DNA of 64,000 nt from Isurus oxyrinchus (taxonomy: Eukaryota), in contig JANJGN010000011.1 in NCBI GenBank assembly GCA_026770705.1, positions 112,778,001 to 112,842,000 of the forward strand. The letters are read 5' to 3'. Below the pieces are notes generated by a model. It searched no databases, was not told the origin of the DNA, and worked only from the letters and a program-made list of their open reading frames with translations. Numbering within the stretch: the first letter of the stretch is position 1; each line of letters opens with the position of its first letter. The position numbers were made by a program, and so were the translations under genes. Positions 1-64,000 of the stretch are shown here, one piece after another.

Positions 1-969
1 AGACCTAGAGGCTCCCCTTCCACAATCTCATCACCATGAATAGGACATGTGTTGTAATTCTTAGTATGCGCCCAACTGCATCTCCTGCACATTGCCCCCA
101 GAATAGTCATAGGCATCTAAGAGCAACACATGGTGCGGAGGAGAACCCATCTCCTCATGAACCACTGAGGCTGATGTAAGCATGGGCACTATCTGCTTGC
201 CCACCCAGCATATGAGAAATGTGCAACATGATTCAATGTAGTCAGGACAGTAAGAATTGGTGGGGTGTGTGGGGGGTTGGGGGGGGGGGGGTGCGTAGGG
301 GGGGGGGTGGTGGCGGGTGCTGGGGGGGCTCAAAAGCTAAGGCTCCCTGCTGGGTTAAATGTGTAACGCCAGCATTGTCCTCATGCTGCCAGAGTGCAAC
401 AAGTCGTTGAAGCGCTTGCGACACTGGATCCAGGTGCACCGCACCACGTCGCGGGAGCTCACCACTTCCGCCACCTCCTCCCAGGTACGTTTGGTCATGT
501 GGGGGGGCTTCCTTCTCCTATTCTGGGGTCCAACATCTCCCACTGTGCTGCCACCTCCTCAAGGGGGTCAGCAAGGCAATCATCAGAAAAGCGAGGGGCA
601 CATTGGACACCTGCTGACCTACGCTGCAGCCTGCCATGCTCCTCTGTCCTTCCCTCCAGACTGCCCTGCTGAGCAGACCCCCTGCGGTTGGATCTCCAGG
701 TGGCCATTGTGAACAGCCTACAGGAGGCTGCCAGGCCTTCTTTTAAATAGACTGCTGGGTCGCCATTGGACCCGGCGGTCTGTGCATGCCTGTTGCAGCC
801 AGCACACTACCACTATCCACGGGAGTTGGAAATATGCTGGGTGAACCTTAATTGGCCCGCCCGCGCAAAATGGCGGCACGGCTCCAATCGCTGGCGCCGA
901 TTGGGTCCGCGCCCGCCTGTGTCTGCTCCTGCTCCACCCACCCGCCCCCCAAATGGAAAATTTTGGCCC
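1..969 (-). mobile_element. PIF/Harbinger element end with degenerate Myb/SANT-like DNA-binding gene
   Basis: Frameshifted minus-strand ORFs 495-707 (CAPRFSDDCLADPLEEVAAQW) and 355-543 (RRKPPHMTKRTWEEVAEVVSSRDVVRCTWIQCRKRFNDL) match the Myb/SANT-like pattern. TIR-like end GGAAAATTTTGGCCC at 955-969 abuts CR1 sequence. Confidence 0.8.
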
Positions 970-1482
970 ATGATATGATTGGGCAGAATCAACATGGATT
1001 TATGAAAGGGAAATCATGCATGACAAGCCTGTTGGAGTTTTTTGAGGACATTACTTGTAGCATAGATAAATGAGAATCAGTGGATGTAGTGTATTTGGAT
1101 TTGCAGTAGGCTTTTGATAAGGTCCCAAACAGGAGGTTAATAAGCAAAGTTAGAGTACATGGGATTGGAGGTAATATATAGCTATGGATTGAGAATTGGT
1201 TAATAGGCAGAAAACTAAGAGCAGGAATAAATGGGTCATTCTCAGGGATGACAGGCTGTTACTGGTGCAGTACCGCAAGGATTAATGCTGGGGCCACTGC
1301 TGTTCAGAATCTATATGAATGATTTGGATATGGGGACTAAATGTAATATGTCCAAATTTGCTGATGACACAAAACTAGGTGGGAATGTAAATTGTGGGTA
1401 GGATACGAGGAGGCTTCAAGGGGACTTGCATAGGCTAAGTGAATGGGCAAGAACATTGACAGTTGGAATACAATGTGAATAA
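970..1482 (+). mobile_element. CR1 LINE reverse transcriptase fragment (degenerate)
   Basis: IGQNQHGFMKGKSCMTSLLEFFE, VDVVYLD..AFDKV and [10 protein letters not shown] motifs with stops. Confidence 0.9.
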
Positions 1483-2520
1483 GATCTGGAGAGGAACTTG
1501 CAGTGGGAGGGGGAGGACCCAACTGTCTTGGTCCATGTTGGTGCCAGCAACATAGCCAAGACAAAAAAGAAGGTTCTGCAGAGCCAGTATGAGGAGCTTA
1601 GTACCAAGTTAAGATTAAGAACCTCAAGGCTCATAACCTCTGCAGCCACGTGCAAATTGACATAGGATGAATCAGATTAGGGAGATGAAGCGTGGCTCAA
1701 AGCCTGGTGTAGGAGAAATCGGTTCCAATTTGTGGGTCACTGACACCAATGCTGGGGAAATGTAGCCTGTACTGTTGGGACAGTCTATACCTGAACTGTG
1801 CTGGGACCGGTATTCTTACAAGCCACATAACTAAGGAAGTAGAGAGAGTTTTAAATTAAGTGGTGGGGACAAGGGTGCAAATCTGGGAAGATGATGTAAA
1901 TCAAAGAGTAGAGACAAGGCAAAAGAGAAATGTGTTATTACAGGAAATGAAAAACAGGCCATGACAGGAAGAGATAGAGAGCACAAATTTAACTGTAAAT
2001 CAACAGATGAGACTAGAGGTTATCAAAAGAATAAAAGGATAAAACCAAAGGCTTTGTATCTGAATGCACAAAGTATTCAAAACAAAACAAATGAACTGAG
2101 AGCACACAGAAATAAATAAGCATGCTTTGATAGCCAATACAGAGACATAGCTGCAGGAGGACATCGGTTGGGACCTAAATATTAAAGGGCATAGGACATT
2201 TAGGAAGGACAGGAAGTGAGAAAAAAGTGGACGGGTAGCTCTGTTAGTTAACCATGGTATTAGCACAATAGAGAGGGATGTCCTAAGTTCAGGAAACCAG
2301 GATATGCAAAAGGTTTGGGTAGAGATGAGAAGTGGTAAAGGCAAGAAGTCATTTGTGGGAGTCATGTATAGGCCCCTAATAGTAGCAACATGGTAGGATA
2401 GAGAATAAAGGAAGAAATAATGGGAGCTTGTCAAAAAGGCACAGCGATAGTCATGGAAGATTTTATCTACATATAGACTGGAAAAGTCAGATGGGCAAAG
2501 GTACCCTAGATAGGCAGTTT
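1483..2520 (+). mobile_element. CR1 LINE fragment: ORF1 SGNH-esterase C-terminus and ORF2 endonuclease start
   Basis: VLVHVGASNI (VHVGTND-like) near 1525; LYLNAQSIQNK near 2053, followed by endonuclease-like remnants. Confidence 0.8.
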
Positions 2521-2559
2521 CTAGGATTCCAGTGAATCCAGGTTTCCAGTGAATACAGG

Positions 2560-5503
2560 CCTAGTCGGCCCAATCTCTTCTCATCCAACAACGCTCCCAG
2601 GAATCAGTCTGGTGAACCTTCGCTGTACTCCCTCTATGACAAGTATATCCTTTCTTAGGTAAAGAGACCAAAACTGCACACGGTACTCCAGGTATGGTCT
2701 TACCAAGGCCCTGTACAGCTGCACTATGACATTCTTGCTCCTGTACTCAAGTCCTCTCGCAATGAAGGCCAACATAGCATTTGCCTTCTTAACTGCTTGC
2801 TGCACCTGCATGCTTGTTCTCAGTGATTGGTGTACAAGGACACCCAGGTCCCTTTGTGCAACAATATTTCCCAATCTGTCACCATTTAAATAATACTGTC
2901 ATTCAGTTTTTCCTACTGAACTGGGTAACTTCAACTTTTCCACATTATACTGCATCTGCCATGTATTTGCCCATTCACTCAACCTGTCTAAATTGACTTG
3001 AAGCCTCTTAACACCCTCCTCACTACTCACACTCTTGCCAATTTTGGTGTCATCAGCAAACATGGAAATATTACATTTGGTTCCCTTATCCAAATCATTG
3101 ATATATATTGTGAATAGCTGGGTCCCAAGCACTGATCCCTGCTGCACCCCACTGGCCATATGAAAAATACCTCTTTATTCCTACTCTGTTTCCTGTCTGC
3201 TAACCAATTCGCAATCCATGTCAATATATTATCCCCAATCCCATGTGCTTTAATTTTACACACTGACCTGTTAATTGTGAATCTATCAATGCTTTCTGAA
3301 AATCTAAATACACCACATCTACTGGTCCCCCCTTATCTATTCTGCTAGTTACGTTCTCAAAATCTCCAGTCGGCTTTTCAAACATGATTTCCCTCTCATA
3401 AATCCACGTTGACTTTGTCTAATTCGTTGATATTTTCTAAGTGTCCTGTTATCAGATCCTTTATAATATACTCTAGCATTTTCCCTACTACTGATGTTAG
3501 GCTAACCGGTCTATAATTCATTAGTTTCTCCCTCTCTCCTTTTTTTAAATAGTAGGGTTACATTTGCCACCCTTCAATTTGCCAGGACTGTTCTAGAATC
3601 TTCAGAATGTTGGAAGATGACAACCAACGCATCTACTATTCCCATGGCCACCTCCTTTAGTACCCTGGGATGTAGATTATCAGGCCCTGGGGATTTATTG
3701 GCTTTCAGTCCAATTAATTTCTGCAGAGCTATTGTTTTTGTAACACTAATTTACTTCAATTCCTCCTTTGCACTAGACCCTTGGTTCCCTGGCATTTCTG
3801 GGAAGTTATTTATGTCTTCCTCCGTGATCACAGAACTAAAGCAGTTGTTTAATTGCTCTGCCATTTCCTTGTTCTCTATTATAAATTCTCCTGTTTCAGA
3901 TTGTAAAAGACCTACATTTGTCTTTGCTAATCTTTTTCTTTTTACATACTTATAGAAGCTTTTACAGTCTGCTTTTATGTTCCTTGCAAGTTTACTCTCA
4001 TGCTCTATTTTCCCCCTCTTAATCAATCTCTTGGCCCTCCTTTGTTGAATTCCAAACTTCTCCCAATCCTCAAGCTTGCTACTTTTTCTAGCAACTTTAT
4101 ATGACTGCTCTTTAGATCTAATACTATCCTTAATTTATTTTGTTAGTCATGGTTGGGCTGCTTCTCCTGTTGTCTTTTTGCACCAGGAAGGAATGTATAA
4201 CTGGTGTAATACATACATCCATTCCTTAAATTTTAGCCATTGCTTATTCACCGTCATGCTTTTTAATGAAATTCTCCAATCTACCTTAGCCAACTCACGC
4301 CTCATACCTTCGTGGTTTACTTTGTTTAGATTTAGTACCCTAGTTTCAGCTTGGACTACCTCGCTTTCCATTCTAATAAAGAATTCTTTCATATTATGGT
4401 CACTGTTCCCTAAAGAACCCCGCAGAACAAGATTATCAATTAACCCCTTTTCATTACTAAATCTAAGCCTGTTCCCTAGTCAGTTCCTCGACATACTGGT
4501 CTAAAAAACATCTTATACACACTCCAGGAACTCTTCAGCCACAGTATTATTGCGAATTTGGTTTGCCCATTCTATGTGTAGATTAAAGCCACCCATGATT
4601 ACTGTAGCACCCTTGTTATACACATCTCTAATTTCCTTTTAATGCCATCCACTACTTTATCACTACTGTTTGGAAGCCATAGACAACTTCCACTAACGTT
4701 TTCCACCCCTTGTTGCTTCTTGGCTCCACCCAGACTGATTCTACATCTGGATTTTCTGAGCCAATATGCTCTCTCACTATCGCACTGATTTCATCCTTAA
4801 CTAGCAACACCATGCCACCCCCTTTCCTTTTTGCTTGTCCGTCCTAAATATAGAGCACCCTTGGATATTCCGTTCCCAGTCTTGGTCACCCTGCAGCCAA
4901 GTATCCGTAATTGAAATCATATTGCACCTGTTTACATCTATTTGCGCTATTTATTAATCTACCTTATTGCGAATGTTCTGTATATTCAGATATAGTGCCT
5001 TTAGACTTGTCTTTTTAACATTTTTACACGTCTTTTTTGTACCATAGCCCCATTTTCTGCTAGCCCTTGTTTCCTTTGCCTTCCACTTTTGCTCTTTACT
5101 TTTCTGTCTTTCATTCCTATCTTTGTTTCCCTCTCTTGTGTCTCCCCACTCAGGTTCCCACTCCACCTGCTGACCTAGTTTAACCCCTCCCCCACATTAC
5201 TACTGAATACCCCTGCAAGGATATTGGTCCTGGTCCTGCTGTGATGCAACCCGTCCAGCTTGTACAAGTCACATGTTCCCCAGAATTGGTCTCAATGTGT
5301 CAGGAATCTAAATCCCTCCCCTCCTACGCCATCTGTCCAGCCCCACATTCACCTAGTCTATTCTATTCCTGATCTTGCTAGCATGTGGCACTGGGAGTAA
5401 TCCTGAGGTTATTACCTTTGAGGTCCTGCTTTTTAATTTACTTCCTAGTTCCCTATATCCTGCTTTCAGGACCTCATCCGTCTTTTTACCTATGTCATGC
5501 TGG
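2560..5503 (-). mobile_element. CR1 LINE, 3' part (ORF2 EN-RT and end of ORF1), interrupted by the Copia insertion
   Basis: ORFs 2581-2874 (QRDLGVLV..KKANAML..LYRALVRPYLEY..EGVQRRFTRLIPG), 2899-3159 (QGSVLG..LFTIYINDL..FADDTKI), 3751-4026 and 4954-5166 (LYLNIQNIRNK). Confidence 0.92.
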
Positions 5504-5746
5504 TGTTACTCTCAATAAGTGCTTGTGGTGGAAGAAAAAAATCGAAAACTAGTCTTTTTCCACAAGTTGGTTTATTCTTTAGACAGTTCTTCAGTGTAAC
5601 AGAATTCTTAGTACCTCCCACACCAGAGTGTTCCAGCTGTATCTATTCATACTGTTTTTATGAGAGAACCAATGCCCATCACCTGTTTAACTAACTATTG
5701 TCTTTAACAATAATTGCTATGCAATATAATTACTGATATATTGACA
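5504..5746 (-). repeat. 3' LTR of the Copia element
   Basis: TGTTACT...TTGACA; direct repeat of 14669-14913. Confidence 0.92.
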
Positions 5747-8700
5747 GATTCTCTTTTCTTTTTAAAATAAAGCTTTTGAAAAATTAAATAACATTCTTTT
5801 TGAAACAAACAAAAGGAAATAAAGTCATGTATTTTCACTTTTATAGATCCCTCATTTCCTTCACCAAATATATATATAAACAATTATAAATCAAAAAAAG
5901 CATATTTATAAGTTTCTCCATTTCATCATTATAACATAGGACACCCCTCTTCCAATATAATTAGTAATTTCTTGGAGTAGGCATTTCTTTTCACAAAACA
6001 GTCTGTTAGTTGGTGACTTGTGTCAACTCATCATATCTTAAAGGTCTCTTTCTCCCTAGCATTTCTTTTAAGCTAGCTACGTCTATTCTTAGCCTTTTAT
6101 CAGCAACACTTTTCCTCAAATTAACATTATCCCAAAGAAACCAGTTGTCAACATAACATTCTATGGGCAACCTTTTCCCACATTGCCCCTATATAATATT
6201 TGTCAAAGTAAACCCCCATATCTACTGCATTTACTATTTTCAGCATTTCAGCAGCTAAGGTGCTTTTCGTTACCCTTTTTATTTTCTTGGCCTCCCAAGC
6301 CAGCAGGCAACATTTATCATTCTTTCCTACCAAGAATATGATAAAACATGCTGTGCTAGAATACCCACCTGGAAGATTACCATGTGAAGCATTGCTAAAA
6401 ATGACAAATTTCATATCTTCTGGCCTACCTAAGGCTGGAAACTTGAGTGTGCATCTTTCTGAATTTAATTTCTTTAATATTTTTTTGCTCTCAGAGCTTC
6501 CCCAACTCTAGCATGATCATAGTAATCAGCTCCAACACATCATAACTAGCATCAGGTCTAGTCTGAGTGCACAACCAGTTCAACTGCCCAGTCAAACTTC
6601 TCAATTGTCCTGTTTCTTCCTTGGAAGCAGGATCTTCTTTTTGTGAGGACCTAACCTGATTTATAGGAATGTGATTAACATTTTTTAGATAAGATTGTTG
6701 ATTTAGTGTTACTCCTGACTTGCTCTGCTCAATATCTAAACCAATGTGTTTAAAGGTCCCTGAAGCTTGACTGCAAACGCAGAATTCCTTCTTTATCTTG
6801 TTGATTGCCCAATGCTCAAATTCTACAGAGCCTCCTCGCAGGAAATCATGAATATGCATGATAAAGATTCCTGCTAGTTTCTCCTTATGGTATCAGTAGA
6901 ACATTGTAGGATCTGTCTTTAACTGAATGCAACCAGATTTCAACAGGACAGACCTCACTCTAGATGAATCATTCAATCCATAAACGCACTTGTTCAATTT
7001 CCACAGCTTTCCTTCTACACCCCCAGTTTCTTTAGGTGGTTTCAAAAATACTTCTCATTGAAAAGTCTCCCCTTGCAAAAACGCAGCCTTTATATCAATC
7101 ATTTGCACTCCCAGAAATATGATGCTAAAATAGCTAAACAAATCTTCAAACTCACTTTCCCTGCAGCAGACGAGTCCACCATAACATCCTGATCCCCAAG
7201 TCTTTCTTCAAAGCTCCTGGCTAATAATCTCACTTTAGCCTTGTATGTTCTAACTAGGAGTATCTTTTCTGTACAGATCCACCTGTGAGATAGGGCTGGC
7301 TGTCCCCTGTCAGGTATTTCAGTATATACTGCAAATTCCTTCCAACTCTGTTTGGCTTTCCTGTGTCAGCTTATTTTCCAATTTATTAGCAGCTACTAAA
7401 ACCTATCGGTCTTAAGGACTTCTACTTTTATTGACATCCCTAGCTTGATCTATCGCCCTTGTTCTTGTCAAGCTACGACCTCTGCTCACATTCCTCACTC
7501 TTTCTGGGCTACTAATATATGATCTTTCTCCCATGTGAACAGAATCCCATTCGCAAGTATATGGTTTTTTTCTGGGGTCACGACCGCTTTCTGGCCTACT
7601 GTCAGAATTCATATTGTGCTTTCTGGGCTTTTTCATCTTTACCTCAGTTTGCCAATCCATAGGTCTTATCTCCTGCCTTTCATCCTGTACATTTAGCCAA
7701 TGTTTGTATTTACCAGTGGTCTTTTCTACTCGCCCTATGATGGTGGCATCCCTCTGCACACTGGTCCCTTCAGGCATGTATATTACCTTTGTTCCTACTT
7801 TTGGTAGTTGCCCTTTTGGACGAGCAGCGTCATCCTGTACTTCAGTGTCACTGTTCAGAACCGATAAAGGTATAGTCAGTACCAATGAATCTTGAAGAAT
7901 GTGCCCTAACAATTTCATAGCCGTGTTGCACAATTACTACTTTTCCATCATTCCTTATCACCTTGCCAGGTCCTTTCCACTCTTTCCAGCCTTCCTGTTG
8001 TAATATATCAATTTCCTTGCCTAAACTGCATTCCTGATGGGCTTATTGGTGCCTTAGGGCTTGCCAAATCTTCTTCAAAACCTCAACTTTAATGAAAACT
8101 TTTCTGTCTGCATGCAAAGCATCCAGATGAGCAGAAAAAAGTGGAGCTAATGCTAGTCCCTTCTAGAGCAGAGAGAGCATTTAATAACACTGAAGGCTAC
8201 TTCAATTCCTTCCGTACACCATGTGGTACAGACTGTACCCCCCAACCATTTGCAAAGAGTTCTTTGTGTGCACTGTCCATGCCAGTGCCATTTGCAATTT
8301 GCAATCTGGTTGATTATCCAATATTTTAACATGTCATCTATCACCACATGGTTTTTCTTGCAGAGACCATTACTAAATGAGCTATTAGCTGCAGTGTGCA
8401 TAAGTATGATGTTCAAATTTTCACACATCTCAAAATTTCTCATTGGTGAATTCCCCAACATTATCTGTCAGGAATTTTGTTGGTGTTCCTAATCCTGTTC
8501 CCACCTATTTCTCCATGACCTTATCAACAATGGTCCATTTGCCCGTACTATATATTACAGTGGATAGGCTAAATCTGGTTGCCATATCTAGGAAGTGTAG
8601 TAAAAAAAAATGCCCCTATCCTTGTCCCAAACTTTTAAGTCTGTTGCCACTAGGTCATTAAATACTCTGGCTAGTGGCAAGCTCACAATTGGGCATGGTG

Positions 8701-9689
8701 GTGTCTTGCAATATTTAATACAAATTTCACACTGAGCAATGATTTGTTCAGTTAAGTCATCGTATCCTTTATCAACCACTCCCACTTCTTGCAATAGAGT
8801 TTTGAGTTTCTAGGTGTAGATGTGCAAACTGTGTATGTGTAATTTCCAAATGATCCTTTTGTCCACCAAATTCTTATTCCCAGAAGTTAACAAAACTTCA
8901 TGAACTTTTGATGAGAAATATCTGGCTTCCTTAATGGCAGGCAGTAATGGCCTGACCAAGTAAAATGTAGATCCACATTTTTTCCAAACACAACCGCTTA
9001 AATCATTCCTCATGTCTAGCGTCACCTGAGCCTTTTACATCACAGATCAACTTAACAATAGTGATATCTCGCTAGAAACCACATCAGTACTGATGAACAG
9101 GATGATCCCTGCTGTCTTACAAGAGAGGACTACCCTTTTAGAGGATGTTAATGTGTTATCATCTCCAAACCTGAAGCAGGTAGAGCTTTCATCCTCCTTG
9201 ACATTCTGCCGGTCTACCTCATCAAGAGACTCCAAATAGCAGTTAAGCCAATCCATCCCACACACCATGGAAGTGCAGCTGCTGTCGAGAACTGTACTGT
9301 TGAAGGAATCGACCATCAAGATACTCATCATTTGATTCAAACCCTCAGTAACCAATACAGTTCCATCATGGCAGTTACCATTATCATTTTCAGCCTCAGA
9401 CGAATCCGTCTCGTTGGTTACTTCAAAATCACAATTCTTTTATTGTGGGTGATTCATTCGCATAATGATACTGAGAATCACACTGAAAACATTGATTAAC
9501 CATTCCCCGTGCATTTTTTTTAAATTAAACACCTACGGTCACCAGCCCAGACTTGTTTTTTGTCCCGACTCTCAAATTGGCTAGGGTTCACTGTTCACAG
9601 ACCTCCTGTCATTAACCCCGTCTTTGTAGTGGAATCTTTGTCTAATATTTGGTCGATCGTGAAATTCAGCCACCATAGAATCCTCCATA

Positions 9690-11750
9690 AATATAAAGGC
9701 AAAACACTGCAGATGTTGGAACCTGAAACAAAAACAAAAAATGCTGGAAAAACTCTGCCAGTCTGACAGCATCTGTGGAGAGAAAGACAGAGTTAACGTT
9801 TTGAGACCATAAGACTTCTTCAGAGCTAAAAGGAAGTAGAAATGTGGTGAAATATATACTATTTAAAGGGTGGGGGGGTGTGGAACAGCTGAAGCTGGAT
9901 GGAAGGCCAACGATAGGTGGAGGCAAAGGAGAGGTTGCGAAAGCAATCAAACAAAATGTCAAAGGGTTGTTAATAGTGGTGGTAAGAGTGGAAAGCAGAA
10001 TGTGATAACAGCAGGACCAGGGTAAGCACTCTTGAAAGTGACAGACAGCCCTAGCTGGGGTAGGGTAGGGGGAGGGGACGGTGGTGGGAAAAAAGATCAA
10101 AAAGTCTAAAGGCTGGGGATAAAACAATGAATAAAAATGGAAATAAATTTAAAAATAAGAATAAGGAAAATGAGTGGGGACAAAACATTAAAAAATAAAA
10201 ATGAATATAGAAATAAAGAGGGGGATCAAAAAGGCGTGGAGATGGAGGAGAGAGTTCATGGTCTGAAGTTGTTGAACTTAATGTTATGTATGGAAGGCTG
10301 TAAAGTGCCTAATTGGAAGATGAGGTGCTGTTCCTCCAGTTTGCGTTGGGCTTCACTGGAACATTGCAGCAGGCCAAGGACAGACATGTGGGGATGAGAG
10401 CAGGATGGGGTGTTGAAATGGCAAGCGACAGGAAGGTCTGGGTCATGCTTGTGGACAGACCGAAGGTGTTCTGCAAAGCAGTCACCCAGTCTGCGTTTGG
10501 TCTCTCCATTGTGGAGAAGACTGCATTGGAAGTAGCGAATGCAGTAGACCAAATTGAGGGAAGTGCAAGTGAAGCACTGATTTGCTTGAAAGAAGTTTTT
10601 AGGCCCTTGGATGGTGAGGAGGGGGGAAGTAAAGGAGCAGGTGTTGCACCTTCTGTGATTGCATAGGAAGATGTGTGGGAGGGGGTTGAGGTGTTGGAGA
10701 ATGATGGAGGAGTGGAACAGGGTGTCCTTGAGGTAACGGGCCCTACAGAATGGCAACAGGAGTGGTGGATGAAGTGAAGATGTGTTTGGTGGTGGGATCA
10801 TGCTGCAGTTGGCAGAAATGGCGGAGGATGTTCCTTTGAGTGCGGAGACTGGTGGGGTGAAAAGTGAGGACAGGAGGGACCCTATCATGGTTCTGGGATG
10901 GGGAGGAAGGTGTGAGGACAGTGGCGCGGGTGATGGGTCGGACATGGTTGAGGGCCCTGTCAACCACCGTGGGTGGGAAACCTTGATTAAGGAAGAAGGA
11001 AGACATGTCAGAAGCACTGTTTTGGAAGGTGGCATCATTGGAAGGTGAAGGAATTGAGAGAATTGAGTGGAATCCTTACAGGAAGCAAGGTGTGAGGAGC
11101 TGTAATTGAGGTAGCTGTGGGAGTCGTTGGGCTTGTAATGAATGTTGGTGGACAGTTTATCACCAGAAATTGAGACAGAGAGGTCAAGGAAGGGAAAGGA
11201 AGTGTCAGTGATGGACCATGTGAAAGTGATGGAGGGGTGGAAATTGGAAGCAAAATTGACAAATTTTTCCAGGTCCAGACGAGACCATGAAGCAGCACCG
11301 AAACAGACATTGAGGTACCGAGAAAAGAATTGTAGGAGGGGGCCAGAGTAGGACTGGAACAAGGAATGTTCCACATACCTCATAGAGAGACAGGCATAAC
11401 TGGGGCCCATGCAGGTACCCATAGCCACATCTTTTATTTGGAGGAAGTGAGACAAGTTTAAGGGGAAGCTATTCAGTGAGAGAACTAGTTCAACCAGATG
11501 GAGGAGAGTGGTGGTGGATGGGAATTGTTCGGGCCTCTGATCAAGAAAGAAGCGGAGAGCCCTCAGACCATCCTGGTGGGGGATAGAGGTGTAGAGGGAT
11601 TGGATGTCCATGATGAAGAGGAGGCAGTTAGGGCCAGGGAACTGGAAATTGTTGATATGATACTGGGCATCAGAGGAATTGCGGAAATAGGTGGGGAAAG
11701 ATTGGACGTAGAGACAATGAGAAAGTGCATCCATGTCTCCTGGATCATTA
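9690..11750 (-). mobile_element. Penelope-like retroelement (RT + GIY-YIG endonuclease), 5'-truncated, inserted in Copia gag
   Basis: ORF 10256-11755: MDIQSLYTSIPH, VAMGTCMGPSYACL, FPFLDL, NLVYCI..GETKRRLGDCFAEHL..PVACHFN..EQHLIFQLGTLQP. 3' terminal region carries a hammerhead remnant. Confidence 0.93.
9790..9828 (-). ncRNA. Degenerate minimal hammerhead ribozyme motif of a Penelope pLTR
   Basis: Reverse complement AGCT-CTGAAGA-AGTCTTATGGTCTC-AAAA-CGTT-AACT; the GAAA core is mutated to AAAA. Confidence 0.55.
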
Positions 11751-11759
11751 TGCATTCAT

Positions 11760-13202
11760 CCTTGCAAATGCAATGGTCAAGCCGTGTTGCAAAATTGAAT
11801 CACTTACCATTCAGCACTGCTAAGGCTGCTGGGAGAACAGTGCTGACCTCATTGCTGGGCATGGATGACATGCCGGTCGTGGTACCCCAGCTTCAACGAC
11901 ACCAATGGATCTGGGTGCATGGTGTCTCTCCAAACCCAGGGCCTCCTGTTCATACTGGCTGAGAATGGCTAACTGTGCCTGGCCGCTGCCAGTCCTCGCA
12001 CGCTCTACAGCATTATGTGCATTCTTCTACTGAAAATGAGAGAAGAGCATTGATTAGTGCAAATTGAACATGGACTCTCTTCACGCACAGCACAACCCAG
12101 CCAGAGTGAGACATATCAGGGCTCCAGTGCCTCTTCACCCCGCTGCTGCCGAACACTCACTCAAAGATGCTTGGCCTGTTACCCACACCGCCCACCCCCA
12201 CCCTCCCTTGGACATATGCTGCCTGCATCACATTAGGCAACACGTGGTATATCCTTCTATAACAAGGAGGCACAAGCATGTGGAGTGCAGAGGGCAGCAG
12301 ATGGTTCATTGCCATGTCACCTTGAAGATCCTCACCCAGCATGTCATTACCTGGACATTTCCTGGGGATCAAACATAGCGCCTAGGTGCAGCTTCTCCAA
12401 AATACTCATGTGGGCCTCAGTATACCACATGCTGCGGGCGCAGAACCCATCTCTTCACCATCCTCTCAGGCTGACCTCAGCATGGTCAATATCTGCTGGC
12501 CCACCCAGCAAAGGACACACACCATCAATGATTCAATGCAGTCACTACATTCAGACTTGGGGGGCGGGGAGCAGCAGGAGGAAAGCCGACCTGCTGAGCT
12601 AAGTAACCGATGCCAACATTGTCCTCACCCTGCCAGAGTGTAACAAGCCGTTGAAGCATTTGAGACATTGGATCCAGATGCACTGCACCACGTCACAGGA
12701 GTCATTACCTCCGCCACCTCCTCCCAGGCATGTTTCGTCATGTGGGGGGGCCTCCTCCTCCCGTCCTGATGAACCAGCACCACCCTCCATGCTGCCACCT
12801 CCTCGAGGGGGACAGCAAGGAAGCCATCGGAAAAGCGAGAGGCACACTGACACCCTAGCATCCGGCCTGGCCTGCTCCAATGGCCTACCCTCTGGACTTG
12901 CATAACATTGCCCTGCTGCAGAGCCCTTCGCCCAGCCATTGCCAGCAGCCTTTCCAAGGCTTCCAGTCCTTCCTTTATATAGGCCGCCGGGTTGCCATTG
13001 GACCTCGCGGGCTGAGTGCGCCCGCCACCACCCCACCCACTCCCGCTATGCACAGGATTGCAAAGTAAGCTAGGCGGGTGTTAATTGGCCCGCCCGCGTA
13101 AAATGGCGGAGCGGAAGTAATCGCGAGCGGTGATCAGGTCCACGCCCGCCCGCTCCGCCCCCCCACTCCCCCATCCCCCTACCAGCCAGAAAATTCAGCT
13201 CC
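11760..13202 (-). mobile_element. Harbinger fragment with Myb/SANT-like gene, same family as 1-969
   Basis: ORF 12625-13053 CASRFSDGFLAVPLEEVAAWR..RRRPPHMTKHAWEEVAEV; nucleotide similarity to 1-969; TIR-like GAAAATTCAGCTCC near 13190-13202. Confidence 0.8.
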
Positions 13203-13930
13203 AAGAGTGAAAAGCAGAACATGATAAGGGCAGGACCAGGGTGAGCACTCTGGAAAGTGACAGACGGCCCTGGTAGGGGGTGGGGTAGGGGGAGGGGACT
13301 GTGGTGGGAAAAAGATCAAAAAGGCTAAAGGCTCGGGATAAAACAATGAATAAAATTGGAAATAGATTTTAAAAAATAATAATAATGAAAATTAATAGGA
13401 AGAATAAATAAAAAAATAAAAATTAAAAAAATAAAAATGAATGTAGAAAAAAGGGTGAATCAAAAAGGGGTGGGGATGGAGGAGAGAGTTCATGGTCTGA
13501 GGACCTCAATGTTAAGTCCAGAAGATTGTAAAGTGTCTAGTCAGAAGGTGAGTTGCTGTTCCTCCTGCTTGCTTTGAGCTTCACTGGAACATTGCAGCAG
13601 GCCAAGGACGGACATGTGGGCATGAGAGCAGGGTGGTGTGTTGAAATGGCAAGCAACAGGGAGGTCTGGGCCATGCTTGCAGACAGACCAAAGGTGTTCC
13701 GCAAAGCAGTCACCCAGCCTGTGTTTGGTCTCTCCAATGTAGAGGAGGCCGCATTGGGAGCAGCGAATGCAGTAGACCAAATTGAGGGAAGTGCTGAAAG
13801 GAATGTTTAGGCCCTTGGATGGTGAGGAGGGGGGAAATAAAGGGGCAGGCATTGCATCTTCTGTGATTGTATGGGAAGGTGCCGTGGGAGGGGATTGAGG
13901 TGTTGGGGGTGATGGAGGAGTGGATCAGGG
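13203..13930 (-). mobile_element. Second partial-tandem copy of the Penelope 3' region (GIY-YIG and part of the pLTR)
   Basis: Direct repeat of ~9984-10722; ORF 13541-13852 NLVYCIRCSQCGLLYIGETKHRLGDCFAEH. Confidence 0.88.
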
Positions 13931-14652
13931 ATGGAGGATCCTTTATCCTGTTTCATGACATAGTTGTTTGTGTTTGCTAAGAAAATGGCTGGGAATGACT
14001 ATTTCCCCAGAAATTTTTTTAGGGTAGCAGCCATTTGACCTAGGAGGGAGGATTTTCGATGGAAGGAACCCCAGTCAGGACTAAAAGTTTATCAATGCAG
14101 GTATTGTGAGCACAGTCCAGTAACTTAAAAGTCAAAGCTGACACTGGAATTTCAGGTTCACGTCTCTGTAGTCTCTTGTACCACTTATCAAAATCCATGA
14201 TATATTCTTCCATGGACTGATTATCTGTTTTCCTAAATCTATCAAAGATTGTCCAAGTTTCATACACTTCCAATAACTCATCCTTTGTTTAGAACTTATC
14301 CAAAAATTGTTGCAAAAGGGTCAATCTCTCTTCATTGTCCAAATCATCCACTTCCATTTCTGACGATACTTTACTGCTAATCATACTCTTTTCTGGTAAT
14401 GATAAAGCCAAGGCCATTCCTTGCTTCTTCAGGAGTAAAGAGGTAACCCGTGTCCACATTTCCTTCTTGTTTTTCTATTGGCGATGTGGTTACGTTTCAG
14501 AAAAAAAGTTAGTGGATGGTTGAAGCTTGAGATTTAGCACCATCCTTCCGCCATTTTGTAACTTAAATTGTCAGCAGCAATATGCTTCTTTTCCCTTGGA
14601 GGATTGAGACAAAAAACTTCATATACAGCAATCAATCATCAAAGTTTGAAGT

Positions 14653-14668
14653 TCATCCTCTGCTCCCA
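14653..14668 (-). promoter_or_regulatory. Primer-binding site complementary to the 3' end of initiator tRNA-Met
   Basis: Plus-strand TCATCCTCTGCTCCCA versus the tRNA-iMet 3' end CCATCCTCTGCTACCA, directly beside the LTR. Confidence 0.85.
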
Positions 14669-14913
14669 TGTTACTCACAATAAGTACTTATGGTGGAAGA
14701 ATAAGTCCAAAGCTAGTCTTTTTCCACAAGTTGGCTTATTCTTGAGGCAGCTCTACACTGTAACAGACTTCCTAGTGCCTCCCACACCAGTGTGTTCCAG
14801 CTGTATGTAAACATACTGTTTTGGTGGGAAAACCAATGCCCATCACCTGTTTGAACAAGCTATTATGTTTAACAATGTAATGACTATGCAGTGTAATTAC
14901 TGATACATTGACG
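14669..14913 (-). repeat. 5' LTR of the Copia element
   Basis: TGTTACT...TTGACG; direct repeat of 5504-5746; adjacent to the PBS. Confidence 0.92.
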
Positions 14914-15900
14914 GTTGATATCGATATGGACCATGACATCTGGCTGTTCACCTTCCCCCTTCAGAATGTCCTGCAGCTGCTCAGTGACATCCTTGACCCT
15001 GGCACCAGGGTGGCAACACACTATCCTGGTGTCATGCCACAGAAACTTTTGTTTGTTCCCTTCATGATAGAATCCCCTATCACTAATGCTCTCCCACTCT
15101 TTTTTCTCCCCTCCTCCTCACGTGCAGCTGAGCCACTCGTGGTGTCATGGACTTGGCTCTTGCTGCATTTCCCTGGGAAACCATCTCCTCCAGCAGTATC
15201 CAAAACAGACAATCTGTTAAAGAGGCATATGGACCCAGGATATTCCTGCCCAGTGCTTTTACTCTGTCTGACAGTCACCCATTCCCTTTCTGCCTATGTA
15301 CTCTTTACCTGAAGTGTGACCACCTCACTGTACATGTGATCCACAAATGCTGCATAGTGACTCCAGCCATAGCTCTAGCTCCTAAACGTAGATTTTTAGT
15401 AGCTGCAGCTGGAGATACTTCCTACACAGGTGGTCATCCTGGACACTGGAAGTGTCCCTGACTTCCCACATGGTGCAGGAGGAGCATTCCATGTAGCCGA
15501 ACTGCCCTGCCATGCCTTACCCCTAAATTACACCCTTTACTTTTACTTCCTCCAGTTTAAAGAATATTAAGGACAGAGGAAATACTCGCTAGTCCTACTT
15601 ACCAAGGCCACTGCTCTTTTTACTCAGGAAAGGCAGAAAATGAAAGGATCCCTCCTTCCCTCTTCAGCAAACTCCCTCTCTCACCAAACCCTAACTGAAA
15701 CACTCGAATGCAGCCCAAAATAGCACTCTTGTGCAGACAAAAGCAGCACTGTAGTTGGCTTGCTTTTATATTGTCTGAACCTAACTCCTGAAAACCTCCT
15801 CAAGCCAATTAACTAATTAACTAGCTGCAGCTGCAAACAACCTCTGTTTTAAAGCTGGACTAAAGCTCACCTTCTTCCGACCCAACGAGCAACTTTTAGT
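14914..15900 (-). mobile_element. CR1 LINE 5' part (ORF1 and 5' UTR), continuation of 2560-5503
   Basis: ORF 15021-15278 LFNRLSVLD..RALVIGDSIMKG (SGNH GDS motif). The VVHIGTNDIG-type block is split exactly by the Copia insertion. Confidence 0.85.
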
Positions 15901-16989
15901 TAGTTGTTAAATTAAAGAAAGATGGGACTTTAGATAGAAATTAATCCTTAGAAGTCCCCCTCTTATCAAATTCCAACAGAAGCACTCTAATACAGCCCTG
16001 CGGCTGCATAACTAATGAGTCGGGATGCAGACAAAAACCCGCCATTGTGGCTGATGGGTAAAGCATCACTTTTCATGCCCGATACCACACTTAGTGCAAT
16101 TCTGAGGCAATTCTGCCCAAAGAGTCATTATCACAGAATCATTACGGCACAGAAGGAGACCATTCAACCCATTGAGTCCATGCTGGCAAATATCAGTAAG
16201 ATAAGTAGCCAGTTAGTCTTTTCAAGAGATGTTGGTTGTGACTCAAATATTGGTCAGCCTACCATTAAACTCCTGCTCCAATTTGATTAGATTAAATGGG
16301 AAGTTTACATTCAACTAAAATTAAACTGTGGGCCTAGGTTTAATGCCTCAACAAAAAGATGCCATGTAGTTCCCTTGTATTACTCAGAAGTTAGAACCTA
16401 GATGGGATACTCAAGTATGTGTGCACTCTATGAACTTCTGACTGAGAGGTGAAAATTCTGGAATAAAGATGGCACAAGGCATGAGGAACTTATTGGTTGT
16501 GTTTTATTTCTTAAGATAGGAAAATTTGAGGTTATGTGATTGAAATCTCAAAAGAAAGTAAGTTAATTAATTCAAACAATGGGGACAGTTTTAACTCCAA
16601 GGCAAGAATGGTTGTGAGATAAAAGAAGGGTTAAGTGACCATTTATTCTACCAAATCATAACAGAATTGCAGAATAAGTTAACAGGTAAAGTCATTGAAG
16701 CAGGCAAGATAAATGGGGACAAGAGATAATTGGATGTTTCTGGAGAAAGAAGGCTTGAAGCATATGGTGAGAAGGTGGGTAAAAAGAATCTAGTGGTCTA
16801 TCCCTGTTTCCAAACATCCCAATGCTCAAACAGGTCCAAAATCTCAAGAAAATGCACATTTCTCGCAAGATACTTGTCCTTTTCCATCAAATCACAGGAT
16901 AACTCATTACAAAGATTAAATTGGGCTACTTTTATTAATACAACTTTTTTTCAATCATTTCGTTACTTCATTGTGATTTATTCCCTGTA

Positions 16990-17150
16990 ATGGCTTCTCT
17001 TCATCCACCTACACTGCTACCTTTGGAGTCCCCCAAGGATCTATATTTGCCCTCTATTTCCCACTTACATGCATTCCCTTAATGGCACCATCTGAAAGCA
17101 CAGGGTCAGTTTCCACATATACACTGACAATACTCAGCTTTAGCTCGCTA
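16990..17150 (+). mobile_element. L2-type LINE RT fragment
   Basis: GVPQGSI..LYM..HRVSFHIYTDNTQL (YADDTQL-like). Confidence 0.65.
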
Positions 17151-17459
17151 TTACCCCTGCTTGTCATGTCCTGCTGTCTCCAGGCCTGGGCCACCTTGAC
17201 CTATAAGTGAGAGAAAATTGTGTCAATGAGTGTGGTGCAAGGTGTTTGTGCGATGGTTGAATAACTGGCAGTTTGTGCAAGCTGCGATATGTGTGCGTGA
17301 AGTTTGCAGCAGTGCCAAATGTGAAAGTGTGCAGTGAAGCAATAAATTTTAGGTATATTTCATGATTGTTAGAGGTTGTTGATAGTGAGTTGTGGAGGCA
17401 GAGTTTGAACAGTTTATTAGGCTAGTGGTGCAGTTGGTAGGACATGACATTTTAAGATA

Positions 17460-17710
17460 CATTCATTGGCCTTGGCTACTTCTGTGAGGTCACTGAACTT
17501 TTTGCGGTACTGCATCCAAGTCTTTAGAGCTGGAATATTAGCATTGACTATCACAGTTATCTGGAGCACTGCTGACTTCACAAGGTTTATCTGGAGGGCC
17601 TCCTGGTCTCTGAGGATAGATTACATGTCTCCTTCTCTCCACCTCTTGCACCAAGGCCTCCACTGCAGTATTGGAAAATCTTGGAGTCCACTCTCTGCCA
17701 TGTTGCACCA
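17460..17710 (-). pseudogene. Harbinger Myb/SANT-like remnant
   Basis: Minus-strand translation PRFSNTAVEALVQEVERRRHVIYP...KTWMQYRKKFSDLT. Confidence 0.7.
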
Positions 17711-20700
17711 TTTTTCTGTGTTTTCCAGGGCAGAATCAGTTTTTAAATGCCTTCCAGTACCTGCCCAAGTCACAGTGCCTCACCTCTTTAAGAGACTGGC
17801 TTTGACTTGTACTAACCTTTTCTGATTTTGCACTCCCTGCTCAGGTGTACAGCCACTCAATAATACAATTAGCGCTGGAAGCAGGCTGCATTTAATTAAA
17901 TTAGCGGGCAGCACAAAGTTTCTGTGCCACATACATTGGCAGAAATAGGTGTGGGGTTCTTCCAATTCAAGACCTATGTGCCCATTTTTGGATCCTAACC
18001 AATCTCAAGGCCACATTCCTTTATATTTTTGTTTGCTCCTTGTCTATACAAGATGTTGCGCAAGTGAAAAAAGTATCTTTTCACACAACAGGTGGTGGAT
18101 GGCTTATGCTTAGTTCTGCCAATGAATATTGGGGGCACAGGGGTGCTTAGGTAGAGGCTTTTATACTCCTACATGTATTCTGCTTACATACTACACGGAG
18201 GTAGAAGACAAGGGCTGATAGAGACACAACTGTGCTGAAGCAGCCCACAAAATTTGAAGATAACATCCATACCTGTTTCAGCTGAGAAGTAAGTGTATGT
18301 GAGAAAGATTAAAACAAATGAAGAATACTTGTTGGGTGGTAACCTATGGTTTCAAACTTTCCTTGTCAACTTCCTTTCACAGCAGCATGCCATTGACAGT
18401 GCTACAATTCTGTGAGAGGCATTGATTCAAGTGCAGAGTCCCATGGAGTAAACCGTATCATCTTGAACATCTACAGAGAAGATCCAAACAGTGTGCAAGT
18501 GGTGAACAATGTTCTGTTATGCACACAGTGACTGACGGCACTGGGAATTAGACCTTGTTGACTGAATGTGTTGCTGAAATCAGTGTCTATCCCGTGCATC
18601 ACCGTGGTGCAGTCCATATGATCCAAAAGTTGCATTAGGCCACCATGAATATGAAACTTTCTGATGAAGGAGTCAATAATACCTGAGTGAAGACTCACAT
18701 CATCTGAATGTTCCCTGCCTTCCCCTTTCTGGATCTTCATAGATTGGGCATTTTAATATTTCAGTTAATTTACCTTTTCAAATATATATTTCCCTGTTCA
18801 TAGAATTTCTCCTTTATTGCACATTGGAAATGTTGTTTCCAGGCACAGTTAGGATGAATTGGGACCACAGTCATTGGCCAGAATCTTCCAGGCCCATCTG
18901 CAGCAGGAAGCTTGGCGAGTTGATAGTGGGTGGGGTGGGGGGGAGGTGGTGGGCGTGGGCTTCATTTCGTCTGAGGCCAAAAGTTGGTTTCCCAACAGCT
19001 GGATGAATATCCACATTAAGTTCTTGGGACCTTAAAGGTAGGTTGAGTTTCCCCACAATAAGTGTTGGAAAGCCCTTTTGTATTTTCATATCATGCATGC
19101 TCATTAAAAAGCCTGCTTGCCAGGATTAAGTGCTTCATCCAAATTAAGTTCTCCGCCAGCGAGAAATTCGAATGCTCACATTTATGACTGCATATAAGAG
19201 ATGTGCACCTGGTGGGTTAGACTTCCTCCTGGACTTTGAAGTGAGTAGCTGCTGCTTTGCCCTTCTTGGGAATAGCTCGCAAATGTCAGTCTCTTGACTG
19301 AGATCAGGTGACGGTAGGCCAAGCTGTGTAAAGGCTGGGCAGTAGAGGCAGGGTGAGCAAGGAAGGATGGAATGAAGGCTGGGCAAGGGAGGCAGGGTCA
19401 GCAGAGAAGGTGGGAGGGTGTCCAGGGAAAGAAGCCAGACTGTCCTGGGCTTTTTTAGGAGGGCAAGCATGCCACACATGCATTGGTCCCTTTTTAGGAT
19501 GTTGGCTGGCCTCTCTGGTTAGTGAACATCATAGAGAGATGGGTCTATTGGTTGGTAGTGTCATGCGTTTGGTCCGAAGGGTTTGAATGAGGGCATTGGG
19601 AGGCAGTGGTGACAGAGAGGGGAGTTGGGTCAGGTAGGGGGGAAGTGCTGGACTCATGGTTGGGTAGTGGATGGTCCTATGTGGTGGGGGGGATGGTGTC
19701 ATGGAAAATCAGCTGTCCTTGAGAACAAGAGGGGTCAGGGGTCAGTGTCAGGAGGGGCATGGATATTTCAATGGTTATGGGAACAGGGGAGAGAGCAGGA
19801 ATGTCTACACAATCGATAATAGGGTCCAGGATAATGAGGGGAGTTTGAAGAGTTACAGGAGGGAGGGGAATAACAAGGCAGTAATTGTGTAGGGTGATGG
19901 GGGGGATCTTGGTGGGTAACAGGCAGAGGGTGGAAGATGCTTCATTAGCTGGTAAACCTCATGCACCATGCTGAAGCTCCCAAGGTTGTTGCGTAGATTG
20001 CAAAACCCTTTAAGTATTTGATTTGAGAGGAGTTTCTTTTCAGGTGGGAGGGGTTAATGCTTTGATTTTAGACTGAGTAAAGGGCTCAGTTATTAGTCTG
20101 CTCCATGGAGAACCAGGCTGAACTGAGTTCTCCTCTTGAGGTTCCAACACCCAACAAGCCAGCATTGCTCCATGACAAATTGATCCCATTCCAGGGAAAA
20201 CCCATCAAAGCCTGGAGCTGCTGTATATTGAATGCTGATTGGCATCTACTGCTGTCAGAGGCATGGATCGAGGGAGGGAGGGAGGAAGTGAGGTGGATGC
20301 CTCCATGGGGCATGGGCGGTGGACGGCAGCAAAGTCCTGACTTCAAACCTCCTTCCTCCTGGGTAAATGGTCATGTCTGACAAGGGCTTATGTGGTAAGT
20401 CTTTCTGTGATTCCAAGGCAATGTTCTCTTTAGAGATTTCCGAGGGGAATGCAAACAGGCTGAATAGTGTCTGAGGAAGCATTCACGCAGTTGGCCATCA
20501 TTACCCTGGAGTCAATGCACAATGTCCCCATGCACAATTATGTATGAACAGGAAGAACATTGGTCTGGTGTCCTCCAGGATGTCCTTCACCTGGAAGAGG
20601 TGGAGTGGGGATGCCAGGCACAGGGCTTTGCATTGGATTAGAGACTCAGCGAAGGAGGCTAATGTACAAAGAATATGTTGATTAGATGGATCACTGCAAT

Positions 20701-20999
20701 TTGTTCACAGATCCACTCAAGTATGGATGATGCAGGCTCCAGGCAACCCTGCTTTTCTACTGGCTTTGGTCCAGTGCGGAGGAACTGGCACAGGTTAGCC
20801 CAGGGCCAGGAGGATCAACAGCCAAAGCAGCAAGAGGCAGAAGAGCCTCAAGAAGATCAGGGTGCTGGTGACCAGGGATCAGTGCAATAGCGATCATTAC
20901 TAAACTCAGGTTTAGCGCAGATGATGCAGCCACCTATAAAACAGCGAAAGGGAATGCCGGAGGCATCTTTGGATGTCCCAAAATGTGGTTGCGCACATA

Positions 21000-21800
21000 T
21001 GCCAGCTTCTCCACGAAGATTTGCCCTCTCAAGGACTTGGAGGAAATCACATTTTACTGGGGTCCTAATTTCCTTTGCCAGTGGCTCCTTCCAGGACTCC
21101 AATAGAAACCTATGCAGCATTTTCTAGTCAGCGATGCACAAATGCATATGGGAGGTGGCAGATGCCCTGTTCAGGTTAGCGCACCAATTTGTTAAATTCC
21201 GCTTGGATCCCAAAGAGCCAGATAGCTAGAGAATTGAGTTCTGTAGCAATCATAGGATTTCCACAAGTTCAAGGGGTTATTGACTGCACATGTGTGGCAT
21301 TGAGAATTCCCTGGCATCATTAATTAACAGGAAAGATTTCCACTCTTTGAACATGTAGCTAATATGTCATCACATCAGACAAGTCCTGCATTTTTGTGCA
21401 CAGTTCCCATAGTGCTCTCACAATACCTACACTCTGAACCAGTCAGAGGTGCCACATGTTTTTAAAGGGCTCAGAGATTGCAGGGCTGGCTCCTCGGGGA
21501 CAAGGGATACCCCCAGAAGGTCTATATGATGACACCAGTTCATCATCTGCAGAGTGCCACTGGGGAGAGGTACAATACCATACATGCCTCCACAAGAGCT
21601 GCCATTGAGCAGACAATAGGCCTCCTAAAGATAAGGTTCAAATGTTTGGAGCACTCAGGGGCACTTCAATATTCGCCACGAAGAATGTACCAGATCATTG
21701 TTGCCTTCTGTACCCTGCACAACCTCCTGCAACAAAGTGGGGATGTCTTGGCAGAGGGAGACATGGAGGGCTAAGATGTTTCCTCCAATGATGAGGTTGG
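21000..21800 (+). pseudogene. Harbinger (HARBI1-like) DDE transposase remnant
   Basis: FASGSFQ, GFPQVQGVIDCTCV, INRKDFHSLN, WLLGDKGYP, IEQTIGLLKIRFKCL, CTLHN; stops and frameshifts. Confidence 0.92.
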
Positions 21801-22911
21801 TGAAGGGGATGGTGATGACAGCCTCAGGGGCACAGGCGGAGGCCCTTGCAAGGGTATGACGTGGCTTACAGGCTCGTGATGATCTCGTAACTAAAGATTC
21901 CAGGCAGAGTAAGCTGCTGATACTTAGCCATTACTATTTGGTTTTCAGTCCTGTACTGGCTAGTCGGCTGTGGCTACTTATTTGTAACACAAATTATTGT
22001 TGCTCTCATGTACCTTGACTTGTGACTGCTGAGTTAAATTGCACAACTTAACAACAGCCCTGCTGGTGGTGTGATCGTTGCTTGCACCAAACTGTGCTGA
22101 TATGCATGAATCAGAACCATGTATCATAAAATTATCAAAGGAACTTTGGACTCCACTCAATGACAGTGCCTCAACCACAATATAGGGTGTGGATGGTCCG
22201 CTATTCGAGACCCTCCAATTGCAGAGAGCCATGCAAATCTCAGTCCTAGATGGCCTATTATTAATGTCAGACTGTGTACCATCACTCTGTACACACCAGC
22301 CGGATTAAACATCTTTCCTGCATTGACCCTGCAGAGCCCTGTGAGAGCTTTTGATGCTTCACATGGACAGTCTCTCAGCCCTCTGGTCCAGCACACAGGC
22401 ATATTCTACTTGCTCTCGGGATAATATCCTGGTCCTTTAGTGATAGCTGGTGTACTTTTGTTGCAATCCCTTTATACAAGATCTGTTCCTACCCTTGATA
22501 AGGAGACGAACAGTCCAAACAATTCTCCTTGTGAAGTCTCATAAAGACTGCAGTCAACTGTACACACATCTCTTCAATCCTACGTTCAATCCCACTTGCA
22601 GTCAAGATCAACTTGCTCGTTGCCTCCTTACTTGCAGCCATCACCTGTAGATTAACTCAGCTACAATTCAACAAGGATAGCCAGGAACAATTGGACATGC
22701 ATACCCCAACATTCACCTAACATCTAGGGAAGCCTCTGGTTTTCTATTGTTCAGACCACAGTGGAGACCTTCATTCTTTTAACCCTCAAGCTGCATCTTC
22801 AGTGTTCCTTGCTACTCACACAGTCTGTTTAGCTCCCCTTAAGGACTCTTTGTATCCATCCACACCTCACATCAGGACAACATCAGCAGGACAAGTAATG
22901 ACTTCACTGCA

Positions 22912-23048
22912 TAAAAGCAAAATATTGTGGATGCTGGAAATCTGCAATAAAAACAGAAAACGCTGGTAAAACTCAGCAGGTCTGGCAGCATCTGTGGAAA
23001 GAGAAACAGAGTTAATGGTTTGAGTCCGTAAAACCGTCCTTCAGAGTG
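22912..23048 (-). mobile_element. Short Penelope pLTR fragment with eroded hammerhead motif
   Basis: Similar to 9695-9826 (ATGCTGGAAATCTG..ACTCAGCAGGTCTGGCAGCATCTGTGGA..CAGAGTTAA). Confidence 0.75.
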
Positions 23049-23262
23049 CACTTTGCGTAGACGTCATTCTCAGAGCTCCAAACCTGGTGAGCTTACAAAT
23101 AATCGATTGCATGATGCGTGCCAAGGCCGCACCCTCACAAGTGATGGTCAATGCTTCAGCATCCTGATGTTGCAATATTCAGTATTCACAATGTTCATAA
23201 TTTGAAACAAGCGACTCTATAGGAGGATATTATCGGACTCTGATGAGGGACCGAGTTCATCG

Positions 23263-23517
23263 CTCTAGCCATGGGTGCAGTGCAGCAGTGGCTAGGTGAG
23301 AGGGGGATGGGGCACCTAAACCTCCCTCCAGGTGCCCCTTCTCCTCAGCAAGTCAGGGAGGTGCCATCGCGGACCAACAGGGAGGAGGAACACCAGCAAG
23401 GCACCCCAGGGGCTTTATCCCAGGACTCCACAAGAGTGCCCTGCCGCTCAACCTCCTCTCTGCCTGTTGTTAGAATCATATCTCTCTGGACTGAACTTTT
23501 CTTTTACTAAATTGGAA
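23263..23517 (+). repeat. Inverted copy of 24744-24992
   Basis: Near-identical reverse-complement segments; ORFs 23271-23510(+) and 24731-24979(-) encode near-identical peptides. Confidence 0.92.
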
Positions 23518-23852
23518 AACACCTGCGACCATTGAAGAAACCAGCAGCAAGATGAGAATCCAGGACACTTCCAAACAGAGCAAGTCAACAAATATTTACA
23601 AGTGACAAAACTACATACAATGGTTGTACACCCGTGCCATCCATCTGCCTTCAATACTTCTAATTTTTTTTTCCCTATCGCTACACTTTTGTGTAGCCCC
23701 GACATTCAACGCTGAGGTAAACCGCTATTCTCTGTTGACTGTAATGACTTTGGCGGGCTTTGTCTGGTGGCCTGAGGCCTAGAGAGCCCTGGCCCGCTCA
23801 GGTTCATGCGCACCATCACCTGTCTAACCTGCTGGAGACGATGGGGTCACAG

Positions 23853-24792
23853 TATTACAACCAGGATAGGAAGAGTGCACAAATTATCAAGTCCTACTAC
23901 TGCACAGATCATGCCATTCATTTAAATGTTTAATTTTCTTAATGAAATGGCCAATTGTGTACCTACACCTCTAGTACCTAGAAGAAAAGAGACTTTGATC
24001 AGGCTTCTTTCAAATACTCAGAATGATTAATTTATTTTAAAACAAAAATTCTTTTAACAAGTTGCAAACACTAGTTAACACAGAATTGTAATCAGGAAGT
24101 ATAAATATCTATATTTTCCTAAAGAATTCCCCCAGCACACACGCACAGGCACACACACACACATACAGACAAACAAAGTACAAACTGTTAGAGTATCTCT
24201 GCAGAGATGGGTTTTGGAGATTGGGTGTTATAAAATGCAGGATAAAGTCCGCAGGATCTTGATGCTATTGACCTGGAGTTCTCTCATGCGAAGACAGGCT
24301 GTTGATCCTGGTGGATGCCAAAAAGTTCTCACCACTGGTCTCAGCTTTGTAGGTCCAAATGCAGACTAGTCACACTTAGATGAGGATTCTCTGGCTACAG
24401 GTTGATAGCCACTCACAATTTTAGGTAAAGTAGAAAGAGGGGGCCAGTCAAGGTAGCCTTCTTTCCTCAGCTTGTTCTCCAACAAGACTAGTTTCAAAAC
24501 AAGTAGGTTCACAACTTAAGTTTTTCCCTCCTTCCCATTTAATTGCCTTATTTTTTTGCTCCCAGCTTTTCATTAAATAAAGTATTTTGCAGCTCAACAC
24601 AAACAAACAACCCCTTCTCAAGTACCATATGGGTCAGATGATTTCATGGAAGAGGTCTGCTTGTTGACAGTTCCAAGGTGAACTTATAACCTTTTAAAAA
24701 AAATCCTAGGTTAGCATCCGGATGCCCAGATCATGTAAATTCCTTCCATTTAGTAAAATGAAAGTTCAGTTCAAAGAGATATGATTCTAACA
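23853..24792. mobile_element. Solo LTR with 4-bp TSD ACAG
   Basis: TATTACA...CTAACA ends; ACAG at 23849-23852 and 24793-24796; AT-rich block interrupting GC-richer Harbinger sequence. Confidence 0.7.
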
Positions 24793-25732
24793 ACAGGCAG
24801 AGAGGAAGTTGAGCGGCAGGGCACTCTTGTGGAGTGTCCTGGGATAAAGCCCTTGGGGTGACTTGCTGGTGTTTCTCCTTCCTGTTGGTCCGCGATGGCA
24901 CGTCCCTGACTTGCTGAGGAGAAGGAGCACCTGGAGCGAGGTTGATGTGCCCCGTCCCCCTCTCACCTAGCCACTGCACCCATGGCTAGAGCAATGGAAT
25001 ACAGGTCTATGCACATATCCAGCAGTCACTGTGTGTCCTGCTGGACCCGGGTCTCCAAAGGGGTCATTGCCCTTTTCATCAAGGTAGTCAAGCCAGAGCT
25101 ACAACAGCAGACAAACTCCTCCAGCCTTCAGTCTGCGCGTGGTCTCTGGCACCTCTGCCTGATATTTCCCTGCCTTTCTCTGCATCTCCAACATGTCTCT
25201 TATGACCGGGTCCAGAGGCTTGTCATCTGCATGGTGGTCAGCATTGGCCTAGTCTCAGAGACCTCAGTTATCACTTCCTCCATCAGCTGTGGACCCATGT
25301 CTGCAGGATGCTGAGCAGACTGCGACCCTGAGCCTACTGTAAAATGTGCATCCACCAAGGTAAATGTCTCTATGCTGTTGGAGGGTGCAGCTAATCTCCA
25401 TGATGGTGCATCCTCTAAGGATTGAGAGTCATCATGCTCAGAGGTATGGTTTGGAGATGGAGCTCTGGGTCAACTGCGTTCTTTTCCTCCCACTTGCTGG
25501 TATCTGGAATGGAGAAGAGAAATATTTAGTGGATGTCTAAGCAGGCTCCCTTATCTATGCTTCATTCTACTGGTGCGTCTAGCAACTTCAGACTGGAGGC
25601 AACCGCACTGGCTTGCTGGGGGAGTCTTGTCTCATCTTCAGTGCATGCATGGTCCCGGTCCCCACCAGCTAGTTCGGTGGCCTCCTTTTCAAAGATGCTG
25701 AGTACTTTGATATCCGGAATGACACTGCCAGT

Positions 25733-26830
25733 TGTTACGATCCCAGCTGATGTCAATACTGGACAAGTCAGATCCCAGAGTGAAACCTGGCTTCATAGGT
25801 CTGAACTTTTTTTTTGAAACCGTGGAGGAAATTTACTGAAAAAATTCACAGGAGTCTGATAATGAACTTTTAACACAAATAATAAATTATTTATTAAACA
25901 AGAAAAATGAAGTATACTACATGACACAAAAGTATGGGAAAGATCTCAATACAAACACAACAAAAATGATTCAAATCACACTATTCCTTTACCCCAGCAA
26001 TATCTTTATTGACATGCAAATTCAGACAGATAACCAATTTACAATAACTATCGTATACTCTAACATTCAGGGTAAGTATGTCTGAAATAAATGACCAATG
26101 CGACCAACACAGATTCCACGGATTCCTCAACAACCCACCCAGATGTTTGTCACATTGTGAGACCGCCAGTCTTATGGAAACTCTATCTTTCTTATAAGGG
26201 TTTCCAATTTCCACATTTGAAGAGCTTGCTTTGGAGTTATCTCCAAATATTGCTCCCACTCAGATGGCTTCAATAGGGATTCACTTCCAGGGTTTCAATC
26301 TCACCTTCCGAGGTTCCTTTTTCTGGATCGCCGGGTACATGCAAGCTTCACCTCCCAAGCACAATTTCAGATCTTCGGCTTTACCAAGCATACCTCAGAA
26401 GGCAGCATATCACTACCTCAAAAGGACACATTTGCCCCTACGGCCCGCAGCACAGAGTCACTAACCTTTGGCTGCCCTTTTGGATCTTTTGGTCTTCTCT
26501 TGCACACACTTTGCTTCAAATCTGCTCCCCGCAGCTCTCTCTTTAACTCTGAGCCTATTTCTCTGCTCCTTTCTCTCAACTTTACCTAACAGGATCTGTT
26601 TCTAATATCTGTCCTTGTCCCTTACTTAAGACTGTCTTCTGTGACCTTCTCCCTGTCTCCCTCCCCATGTCGTGCTCCTTGGAACATACTCTCCAATAGC
26701 GTGCCAGTTCAAGTCACCTGACCTGCAGTATTACATCATTTTGCTTGGCTTCTTTTCCTAATGCACAGGCTCCCAGACTGAAGAGTGAAAAAATGCTAAC
26801 TGAGCATGAATGGCCATTACCTGCCAGCAC
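25733..26830. mobile_element. Probable LTR-derived insertion, right end not resolved
   Basis: Begins TGTTACGATCC exactly where the Harbinger accessory-gene remnant stops; non-coding; no TSD found. Confidence 0.4.
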
Positions 26831-26849
26831 ATGCTTAAGAGGTCCAAAG

Positions 26850-27490
26850 AACAGTATATATCTTGCCCATTGAGAACAGCAGAAGGATCATGCTGTTTGA
26901 TACGATCTGCCAGTCTTTGGGATGTACGGCCTACATGCCTAGCATTACACTGGCACTGAAATTCATATACCACGCTACACATTTGTGTAATAGGCAGAAC
27001 ATCTTTTTAGCTTGATGGCAACATCCTGTTAGTGGCGAATACCACTTGTGTTGCTACTGCATAGTAGCAGCGTGCAACAGCTTGCAGTACCCAATTAGCC
27101 CATGCTTGCAAACCTCAAAACACATTGTCCAACATTAGGTGTGATTCTGCAATTGGACAACATTTGCTAAGTAACTCTCAATGTGCTAAAAATTACACTG
27201 ATAACCAATTTAAGATTGTCAGTTGGGATCACAGTGTGGCGCATTTACATGTACTGGAAGCTACATTAATACATGGGGCCCTGTTCTTTGCAGAAGATCA
27301 TGTACATACATTACATCTAAACAAAGTAAGTGACACCCATTTGTTGGTTCATTCCCCAGGGCAATCAATGTCTTGACCAATCAGAGTCAAGCTGCCTGGT
27401 TTAAATTTCAAACAATGCTTAGCATCAGTCACCATCAACTGGTGCATTCTCCATGGCAACACCTCTACCAATCAGCACTCTTCTCACACA
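26850..27490. mobile_element. Penelope-like GIY-YIG fragment of a second family, internally inverted
   Basis: Minus strand: VVYEFQCQCNARHVGRTSQRLADRIKQH (26758-26982). Plus strand: DSAIGQHLL..FKIV..LHVLEATLI (27125-27376). Confidence 0.8.
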
Positions 27491-27499
27491 GTATTTTTT

Positions 27500-27738
27500 T
27501 AAGAGTCAACCACATTGCTGTGGATCTGGAGTCACATATAGGTCAGACTAGGTAAGGATGTTAATGAACCAGATGGGTTTTTATGACAATTGACAATGGT
27601 TTCATGGTCATGTTTAGACTTTTAATTCAAAGTGAATTCAAATTCCACCATCTGCCATGGTAGGATTCAAACCCAGATTCCTGTGTTACCCTGGGTCTAC
27701 TGGATTACCTATCCAGTGACAATACCACTGTGCCACCC
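27500..27738 (-). mobile_element. tRNA-headed SINE-like repeat
   Basis: Minus-strand 5' end GGTGGCACAGTGG (A-box-like) and GGGTTTGAATCC (B-box-like). Confidence 0.65.
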
Positions 27739-30289
27739 CATATTGGAACTATATGGAACGGGTTAGATATTTGTATATAAAGTTTATCCATTGAGGTAAG
27801 GTTACCTGATAAGGATCTCAACAGGAGAAAATAGAATTAGTATTTTTGAATGCTTTTATATCGACACTCCTTACCATAATCCATGAAATTTACAGATCAT
27901 TCTCCACGGATTGTTACTGTGATGAAAACATACATTTGTACCAGAATTAAGGAAGGTTAGAGTATAAATGACTGCTGGTGATGTTATTGTACAAATATTA
28001 AATGCACTTGTATCAATTTCTCCCCTCTGCTATTTGAACTGAGTCTTTAACCATTTCTCTTGAATAGCTTAGCAGTTCTACTAAAATAGCAGAGCAGAGT
28101 TTGGTTCCCGCCTATTAAGTGTTCACATGATAATATTCTTGACAGTAATTTCTACCTTATTGTTCCCTTCTTTGAATACATGTAATCATTTTGTCCTTTT
28201 CATTTTCTATCAAAATGGCAGTATTCACAATTTACTTTGGTAATCCATTTGTCATCCCTGCATGTTGTGAAAATAGCAATATTTTGCCAGTTAGATTTGA
28301 AACTGACAAATTAATTTGTGCAGCTTTAATCTAAATTTGAACCTGAAATGAGAAAGCATGCTTGTTTGATACTATGGGAATTCATTTCCTCTGTATACTA
28401 CTTTTAGCACATTTGCGTTACGTTTCTGTGAGCACTGTTCTTGGCCCATTTTGGAGTAATGACTACTTAAAATTAGTACATTCAGGAAGTTAATGCAGAA
28501 GATAAATAAACTGCTAAAATAGAATACAGCTCCAGTTTCAATGCTATAAAGGAATAACAGGAAGTCGATGTTGGTGTTGTATGAACTGTCTAAATTAATG
28601 TGAGATTACGTTAAAAGAAATCAACATTAGAGGAGCTAGTTATGAAAAGGAACTTGCACTTTTCCCTTTCTACTATCTCATAATATATCTGAGGTGACAC
28701 ACTTATAAGTAACTGATACAGGTGATCAGCCTTTTCTCTGGTGAGTAGTAATTTCATAGAAAATACAAGAAAGCCTCAGAACACAAAAAAGCCTGGAATT
28801 AAAACTCCTAGGGGAATAAATGTATTTAAGCGTGATTTTGGGCGCAGAAATCACAATGCATGGTCACCCAACACTTGAGGAATCTTCCCCTCCCTCTTGA
28901 AGGATAATGTGGCATATAACAGGGAGGAACAGAAGTCAGGGGACCATCAAGCCTGCGTCAGCTGAGTCCTATGGGGGAAAGGGTGTTCAACATCACAAAG
29001 TCATCTGTGACTCAGGCCAGTGCATCCAAAATCACCAAAAACATTGAGGATTATAGTATGTTACTACCTTATGCTCCTTCTCTAATCCAACATCACCGTT
29101 ATCCTGCCACCTTGCAAGAGCTGCAAGCTGCACATGCTGTGACCATAGACCTCTTGCTTTCCACCCCAACCCCATTCCCTCACCCCTTCTGCACTCATGC
29201 TTTCAGATGCTCAAGAACAGCTGCCTGGTCTGTAACAGCAGCTTCATGAAGGAGGGTGACAGTTAGACCTGATCTCTGATGAAGAAGCACCATCACTTGA
29301 TCTGACACTCACAGCCACCAGCTCAGATAATGGCACTGAGCATGGTCTAGAGCCAGGATCAGTACATGGTGAACCACAGGGTATGAATGGGTTATATCCG
29401 GGGCAGAAATGTGCCAGCTCACCAGAGGCTTAGGTCACAGACAAGTTCTGTTGCATAAGATTCAGATAAGAGTTTTGATGGGACGGCGCACAGGTAGACA
29501 CTGACAGTCATGCACACCGAGGTCCTTGATGCATTAGCATGTTTACCAGACAGCCTATTATCAATAGCTCCAACATGATGGAGGGCTTCATGCCGAGCTT
29601 GGAAGCTATCTTTTCCAACGTGGAAAGGGTGGTTAAATCCATGATAACATTTGCAAACCCTGCCTGCGATGCAACATCTGGTGGCTGATGTTCCATTACA
29701 GCACAGGAGGAAGACACCAAAAATCTCAGTGCTGCAGTGGAAGCTCAGAGTGAGGTCATGAGACCCGTGCTTCAGCTTTAGTTGTGTTAGCATCACAGAC
29801 TAATATTTGCATTCTGCCAACATAAATATATCTGGTAGCCGTGATAATGAAAACTTTATTCAAGCTTAGACTTCTACAATAATGGCTGCAGATACCAGTG
29901 TTCAAAGTGGCATGCAGGTTCTCACAACAGTGCAACAATCCACCCTCCAACCTATTACTAAGATTGTTGAGCACCACCCTGCACAACTATAGTGGTGCAA
30001 GGAGCCTGGGGTTCCTCGTGGGTGCGGCCATCTTGTCTCATTGCTTTGCACTGTTGTTTTGGTGGCTGCATTAACATTCAACGTTTTCACTTCAACACTA
30101 TTTTAACTGGGATCCTTTGTATGTGCCAGTCTGAAAGTGAACACAGCAGAATGTGGGGCAGGATCAGAACAATTTCATGCCCCTCTTCAAAGTAACTTGG
30201 TGAGTTTATTTGGCACTTATACTCAGATATTGACCTCTATTTAGTCCACAATATTCTAGCGCTGTAATAGTGGGAACTATGGCAGTCAG

Positions 30290-30638
30290 GCACTGGGCAC
30301 CAAAACAGTGGTACTTAGGAAAGATCGAGGCAGTCAATTAATTTGAGCATTGGCATCAGCACCTAATTTAAACTTTGGTGCTTGATCTCAACTTTGCTCC
30401 CTTCCTTGCTGACAGTTTCACATGGGAAAAGAGAACCAAGGATAATCCTGTCCATGGATTCAGTGACACAGAAGGCAAACAGATATCTCCAGGACTCAAT
30501 GCCCAACAAAAAAAGAACTCATTGGACCTGATGCTAGGGCAGACTGTGAATTACTTCCCCGTTATATCATGCAATTCCATAGTTAAAGCATCAACTACAT
30601 TCACTTCGATATGGCAGACCATCCGCCTACATTGTGCC
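30290..30638 (+). mobile_element. Gypsy-like LTR element gag N-terminal remnant
   Basis: ORF 30375-30683 [58 protein letters not shown]; continues at ~33576 after two insertions. Confidence 0.6.
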
Positions 30639-32432
30639 AAAAAGGGGAAAGCTGTCTCACAGACTAATCAAGCAACAGCCTGACATAGTCAAACTCACAG
30701 AATCATACCTTACAGATAATGCCCCAGACACCACTATCACCATCCCTGGCTATGTCCTGTCCCACTGGCAGGGCAGCCTAGCAGAGGTGGCAGCACGGTG
30801 GTATGCAATGGGGAGGGCATTGCCCTGAGAGTCCTCAATATCGACTCCAGACCCCATGAAGTCTCATGGCTTTAGGTCAAACATGGGTAAGGAAACTTCC
30901 TGCTGATTATCATGTACCGCATCCTGTGCCCCTCCCCCATCCAGCTGAAGAATCAGTGCTCCTCCATGTTGAACGCCACTTGGAGGAAGCACTGAGGGTG
31001 GCAAGGGTGCAGAATGTACTCTGGGTGGGAGACTTCAATGTCTATCACCAGGAGTGGATTGGTAGTACCACCACTGACCGAGCTGGCCGAGTTCTAAACG
31101 ACATAGCTGCTAGGCTAGGTCTGCAGCAGGTGGAGAGGGAACCAACTTGAGGGAAAAACATACTTGACCTCATCCTCACCAGCCTGCCTGTTGCGGATGC
31201 ATCTGTCTACAACAGTATCAGTAGGAGTGACCACCACACGGTCCTTGTGGAGACAAAATCCGGTTTTCACATTGAGGATACCCTCCATCATGTTGTGTGA
31301 CACTACCACTGTGTTAAATGTGATAAATTTCGAACAGATCTAGCATCCATTAGGTGATATGGGCCTTCAGCAACAGCAGAATTGTACTCAACCACGATCT
31401 GAAACCTCATGGCCCTGCATATCCCCCATTCTACCATTACCACAAAGCCCGGGGTGGGGGTGGGGACAAACCTGGTTCAATGAAGGACATGCCAGGAGCA
31501 GCATCAGGCATAACTAAAAATGTGGTGTCAACCTGGTGAAGCTACAACAAAGGACTACCTGAGTGCCAAACAGCATAAGCAGCAGGTGATAGACAGAGCT
31601 AAGCGATTCCACATCTAACGAATCAGATCGAAGCTCTACAGTCCTGCCACATTCAGTCATAAATGGTGGTGGACAATTAAACAACTCACTGGAGAAGGAG
31701 GCTCTACAAATATCCCCATCCTTAATGATGGAGGAGCCCAGCACATCAGTGCAAAGGATATGGCTGAATCATTTGCAACAATCTTTAGGCAGAAGTGCCA
31801 AGTGGAATATTCATCTCGGCCTCCTCCAGAGATCCTCAGTATCACAGTTGCCAGTCTTCAGCCAATTCAATTCACTCCATGTGATATCAAGAAATGGCTG
31901 AAGGCACTGGATACTGCAAAAGGCTATGGGCCCTGACAATATTTGGGCAATAGCATTGAAGAATTGGGCTCCAGAACTAGCTGCATCCCTAGCCAAGTTG
32001 TTCCAGTACAGCTACAACACTGCATCTACCCGGCAATGTGGAAATTGCACAGGTATGTCCTGTACAAAAAAACGAAAGGTAAATGCAACCTGGCCAATTA
32101 CTGCCCCATCACTCCACTCTCCATTATCAGTAAAGTAACATAAGAGGTCATCAACAGTGCTATCCAGCAGTATCTGCTTAGCAATAACCTGCTCACTGAC
32201 TCAGTTTGGGGTTCTACCAGGTCAATGAGCTTCTGATTTCATTTTAGCCTTGATTCAAATGTGGACTGAAGAGCTGAACTCCAGAGATGAGGTGAGAGTG
32301 ACTGCCCTTGACATCAAGGCAGCATTTGGCCAAGTGTGGCATCAAGGAGCCCTAGCAAAACTGGACTCAATGGGAATCAGGAAGAAAACTCTTCGCTGGT
32401 TGGAGTCATACCTAGCACAAAGGAAGATGGTT
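30639..32432 (+). mobile_element. CR1-type LINE, second family (endonuclease and partial RT)
   Basis: [66 protein letters not shown]. Confidence 0.9.
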
Positions 32433-33570
32433 GGGAAGGGTTCTGAAAATTCCCACATCTTTCATATCATCAACAAGGATATGACTTTTGGACTTTTATG
32501 GCAGAGGACCCAACTGCTGAGTTAAGTGTAGAACCCTGCAGACAGGAGGCTAGGACGAGAGGAGTCAGAATACACATTCTTCCCCTTAAAACAATCAATC
32601 CAGAGAAAGATGTAACTAAGGCCCATCAAAATCTTGCATAAATAATCGCTACCAACTACTAAGGCAGGAAGACAATAATCAATACAATTATGTGAACCCA
32701 TCAATACTCCACATATACAATGGCTTTCAGTTCAAGACTAGTTACGAGGTTAGGAAGACAATGATGAACATCATGCAAGCCCATCAAAAACAACGAGACA
32801 ACAATCACCTGAAGAAGCCCAAATCAGACAAAGAACTAACCTTGATTTGGTTTCAGATAAGAAATTTGAAAAAAACAGTATAACTGGGCCAGGGGTGATG
32901 AGGGGGAAGTGGACACAGGAAGGTGAGGAGAGTTTAAGCAGGGAGCTGAGCCAAGCGGAGGAGGGAGATCTGGAGGTTTGCAGGCCCACAGACAACATCA
33001 TATTGAGGGGCACAGGATGGCAGGCTCAACCAAAGACAAGGCCGCAACCGCAGCCCTCCACGAAGATCAACCACCCACAACCGCGCCCTCCACTCAACTG
33101 AAGAACCTTTAGATTCCACATACCAGGATCACATGGGGATGGCAGGCCCCAGAGGACACAAAGAGTGTACCCCAAAACTGCAACCAGCTTACCTGGCTGG
33201 ATTTCGAACTGTCAAGGAAACCTGGTTGGTGAGCATGATCCCTGACCTCTCCTAGTTCAATTTAGTTAGGTTTTGGGGTTGGAACAAGGGTAAAGGGATT
33301 AGTAGCATGATTTTCCTCGTTATGCCATGTATTCCCCATTCTTAATTAAGTGTACTCTGTAAGTCTGTATAACCTCAATGTAATCCTAATTTTATAAGTT
33401 CATTTGTGACTTCAATAAACCCAGTTTTTTTTTCTTGCACCAAAACCAGTTGTCTGCTGCACTTTGTCACAACCCCCAAATAAGTCCAAGGTCTAGAATC
33501 CAGGGAGTGGGAGTGACTCGGACTGCTCAGAAGTCAGAGGTGAAGCTGACACACACCACCACCCCCTACA
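32433..33570. mobile_element. Probable LTR-like insertion
   Basis: Non-coding block between the truncated CR1 and the resumed gag; AATAAA at ~33414; ends in CTACA. Confidence 0.4.
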
Positions 33571-33575
33571 GTTGT

Positions 33576-34620
33576 AATTGTTGGAGGTCAATCATCTCAG
33601 TTTCAGGACATCACTGCAGTATTTCATCCTCCAGAACACTGTGGTTCTACATTGGCTACAACTCATTCGTCCTAGCCTACCATGTCTAGTGAAGCAGAGG
33701 TATGGCATCGAACTCAGGTTACATACCCTGGCATCTGTTAAGCCCAAGCTTAGATTTGCTGTTAGTTGAGATTCACACATCTGCTGATGCCAACATTCTC
33801 CAAGCTGCCGCTTCCTCCTTCCAAGAGTGCTGGACTGCTTCACGTTTGCTTAACAAGACCAGACTCCGTAACTCCTCTCCTTCACACACACAACAGCTGT
33901 GTTGCCCATATGTAAGCAAGCAGGCCAACCAGATAAGCATTTTCTCAGCAAATGTAATTTTCTGCCAGATCAAGACTGCCAGTAGGTGGCACTTGTAAGA
34001 TAGGTGCTATTTTGAACAATGATGATAATGATAGCATCATGGATGCTCGTTTAGACAAAGGGGATGAGGAACCCACCGACATCTCATTGGAATCAGTTCA
34101 CTCCATGTACAGATCTGTCAGTAACACTACTTAGACACATTCTTCAGCACCACACTACTTGGGTGGCCATAGACAGTGGGGCCACTGGCAACATAATCCT
34201 TGCTTCCACACTTATGATTCTCAGTCTCCCAGTCAAGAGTTCATCCCAATCTGCTCACCAGGCTCATCAGCTTTATAGGTAGTTGGTCAAACAAACTTCT
34301 CTCTGTCCGGAGACCATCACAACTCTGCCTTTGAAGACCTGATCATAGTGAACATTGATGCTGAGGTACTTGCAGGCACTCCATTCATGGAAACCAATAA
34401 GGTGTCAATTCGGCAAGCCAGTGCTAGTAGGTAACTCCCAGTACTAGTAGGTGACAGCCAGTACTAGTAGGTGACACCCAGTGCTAGTAGGTGACTCCAC
34501 CACCTATGTTTATAGATTTCATCCTTCCTCTAGCCCATGCAGAGTGAGGCAAGCCCACGTACTTTGCGCTCCCTCCAGGTCAAAAGCAATCTGGCTAGAG
34601 GATTTCATCGAGATTTCATC
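33576..34620 (+). mobile_element. Gypsy-like gag-protease remnant (continuation of 30290-30638)
   Basis: LQNTVVLHWLQLIRPSLPCLVKQRYGIELRLHTLASVKP; aspartic protease motif VAIDSGATGNII in ORF 34064-34282. Confidence 0.65.
34418..34498. repeat. Minisatellite, 4 x 20 bp (CCAGTRCTAGTAGGTRACWS)
   Basis: gtgctagtaggtaactccca gtactagtaggtgacagcca gtactagtaggtgacaccca gtgctagtaggtgactcca. Confidence 0.9.
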
Positions 34621-37012
34621 TACTGGATAGTCCCCTAGCTGTCATATGGACTGATCCTGCACCTGGATTTTCCACCCTATTCGGTGACAAGGCTGCTTCA
34701 GCAACATCGCATTACCGTTGAGTTTGGGAGATGGCCACCACCTCCCCCAAATGGTCATTTAAATAACGTTAATGAGGGAGCACTCATACAACTGAAAACC
34801 TGGTAAACTTGGAGTTATCAGAGAGGGCATTAACTGGTCCTGCATGTTCTAAAATGGCAGATCATGCACCAAATCAGTATGAGAGACTGTGACATCACAA
34901 TGTGCCCATTCTGGATGATACCAGAGCACAAACCGCATGCCCTACATTTGTACCTTGCCAGTCAGCACATGTTGCAACAAGCAGTACCACATGCAACCAG
35001 AAACATCTGATAATCATTATTTCACTTTGGGACTCCTGTAACACTCCTAGCACTTCAGAGCCTACATTTCTGACCTTAATCTTTTTAGGGTTGTTCACAA
35101 GATGTGGATGAAACAGCCAAGGCCAAATTCATTGACAGTCATCTGCTGTCCAGATGAGATCATCACAGACCAGGTGACCAGGCCAAGTCAAGACTGCATG
35201 TTTTATTTTCTGAAAGGCATTAGTGAACCAAATGCTTTTTAACAACACTCTGAAAGCTTGCATGACTATTATTTTTTCCTATTGTTCACTCAGATTTATT
35301 GAATTCAGTTTCATAAATTACCATGTAGGATTCAAACTCATGCACTGAGAATTTGCTAAGGGTGTGTCTCCTTTGGAAAAAACATTGGCTTAGATGGTAA
35401 CCGAGTTAGGTAAACTTGATAGTGTTTTAAAAATGGTGGGTGGGATCCAATTTAGAATCCCTGCCCCTATTCCCATTTCTGGCAATGTTTGCCAGCACAA
35501 GATAAGAGTGTAGGTAGCCCAACCTGCACACAGTGCTCCCCTCGTTACTGACCCTATTGGTCGTCCAACCAACACCCTCTGCCCCACCTTGTGGAGTCAG
35601 TCCCCTTTTGAAAGAATACATGATTCATGGCATTTCAGAGGAGTTGTGAACCCCAGAGGAATTCTAATCCTAAGTCAGAAACTAAAAAAGAATTCGCCTG
35701 GTCCTGAAATTTTTTTAAAGACAGGGTTTTAAATACACATAAAAAAATTGTTCTTCCAGTTTCAATAGTTAGGTGCTGTATTTGTAAGTTAGATGTGTTT
35801 TTACTGCAGTGATTCATTATAGTGCTCTGCCTGTTTATCAGTATTATGTAAGTGTTGAGATGCACTAGAATACTTTTCCCATGAGAAAAGTGCTATTATG
35901 CATTCAAAACTGAAGGAAACACAGCTTGGGAATTCAAAGTGTCATGATTTGAAATTATTTAAATCTCCAGCCCTTTAAAATTGGAAAAAACAAATAGTTT
36001 TCAGCTTTCCACTTAGTGAAAAAAAAATAGACAACTGCTGCTGGAGTGCATTGATCGACAGGCCATCTGGTGTTTCTTAGAAAAAAAGCCATTTTTTTGT
36101 GGCTTCAACAGACTTCTTTGTCTGTAAGTTGTAATGGCTTGTTATGACAACTGAGCCCATTATGAATGCTGAGTTTCAAAAGGTCTTAAACACTAATTTC
36201 AGCAGGGAACGGTTCAAAATTTGATTGGCAGTAAGATGTTATTAGAGGATTATTTATCTTTGATGTGGATTCTTAGTGGATATTTTTTTTTACAACAGAT
36301 TGATCACTTGAGTGGATTTACATCTTTCTGAATGATTTTTTTAAATGAGAGATTTCTTCTTCGGCATGTAACTGTTTGAATGACAGCTCGATTAGAATGT
36401 TACAAGTTAACTTTTTTAAATACATGGCTCCTGATGCCTGCCCATGGTAAATACTGGGTGAATGGCAATGCAAGATACATGGAGGAAGTGCAAGTTGCAT
36501 GGTTGTATGAGGGGCATGGAAGGGAAATGGGGAGTATAAGGGGGCATGGTTAACATGAGGGGGCGTGGAAGTTGGGAGTATGAGCGGGAATGGAGGGGGA
36601 ATAGGGATAGGAGGATACATGAGGGCATGCAGGGGATATGGTGGGTATGAGTGAACATGGAATTATGAGAAGGAATAGGGTTATGAGGGCTCTGAGGGTT
36701 AAGAAGGGATTGTGAGTGGGCATGGGTGCAATGAGGGGTGGCTGGTGGCATTAACAGTGAAAGTTTGAGGGTCTAACATTCATCAGTATATTGGGCCAAT
36801 GTCCCAGTAAAAAGAGGGAGGGCATTCTAGCCTGCCTGCCTCGCTATCCATATGGTCTCATTGCTGCCTTGGGCCTATCTCCAGAGACAGCGGGCTCAAG
36901 TCCAGCCTGCCCCACCTCACTGGTGTGAAAATATGGCAGATAAGATCGTTTTTAAAGGGTAGTGGTCTGCTAAGTTTGGAACTTTTCCAACTCTCCCTTC
37001 CTGCAGCTGTAT

Positions 37013-38328
37013 TATTATAATGATCTAATACCTTGGGCTTATATACTGTACAAGACAAAAGGGACCAATCGCTCATCAGGGATTGGGTAAACAGGTTGTG
37101 GCTTAATTTATTAAGACTAAGCACATGAGTACAGATATACATAGGCATAATGCTTGAAGGTATCAGAGCTGTGTGTGTGTTCTGCTCAAAGCAAAAGTGA
37201 AACTAAGACTGGACCACATGGTACATTTCCTTTCTAGTAATTTCAAAATCACTGGAACTCCCTCCCTAACAGCACTGTGGGTGTACCTACACCTCATGGA
37301 CTGCAGCAGTTCAAGAAGGCAGCTCACCACCACCTGCTTAACAGCAAGTGGGATGGGCAAAAAATGCTGGCCTATCCAGCAATACCCACATCCTTTAAAT
37401 AAATTTTTTAAAAGTACCAGCTGCATCCCAATTCAAACTGGTGAATCTTGTGGATGTCCTGACAATTCCCCTCTGATCTTCCTTCTCTGTAGTATCTGGG
37501 ATGACTGTAACTGTGGTCACTTTCATGCACTTTACTGAAGCTTCGCCTACGAAGACAAGTTGTGGCAGGAATGCACCATGGAGTAATGGTGCTGCATTTT
37601 ATTCAGTTTATTATTCAGCAAACCCCAAAGCCACCTGTTATAGCCTCAACCTTCTCTAGCCTGATTTTTAGGAATTTTTTTTTGGCTTGACTCTCCCTTG
37701 TTCACTATTGATTTGGCCCATACCCTGGTCACTCGCCCTTACTGACTGAGCTAACCTGGTGCTGGTCCTCTCGACATGCTGTTCCACTTATGGAGCTGAC
37801 AGCCTTTGCACTGCAAACTCACCATGAGGGATCCATCTGTTTACCAGCTCTTTACCTGAGCACTAGCTTGACGCTGTGTCTCCGAAGCGTTTCTTCCCAG
37901 TCATCGCACTATGTTTTAAACACTCTCCGAGGCTGCGGCTTTGTTGCAGTCTGACCAAAATGGTGGGGGTCTTCTCATGCCATGTAGCACGCTCTAAGGC
38001 TGTTCACCATGTCATACCTGTACTTAATCTTGCTGCCACCTGTCTTACCACCGCTGATCACCATGTCATGTTATTATAATGATATAACACCTTGTGCTTA
38101 TTTACTGTATAAGGCACAAGGTACCAATCGCTCATGAGGGATTGAGTAAAGACATTGTGGGCTCCTTTATTAAGACTAGGCCCATGACAACAGTTATTTA
38201 TAGGTATAAAGCTTGAAGGCACCAGAGCTGCGTGTGTCTATGTGTGTGCTCTGCTCAAAGCAGAAGTGACACTAAGGCTGGATCAAATGACACATTTCCT
38301 TTCTAGTGATGTCATGTTGCTTTCCCTT
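37013..38328 (-). mobile_element. Internally deleted LTR element with two diverged LTRs (~37013-37245; ~38072-38328 plus 42229-42245)
   Basis: Direct repeat TATTATAATGAT..ACCAATCGCTCAT..GCTTGAAGG..ACATTTCCTTTCTAGT. The second copy is split by the Gypsy insertion. ACCGCTGATCACCA near 38050-38063 may be a PBS remnant. Confidence 0.7.
37251..37412 (+). mobile_element. CR1-type LINE 3' tail
   Basis: WNSLP motif (TGGAACTCCCTCCCT) followed by FKKAAHHHL and a short 3' UTR. Confidence 0.7.
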
Positions 38329-41300
38329 TGTAATAAACTTGATGTACCAGACAGATTCCTTACTTGAAACAGTTAACTTTATTTACAGAGCTCTTGTAGA
38401 AGCTAAATGCTTGAACCAAGTCCGGAACTAGAAAGCTCCACCCCTAAGATTATCCACGCTTGGGTCTGATTCACCAGTGCAATCACCCTAAAGTGAACCC
38501 TAAAGGCAGTAGGAAAGGTTATACCTACAATCATGATATTCCTCCCTCTTGAGTTTTTTTTTACATTTCTTATTTACAAGAATATCTTAATCCACAACAT
38601 ATACATATATACATAGACCACGCGAGGTGGTTTTCTAATTCGGTTAGAGCAGCGTAGCTCTATGAGTTGAGATTCTCCCACTGGATCGACATGCAGCATC
38701 AGGGACATCCTTAAACAATGGCAGCTCAGAATTAGGTAATTCAACAGAGACATCAGGTACATTTATTCTAGGTCAATCTGGCACCTCAGGGATTAAAGTT
38801 TCAACATCAATTCCAGGTGGAATAACTGGTTGTTGAAACATCACTCTACTCCTTAAATGATCCATATGTTTTCAAACAATCTGTTCTTCCACTTCCACAT
38901 GGTATGACAAAGGCCCAGTTTCAGTGACAATTATAACAGGACACCAACTAGGTCCATTTCTAAAATTTTGCACGAAAACTGTGCCGCCCACAGTAAATCT
39001 TCAAGGTTTGCTATGAATATTATGATTCACTTCCCTGACTAGTCTGGTTCTTCTCTACCTTCCCTTCTAAATTTGGAAACACCAGACTTAACCGTGTACA
39101 TAGGGAACGTTTCATCAGTAATTCAAATAGAGTTGAACACGTAGTTGCATGTGGAGTCATATGATAATTGAGAAGAAAACATGAGATTCGAGTTTCTAAT
39201 ATTCCTTCAGATAACTTTTTCATTCCTGATTTGAAAGTTTGCACTGCTCTTTCTGCTAACCTATTGGATGAGGGATGATATGGTGCTGTTTTAATATGTT
39301 TAATTCCATTTAAATTCATGAATCCCTGAAATTCCATACTGGTGAACGCAGTACCATTATCCAAAACAATGACTTCCGGTAGGCCATGTATTGGCGCAGC
39401 TTTTCAATAGTTGCACACGATGTCAGTGATCTAATTTCATACACATCCATTTAATTAGAATGCACATCAATGATCAATAAAAACATGGTACTGAAAAATG
39501 GTCCTATGTAGCCTATAAGTAGTCTATCCCATGGTTGATCAGGCCACTCCCATGGATGCAGTGGAGCTGAAATGGGCATCTTTTGTTGTTGCTGACACTG
39601 GAGACGGTGCTTAACTATTTTTTCTATATCACTGTCTGTACCTGGCCACCTGACATAACTTCATGTCATCATCTTCATCATTGAAATGCTTGGATGCACA
39701 CTGTGAAGCTCTGTCAAGAGTGGTACTCTTTCTTGTGAAACGACAATGACTCTTGATCCCCACAACATGAGAACTTAACTCAGCTTTAGGGCATGAATGG
39801 CCTTATATCACCAGACACTGGTGCATTCAACCAACCTTGCAATACCAGGTCTCGGACTTCGGACAAAATTGAATCCCGGTTTGTCCAAATCCTTACTTGC
39901 CTCACACGGACCGATGAAGGGTCCAAGAAATTCAACACAAGTACAACTTCTTGTGGCACTGTAGCATGTACAATGCTATCTGGTAACGGAAGACGACTGA
40001 GTGCACCTGTATGTGCATAAAGGTGCATTCATACGCCGCTAAAATCAAAGCCCAAAATTGAATTCTGGCTGAGACTATTGGCAGAATTACTTTATCTTCA
40101 CTAAATAAACCCCTTAGTGGCTTATGATCCGACACAATGGTGAAATGATGACTATGCAGGTATTAATTGGATTTCTTTACTCCAAATATTACGGATGAAC
40201 CTTCTTTTTCAAGTTGTGAATAATCCCTCTTGGCTGCAGAGAGAGTTCTGGAGACATAGCTGATTAGTCTTTCGGATTTGCTTTCTGTCTTTTCTTCTTC
40301 TGTTTGCCGCAGAGTTTTGTCTCGTCCTTCATTCTGATTTCACATTCGGCCAAATTTCTCTCTGGTGAAACCTTAACATGGTTCAGTTCGGTGGTTGAGC
40401 TCCCTATGGCTTCGCTACCCACTCACATCTTGGAAAGTTCCACGACTTTTCTTTCTAATGCCTCTTGTGTTTTAATCAGCTGATTCTTCAGTTCTTCTGT
40501 CTCCTTCTTGTATCTTTTAGCTTCGTCCTGGAATATTGAACATTGTTGAGTTTTTTCTGCCAACTGTTTCTTCTGTTTGTTCAGAGTGGCACTATAGTCA
40601 TTTTGTTGCTTTTCATGATTTTCCAGTGGAACCAACTCTGACCTGAGGGATCCTTGCATCCATTGAGGGTCCTTTGATTCTCCAAACTCATTCCGAAATG
40701 CACTGTCATATCCCCTTATCAAATCAGGATCTCTTCCTATTCTCACTTGAAATATTTCTGACCATTTGAGCTTAATTGCTTTTAATCACTTGCAGCTCAG
40801 AAGTTAAGGTCCTTCACCTGTCACAATGATCACCGGAAACTGGGCTGTCTGTTGCCTGTCGAACAAATGGCCAATGGCGATTCCTTTTACCTGTATTGAT
40901 TATCCAGTGTACATCTCCATCTGAGCCGTGGTTTGCTCCAGACTCAGTGGCTGGGTACCTTCACTTGGGTTTTAAATGTGTGCTCTCCCATCACTGTGGT
41001 TAATGCTCCTGTGTCTACCTCCATGACTAGCGACTTCCCATTCACTTGAAGGGTGGTGTTGATTGGTTCATTTCTACTGCTTTGACATTGTATAGGGAAT
41101 AGAAATCAGTATCAGCAACTTCTGGTTCTGTAATATTGTGCACTTCATTCATATCTGCTATCTTATGGACTGTCTCGATTTTGCCCTGCATTGCTTTATT
41201 ACGTGCCCTTTTTTGTGGCAGTAGTGGCATTCTGCCTCCTTATATCTACAGATTTCCGGTACATGGTTACCCCCCACATTAGTGAGAAATTAATTTCTGA

Positions 41301-42223
41301 ATTGCTGGTGAGATGCTTCCAGTATGCCTTTTTGTGTTTCGAGCAGCAGAGACTTTCTTTCACTTCGCAGCTGTCTCTCTGGCTTTCATGCCACACCCGG
41401 TGGTAGGTTCCTGCCCTAACTGAAGAACAGCGCCATGTTTACATTCTGTAAAGGCTGCAAGTCCCTCACATTCTCCATTGTTAGTGCTATATCCATGGCA
41501 CGCTTCAGGTCAATATAACTTCTGCAAGTAAACAACATTGAATGGCGTCGTCGTGTACCCCGCAAACCAACCAGTCCCGCAACATGGCGTTGCGTGTATC
41601 TCTGAAATCGCAGTGCTCAGTCAACTGTTTCAACTTTGCAATATAAGTTGCGATTGACTCACCCAGGGCAGTGGAGTTGAACTTAAATCTCTGCATAATT
41701 ACCAATGGCTTTGGCTGAGAATACTCCTTCACGAGATCTACCAGCTCTTTAAAAGATTTAAAATTGGGCATGTTCAGGGCTGTCAGATGAGGTTATATGT
41801 CTTGCTCCCGCCGACACTTAAAATATCCACTTTCAGCTTCTCTGCTGTCATTTCATTCACAACATAGAAACCTAAGCACTCTATGTACTGGCTCCAGTCT
41901 TCCATAGACGAGTCATAAGGGTCAATTCTGCAAAGAGTGGCATGACTAGTGAGCATACTTTACTTTCTTTCCTTAAGAATTAATATACTGACATTCACGA
42001 GGGCAAAGTGCAGCATCGGAGCTATTTATCCTCATTGACAATTGTAATAAACTTGATGTTCTTACTACAAACAGATAACATTATTACAGAGATTTTGTAG
42101 AAGCTCCATGCTCGAACCAGGTCCACGACTGGAAAGCTTCATCCCTGAGATGACCCGTGCTTAGGGCTGATTTGTCATGTGATCCTGAAGGAAGTAGGAA
42201 AGGTTATACCTTCAATCACTACA
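38329..42223 (-). mobile_element. Ty3/Gypsy LTR retrotransposon, Mag-like, RT-less
   Basis: LTRs 38329-38538 and 42043-42223; perfect TSD CCCTT (38324-38328, 42224-42228); eroded tRNA-Ser-type PBS; polypurine tract AAGAGGGAGGAA. Domains: gag (QRFKFN..GESIATYIAKLKQLTEHCDF..LRDWLVCG), protease (MEVDTGA), RNase H (SRTLSAA..YSQLEKEG, SDHKPL), integrase (DNGTAFTS..APYHPSSNRLAERAVQTFK). Confidence 0.93.
40280..40670 (-). pseudogene. Captured host-like coiled-coil coding segment (UACA/RAI14/ANKRD24-like) replacing the Gypsy RT
   Basis: MQGSLRSELVPLENHEKQQNDYSATLNKQKKQLAEKTQQCSIFQDEAKRYKKETEELKNQLIKTQEALERKVVELSKM*VGSEAIGSSTTELNHVK. Heptad-rich with no pol motifs. Family resemblance is from memory. 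Confidence 0.65.
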
Positions 42224-42399
42224 CCCTTAAAGGCATATTATAGCACCTGCTTCCTCCACAAATATCAAACACACTGTTTGCATGTAGCTCTGCTGAGGAT
42301 CTGCCAAAGTTAAAATAATAGGGCAGGAGAAAGTCTAAGAAAATTCCCGACAATATCTCTGGGTTTCTAGTCCAGTGCCATAACTATAATACTACCAAG

Positions 42400-42760
42400 C
42401 AGTAGAAACTTCACATAATCTAGAGAGTCACCTCAGCGTAGTACAAGAAGAATGCTTTACTGTCAGGGGTGCAGCCTTTCAACTGAGTCATCAAATCAAG
42501 GGCCCATCTGCTTTCAAATGTTAGTAAAAGATCCCATGGCACTATTTGAAGGACAAGGGAGTTTTCTCCAGTGTCCTGGCCAATATTTATTCCTCAACCA
42601 ACATCGCCAAAACAGATTATCTGATCATGAGCTTATTACTATTTGTGGCCCTTGCTTTGCTCAAATCGACTGGTGTGTTTCCTACATAACAATGACTATA
42701 CTTCAAAAAGTACTTAACACTTTGGGATGTCCTGTGATAGAAATGCAAATTTTTACTTTC
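42400..42760 (+). mobile_element. Deu-domain SINE (SacSINE1/AmnSINE1-like)
   Basis: GTAAAAGATCCCATGGCACTATTTGAAG..GTGTCCTGGCCAATATTTATTCCTCAACCAACATC core and an L2-like 3' tail. Confidence 0.75.
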
Positions 42761-43694
42761 GCCCCCCACTTTTGTAAATCATCCATTCAGTAAATGAGCT
42801 GGTCGCCACTATGTTCAACAAAAAAAAAATCACAGTTTCTGTGCTAATGATTTTTCAGCATTTTCCATTTTTTTTTAACCAAAATGAAAATGTTTTTATA
42901 TATAAGTTGGTTTGAATTTGTGAAGGCAGCAATATTGCCATTTAGGGTCACAATATCATCCTGAAAGATCAGCAACTGCTTTCAGTTCTCCAGAACTTAA
43001 AATCAAAACTGTTTCAGTGTGCTTTGCTCCAGCTATAATAGAGAGGGCTGGTCTGGGTATTCATTTCCAGGATTATATGTGGTCACCCTGAATAGACCAT
43101 TATCTGCATCGCTTGGATAAATTGCAACAGCAATGGAGTGATGAGTGCCAGTAATGACATTTATTAAACAGATTGAAATGAAACAGTAGTTGCTACGGAA
43201 ACCACATTGGTGAGGTACTGAATGAATACAGACCTAAAGGCTTTTAAGAGAATCAAAGGAGCTATTTCACACACGCGAAGAAAAACAATTTCAAAACAAT
43301 TTCTTTTAAAAAGACCAAAAAATGATGTGTGCCCCTTTTGTCATTCTCAAAATCAAGAAGTAGATAAAATGGGAAAAAAATGAAAGCAGGAAAAGAGATG
43401 CATCTTATTAAAATAATGAATCAAACTGGACTCAGTGGCATATTCTGCATTTTTATTTCACTTGAATATAACCGAAGTTTCTCAATGAGCCTTTCTGAAT
43501 TGTGTACCGAGATGGATCCCTCCCAATTAATTTTCTTGAAAGTTTCTTGCTTGAAAGCTTCAGATTGTTATGCTTGGTGGGACAATACAACAACAACTTG
43601 CATTTTTACAACATGAGTTAGTTCATTACCATGTGATACCTGCAGCAGAAACCTTCATGACTTTTATAGGTTCATTGAAGTATAAGGTTATGAG

Positions 43695-44180
43695 AAATTG
43701 GATTAAGAATAGACCATATGCCCACAGCCTGCTCCTCCATTTGATTAGTCTATGGCAGATCCTCAACTTCAACTCCACTTTCCTGTCTGATCCCAATATC
43801 CCTTAATTCTCTTAGACTTCAAAAATCTATTGATCTCAGCCTTTAATACAGACACTGAATGAATATCCATAGTGCTCTAGATAGAGATTTCCAAAGATTC
43901 ACAGCCTTCTGAGTGAAGAAGTTTCTCCTCATCTCAATCCTAAATGGTTCTACCCTTATCCTGAGAATTTGCTCCCTCACCTTGTTCCAGACCCTTCAGT
44001 CAAGGGAAACAGCCTCTCACATTTACCCTGTTAGGCCTTCTCAGAATCTTATCCATTTCATTAAGATCATCTTTTATTCTTTGAAATGCCACAGTACGTC
44101 TGCTCAATGTTTTCAGTCTCTCCTCATAGTACAAACCTCTCATCTCAGGAACAAATCTAGTGAACCTTCATTCCACCTTC
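43695..44180 (-). mobile_element. CR1 LINE 3' end
   Basis: Minus strand reads FFTQKAVNLWKSL; similar to the 2560-2620 CR1 region; followed by a 3' UTR. Confidence 0.75.
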
Positions 44181-45502
44181 GGTTGTGTCTTTTCTCATAA
44201 CTGACTAATGCCTAAAATATATAATTGTGCTTTTTATAGAAAATGGAGCTTGCTCCATGCCCTGTGTAATGTCTCCTTCTGTTTGCTTAAGACAGTTAAT
44301 GTGATTCCTTTGTTTAAACAAGTTAATGCACACAATGGGTAATTTACTTTATTTAAAAGAGTTTGTTTAATGTTATTGTAAGCTTCTTTAATATAATGAA
44401 GGTTTTATGTTATAGTTAAAGATGTTTCAACTTACTTAATAGGGAAAGTGATTTAAACATAAAATTTGCCAATTTAATTTGATTACTACCAATGCAGCGA
44501 GATACAGAAAGAGAGAGTTAATGCAGTTTCAAACAAATTGTACAACCATTTTACCATCAAATGCTTAAGATATGACTTCAGCCAGAAAATGCATTTCAAT
44601 ATTAATGCACAAAATAAAAAAAGAATCGTGAAAGAATCGTGGCGGCAAAGGCTGCACTGCAGTTAAGGAGTGTTGGGGTGGGGGCAAGGACTGCCCTGCA
44701 ATTGAGGCACGTTGTGGGGGGCAAGGGCCGTCTTGCGATTGAGGCATGTTGTGGGGGGGCAAGGGCCGCCTTGCGGTTGAGACAACTTGGCAGGGGGCAG
44801 CAATGGCTACCCTATGGTTGAAGGTAGCGCACAAGCAAAAGCGGGGTTGGGGTGAGTGAGAGAAGTGGCCAAGCATTAGGGAAGCCTTGTATAAAGTGAT
44901 CATTCCCTGCAACTGAGACAGTTCAGGCGCAGCCACATTGAGATGATTGGAGTTGGACCTCTAGCTTCTCTGCCCACTCAAACAATGCAGAGGCATCAAA
45001 GTGCCACCAAGTGCTTCAGAGCTTTTCACACCTCGGGCACAGACTGCAAAGTAATGAACATTTTAGTGGACTGCAGAACAGTTGGATGACTGGGCACGTT
45101 GTACAATCTCCTTGCTAAAGTTGGCCATGGAGCAGTCACTGGTTGAGGTGCCCACAGCCCCTTGCAATGTCATCATCCCAGTTTGGACCAGTCTCCCCCA
45201 TGGTTCAAGCTAACAGTGCAGCCTTGCAGTGCGGGTTAGGAGACTGCCTGTGCCTGAGCTGAGAGCACAGTATGCAGTCCGTTGGGCAAAGCTGCCACCA
45301 ATCAGTCGGGTGGAGTAGGATGGATGTGTGTGGGGTTTCGGGCAGCCATGCAACACATTAATCTCTGGCCATCCAAGTGATGGCCAGCAATCACTGGGAT
45401 GCATTAAGGGGCTTTTAGATTTAACCAAGATAGGTTCTTAGTACACCCATGCTAACACATGTTTCTCTCTCTTTCATCTTGCAGGAAGAGTACATCAGGA
45501 AC

Positions 45503-46722
45503 ATGGAGCCTGGTGACCTAGCTGCATGCCTCGTGGTGTACAGCGAACAAAGACGACTGAGAGTAGAGCAACTGAGGCACCTGGCTGTGCAGAGGGAGGA
45601 GCAGTGCCCACAGGAAGAAGGGGCAGCATGGGGTTCCCACATACACCTCCAAATAGCCACAATGAACCTTCATTGGTTGGTGCCTAGCTAGACGCTGGGT
45701 GTATAGATGCTGCCATGAATCTATGCAGATGACTAAGAACCAGTGTCATCGAAGACTGTGCATGTCAGTCACAACTGCCAGCTACTGCAGGATTTGGTGC
45801 CACAGAGACATGGAGGCCATCCATTGCCAGTGGCCATGAAAGTGACCGTTATGCTCAATTTCTACGCAAGTGGTTCCTTTCAGGGCTCCACAGGTGACCT
45901 CTGTGGGATATCACAAACCTCCACCCACAAATGCATCGATGACGTCACAGATGCCACCTTCACAAGAGCACACAACTTTGTGCATTTCCTGTGAAACCAG
46001 AAAAGCCAGAATGCCAGAGCGATTGGATTTGCCCAGGTCTCAGGTTTCCCACAGCTGCCATTGATTGCACTCACATTGCGCTCAAATTTCCGTTGAAACA
46101 CACGATCAACTATGTCAATCGCAAGGGATTCCATACTCTAGATATGCAGCTGGTGTGCGACCACCACAAACACAGCCTGCAGGTCTGTGCATGGTTTCCA
46201 GGCAGTGTGCACGACTCCTACATTCTCAGTTGGTCACAGATCCCTGAAGTCTTCCAGGGTCCACAGAAGCTGCAGGGATGTCTCCTCGGGACCAAGGGCT
46301 ACCCGCACAGGCCGTAGCTGATCATACCTGTGCAGCGGCCTCAGACTACAGCAGAGCAAAGGTATAATGAGGCTCATGCTGCAACTCACAACCTGGTGGA
46401 GCAAACCATCAGAATACTGAAAATGGGGTTCTAGTACCTGGGCTGGTCTGGTGGAGCCCTGCAATATAGTTCACAGAGGGTGTCACATCTCATCATCATT
46501 GGCTGTGCCCTTTACAAGCTGGCGCTGCAATGGGGAGAGGAGCTGGCTGAGGAGAAGCTGGATGCCTCCTTGGATGAGGAGGATGCCGACAGAGATGATG
46601 GGGAGGAGGACCTTGAAGGCGGCAATGACGGTGATAAGAGCCCTGCATTGGCCAGATGAGGCAAGCATGCTCTGGAGGCCCTCATAGCTGCTAGATTTGT
46701 TCAAGATGATGACAATATGTAG
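45503..46722 (+). pseudogene. Harbinger (HARBI1-like) transposase pseudogene
   Basis: GGHPLPVAMKVTVMLNFYASGSFQ, AIDCTHIAL, YVNRKGFHTL, FPGSVHDSYIL, LLGTKGYP, VEQTIRILK and an acidic tail. Confidence 0.93.
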
Positions 46723-47559
46723 TGAGGAGACACCATAGATTCTCACATTGCAACTATGAATGTTTGACTCCAGTCAGGCATTTCAATGCACATGCCCTCT
46801 GTGAGAATGCTCCTGTCATGGAAAGCAGCGGAAGACCTAATAGTCAATCGATTGCAGGCGGATGATGACAACATGCAGTGAGGACACTCCATAGATCTTC
46901 ACATAGCCTCTGAGAATGTCTGACTCCTGTCTGGCAGAAAGAAGCTGGTTTGCGCTCTGTGATCATGGGTCATATTATAGAGATACAGCTATGAAACTTT
47001 AAAAGCTTCTGATCCTTTGTCCATCTTCAGCACCTGACCCCTTCAGGAGCACAGTGTCACTGGTCACAGATGCTGAAGAGATGGGGTAACAGCCCCACCT
47101 TAAAGGTGCTGAGAGCATGCAGAGAGAATAACGGAACTCTGTGACACCTGCCCATTACATCCTGGCGGCAATGACAAGCACCATCGAGATGCAGGCATCA
47201 GTAATGTGTCCAGGGGATGTGAGACCGGACCATCACTTTGGCCTGAAGGCTGAACAAAGCACAGGGAAGAGGCCGTGGTCTGAGACACCTGCTTTTATCT
47301 TGTGCAGAAAGGTTTCGCATCTGAATGACACAAACACTGCTCATCAGAACAAGGAGCCATAGGCAGGGAGACATTCTTAGGAGTTTATGGACAATAGTGA
47401 ACAGTATGTACAAGTGATTAACACCCGTCCTCTACATCTTCTTAACTTTCCTAATCCTACCGCTACATCTTTGTGCTCCCCAGCCATCCACAGCGGTAGT
47501 GGAGGCAGCCTGCTGACTGCTACGCCCTGTGTGTGATGGCCTCGGTGGGCGTCCTCTGG

Positions 47560-49090
47560 AGGGCCTTGGCCGTTTTCAGTTAGTGCAGCCTCCTCAGGGT
47601 GAAGCTGGAGTGGTTGCGGTTACAGGAAGAGGGGACTCGGATGGTCCAGACACTCCCGGAGTCAACTGGATGGATGGCCCCTGGGAGTACACCTCTTGAT
47701 CCTCCTCCCTAAGGGTGCTCACTGGCTCCTGGCTGATTTCTTGAGGAGAAAGGGTAGCTGCAGTGAGATCGAGCTGCCCTGCACCCCTCCCGCATACACA
47801 CTGTTGGAGGCCAACTATGGCATCAGTGATGGAGTTCAGCCCATGCAACAGTGTGGGAGCAACATCCTGGACCAAGGCCTCCATGGCGGCAGACATCCTA
47901 TCAGTGTTGACCTCAGTACGTTGACATGCCGCCGCTATCACCTCAGCCTGAAGGTGGGTGGAGTCCTCCATCATGCCTTGCAATCTGAAGAGTGCAGGGA
48001 CATCCCTTCCTGATGTTTCCAAGCTCGCCTTTGCAGCTCCAGCAACTGTGACATGTCTAGAGGCTCATCATCTGACTCAGACTCAGCAAATTTCTGGCCT
48101 CCAACAGCCCTCCGAGTGCCGGGGACCTGGGAAGTCCCTGCCACTGCCTGCTGTGGATCAGGTAGTGTGATGTGCTCACCAAATTATGATCCTAAAGCTA
48201 CTGTAAAACTCGGTCCCACCGAGGTGCGTGTCTCTGCGCTGGTGGAGAGTGTGGGTGAGTGCTGTGATGGGACTTCAGGGAGGATGCCTACAGATTCCTG
48301 TTCAAATGTTTCTTCAGGCCTTGATTGGAGGACCTGGGTTGTGGACTCCATCAGCTGTTTTCCAGACGTGCATCCAGAGATAATTAGTGCAAGGCAGTGG
48401 CCTGTGAAAGAGCACACATCTCTCACAGCATGGTTTTCTAATGGATGTTGCACTGTTGGATCCTCACTTTGTAGAGCACCGCTGACCTCACCGTCAGCAC
48501 AGGAATGGTCCAGATCATCGCCAGCCGGCTGTATGGCTCTCTTTTCAAAGTCTGTGAGGACCTTGATTTCAGGCATTCCTCCACTGGTCTGTGACCTCTC
48601 TCTCGGTTGTGTGCCAGCTTGTCCTTCATGAGTAGAGGTGGAGAGAGTGTAAGCAGGGTGCCTGCCAGGCCGGATGATGAGAATGCCTGGCATGTGTGCA
48701 CGGTGAGTGGTCCCATGGACAGGATGAGGACAATGAATTTTTGTGTGAGATAGTGAATTGTGATGTCCCTTGAACTGGCAGTGAGTGAGGGCCTTATGGA
48801 TATATGATGAGTTTGTGAGTGTGTGAGTTGAGAGTGATGAGAAGAGTGATTTACCCTTGAGGAGATCATTCATCCTCTTGCAGAACTGAATAGTTGTCCT
48901 CTTTTGCAGGGCGTTGGCTCCTAGCTGCTACCGCCTCCGAAGTCTGGTTGGTCACTCTGCTGCCCATCCTGCAGCCAGAGCTGGGGTAGGCGACAATGCA
49001 ATGGGCCTCCACGGCATCCAAAAGGTTTCCAGTGATGTGTCATTAAACCTGGGCAGACTTTTTGCCTTTTGTGAACATCTTCCCTGGAGT
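47560..49090 (-). pseudogene. Harbinger Myb/SANT-like accessory gene remnant, probably spliced
   Basis: PRFNDTSLETF near 49050; reverse strand near 48890-48855 reads QFCKRMNDLLK followed by GTAAAT; ERSQTSGGMPEIKVLTDFEKRAI; coiled-coil-like ORF 47594-48022. Confidence 0.75.
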
Positions 49091-49344
49091 AGTCCTGGGT
49101 TGGAAGCACTGAGATGTATGAGACCATATGGCTGGACTTTAAATATGGTGCCCAGTGAGGTGATGGCGTGGCAGGCGAATGAGAGCCCGCCTGCCATTGA
49201 AGCTGCGTGTTTCCCAGGAATACTTCATTAATGCAGCAGGCTTGGGACAAAATGGCCAGAAAAGCCTCCGTTGTGGCCAGCGGGTAAAATGTCGTTTTAC
49301 CAGCCCGCTACCACACTTAGTGTAAACCTGGGATGATTCTGCCC

Positions 49345-49851
49345 TGTTACCCATTGCTGGTATATCAGGCAGTTGATAAGTTAGACAAGGAGCGGCTATA
49401 ATAGTTGATCATACCCAGGAAGGACTTGAGTTCTGTTACATTGGATGGTGAGGGCACATCTTTTATTGCCTGAGCTTTATCTTCTACTGGATGTAAACAC
49501 ATGGCATCCACCCTGTGACCAAGATAAGTGACTTCTGGCACTTGAAATGTGCATTTTTCCTTCTTTAACCATGCACCGGCTTCCATGAACTTTCTTAGCA
49601 CCTCCCCCAGGTTGGCCAAGTGTTTGGTCTCGGTTGACCCCGTGATCAGAACATCATCTAGGTATGCTACCACTCAGGGAAGTTCTTGCAAAAGACTCTC
49701 AATTGTTCTCTGGAAGATACCACATGCAGACGATACTCCAAAGGGTATGCAAGACCCTTGTGTGCGTTAATAGTCACTTATTCTCGTGACGTGCTATCCA
49801 GTTCTAATTGCTGGTAGGCGTGGCTCATATACAGTTCTGTATAGGACTTCC
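49345..49851 (-). mobile_element. Mag-like Gypsy RT fragment
   Basis: SHAYQQLEL, PFGVSSACGIFQRTIE, VAYLDDVLITG, KCTF..VTYLGH, ELKSFLGMINYY. Confidence 0.92.
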
Positions 49852-49914
49852 AAAGCAAAAACAAAAATACCTGGAAAAACTCAGCAGGTCTGGCAGTATC
49901 TGCGGAGAGGAGCA

Positions 49915-49955
49915 CAGTTAACGTTTCGAGTCTGAATGACCCTTCAACAGAACTA
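49915..49955 (-). ncRNA. Minimal hammerhead ribozyme motif (inverted pLTR copy)
   Basis: Reverse complement AGTT-CTGTTGA-AGGGTCATTCAGACTC-GAAA-CGTT-AACT. Confidence 0.7.
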
Positions 49956-50392
49956 AGTAAAAATAGAAGAGAGGTAAAATATAAGCTGGTTTAAGGGGAG
50001 GGGGGGGGTGGGACAAATAGAGCTGGATAGAGGGCCAGTGATAGGTGGAGATAACCAAAAGATGTCACAGACAAAAGGACAAAGAGGTGTTGAAGGTGGT
50101 GATATTATCTAAGGAATGTGCTAATTAAGGGTAGAAAGCAGGACAAGCAAGGTACAGATAGCCCTAGTGGGGGTGGGGTGGGGTGAAGGAATCAAAAAAG
50201 GCTAAAAGGTAGAGATAAAACAATGGATGGAAATATATTTAAAAATAATGGAAGTAGGTGGGAAACTAAATTATTGGAAAAAAAAGTGGGGGGGGGGATT
50301 CGGAAAGGGGGTGGGGATGCCAGCCCTACTTGTCACACCGCCCCCCCACCCCCTTAAACCAGCTTATATTTCACCCCTCTTCTATTTTTACT

Positions 50393-50433
50393 TAGTTCTG
50401 TTGAAGGGTCATTCAGACTCGAAACGTTAACTG
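50393..50433 (+). ncRNA. Minimal hammerhead ribozyme motif (5' pLTR)
   Basis: AGTT-CTGTTGA-A-GGGTC-ATTCA-GACTC-GAAA-CGTT-AACT: stem I AGTT/AACT, stem II GGGTC/GACTC, palindromic ACGT as stem III. Confidence 0.72.
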
Positions 50434-53400
50434 TGCTCCTCTCCGCAGATGCTGCCAGACCTGCTGAGTTTTTCCAGGTATTTTTGTTTTTCTTTTGGAT
50501 TTATAGCTTCCGCAGTTTTTTGCTTTTATCTTAGTGTTTAGTTGACTGCCACTTCTCTTCAAGGTATGCCTACCTTGAAGAAGTATTGCTCTTCTCTCTG
50601 TCAGGATTTTGTATCTCTCTTTTGCCTTGTTCACCTTCATTGCTTTCCATTTCTCTCCTGGTTTTTGACAAAGTGTTTACTAAAACCTGCCTTCACAGCC
50701 ATAGCTCCTTTCTCAGTGACTGTCTCCGTCTCCAACTTGGATTTCAACTGAAGTTCCATCCCTCATGTTTCAAACCCACCCAGGATTACAGGTATCTCCA
50801 GGACATACAATGCTCCTCGGATTGCTGTTCTTGTCGCATTCTGCGATCCACACTCAGTGCCATGCGCCGCCATATGAACACCATCGACCTCTCCCTCCTG
50901 CAGCACCGCCGCACCCTTTTTCAAAGCTGCGCGTGCCCCCAGTTTCATTTTATTCTTCGTTTCATCCGACGCCTCAACAAGAAACTTTTTCTCTTTCTTT
51001 CAGGAGCAAAGGAACGCAAACTCCAACAACTTATCAACACCAACACCCATTCAGGACCATCCGACCAAACCCTTTGTCTCCATTCCATCTTCCAATCCCA
51101 GCCCCGGCCGTGTATTCACCATACCCCCTGACCTTCCCCTCTCTGACACTGAATGTTCAGTGCTCAGCAAAGGACTTAGTTTCATACCCTTACGCCCTCA
51201 TCTCAATGAATTTTGGGCTCGGCACGATGCTGAACTCTTCTTCCACCACCTTCGTCTCCGTGCTCACGTCTTTGGGCAGGAGTCCTATCCCTGTTCAACG
51301 GATCCTTTTACCCACCTCCAATATTCTCCCTCCACCTGGGTCCCTCCCTCTGGATTCTTACCTTCTCTTGATCTTTTCATTGAGAACTGTCTGCGTGACA
51401 TTAGTCGTCTCAATTTCTCTGCTCCTCTCACCCATTCTACTCTGTCTCTCTCTGAACTTGCTGCACTCCATTCTCTCAGGTCCAACTCTGACATTGTCAT
51501 CAAACCCGCTGACAAGGGTGGTGCTGTTGTTGTCCGGTGCACTGACTTCTACCTTGCAGAGGCTGAGCGTCAGCTTATAGACACTTCCTCCTACCTCCCC
51601 CTGGACCATGACCCACCACTGAACATCAAACCATTGTTTCCAGGATTGTTACTGACCTCATCTCCTCTGGAGATCTTCCTTCCACAGCTTCCAACCTGAG
51701 AGACTCCCAACCTCGGATGGCCTGCTTCTACCTCCTACCCAAAATCCACAAACAGGACTGTCCCGGCAGACTGATCCTGCCCCACAGAACTCATTTCTCG
51801 TTATCTTGACTCCATTCTCTCTCCCCTTGTCCAGTCCCTTCCCACCTACATCCGTGATTCCTCTGACACCCTACATCTTATCAAAAATTTCCGGTTCCCT
51901 AGCCCCAACCGCTTCCTCTTCACCATGGACGTCCAATCCCTCTACACTTCCATCCCCCACCCGGGATGGTCTGATGGCTCTCCACTTCTTCCTCGAACAG
52001 AGGCCCGAGCAATCCTCATCCACCACTACTCTCCTCTGTCTGGCTGAACTTGTTCTCACACTGAACAATTTCTCCTTAAACTCCTCTCACTTCTTCCAAA
52101 TAAAAGGTGTGGCTATGGGTACCCGCATGGGCCCCAGCTATGCCTGTCTCTTTATGGGGTATGTGGAACATTCCTTGTTCCAGTCCTACTCTGGCCCCCT
52201 CCCACAACTCTTTCTCCGGTACATCGATGATTACTTCAGTGCTGCTTCATGCTCTTGTCTGGACCTGGAAAAATGAATTAATTTTGCTTCCAATTTCCAT
52301 CCATCATTTTCACATAGTCCATCTCTGACACTTCCCTTCCCTTCCTTGACCTCTCTGTCTCAATTTCTGGTGATTGACTGTCCACCAATATCCATTACAA
52401 GCCTACCGACTCCCACAGCTACCTCGACTACAGCTCCTCACACCCTGCTTCCTGTAAGGACTCCATCCCATTCTCTCAGTTCTTTCGCCTCCGTCGCATC
52501 TGTTCCGATGATGCCACTTTCAAAAACAGTCCCTCTGACATGTCCTTCTTCTTCCTTAACCAAGGTTTTCCACCCATGGTGGTTGACAGGGCCCTCAACC
52601 GTGTCCGGCCCATTTCCCGCGCATCCGCCCTCACGCCTTCTCCTCCCTCCCAGAAACATGATAGGGTCCCCCTTGTCCTCACTTATCACCCCACCAGCCT
52701 CTGCATTCAAAGGATCATCCTCCGCTATTTCCGCCAACTCCAGAATGATGCCACCATCAAACACATCTTCCCTTCACCCCCCCAGTAGCATTCCGCAGGC
52801 ATCTCCTCCGGCACACCCTGGTCCACTCCTCCATCAACCCCTACACCTCAACCCCCTCCCACGGCACCCTCCCATGCAACCGCAGAAGGTGTAACACCTG
52901 CCCCTTTACTTCCCTTCTCCTCACCGTCCAAGGGCCCAAACACTCCTTTCAAGTGAAGCAGCATTTCACTTGCGCTTCCCTCAATTTTGTCTACTGCATT
53001 TGTTGCTCCAAATGCAGTTTCCTCTACATTGGAGCGACCAAACGCAGCCTGGGTGACCGCTTTGCAGAACAGCTTCGGTCTGTCCACAAGCATTACGCAG
53101 ACCTCCCTATAGCACTTGCTATTTCAACACTCCACCCTGCTCTCTTGCCCACATGTCTGTCCTTGGCTTGCTGCATTGTTCCAGTGAAGTTCAACGCAAA
53201 CTGGAGGAACAGCACCTCATCTGTCCAGACTGAATATTGAATTCAACAATTTTAGATCATGAACTCGCGACTCCATCCCCACCCCCTTTCTAATTCTCTC
53301 CCCCCCCCACTTTTTTTTCCAATAATTTATATAGATTTTTCTTTTCCCACCTACTTCCATTATTTTAAATGTATTTCCATCCGTTGTTTTATCTCTACCT

Positions 53401-53648
53401 TTTAGCCTTTTTTGATTCCTTCACCCCACCCACACCCACTAGGGCTATCTGTAACTTGCTTGTCCTGCTTTCTACCCTTAATTAGCACATTCCTTAGATA
53501 ATATCACCACCTTCAACACCTCTTTGTACTTTTGTTTGTGACATCTTTTTGTTATCTCCACCTATCACTAGCCCTCTATCCAGCTCTACTTGTCCCACCC
53601 CCCCTCCCCTTAAACCAGCTTATATTTCACCTCTCTTCTATTTTTATT

Positions 53649-53689
53649 TAGTTCTGTTGAAGGGTCATTTGGACTCGAAACGTTAACTG
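53649..53689 (+). ncRNA. Minimal hammerhead ribozyme motif (3' pLTR)
   Basis: AGTT-CTGTTGA-AGGGTCATTTGGACTC-GAAA-CGTT-AACT. Confidence 0.72.
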
Positions 53690-53757
53690 TGCTCCTCTCC
53701 GCAGATGCTGCCAGACCTGCTAAGTTTTTCTAGGTATTTTTGTTTTAGTTTTGCTTT

Positions 53758-55450
53758 CCAATCACTGTAGTTGAGGCGCCCGTATCCACCTCCATTATTA
53801 ATGGCTTCTCATTAACTTGGATGGTGACAGTGATAGGTTTGGTTTTTACAGAGGTTACGTTATACAAGGAATAAACGTCAATTTTGGCAGCTTCAGGTTC
53901 TGCTGTATTTTTTAATTCAATCATGTTGATTTGCTGCTTTATGGGCTGTTTCGACTTTTCCCTGCATTTCCTTACTACCTGACCTTTCTTATGGCAGTAA
54001 TGGCATTCTGTCTCCTTGAATTTACAGGTGTCTGGTCCGTGGTCACCTCCACATCTCTAACAACTTAATCTTAAAGTCACTGCTGAAGTATTTCTACTCA
54101 ACCTCTTCACATTTCTAGCAGCGAATATTGCATCTCGTTTTGATGCTGTGGGTCTGGTTTTCGTTCCACGCTTGGCATTAGGTTCCCACCCCACATGAAG
54201 AACAGCGCCATGTTGTACGTGTTGCAAAGTCTGGGAGTCTTTCGCCACACTTCCATGGCGAGGGAGATTTCTAGGGCGTGCTGAAAATTGATGTTGACCT
54301 CGGTGAGCAAACACCAAGTGAGTGCTGAATGGCAGCGTCATGATCTCCACAAACTATTCGGTCCCATGGCATCTCATTTAATGTGTCCCCAAAATCACAG
54401 TGTTCTGTCAACTGCTTAAGGTTCAATACATAGTCTGTGATGGACTCTCCCGGGGCCTTAACTCGGGAATTACATTTAAAATGCTACATTATTACAGATG
54501 CCTTCGGCTGGAAGTGCGCTTTCACGAGGTCCATTAAATCAATGTAGGACTTGGAATTGGGTGCACTCGGGGCCATCAGGTTGTGAATGAGATTATATGG
54601 GCAGAATATTGCGCTCATTGGGCGGGCATGCGCCGGACCTGAATGAGCGTAAAATGATGCATGATGACATCAGCGAGTGTCCCGACAGCATCGTGCATTC
54701 GGGCGATATTTCGGTCGGCGGGTGCATGGGGGATCAGCAGTGCGCTTACCGACCATTGAGTGCCCTCATAAGTCCAGTAAAGTCATAATTAAAGGAAATT
54801 TTTGCTGCCCGGCCAACCTGACAGTTGGTGGCTAGATGTATTGGCTAGGCAGGATGAGGTTTCATCGGTGATGAAAAGAAATAAAAACATTTCAAATAAT
54901 TTCTAACAGAGTCAATGAGGGGGCATGTCATTAACATTTTTAAATGCTTTTTTAAAAAAAATTCTTCAGCTCCCTGAGGCAGCACTGTGCTTCAGGGAGT
55001 TTTTACTGCGCGACCTTCCGTGCTTGGCCTCCTCCCGCCCACCCCGGCAGCGTTGCAGTGCAGGTCTCACTGGCCAGCCAGCGTGAAATCGCGGCTGGGC
55101 CCGAATGCGGGCAGTGATCCATTTCGCAGCCACTCCTACTCACCCCTGCTGAGCCCACCTGATGACCGGAAAGTCCTGGCCTATGTCTTACTGCCACATA
55201 CACTCAAAAGGGTGGCATTCTGCTTTTCCTCCGCGGTAATTTTGTGCGCTGCGAAATAAAATCCGAGGTGCTCTACACACTGGCTCCAGTCTTTCATAGC
55301 CGCATCATAAGGATCGATTCTCCCAAAGAGTAGCATGAGTAGTCTTTTCTTTTTCTTAAGTTTCAATATACTCATGGTAACAAGGTGAAGTGCAGCGTCA
55401 GAGCTATTTTACCCTCGGTGCCAAATGTAATGACTCAACTCGAGATTGTT
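53758..55450 (-). mobile_element. Mag-like Gypsy gag-protease, PBS and start of the 5' LTR (same copy as 49345-49851)
   Basis: MEVDTGASTTVIG next to 53760; LFGRIDPYD..DWSQCVE..ATLLSVCGSKTYNLI; leader and PBS similar to 41960-42042; LTR begins TGTAATG at 55426. Confidence 0.88.
54599..55181. mobile_element. Non-autonomous Harbinger MITE with TAT TSD
   Basis: GGGCAGAATATTGC...GGAAAGTCCTGGCC; TAT at 54596-54598 and 55182-55184; removing it restores the gag reading SKTYNLI. Confidence 0.88.
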
Positions 55451-55534
55451 GATAGGAAAGTGTAGGAGGTGCAGTGAGCAGTGTGGGAGGTTGTTGCTGC
55501 AGTTGGTAGAAGATTGCAATTGAAGGTACATTCA

Positions 55535-55990
55535 ATAACAACAACTTGAATTTATATAGCATCTCTAACATAACAAAACATCCCAGTGCTTCACTGGAGC
55601 ATTATCAAACCAGATATGACACTGATCTGCACAAGGACATATTAGGACAAAGGACAACAGCTTGGTCAAAGAGGTAGTTTTAAGGAGCATCTTAAAGGAT
55701 GAATGTGATTAGAGAGGTGGAAAGGTTTAGGGAGGAAATTCCAGAGCTTGTAGCCTAGGCAACTGAATGCATGGTCACTAACGAAGGAGAGATTAAAATT
55801 GGGAATGCTCAAGATGTCGGAGTTAAAAGAGTACAGCTGCCTTGGAGGGCTGTGGGGCTGGAAGAGATTATAGAGGTTGGAAGGGGCAAGGCCATGGAGA
55901 GATTTTAAAACAGGGATGAGAATTTTAAAATCAAGGCGTTACTTAACCAGAGCACAAGGGTGATGGGTGAATGTGGCTTGGTGTGAGTTA
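55535..55990 (-). mobile_element. L2-type LINE 3' end
   Basis: Minus strand ends ..GCACTGGGATGTTTTG..GATGCTATATAAATTCAAGTTGTTGTT; upstream LWNFLP-type motif. Confidence 0.7.
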
Positions 55991-56356
55991 GGACACAGAC
56001 AGTGAGTTTTGGATGAGCCACTTGCCACTCAACTTCCCATAACTTATGAGGTCAGTGACACCCTTATGGCACTGGGCCCACATCCTCCTTGTTAAGCCAT
56101 AACTGCTGGCTTTCTTCACTACTTCCAGGTGTCCATTTTCTTCTGTGGGTTTTTTTTTCTGTCCAGATGCAGGGAAGAAAATATGGTGCCTCTTGGCCCC
56201 AGCCTTGGTGAGCACCTCCAGGCAGGCATCAGAAAATTCAGAGGCTGACTGTGTCTGCCCGCCCTTGACAGTGCTGGCCTGACCCCATACTTCTCCTTGC
56301 CAACCATCTGCACAATGAGCAGCAGGCCTAGTCATGGCTGGCCCCTGCCTTTTCAA
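55991..56356 (-). pseudogene. Harbinger Myb/SANT-like remnant
   Basis: ASEFSDACLEVLTKAGAKRHHIFFP..LEVVKKASSYGLTRRMWAQCHKGVTDL. Confidence 0.75.
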
Positions 56357-57519
56357 AGGGCCCTTAGTGACTGTGTCCCATCACCAGGCCATGTTTGACA
56401 AAGCTGATTGGCTGCTGAATATTGCCCCTGAGCCAATCAGACCATTTGCAATTGTAAATTGTGGAACATTAGTGACGCAAGTGTGAGGCGGGCTTGGAAC
56501 CTGGGTCTGAACTGATGGCCGGGTTCACAAACCAGAATGACAATCAGCTCCATAACCCTGAGAATTCGACCTGAGCTGCAACCTAAGTCAATTTTAAGAA
56601 GTTAATTTTATTTTAAATTGCTGTGAGATCTGAGTTCCAACATGTTCTTTTCCATCGAGATGTTGCAATAAGAAAAAAGAGTTGTAAATAATCATGTAAA
56701 TAAGGATGATGCAAAGATTGTCATAATTTCTATGCATTTTTGGGCAGTGGACTAATTCTGTCCTTTTTATTGTATGTTTTCTGTTGCTCATAGAGAGCTT
56801 GCCACTATTAGAAATACTTCACAGATGTGACAAAAACTGGATTTTGTTCTGAATTTTTATTATGTATTTTTTCTAGTGAGAAATGGCATACTAGTGGGCA
56901 ATGTTCACACTGGGACCTAGAAATTCAAACTGTTTCATGGATATAAAAAGGTTGCCTAAGGATCCAATATGGGATGCAGTGTGCACATGCTCACTTATTG
57001 CAGGCAGTGGATGGCGCTCAACTGTCGGCATTGAGAATATGTGCTAGTCGCTGTAAAATGTGCATTATGATGGTTATTAAAGGTCCCATTCTTGTTGGTT
57101 TCTTTGTGAACTTAGTTTTTACTGGCTTCTGACTCATTTTATTCCTCTCATTTCCAGAAATTGTGTAACTTCCATATTTGATATTCTTTTGGTGCATATT
57201 GACCTCCTAATTTTACATTGTACAGATTTCATTTGCAGGACCTTGAGTCTACCTATAAAAGTTTTCAAGTTTTGAATAGTGGTTTTCCTTTCCAGTATTA
57301 TTTCCTAAACTATAACTCACCACTTCCTCCTGTTCTCTTAAAAACGTTTCTGCCTACAGAGTACATTAGTTTTAGTATGCAACGCTTCATCTTTGTGCTT
57401 AACACAATGATTTCTTGTCCACTGGTAACCAAATGAATGAGCTGGAGAGATTCAGAATTCCTTGAGGTAAAATCCCCAGTCGCAATGGAGCCTGAAGTAA
57501 TGCAATTTCATCACAGAAT

Positions 57520-59050
57520 TGCATAGAATTACATAGAATTTACAACACACGTGTATGAACATCTTCTTGTATTTGTTGCAGTTTTCCTCAGTATTAGCTA
57601 TATAATTAATTTTGTATCAACTGCAAATATTGAATTGTACTTCTGATCCCCAGGTGCAAATTGTTTATGTAAATGGTAAACAACAGTGGTCCCAGCACTG
57701 ATCCCTGTGGAACACCATTTCCACTTTCTACTAGCCTCGCTCAGTGTTTTTTGTTTTATAGCCAACTTGCTATTTATTCTGCGATTTGTTTCCTGATACC
57801 AAGCCCTGATCTTAGTCACGAGTCTGCTATGTAGTACCTTATCAAAGTCCCATTGAAAATCCAAATGTATTATATTACTCTTACTCTTTCTGCTGCACCG
57901 TGAAATAATTAAATAAGTTTGTTCAAGCATAACCTTCAGCTGAAATCCATGCTGACTACTTTTTTATTATATTTTAGGTTTCTAGTTGTTTTTTTATTAC
58001 ATATTTGAATAAAGATTCCATATCTTTCCCACTGCTGATGTTAGTTTAGGTGGTTTATGGTTCCGGGGGTTTCCTGTATCACCCTTTACCAAATTACGAA
58101 TAACATTAGTTATCTGCCAGACCTTTGGCACTATTCTTTTTCTAATGAATTTTTATAAGCATATAATAGTGCCCCTGATATCTCTTCCCTTGCTTTTTAC
58201 AGTATTCTTAGATGAATCCATCCAAAACAAGGGTTTTATGCTCTCAGAGTTTGATTAGTTGATCAAAAGTCTTCCTCCTTTCCATTTTAAATGTCTTTAT
58301 ATCTTTTTTGCTATTCTATTCTTATATTCATCCTGATAAATTTGAGGTGAAGTAATCATTAATTATATCTGACACCTCTCTATCAATACCTGTGAGTTTA
58401 TCTTGTACATCCCTTGGTGGTCTGTCCCTTTTCTGGGGGGATATTAAGCAAAACAAGGTGAGGACAAAGTACACTCTAAATTTTCCCTTACGTTGGCCCA
58501 GTTTACATTGTCCACATTCTTATTCTCATGATCTGTATATGGTTTTTACTTTGCAGTCTTTATAATTTTATTCCACTTTTATTTTAATTTTTTCTTAATT
58601 TTAGGTTTTTACTTTCTGCTTCATAAATATAATTTTCTGATATTTTTAATGGCCTTGATCTCTTCTATTTTCATCTTTTTTTGTTGTATTTGTCATCCCT
58701 CTGAACCGTGGTTTCTGCTGTTTCTGTTTTTTTTCGATCCAGCTTCTGTTCAATGAATTTTTTTTTCGATGGAACATTTCACTTCTCCCGGCTGTTTAGT
58801 TTCTTCTTTCCCAGTCAGTAATTCTGCTTTCTGTTCCTATTTCCCTGTGTAAGAATTTTTTTTTCTAATCTGTTGTTGTTTTTCTTCAAGCTTTTCCTGG
58901 ATTCTTCCTATTGACATAAGTACTTTGAGGGCCAATCACCATGGTGTTTTCTCTCTGAGATATTGGATTATTGGAATCATATTGAGGTGATTATCTGAGA
59001 GGACAAAATAGGCCATATTTAATAACAAATCTAAGTGCAAAATAGACAAA
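57520..59050 (-). mobile_element. Old, AT-rich CR1 LINE remnant
   Basis: HLDFQWDFDKVLHSRLV, GVPQGSVLGPLLFTIYIN (frameshifted), FAVDTKL. Confidence 0.75.
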
Positions 59051-59627
59051 AAAACAAATTGCATTGATGGGCTAAGATTAAGCAAAGCTATGGTTCACTT
59101 GAAGAATTAATAAAAAAGACGTTTCATAATGGTGAAAAGGGATATAACAAGTGACATATTTTAACTGCAGGTCATTGGATAATAGTAACTATCAAACTTG
59201 CACTTTACCAGGGCATTTACCTACCTCTCTCTGAGGGCTCATATTGGATCTTGGGGTGTGCACTGCAATCAAAATTTTTACAGAAGTACATAGTCAGAAA
59301 ATTATCCCAAATAAGTTACATTCTGTTTAAATTACTTGGGATGACAGTCCTTTTACCAATATTTATGGGGTTCATCCAGTATTTCAAGTAAATCATAAAT
59401 CACTGGCTTTGTTGAGGACTTTTGTCTGTCATTCATTTATTTGAGATTTTTTGATTGAAGCAATTCATACGAATATGCAAAGCGAGAAATGAAAGAGAAT
59501 GGTCACTCCTACTTATGCTCAAATATTTTCAATTGGTTTAGAAGCTCACCTGATGCATCCTACAAATGGTAGCGGGGTAGGCAAAGCAAAACAAAAAAAA
59601 AATGGCCCTGAATTTTGTGCACATCAT

Positions 59628-60340
59628 GGGCAGGATTTTCCCATCAACGAGCGGGGGACAGGGCCCGCTCGTCAACATGTAAAATGATGCGTGGTGACGT
59701 CAGGCGGAAATCCCGATGTCACTGCGCCCCATTTAAATTTTCTGGTAGGCAGGGGCGCAGCAAAATCAGCTGTGCAGCCGCTGACCTGTCAATGGCCAAT
59801 TGAGGCCATTGACAGAGTCATTTACCTAGTTAATGAACCTGCCCATCCAACCTTAAGGTTAGCGGGCAGGCCGGGAGCCCCGGTGGGAATTAGCAAAAGC
59901 AGGAAACCTCATCCACAGGCGGGATGAGGTTTCATGTAGGTTTTAAAAAATTTTATTAAACTTTTTGTAAAAATTATGGACGTGTCCCAACTCATGGTGA
60001 CAGTGTCACATGAGGGGACATGTAAGGGAATATTTTTTTCTCTATTTTTAACATTTTTTATTGTGGAGCCGATCTCCCTGAGGCATCACTTAGCCTCAGG
60101 GAGATGACTGCGCTCTTTCGTGCGCATGTGCGAAAGAACGCAATCTCGATTTAGGGATTCCCCCCCACCGCCCGCATAGGGAGCACATAGCGCTTCTGTG
60201 CGGACATCGCGCTGGGCGGGCCTTAATTGGCCCTCCCATGTAAAATGGCAGTGTACCTTCAATCAGGGGCACCGATCAGAGGAGCACTTGTGTGCGCCCG
60301 CCATTCAACTTCGCCCACAACGGGAGGAAAATCCTGCCCC
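59628..60340. mobile_element. Harbinger MITE with perfect 14-bp TIRs and CAT TSD, nested in the end of another Harbinger
   Basis: GGGCAGGATTTTCC (59628-59641) and GGAAAATCCTGCCC (60326-60339); CAT at 59625-59627 and 60341-60343. Confidence 0.9.
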
Positions 60341-60684
60341 CATGTGTGCATGACTGGTGGGCCCAGAAGTGGATGTGATATCTGCTTCCAGCCACGATCA
60401 CAACTGACATATGATTTTGCACTGTCTAGCCAATTAAAGCCCAGCCAGTGTGAAACGCACCCGGACACTGGTTCAGAGCTGGCAGCAGGGGCAGGAATCG
60501 GCAGGCACTGAGTCCAATGGGGACCAGAGGTGGAGTTTTAAAGCAGCACAGGCAACTCCCTGAAGGCTGCCAGGAGTTGAAGTGGAACCTCAGGGAGTTA
60601 TCCAAGAGAGAGTCTAATATCTGGCAGGAGTTAAGGCCTTAGCACTCATTCGGCATGCCAGGTGGGAGGGCAATGCTGGAAGGT

Positions 60685-60905
60685 ACTGTGCCCCACAATT
60701 CTCTGATTCATGCCTGCGCACTCTCACTGATGCAGAGAGTGCCCGGCCTAATATTCCGATGCTGCAGGATGGCAAGAGGAGGCTACCCCACCTGACAAAG
60801 AAGGCCTGGATGGAGGTGGCTGCCCAGGTGAGTGGGCATGATGTTGCGTGCTGCACATCGATCCCATGCCAGAAATGATTCAAAGATATTCAGTGATCCG
60901 CAAGT
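60685..60905 (+). pseudogene. Harbinger Myb/SANT-like remnant
   Basis: CAPQFSDSCLRTLTDAESARPNIPMLQDGKRRLPHLTKKAWMEVAAQVSGHDVACCTSIPCQK*FKD. Confidence 0.8.
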
Positions 60906-61021
60906 GTGAGTACCAACTTTGCACGGAAGGGTGGCTATTCATGGTGGTGCTCATGGGTATGAGATGAAGAGTGCCAAATTGCACATATCCCTGTGCCGGC
61001 CAAGGCTGGGATATGTGTCCA

Positions 61022-61749
61022 TGTCATGCAGCTTTTAATGTATATAAAATTATTGGAAAATATTTTTCGTTTAAAATAGAGATTTAGTCTGTGGGTGTGT
61101 CTTAATTGGATTAAAACCAGCTAGTGTGGGTGCTTTTGTGTGTAATAGTTTTGAGATGTATGAAAGGTAGAGTGCATTTTTTGAATAGAGCATTCAAGAA
61201 GGTGAGTGAAATCTGGCACCTAGCTAGCAGAGACCAAGCAATATGTTTATATTACTAATAAAATTGGTACTATGAAAGGGATTTTATTGTGAGAAGTGGC
61301 TGGTGATACAATGAGAATTTACATTCAATGAGCTGTGCTAGGTATAACTTCAGCAGTTTTCGTGTGTGCAGGGCAATGTAAGCTTAAATGAGCTTGAAGA
61401 GCAATGAGAGAGAAATCTCACTTTGAATTTGTAAGGTGAAAATGCTTTGCCTGGGTTCTGCTTAAAAATCAATGGGTTGCTGTTGCCCTAATGGAGATTA
61501 GTTTAGGAATTTGTTAAAAGTTATAATAGTAGTAATTTGTAGCCATGTATATTTGTTTTATGTGTTGTAACTTAACAAAATGTTTCATTTAGTTTAATAT
61601 AAAACCTCTCATGAACTGGTGATCTGATTCCTGAATTTAGAGCTTCATCTCAAACATACCACTTAAAAATATAGGTTATAACAGTGGTTTCAAGTTACCC
61701 TCTGGGATTTTTAATTAACTTAGCTTTATTGAAAGGCTGCCTCATAACA
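61022..61749. mobile_element. Solo LTR with a CpG-eroded 5-bp TSD
   Basis: TGTCATG...CATAACA ends; flanks GTCCA (61017-61021) and GTCTG (61750-61754); AT-rich block in a GC-richer host. Confidence 0.72.
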
Positions 61750-62879
61750 GTCTGCTTGCCTTGGGTATATAGAAGGTTGAGGTGAGCCAATCTGATGTGC
61801 GCCTCAAGCTTGCTCTCCTGAACAGTAGGGGACAAGGCTGATATGGTGTTGCAGGTCGAGGATGGACTAACGAATACACTTTAGTCTGAACAGGAGAAGA
61901 GAAGCCATAACGCGCTGGGGTGCCCAACATCTTGATCCTTTCCAGGTTTGAGATGAGCCCCTGGAGATGTCCAACAGGTGGCAGATACTGGATGTCCAGT
62001 GGGATGTGTGTGAATATCTGGTGGAGATCCCTAATAGTGTACAATGCATGGTTTATGTCTTGGAGGTGTCCATGTGGAGTTGAGCACTGCATTGACCCAG
62101 AGCTCTGAGAACACATTGACAGAGTGGTGACTTTCATGGAGAGGTAGCTCTAGGGACAGAATCAGGGGTTTCTGGAGCTGTGCTCAGACCTGCAAGCCCT
62201 CACACAGGCACTGACCTCAGCAGGGTGCCCATCCATCAATGGTGAGCAGGAGGGTTCAAACCAACCTCACACTGGCAGACCAGCCGCATGTCGCATCTGT
62301 GAGCTCCTCTCAAGGTGCTACAGATGAAGGCAGCAGCTCTTCTGCCCTTCTGCCAGTGCCAGTGGCATCTGATGAGGCTGCAATGACTGGGGAATGCTCA
62401 GCCTTGGCACTGGACTCTCCTACCCAGACAGGGCTTGCACAAGCTCCACCAGCCAGAGGACATCTGCCAAGATTATCAAGGCTGACAGGACATCACAGTC
62501 AGCAGGCTTCCCCTAATGTCAGCAAATGAGGGCAGGGGGTGGAAAGACCAAGACACAGCATGTGCAAGTGGACATTTAAGGCACTATAAACACAAGAGGG
62601 GTTGCCACGGGTGATACAACTTCAGCTGAAATGTGTTCCTGTGTACAAATTGTGTAAACATAACCACCACTTACAGATGTTATTATGTTGCCTGGTGTGA
62701 ATGTGCTTTATGTTTCTCATGGGTTTTGGGCATGGGAGTGGATTGTGACAGATGGGAAGGGCTGCAAACTTTGTTTCAGAGGTAGTTAGTTGATGTAAGG
62801 GTGACAGGTTGGCCTCATCAAGAACGTTCAGTAAGGAAGCGTCACCCTTTCCCTCACTTCCAAGCCATGCCTTGGATGC

Positions 62880-63950
62880 CTAGCTGACGGAACGGAGAAA
62901 CAAGGTCTCCCTGCCTCCCATAAGGCTCCTCACTTCTACAGACACGTCCTCACCCTGGGCCTTCTCTGGCTTCTCATCAGATGCATCAGTAAAATTGTCC
63001 TCTGTGGCCTGGGGAACTGCCTCACTGTCTTTAACTCCAAAATGTCCCCCCTTGACAGCCAAATGATGCAGAGTGCAGCATACAATGACAATAAGCGAGC
63101 TGCACACTCTCCCAGCTTGCAGTGCTCTCCCTGATCAGTCCAAGCAGTGGAACCTCATCTTGAGCAGGCCAATGGTCCTCTCAATTACAGCCCTTGTAGA
63201 GCCATGGCTTTGATTGTACTTCTCCTCCGCTTCTGCCCTTACGTGTCTCAGTGGCGTCATGAGACACCTTTTTCAGGGGATAGCCTTTGGCACCCAGGAA
63301 CCAACCATCCAACCAAACTGGAATGATGAACAGCCTTGGCACCTGGGAGTGTCTCAAGATGTATGCACCTTGGCACCTGCCCGAGTACCTGGTGCGGACC
63401 TGCAAAATCAGGGTCCTGTGCTCACAAATAATGCTGATGGAGTGGAAGCCCTTTCCTTTGATGAAGGCCCTTGGCTCACCTCCTGGTGCCTTTAAAGCCA
63501 CATGATAACAATCTCTGGCACCCTGGATTCAGAGATAACCAGCAATTGCAGCAAAGTCTCGGTTCGCTCAGCCTGGCTGGCTTTGTTGGTCCGGAAATGA
63601 ATGCAATTCATTATCATCTGAACAGAGCGTCACTGACCAGCTTGACGCAGCTGTGGTCACCTGATTGAGAAACACCACATAGATCTCCCACTGACCTTTG
63701 GAAAGAACCGGAGGCAAAAAGTTCAGGGCCTCTGGCACCTTAAGAGCTACTGGCATCAAGTGGCCACTGACACATTTGAGGCGATCTCCGGAGAGGCCTG
63801 TGGAGGCAAATGGAAGTCACAGTCTCTCTGGAGAGCCAGAGTCTCCTTCGGCACTGGACCTCCTACACGTCCAGGTAGCTGGAACACTGCCCTGAGACTC
63901 TCTCTGTAGGATAGTGGCGTATTCTGTGGGCCTTCTGCCTTGCACTTCCT
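62880..63950 (-). pseudogene. Harbinger (HARBI1-like) transposase pseudogene
   Basis: MPVALKVPEALNF, AFIKGKGFHSI, YILRHSQVP, GWFLGAKGYP, IIVIVCCTLHHLA. Confidence 0.88.
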
Positions 63951-64000
63951 GCTGGCTCTGGACACCATGTGGCCATGCGTCTCTTTCCACAGGTCACTCT

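Follow-up and report, generated by a model that had tools for sequence, protein, structure and literature searches.

A mobilised Gypsy family of Isurus oxyrinchus without its own reverse transcriptase carries a UACA-derived coiled-coil cassette, probably acquired from a second LTR family

The stretch of DNA analysed here (the window: 64,000 nt of Isurus oxyrinchus contig JANJGN010000011.1, positions 112,778,001 to 112,842,000) harbours an LTR element of 3,895 bp (3.9 kb) on the minus strand at 38329-42223. It has the TG...CA LTRs, the target-site duplication (TSD) within the 4-6 bp range, the primer-binding site (PBS) and the polypurine tract (PPT) expected of a Gypsy/Metaviridae element. The two LTRs (38329-38538 and 42043-42223) differ by a K2P distance of 0.19 and the 5-bp TSD is identical at both ends, in agreement with a preliminary description of the locus, which had been made from the sequence alone. 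The order along the element is gag, protease, linker, about 400 nt rich in E/K/Q codons, RNase H and integrase. The features are as follows.

42224..42228, no strand: target-site duplication, upstream copy (5 bp, same at both ends)
42043..42223, minus: 5' LTR (TG...CA), K2P 0.19 to the 3' LTR
42030..42042, minus: primer-binding site, degenerate in the window copy (comparison with 10 other family copies)
41160..41960, minus: gag with zinc knuckle, broken in the window copy (translation)
40675..41069, minus: aspartic protease and post-protease linker (PF13975, E 5e-4, below the cut-off; 77% to RT-bearing relatives)
40484..40674, minus: UACA piece 1 (host locus L031, 3165-3356; 79% nt identity over 173, extended via family B)
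40382..40491, minus: UACA piece 2 (host 3798-3909; 73% nt identity over 110)
40292..40381, minus: segment X, about 88 nt, coiled-coil-like, common to family B, with a one-base frameshift near 40322
40270..40291, minus: degenerate ninein stub, overlapping the joint to RNase H (aligned via family-B copy L182, where ninein begins at the same point)
39974..40277, minus: RNase H without its start, out of frame with gag-protease-cargo (PF17917, above the cut-off)
38700..39973, minus: integrase region, broken in the window copy (rve, E 8e-6, below the cut-off)
38539..38550, minus: polypurine tract next to the 3' LTR
38329..38538, minus: 3' LTR, paired with 42043..42223
38324..38328, no strand: target-site duplication, downstream copy (5 bp, same at both ends)

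The region at 41160..41960, for which no Pfam match was obtained, is taken by us to be gag because its translation is recognizable as such. PF17917 exceeds the cut-off at two places (40166-40276 and 39974-40162). Direct repeats at 37012-37245 and 38071-38314 (83-86%), about 1.06 kb apart, adjoin the element and look like LTRs belonging to another, short one.

Pfam detects no reverse transcriptase (RT) in the window element between the protease (E 5e-4) and RNase H (PF17917), as had been noticed before from the lack of any RT motif, and the element is therefore without the own RT of an autonomous LTR element. Protease, RNase H and integrase follow the Gypsy order PR-RT-RH-IN, and in the relatives the RT lies at the gap. 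A minus-strand ORF (40423-40785) spans the junction from the pol linker to the E/K/Q-rich stretch, so that the transition indeed occurs without a change of frame. The start of RNase H, searched for as a pattern, occurs at 180 places in the genome, and 27 of 30 fetched loci have an RT match. The closest RT-bearing relatives are 75-81% identical to the window element on both sides of the insert; the RT-bearing relatives align up to about 40671 and resume at 40277, and one of them (L097) shows an RVT_1 match at the gap position. The spacing between the two joints is 932-1002 nt in 11 of 15 measured relatives and 392, 826, 1240 and 1317 nt in the remaining four. Because about 400 nt stand where the relatives have about 970 nt with the RT, the RT of the window element has been replaced by the cargo, rather than interrupted. 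The relative with 392 nt between the junction sites (L103), near the length of the cassette, is of the RT-bearing type and apparently underwent an independent internal deletion.

The copy at 49345-49851 had been proposed as an internal control. An RT is present there (RVT_1, E 1e-8), but it belongs to a distant relative with only 66% nucleotide identity in gag-PR, and the closer RT-bearing relatives (75-81%) sit elsewhere. An insertion of 3.9 kb, bounded by inverted terminal repeats and presumably Penelope-like, divides this second Gypsy element (49345-49851 and 53750-55430); the frames of the insertion resemble an RT and an endonuclease. A Harbinger-type transposon is indicated at 45943-46314 of the window by a DDE_Tnp_4 nuclease match (E 1e-11).

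The preliminary description had attributed the coiled coil to a UACA-family protein and had proposed a search for the parent gene. The attribution was correct: the peptide of a natural copy matches Heterodontus UACA (E 2.6e-13) in two blocks about 150 residues apart, the first piece corresponding to amino acids 954-1003, and the host UACA gene could be located in the Isurus oxyrinchus genome on C25, with an intact exon frame of 911 codons and flanking exons present. At the nucleotide level the window matches positions 3184-3356 of the host at 79% and 3799-3908 at 73%. However, the expression "captured exon" fits only in part, as the UACA-derived part of the insert is made up of two stretches internal to a single 2.7-kb exon, and the rest is not UACA. 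An 8-nt repeat marks the joint between the two pieces, where the frame is kept although about 147 codons are missing (host joint 3356/3798, which recurs in the families B and C described below). The 88 nt of X and the ninein stub follow, the tail being mostly X. A direct blastn of the window against ninein gave no match. For X, a protein search of the own genome gave no host source, the best 30 of 150 listed matches all being transposon copies, and the insert yielded only sub-threshold generic coiled-coil matches in Pfam and weak keratin matches in the PDB.

The captured pieces are 64-69% purine, and microhomology, which had been suggested as a check, is found at the junctions. The 3' joint has 9 nt common to ninein and pol and sits where ninein begins in family B; at the 5' joint 8 of 12 nt match, both pol joints being judged without simulation. 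Of the two lesions described earlier, the one-base shift in X near 40322 is family-wide (30 of 30 fetched group-A rows, 0 of 7 family-B rows), whereas the TGA at 40420-40422 is specific to some copies and is read through in many. As in LTR-mediated retrocopies, a host mRNA fragment stands in place of an internal ORF between LTRs.

The family of the window element, here called group A, is multicopy. Each of the 30 best matches that were fetched has the gag-PR-insert-RH-IN surroundings of the window element. The 5' junction motif has 78 genome matches within two mismatches, and the reversed control has none. The family thus comprises at least 78 copies; since the motif catches only 9 of the 30 fetched group-A loci, a rough extrapolation suggests about 260. 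Among the 14 larger loci an LTR pair was found in 11 (K2P 0.10-0.19) and a TSD was called in seven, four of these being 5-bp TSDs, all different. The junction copies, the varied TSDs and the common context bear out the supposed mobilisation, which corresponds to secondary retroposition. Contigs from two independent studies (run X7, guessed to be RNA, and run X10, probably DNA) bridge the junctions; they bear on the assembly and not on expression. Throughout, the analysed copies are top-scoring matches and not a random sample.

A UACA search of the genome revealed, in addition, many loci with longer UACA pieces but without Gypsy flanks, here called family B. In 9 of 14 loci the cargo is flanked by direct repeats of at least 100 nt (LTR pair), the ends are PBS- and PPT-like, and a putative gag remnant is present. 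None of the 14 loci has a PR, RT, RH or IN match when queried with the window peptides. Family B is a second non-autonomous LTR family. Its cargo comprises UACA pieces, the same 88-nt X, ninein and nine TPR exons, in this order. UACA 2359-3909 occurs in several nested deletion states, including the exact 3356/3798 joint of the window, and is followed by X, by 270 nt of ninein and then by TPR. The ninein part was recognized in a profile search (E 1e-31), while a single-copy protein search of the family-B tail had given no match; the host exon lies on C19 and is 77-83% identical to it (nt). The TPR part matches PF25481 above the cut-off, with host TPR on C16. All 150 PF25481 candidates exceed the cut-off and one is the host gene, so there are at least 149 TPR-bearing copies.

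The nine TPR exon pieces extend over 17 kb in the host and are contiguous in family B. Five GT-AG introns (755-8476 nt) are exactly removed in 12/15, 15/21, 13/15, 14/15 and 21/22 copies, in total 75 of 88 measured joints. Because these introns are exactly absent, the TPR part was taken from spliced mRNA; the UACA and ninein pieces each lie inside one exon and intron loss was assessed on TPR only. Family B thus combines three unlinked donors (C25, C19, C16) with joints in phase, as known from maize Bs1. Of this cargo, no more than UACA, X and the stub of ninein remains in the window element. Some family-B copies (L124, L127, L129) contain a further coiled-coil-like segment Y of about 55 codons between the gag remnant and UACA 2359, possibly another captured gene. 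A rearranged subfamily (L048, L049, L050, L206) has UACA 3831-3909 and X preceding UACA 2424-3771, then ninein and TPR, with joints in frame.

A protein of the basking shark (P0005) led to a third set of loci, group C. Its members have a longer UACA piece, and share the same deletion, the same shifted X and the same two pol joining sites with group A, but their backbone is a distant Gypsy (A and C proteases are 62% identical). At the 5' junction group C (L059-L088) comes in two or more variants, and the greater part of its RH is gone. The cargo of A and C is 76-77% identical to the host. In a tree of the cassette A and C group together, apart from host and B (100/98); B is a star, so that the tree does not show A and C as nested in a deleted-B subfamily. 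In a protease tree, whose bootstrap is not fully settled and in which two C loci were entered twice, the A copies are scattered among RT-bearing elements (7 label changes, of which starred branches force two or more), and C stands apart as sister to other RT-bearing elements. From this we infer one cassette on two backbones, plus continued exchange between A and its helpers.

The preliminary description had assumed a direct capture from a host mRNA or exon. This does not agree with the fact that the same UACA deletion, the 88-nt X and the ninein stub are common to family B with its larger cargo, which makes a direct host capture by the window element unlikely. The cassette was likely obtained second-hand from family B, and the direction of transfer would be from B to A and C.

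Similar cargo is found in other sharks. One Scyliorhinus torazame protein contains B-type cargo with the UACA-X-ninein joints, and Cetorhinus maximus proteins contain B- and C-type cargo. In a ninein tree (89 residues) 20 B copies fall outside a group of Isurus oxyrinchus, Mustelus and Scyliorhinus (93/86, unstarred). Both observations suggest that the capture is likely older than the split of those shark lineages. The proteins concerned (P0005 and P0006 of Cetorhinus, P0009 of Scyliorhinus) are annotated as "uncharacterized" or "hypothetical" and match the transposon cargo; between locus L072 and P0005 the identity is 95% over 129 residues.

Taken together, we consider it probable that the window element is an RT-less, mobilised Gypsy whose UACA cassette likely came from family B by template switching, family B having earlier gathered UACA, ninein and spliced TPR from host mRNAs. 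An ancestral LTR element would have copied pieces of host mRNAs during reverse transcription, a step documented for TPR and presumed for UACA and ninein. The cargo then became shorter by repeated in-frame deletions at short repeats, which are directly visible in the copies. Short stretches of similarity on either side of the RT would have allowed the trimmed cassette to enter a complete Gypsy pol and to found A and C. Group A would spread with RT provided in trans by close RT-bearing relatives, swapping its backbone with them, and the source elements are predicted to make a Gag-protease-coiled-coil fusion, perhaps under some selection.

A chimera of Gag, PR and coiled coil, optionally continued by RH-IN, had been proposed as the product. 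Its first part is retained as a prediction, but throughout the family RH-IN lies in another frame than Gag-PR-cargo (the modal offset, seen in 17 of 25 group-A copies), and the predicted product is a Gag-PR-coiled coil without continuous RH-IN. The shared frameshift gives a lysine/arginine-rich tail at the frame end in groups A and C. The phase between gag and protease in group A had modal offset 2 in 12 of 24 copies in an anchor test that is noisy over long distances, and was in frame in one alignment by eye; one group-C copy has a frame of 438 codons from gag through protease into the cargo.

Whether this frame was selected can be judged from the changes in the copies, with CpG-prone sites and sites with fewer than 8 copies dropped. 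In the UACA frame of group A, lineage-wide changes (carried by 60% or more of the A copies but by neither host nor B) are 19 N:14 S, against 130:24 for private changes. Stratified by transitions and transversions the odds ratio is 0.37 (p 0.043), or 0.44 (p 0.051) against pooled private changes; the values for group C are 0.62 (p 0.25) and 0.53 pooled (p 0.073), and 0.51 (p 0.023) for the union of A and C. Purifying selection on the cargo is modestly supported by these counts. RH-IN, which is out of frame, has a similar third-position excess (0.55 vs 0.33, sites with fewer than 12 copies dropped), and therefore such signals can arise without translation from the window element; recombination with helpers can explain the excess. 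A selected fusion protein seems to us quite possible, if somewhat short of probable, and a specific targeting role less so.

A serious alternative, which we would still not call probable, is the same history with the cargo as a neutral passenger, where A/G-rich coiled-coil mRNA simply offers template switching plenty of short in-phase repeats and the cargo protein is irrelevant. The purine content given above fits this, and a joint is in frame by chance in 60-67% of cases for repeats of 7-8 nt and in 67-91% for 10 nt. Furthermore one frameshift became fixed in A and C, the p values for selection range from 0.02 to 0.25, and the cargo shrank over time. On the other hand, all 11 tested joints of the non-splice or unclassified kind are modally in frame (p about 0.004-0.012 if independent, weaker for longer repeats), no stop codon is found among the family-wide alleles although 4-7% of the private changes are stops, and the shared alleles of family B are enriched in synonymous changes (ratio 0.35 for UACA and 0.17 for ninein, unstratified by transition type).

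Rather unlikely, in our view, is a more far-reaching reading, that the host scaffold proteins UACA, ninein and TPR gave a synthetic coiled-coil "gene" in frame with Gag and under selection, which distant Gypsy lineages have traded from a time before the separation of two shark orders. Fused to Gag, it would enable elements lacking RT to assemble together with helper particles, to outcompete them or to direct them to the centrosome and the nuclear pore, ninein being a centrosomal and TPR a nuclear-basket protein.

The cargo could also act as RNA, by piRNA camouflage or as an aid in export or packaging, its frame being kept only against nonsense-mediated decay. Camouflage by captured sequence of essential genes has been proposed for plant transposons (PMC13317346). 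TPR, ninein and UACA are conserved genes, and in group A the frame is held while amino acids drift (32 N family-wide changes). But at 76-77% identity the A and C cargo is too diverged from the host for most small-RNA cross-targeting, and we regard this explanation as unlikely. Very unlikely is a capture of UACA by the window family straight from host mRNA, or by templated repair, apart from family B: the UACA homology is genuine and A and C do not come out nested in the deleted B copies in the cassette tree, but the shared deletion, the 88-nt X and the ninein stub would each need two origins. A chimeric assembly and a coiled coil of transposon origin (LINE ORF1, for instance) can both practically be discounted, because nothing was found in their favour, 78 junction copies and bridging contigs in two studies exclude a chimera, and the best matches are single-copy host genes instead of transposon proteins.

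On the preferred history, that of a cassette passed on from family B, these are old, high-copy vertebrate families with intermediates leading from a three-gene cargo to a 400-nt cassette that replaces the RT. The intermediates would represent a fossil record of serial template switching and helper dependence. If the fusion is selected, host coiled coils would have been recruited to the transposon's own benefit. Copies have given rise to false shark gene models, as matches to the cargo occur in two "uncharacterized" proteins of the basking shark and in one protein of a catshark, and hundreds of them are UACA, TPR and ninein decoys for read mapping.

None of the papers listed in our literature search reports this cargo; Repbase or Dfam may already hold these families unannotated. 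The main text of the VGP preprint does not mention UACA, TPR or ninein. The overall arrangement resembles that of acutely transforming retroviruses, in which pol has given way to a coding sequence of the host within gag-pol and a helper carries the defective genome. The shark element differs from them as a germline Gypsy without env, and a host effect is not in evidence. Maize Bs1 (PMC13317346, PMC5131818) is similar in being a non-autonomous LTR retroelement with a hybrid ORF from fragments of three unlinked host genes; the shark elements differ in that their host is a vertebrate, each of the three donors identified encodes a coiled-coil protein, copies number hundreds and a sub-cassette was passed to other LTR lineages. 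In HERV-K, according to its citation in PMC5131818, a vertebrate LTR element captured host mRNA (FAM8A1) at microsimilarity, but this concerns one gene and not a three-gene in-frame cargo common to several families. LTR-mediated retroposition in animals, as outlined by Tan et al. 2016 (PMC5131818) and with its model reviewed in PMC5408686, shares with the shark elements the replacement of an internal ORF by part of an mRNA, microsimilarity, chimeras of several genes and further non-autonomous rounds. However, the cases treated there are young and few per genome (e.g. 5 of 7 in zebrafish), whereas the shark cargo is old, found across shark orders and high-copy, with a long deletion series and backbone exchange. 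The mechanism is therefore already known from Bs1 and LTR retroposition, and what is unusual here is its scale and age, a cargo made up of coiled coils only, and the passing on of a sub-cassette between lineages.
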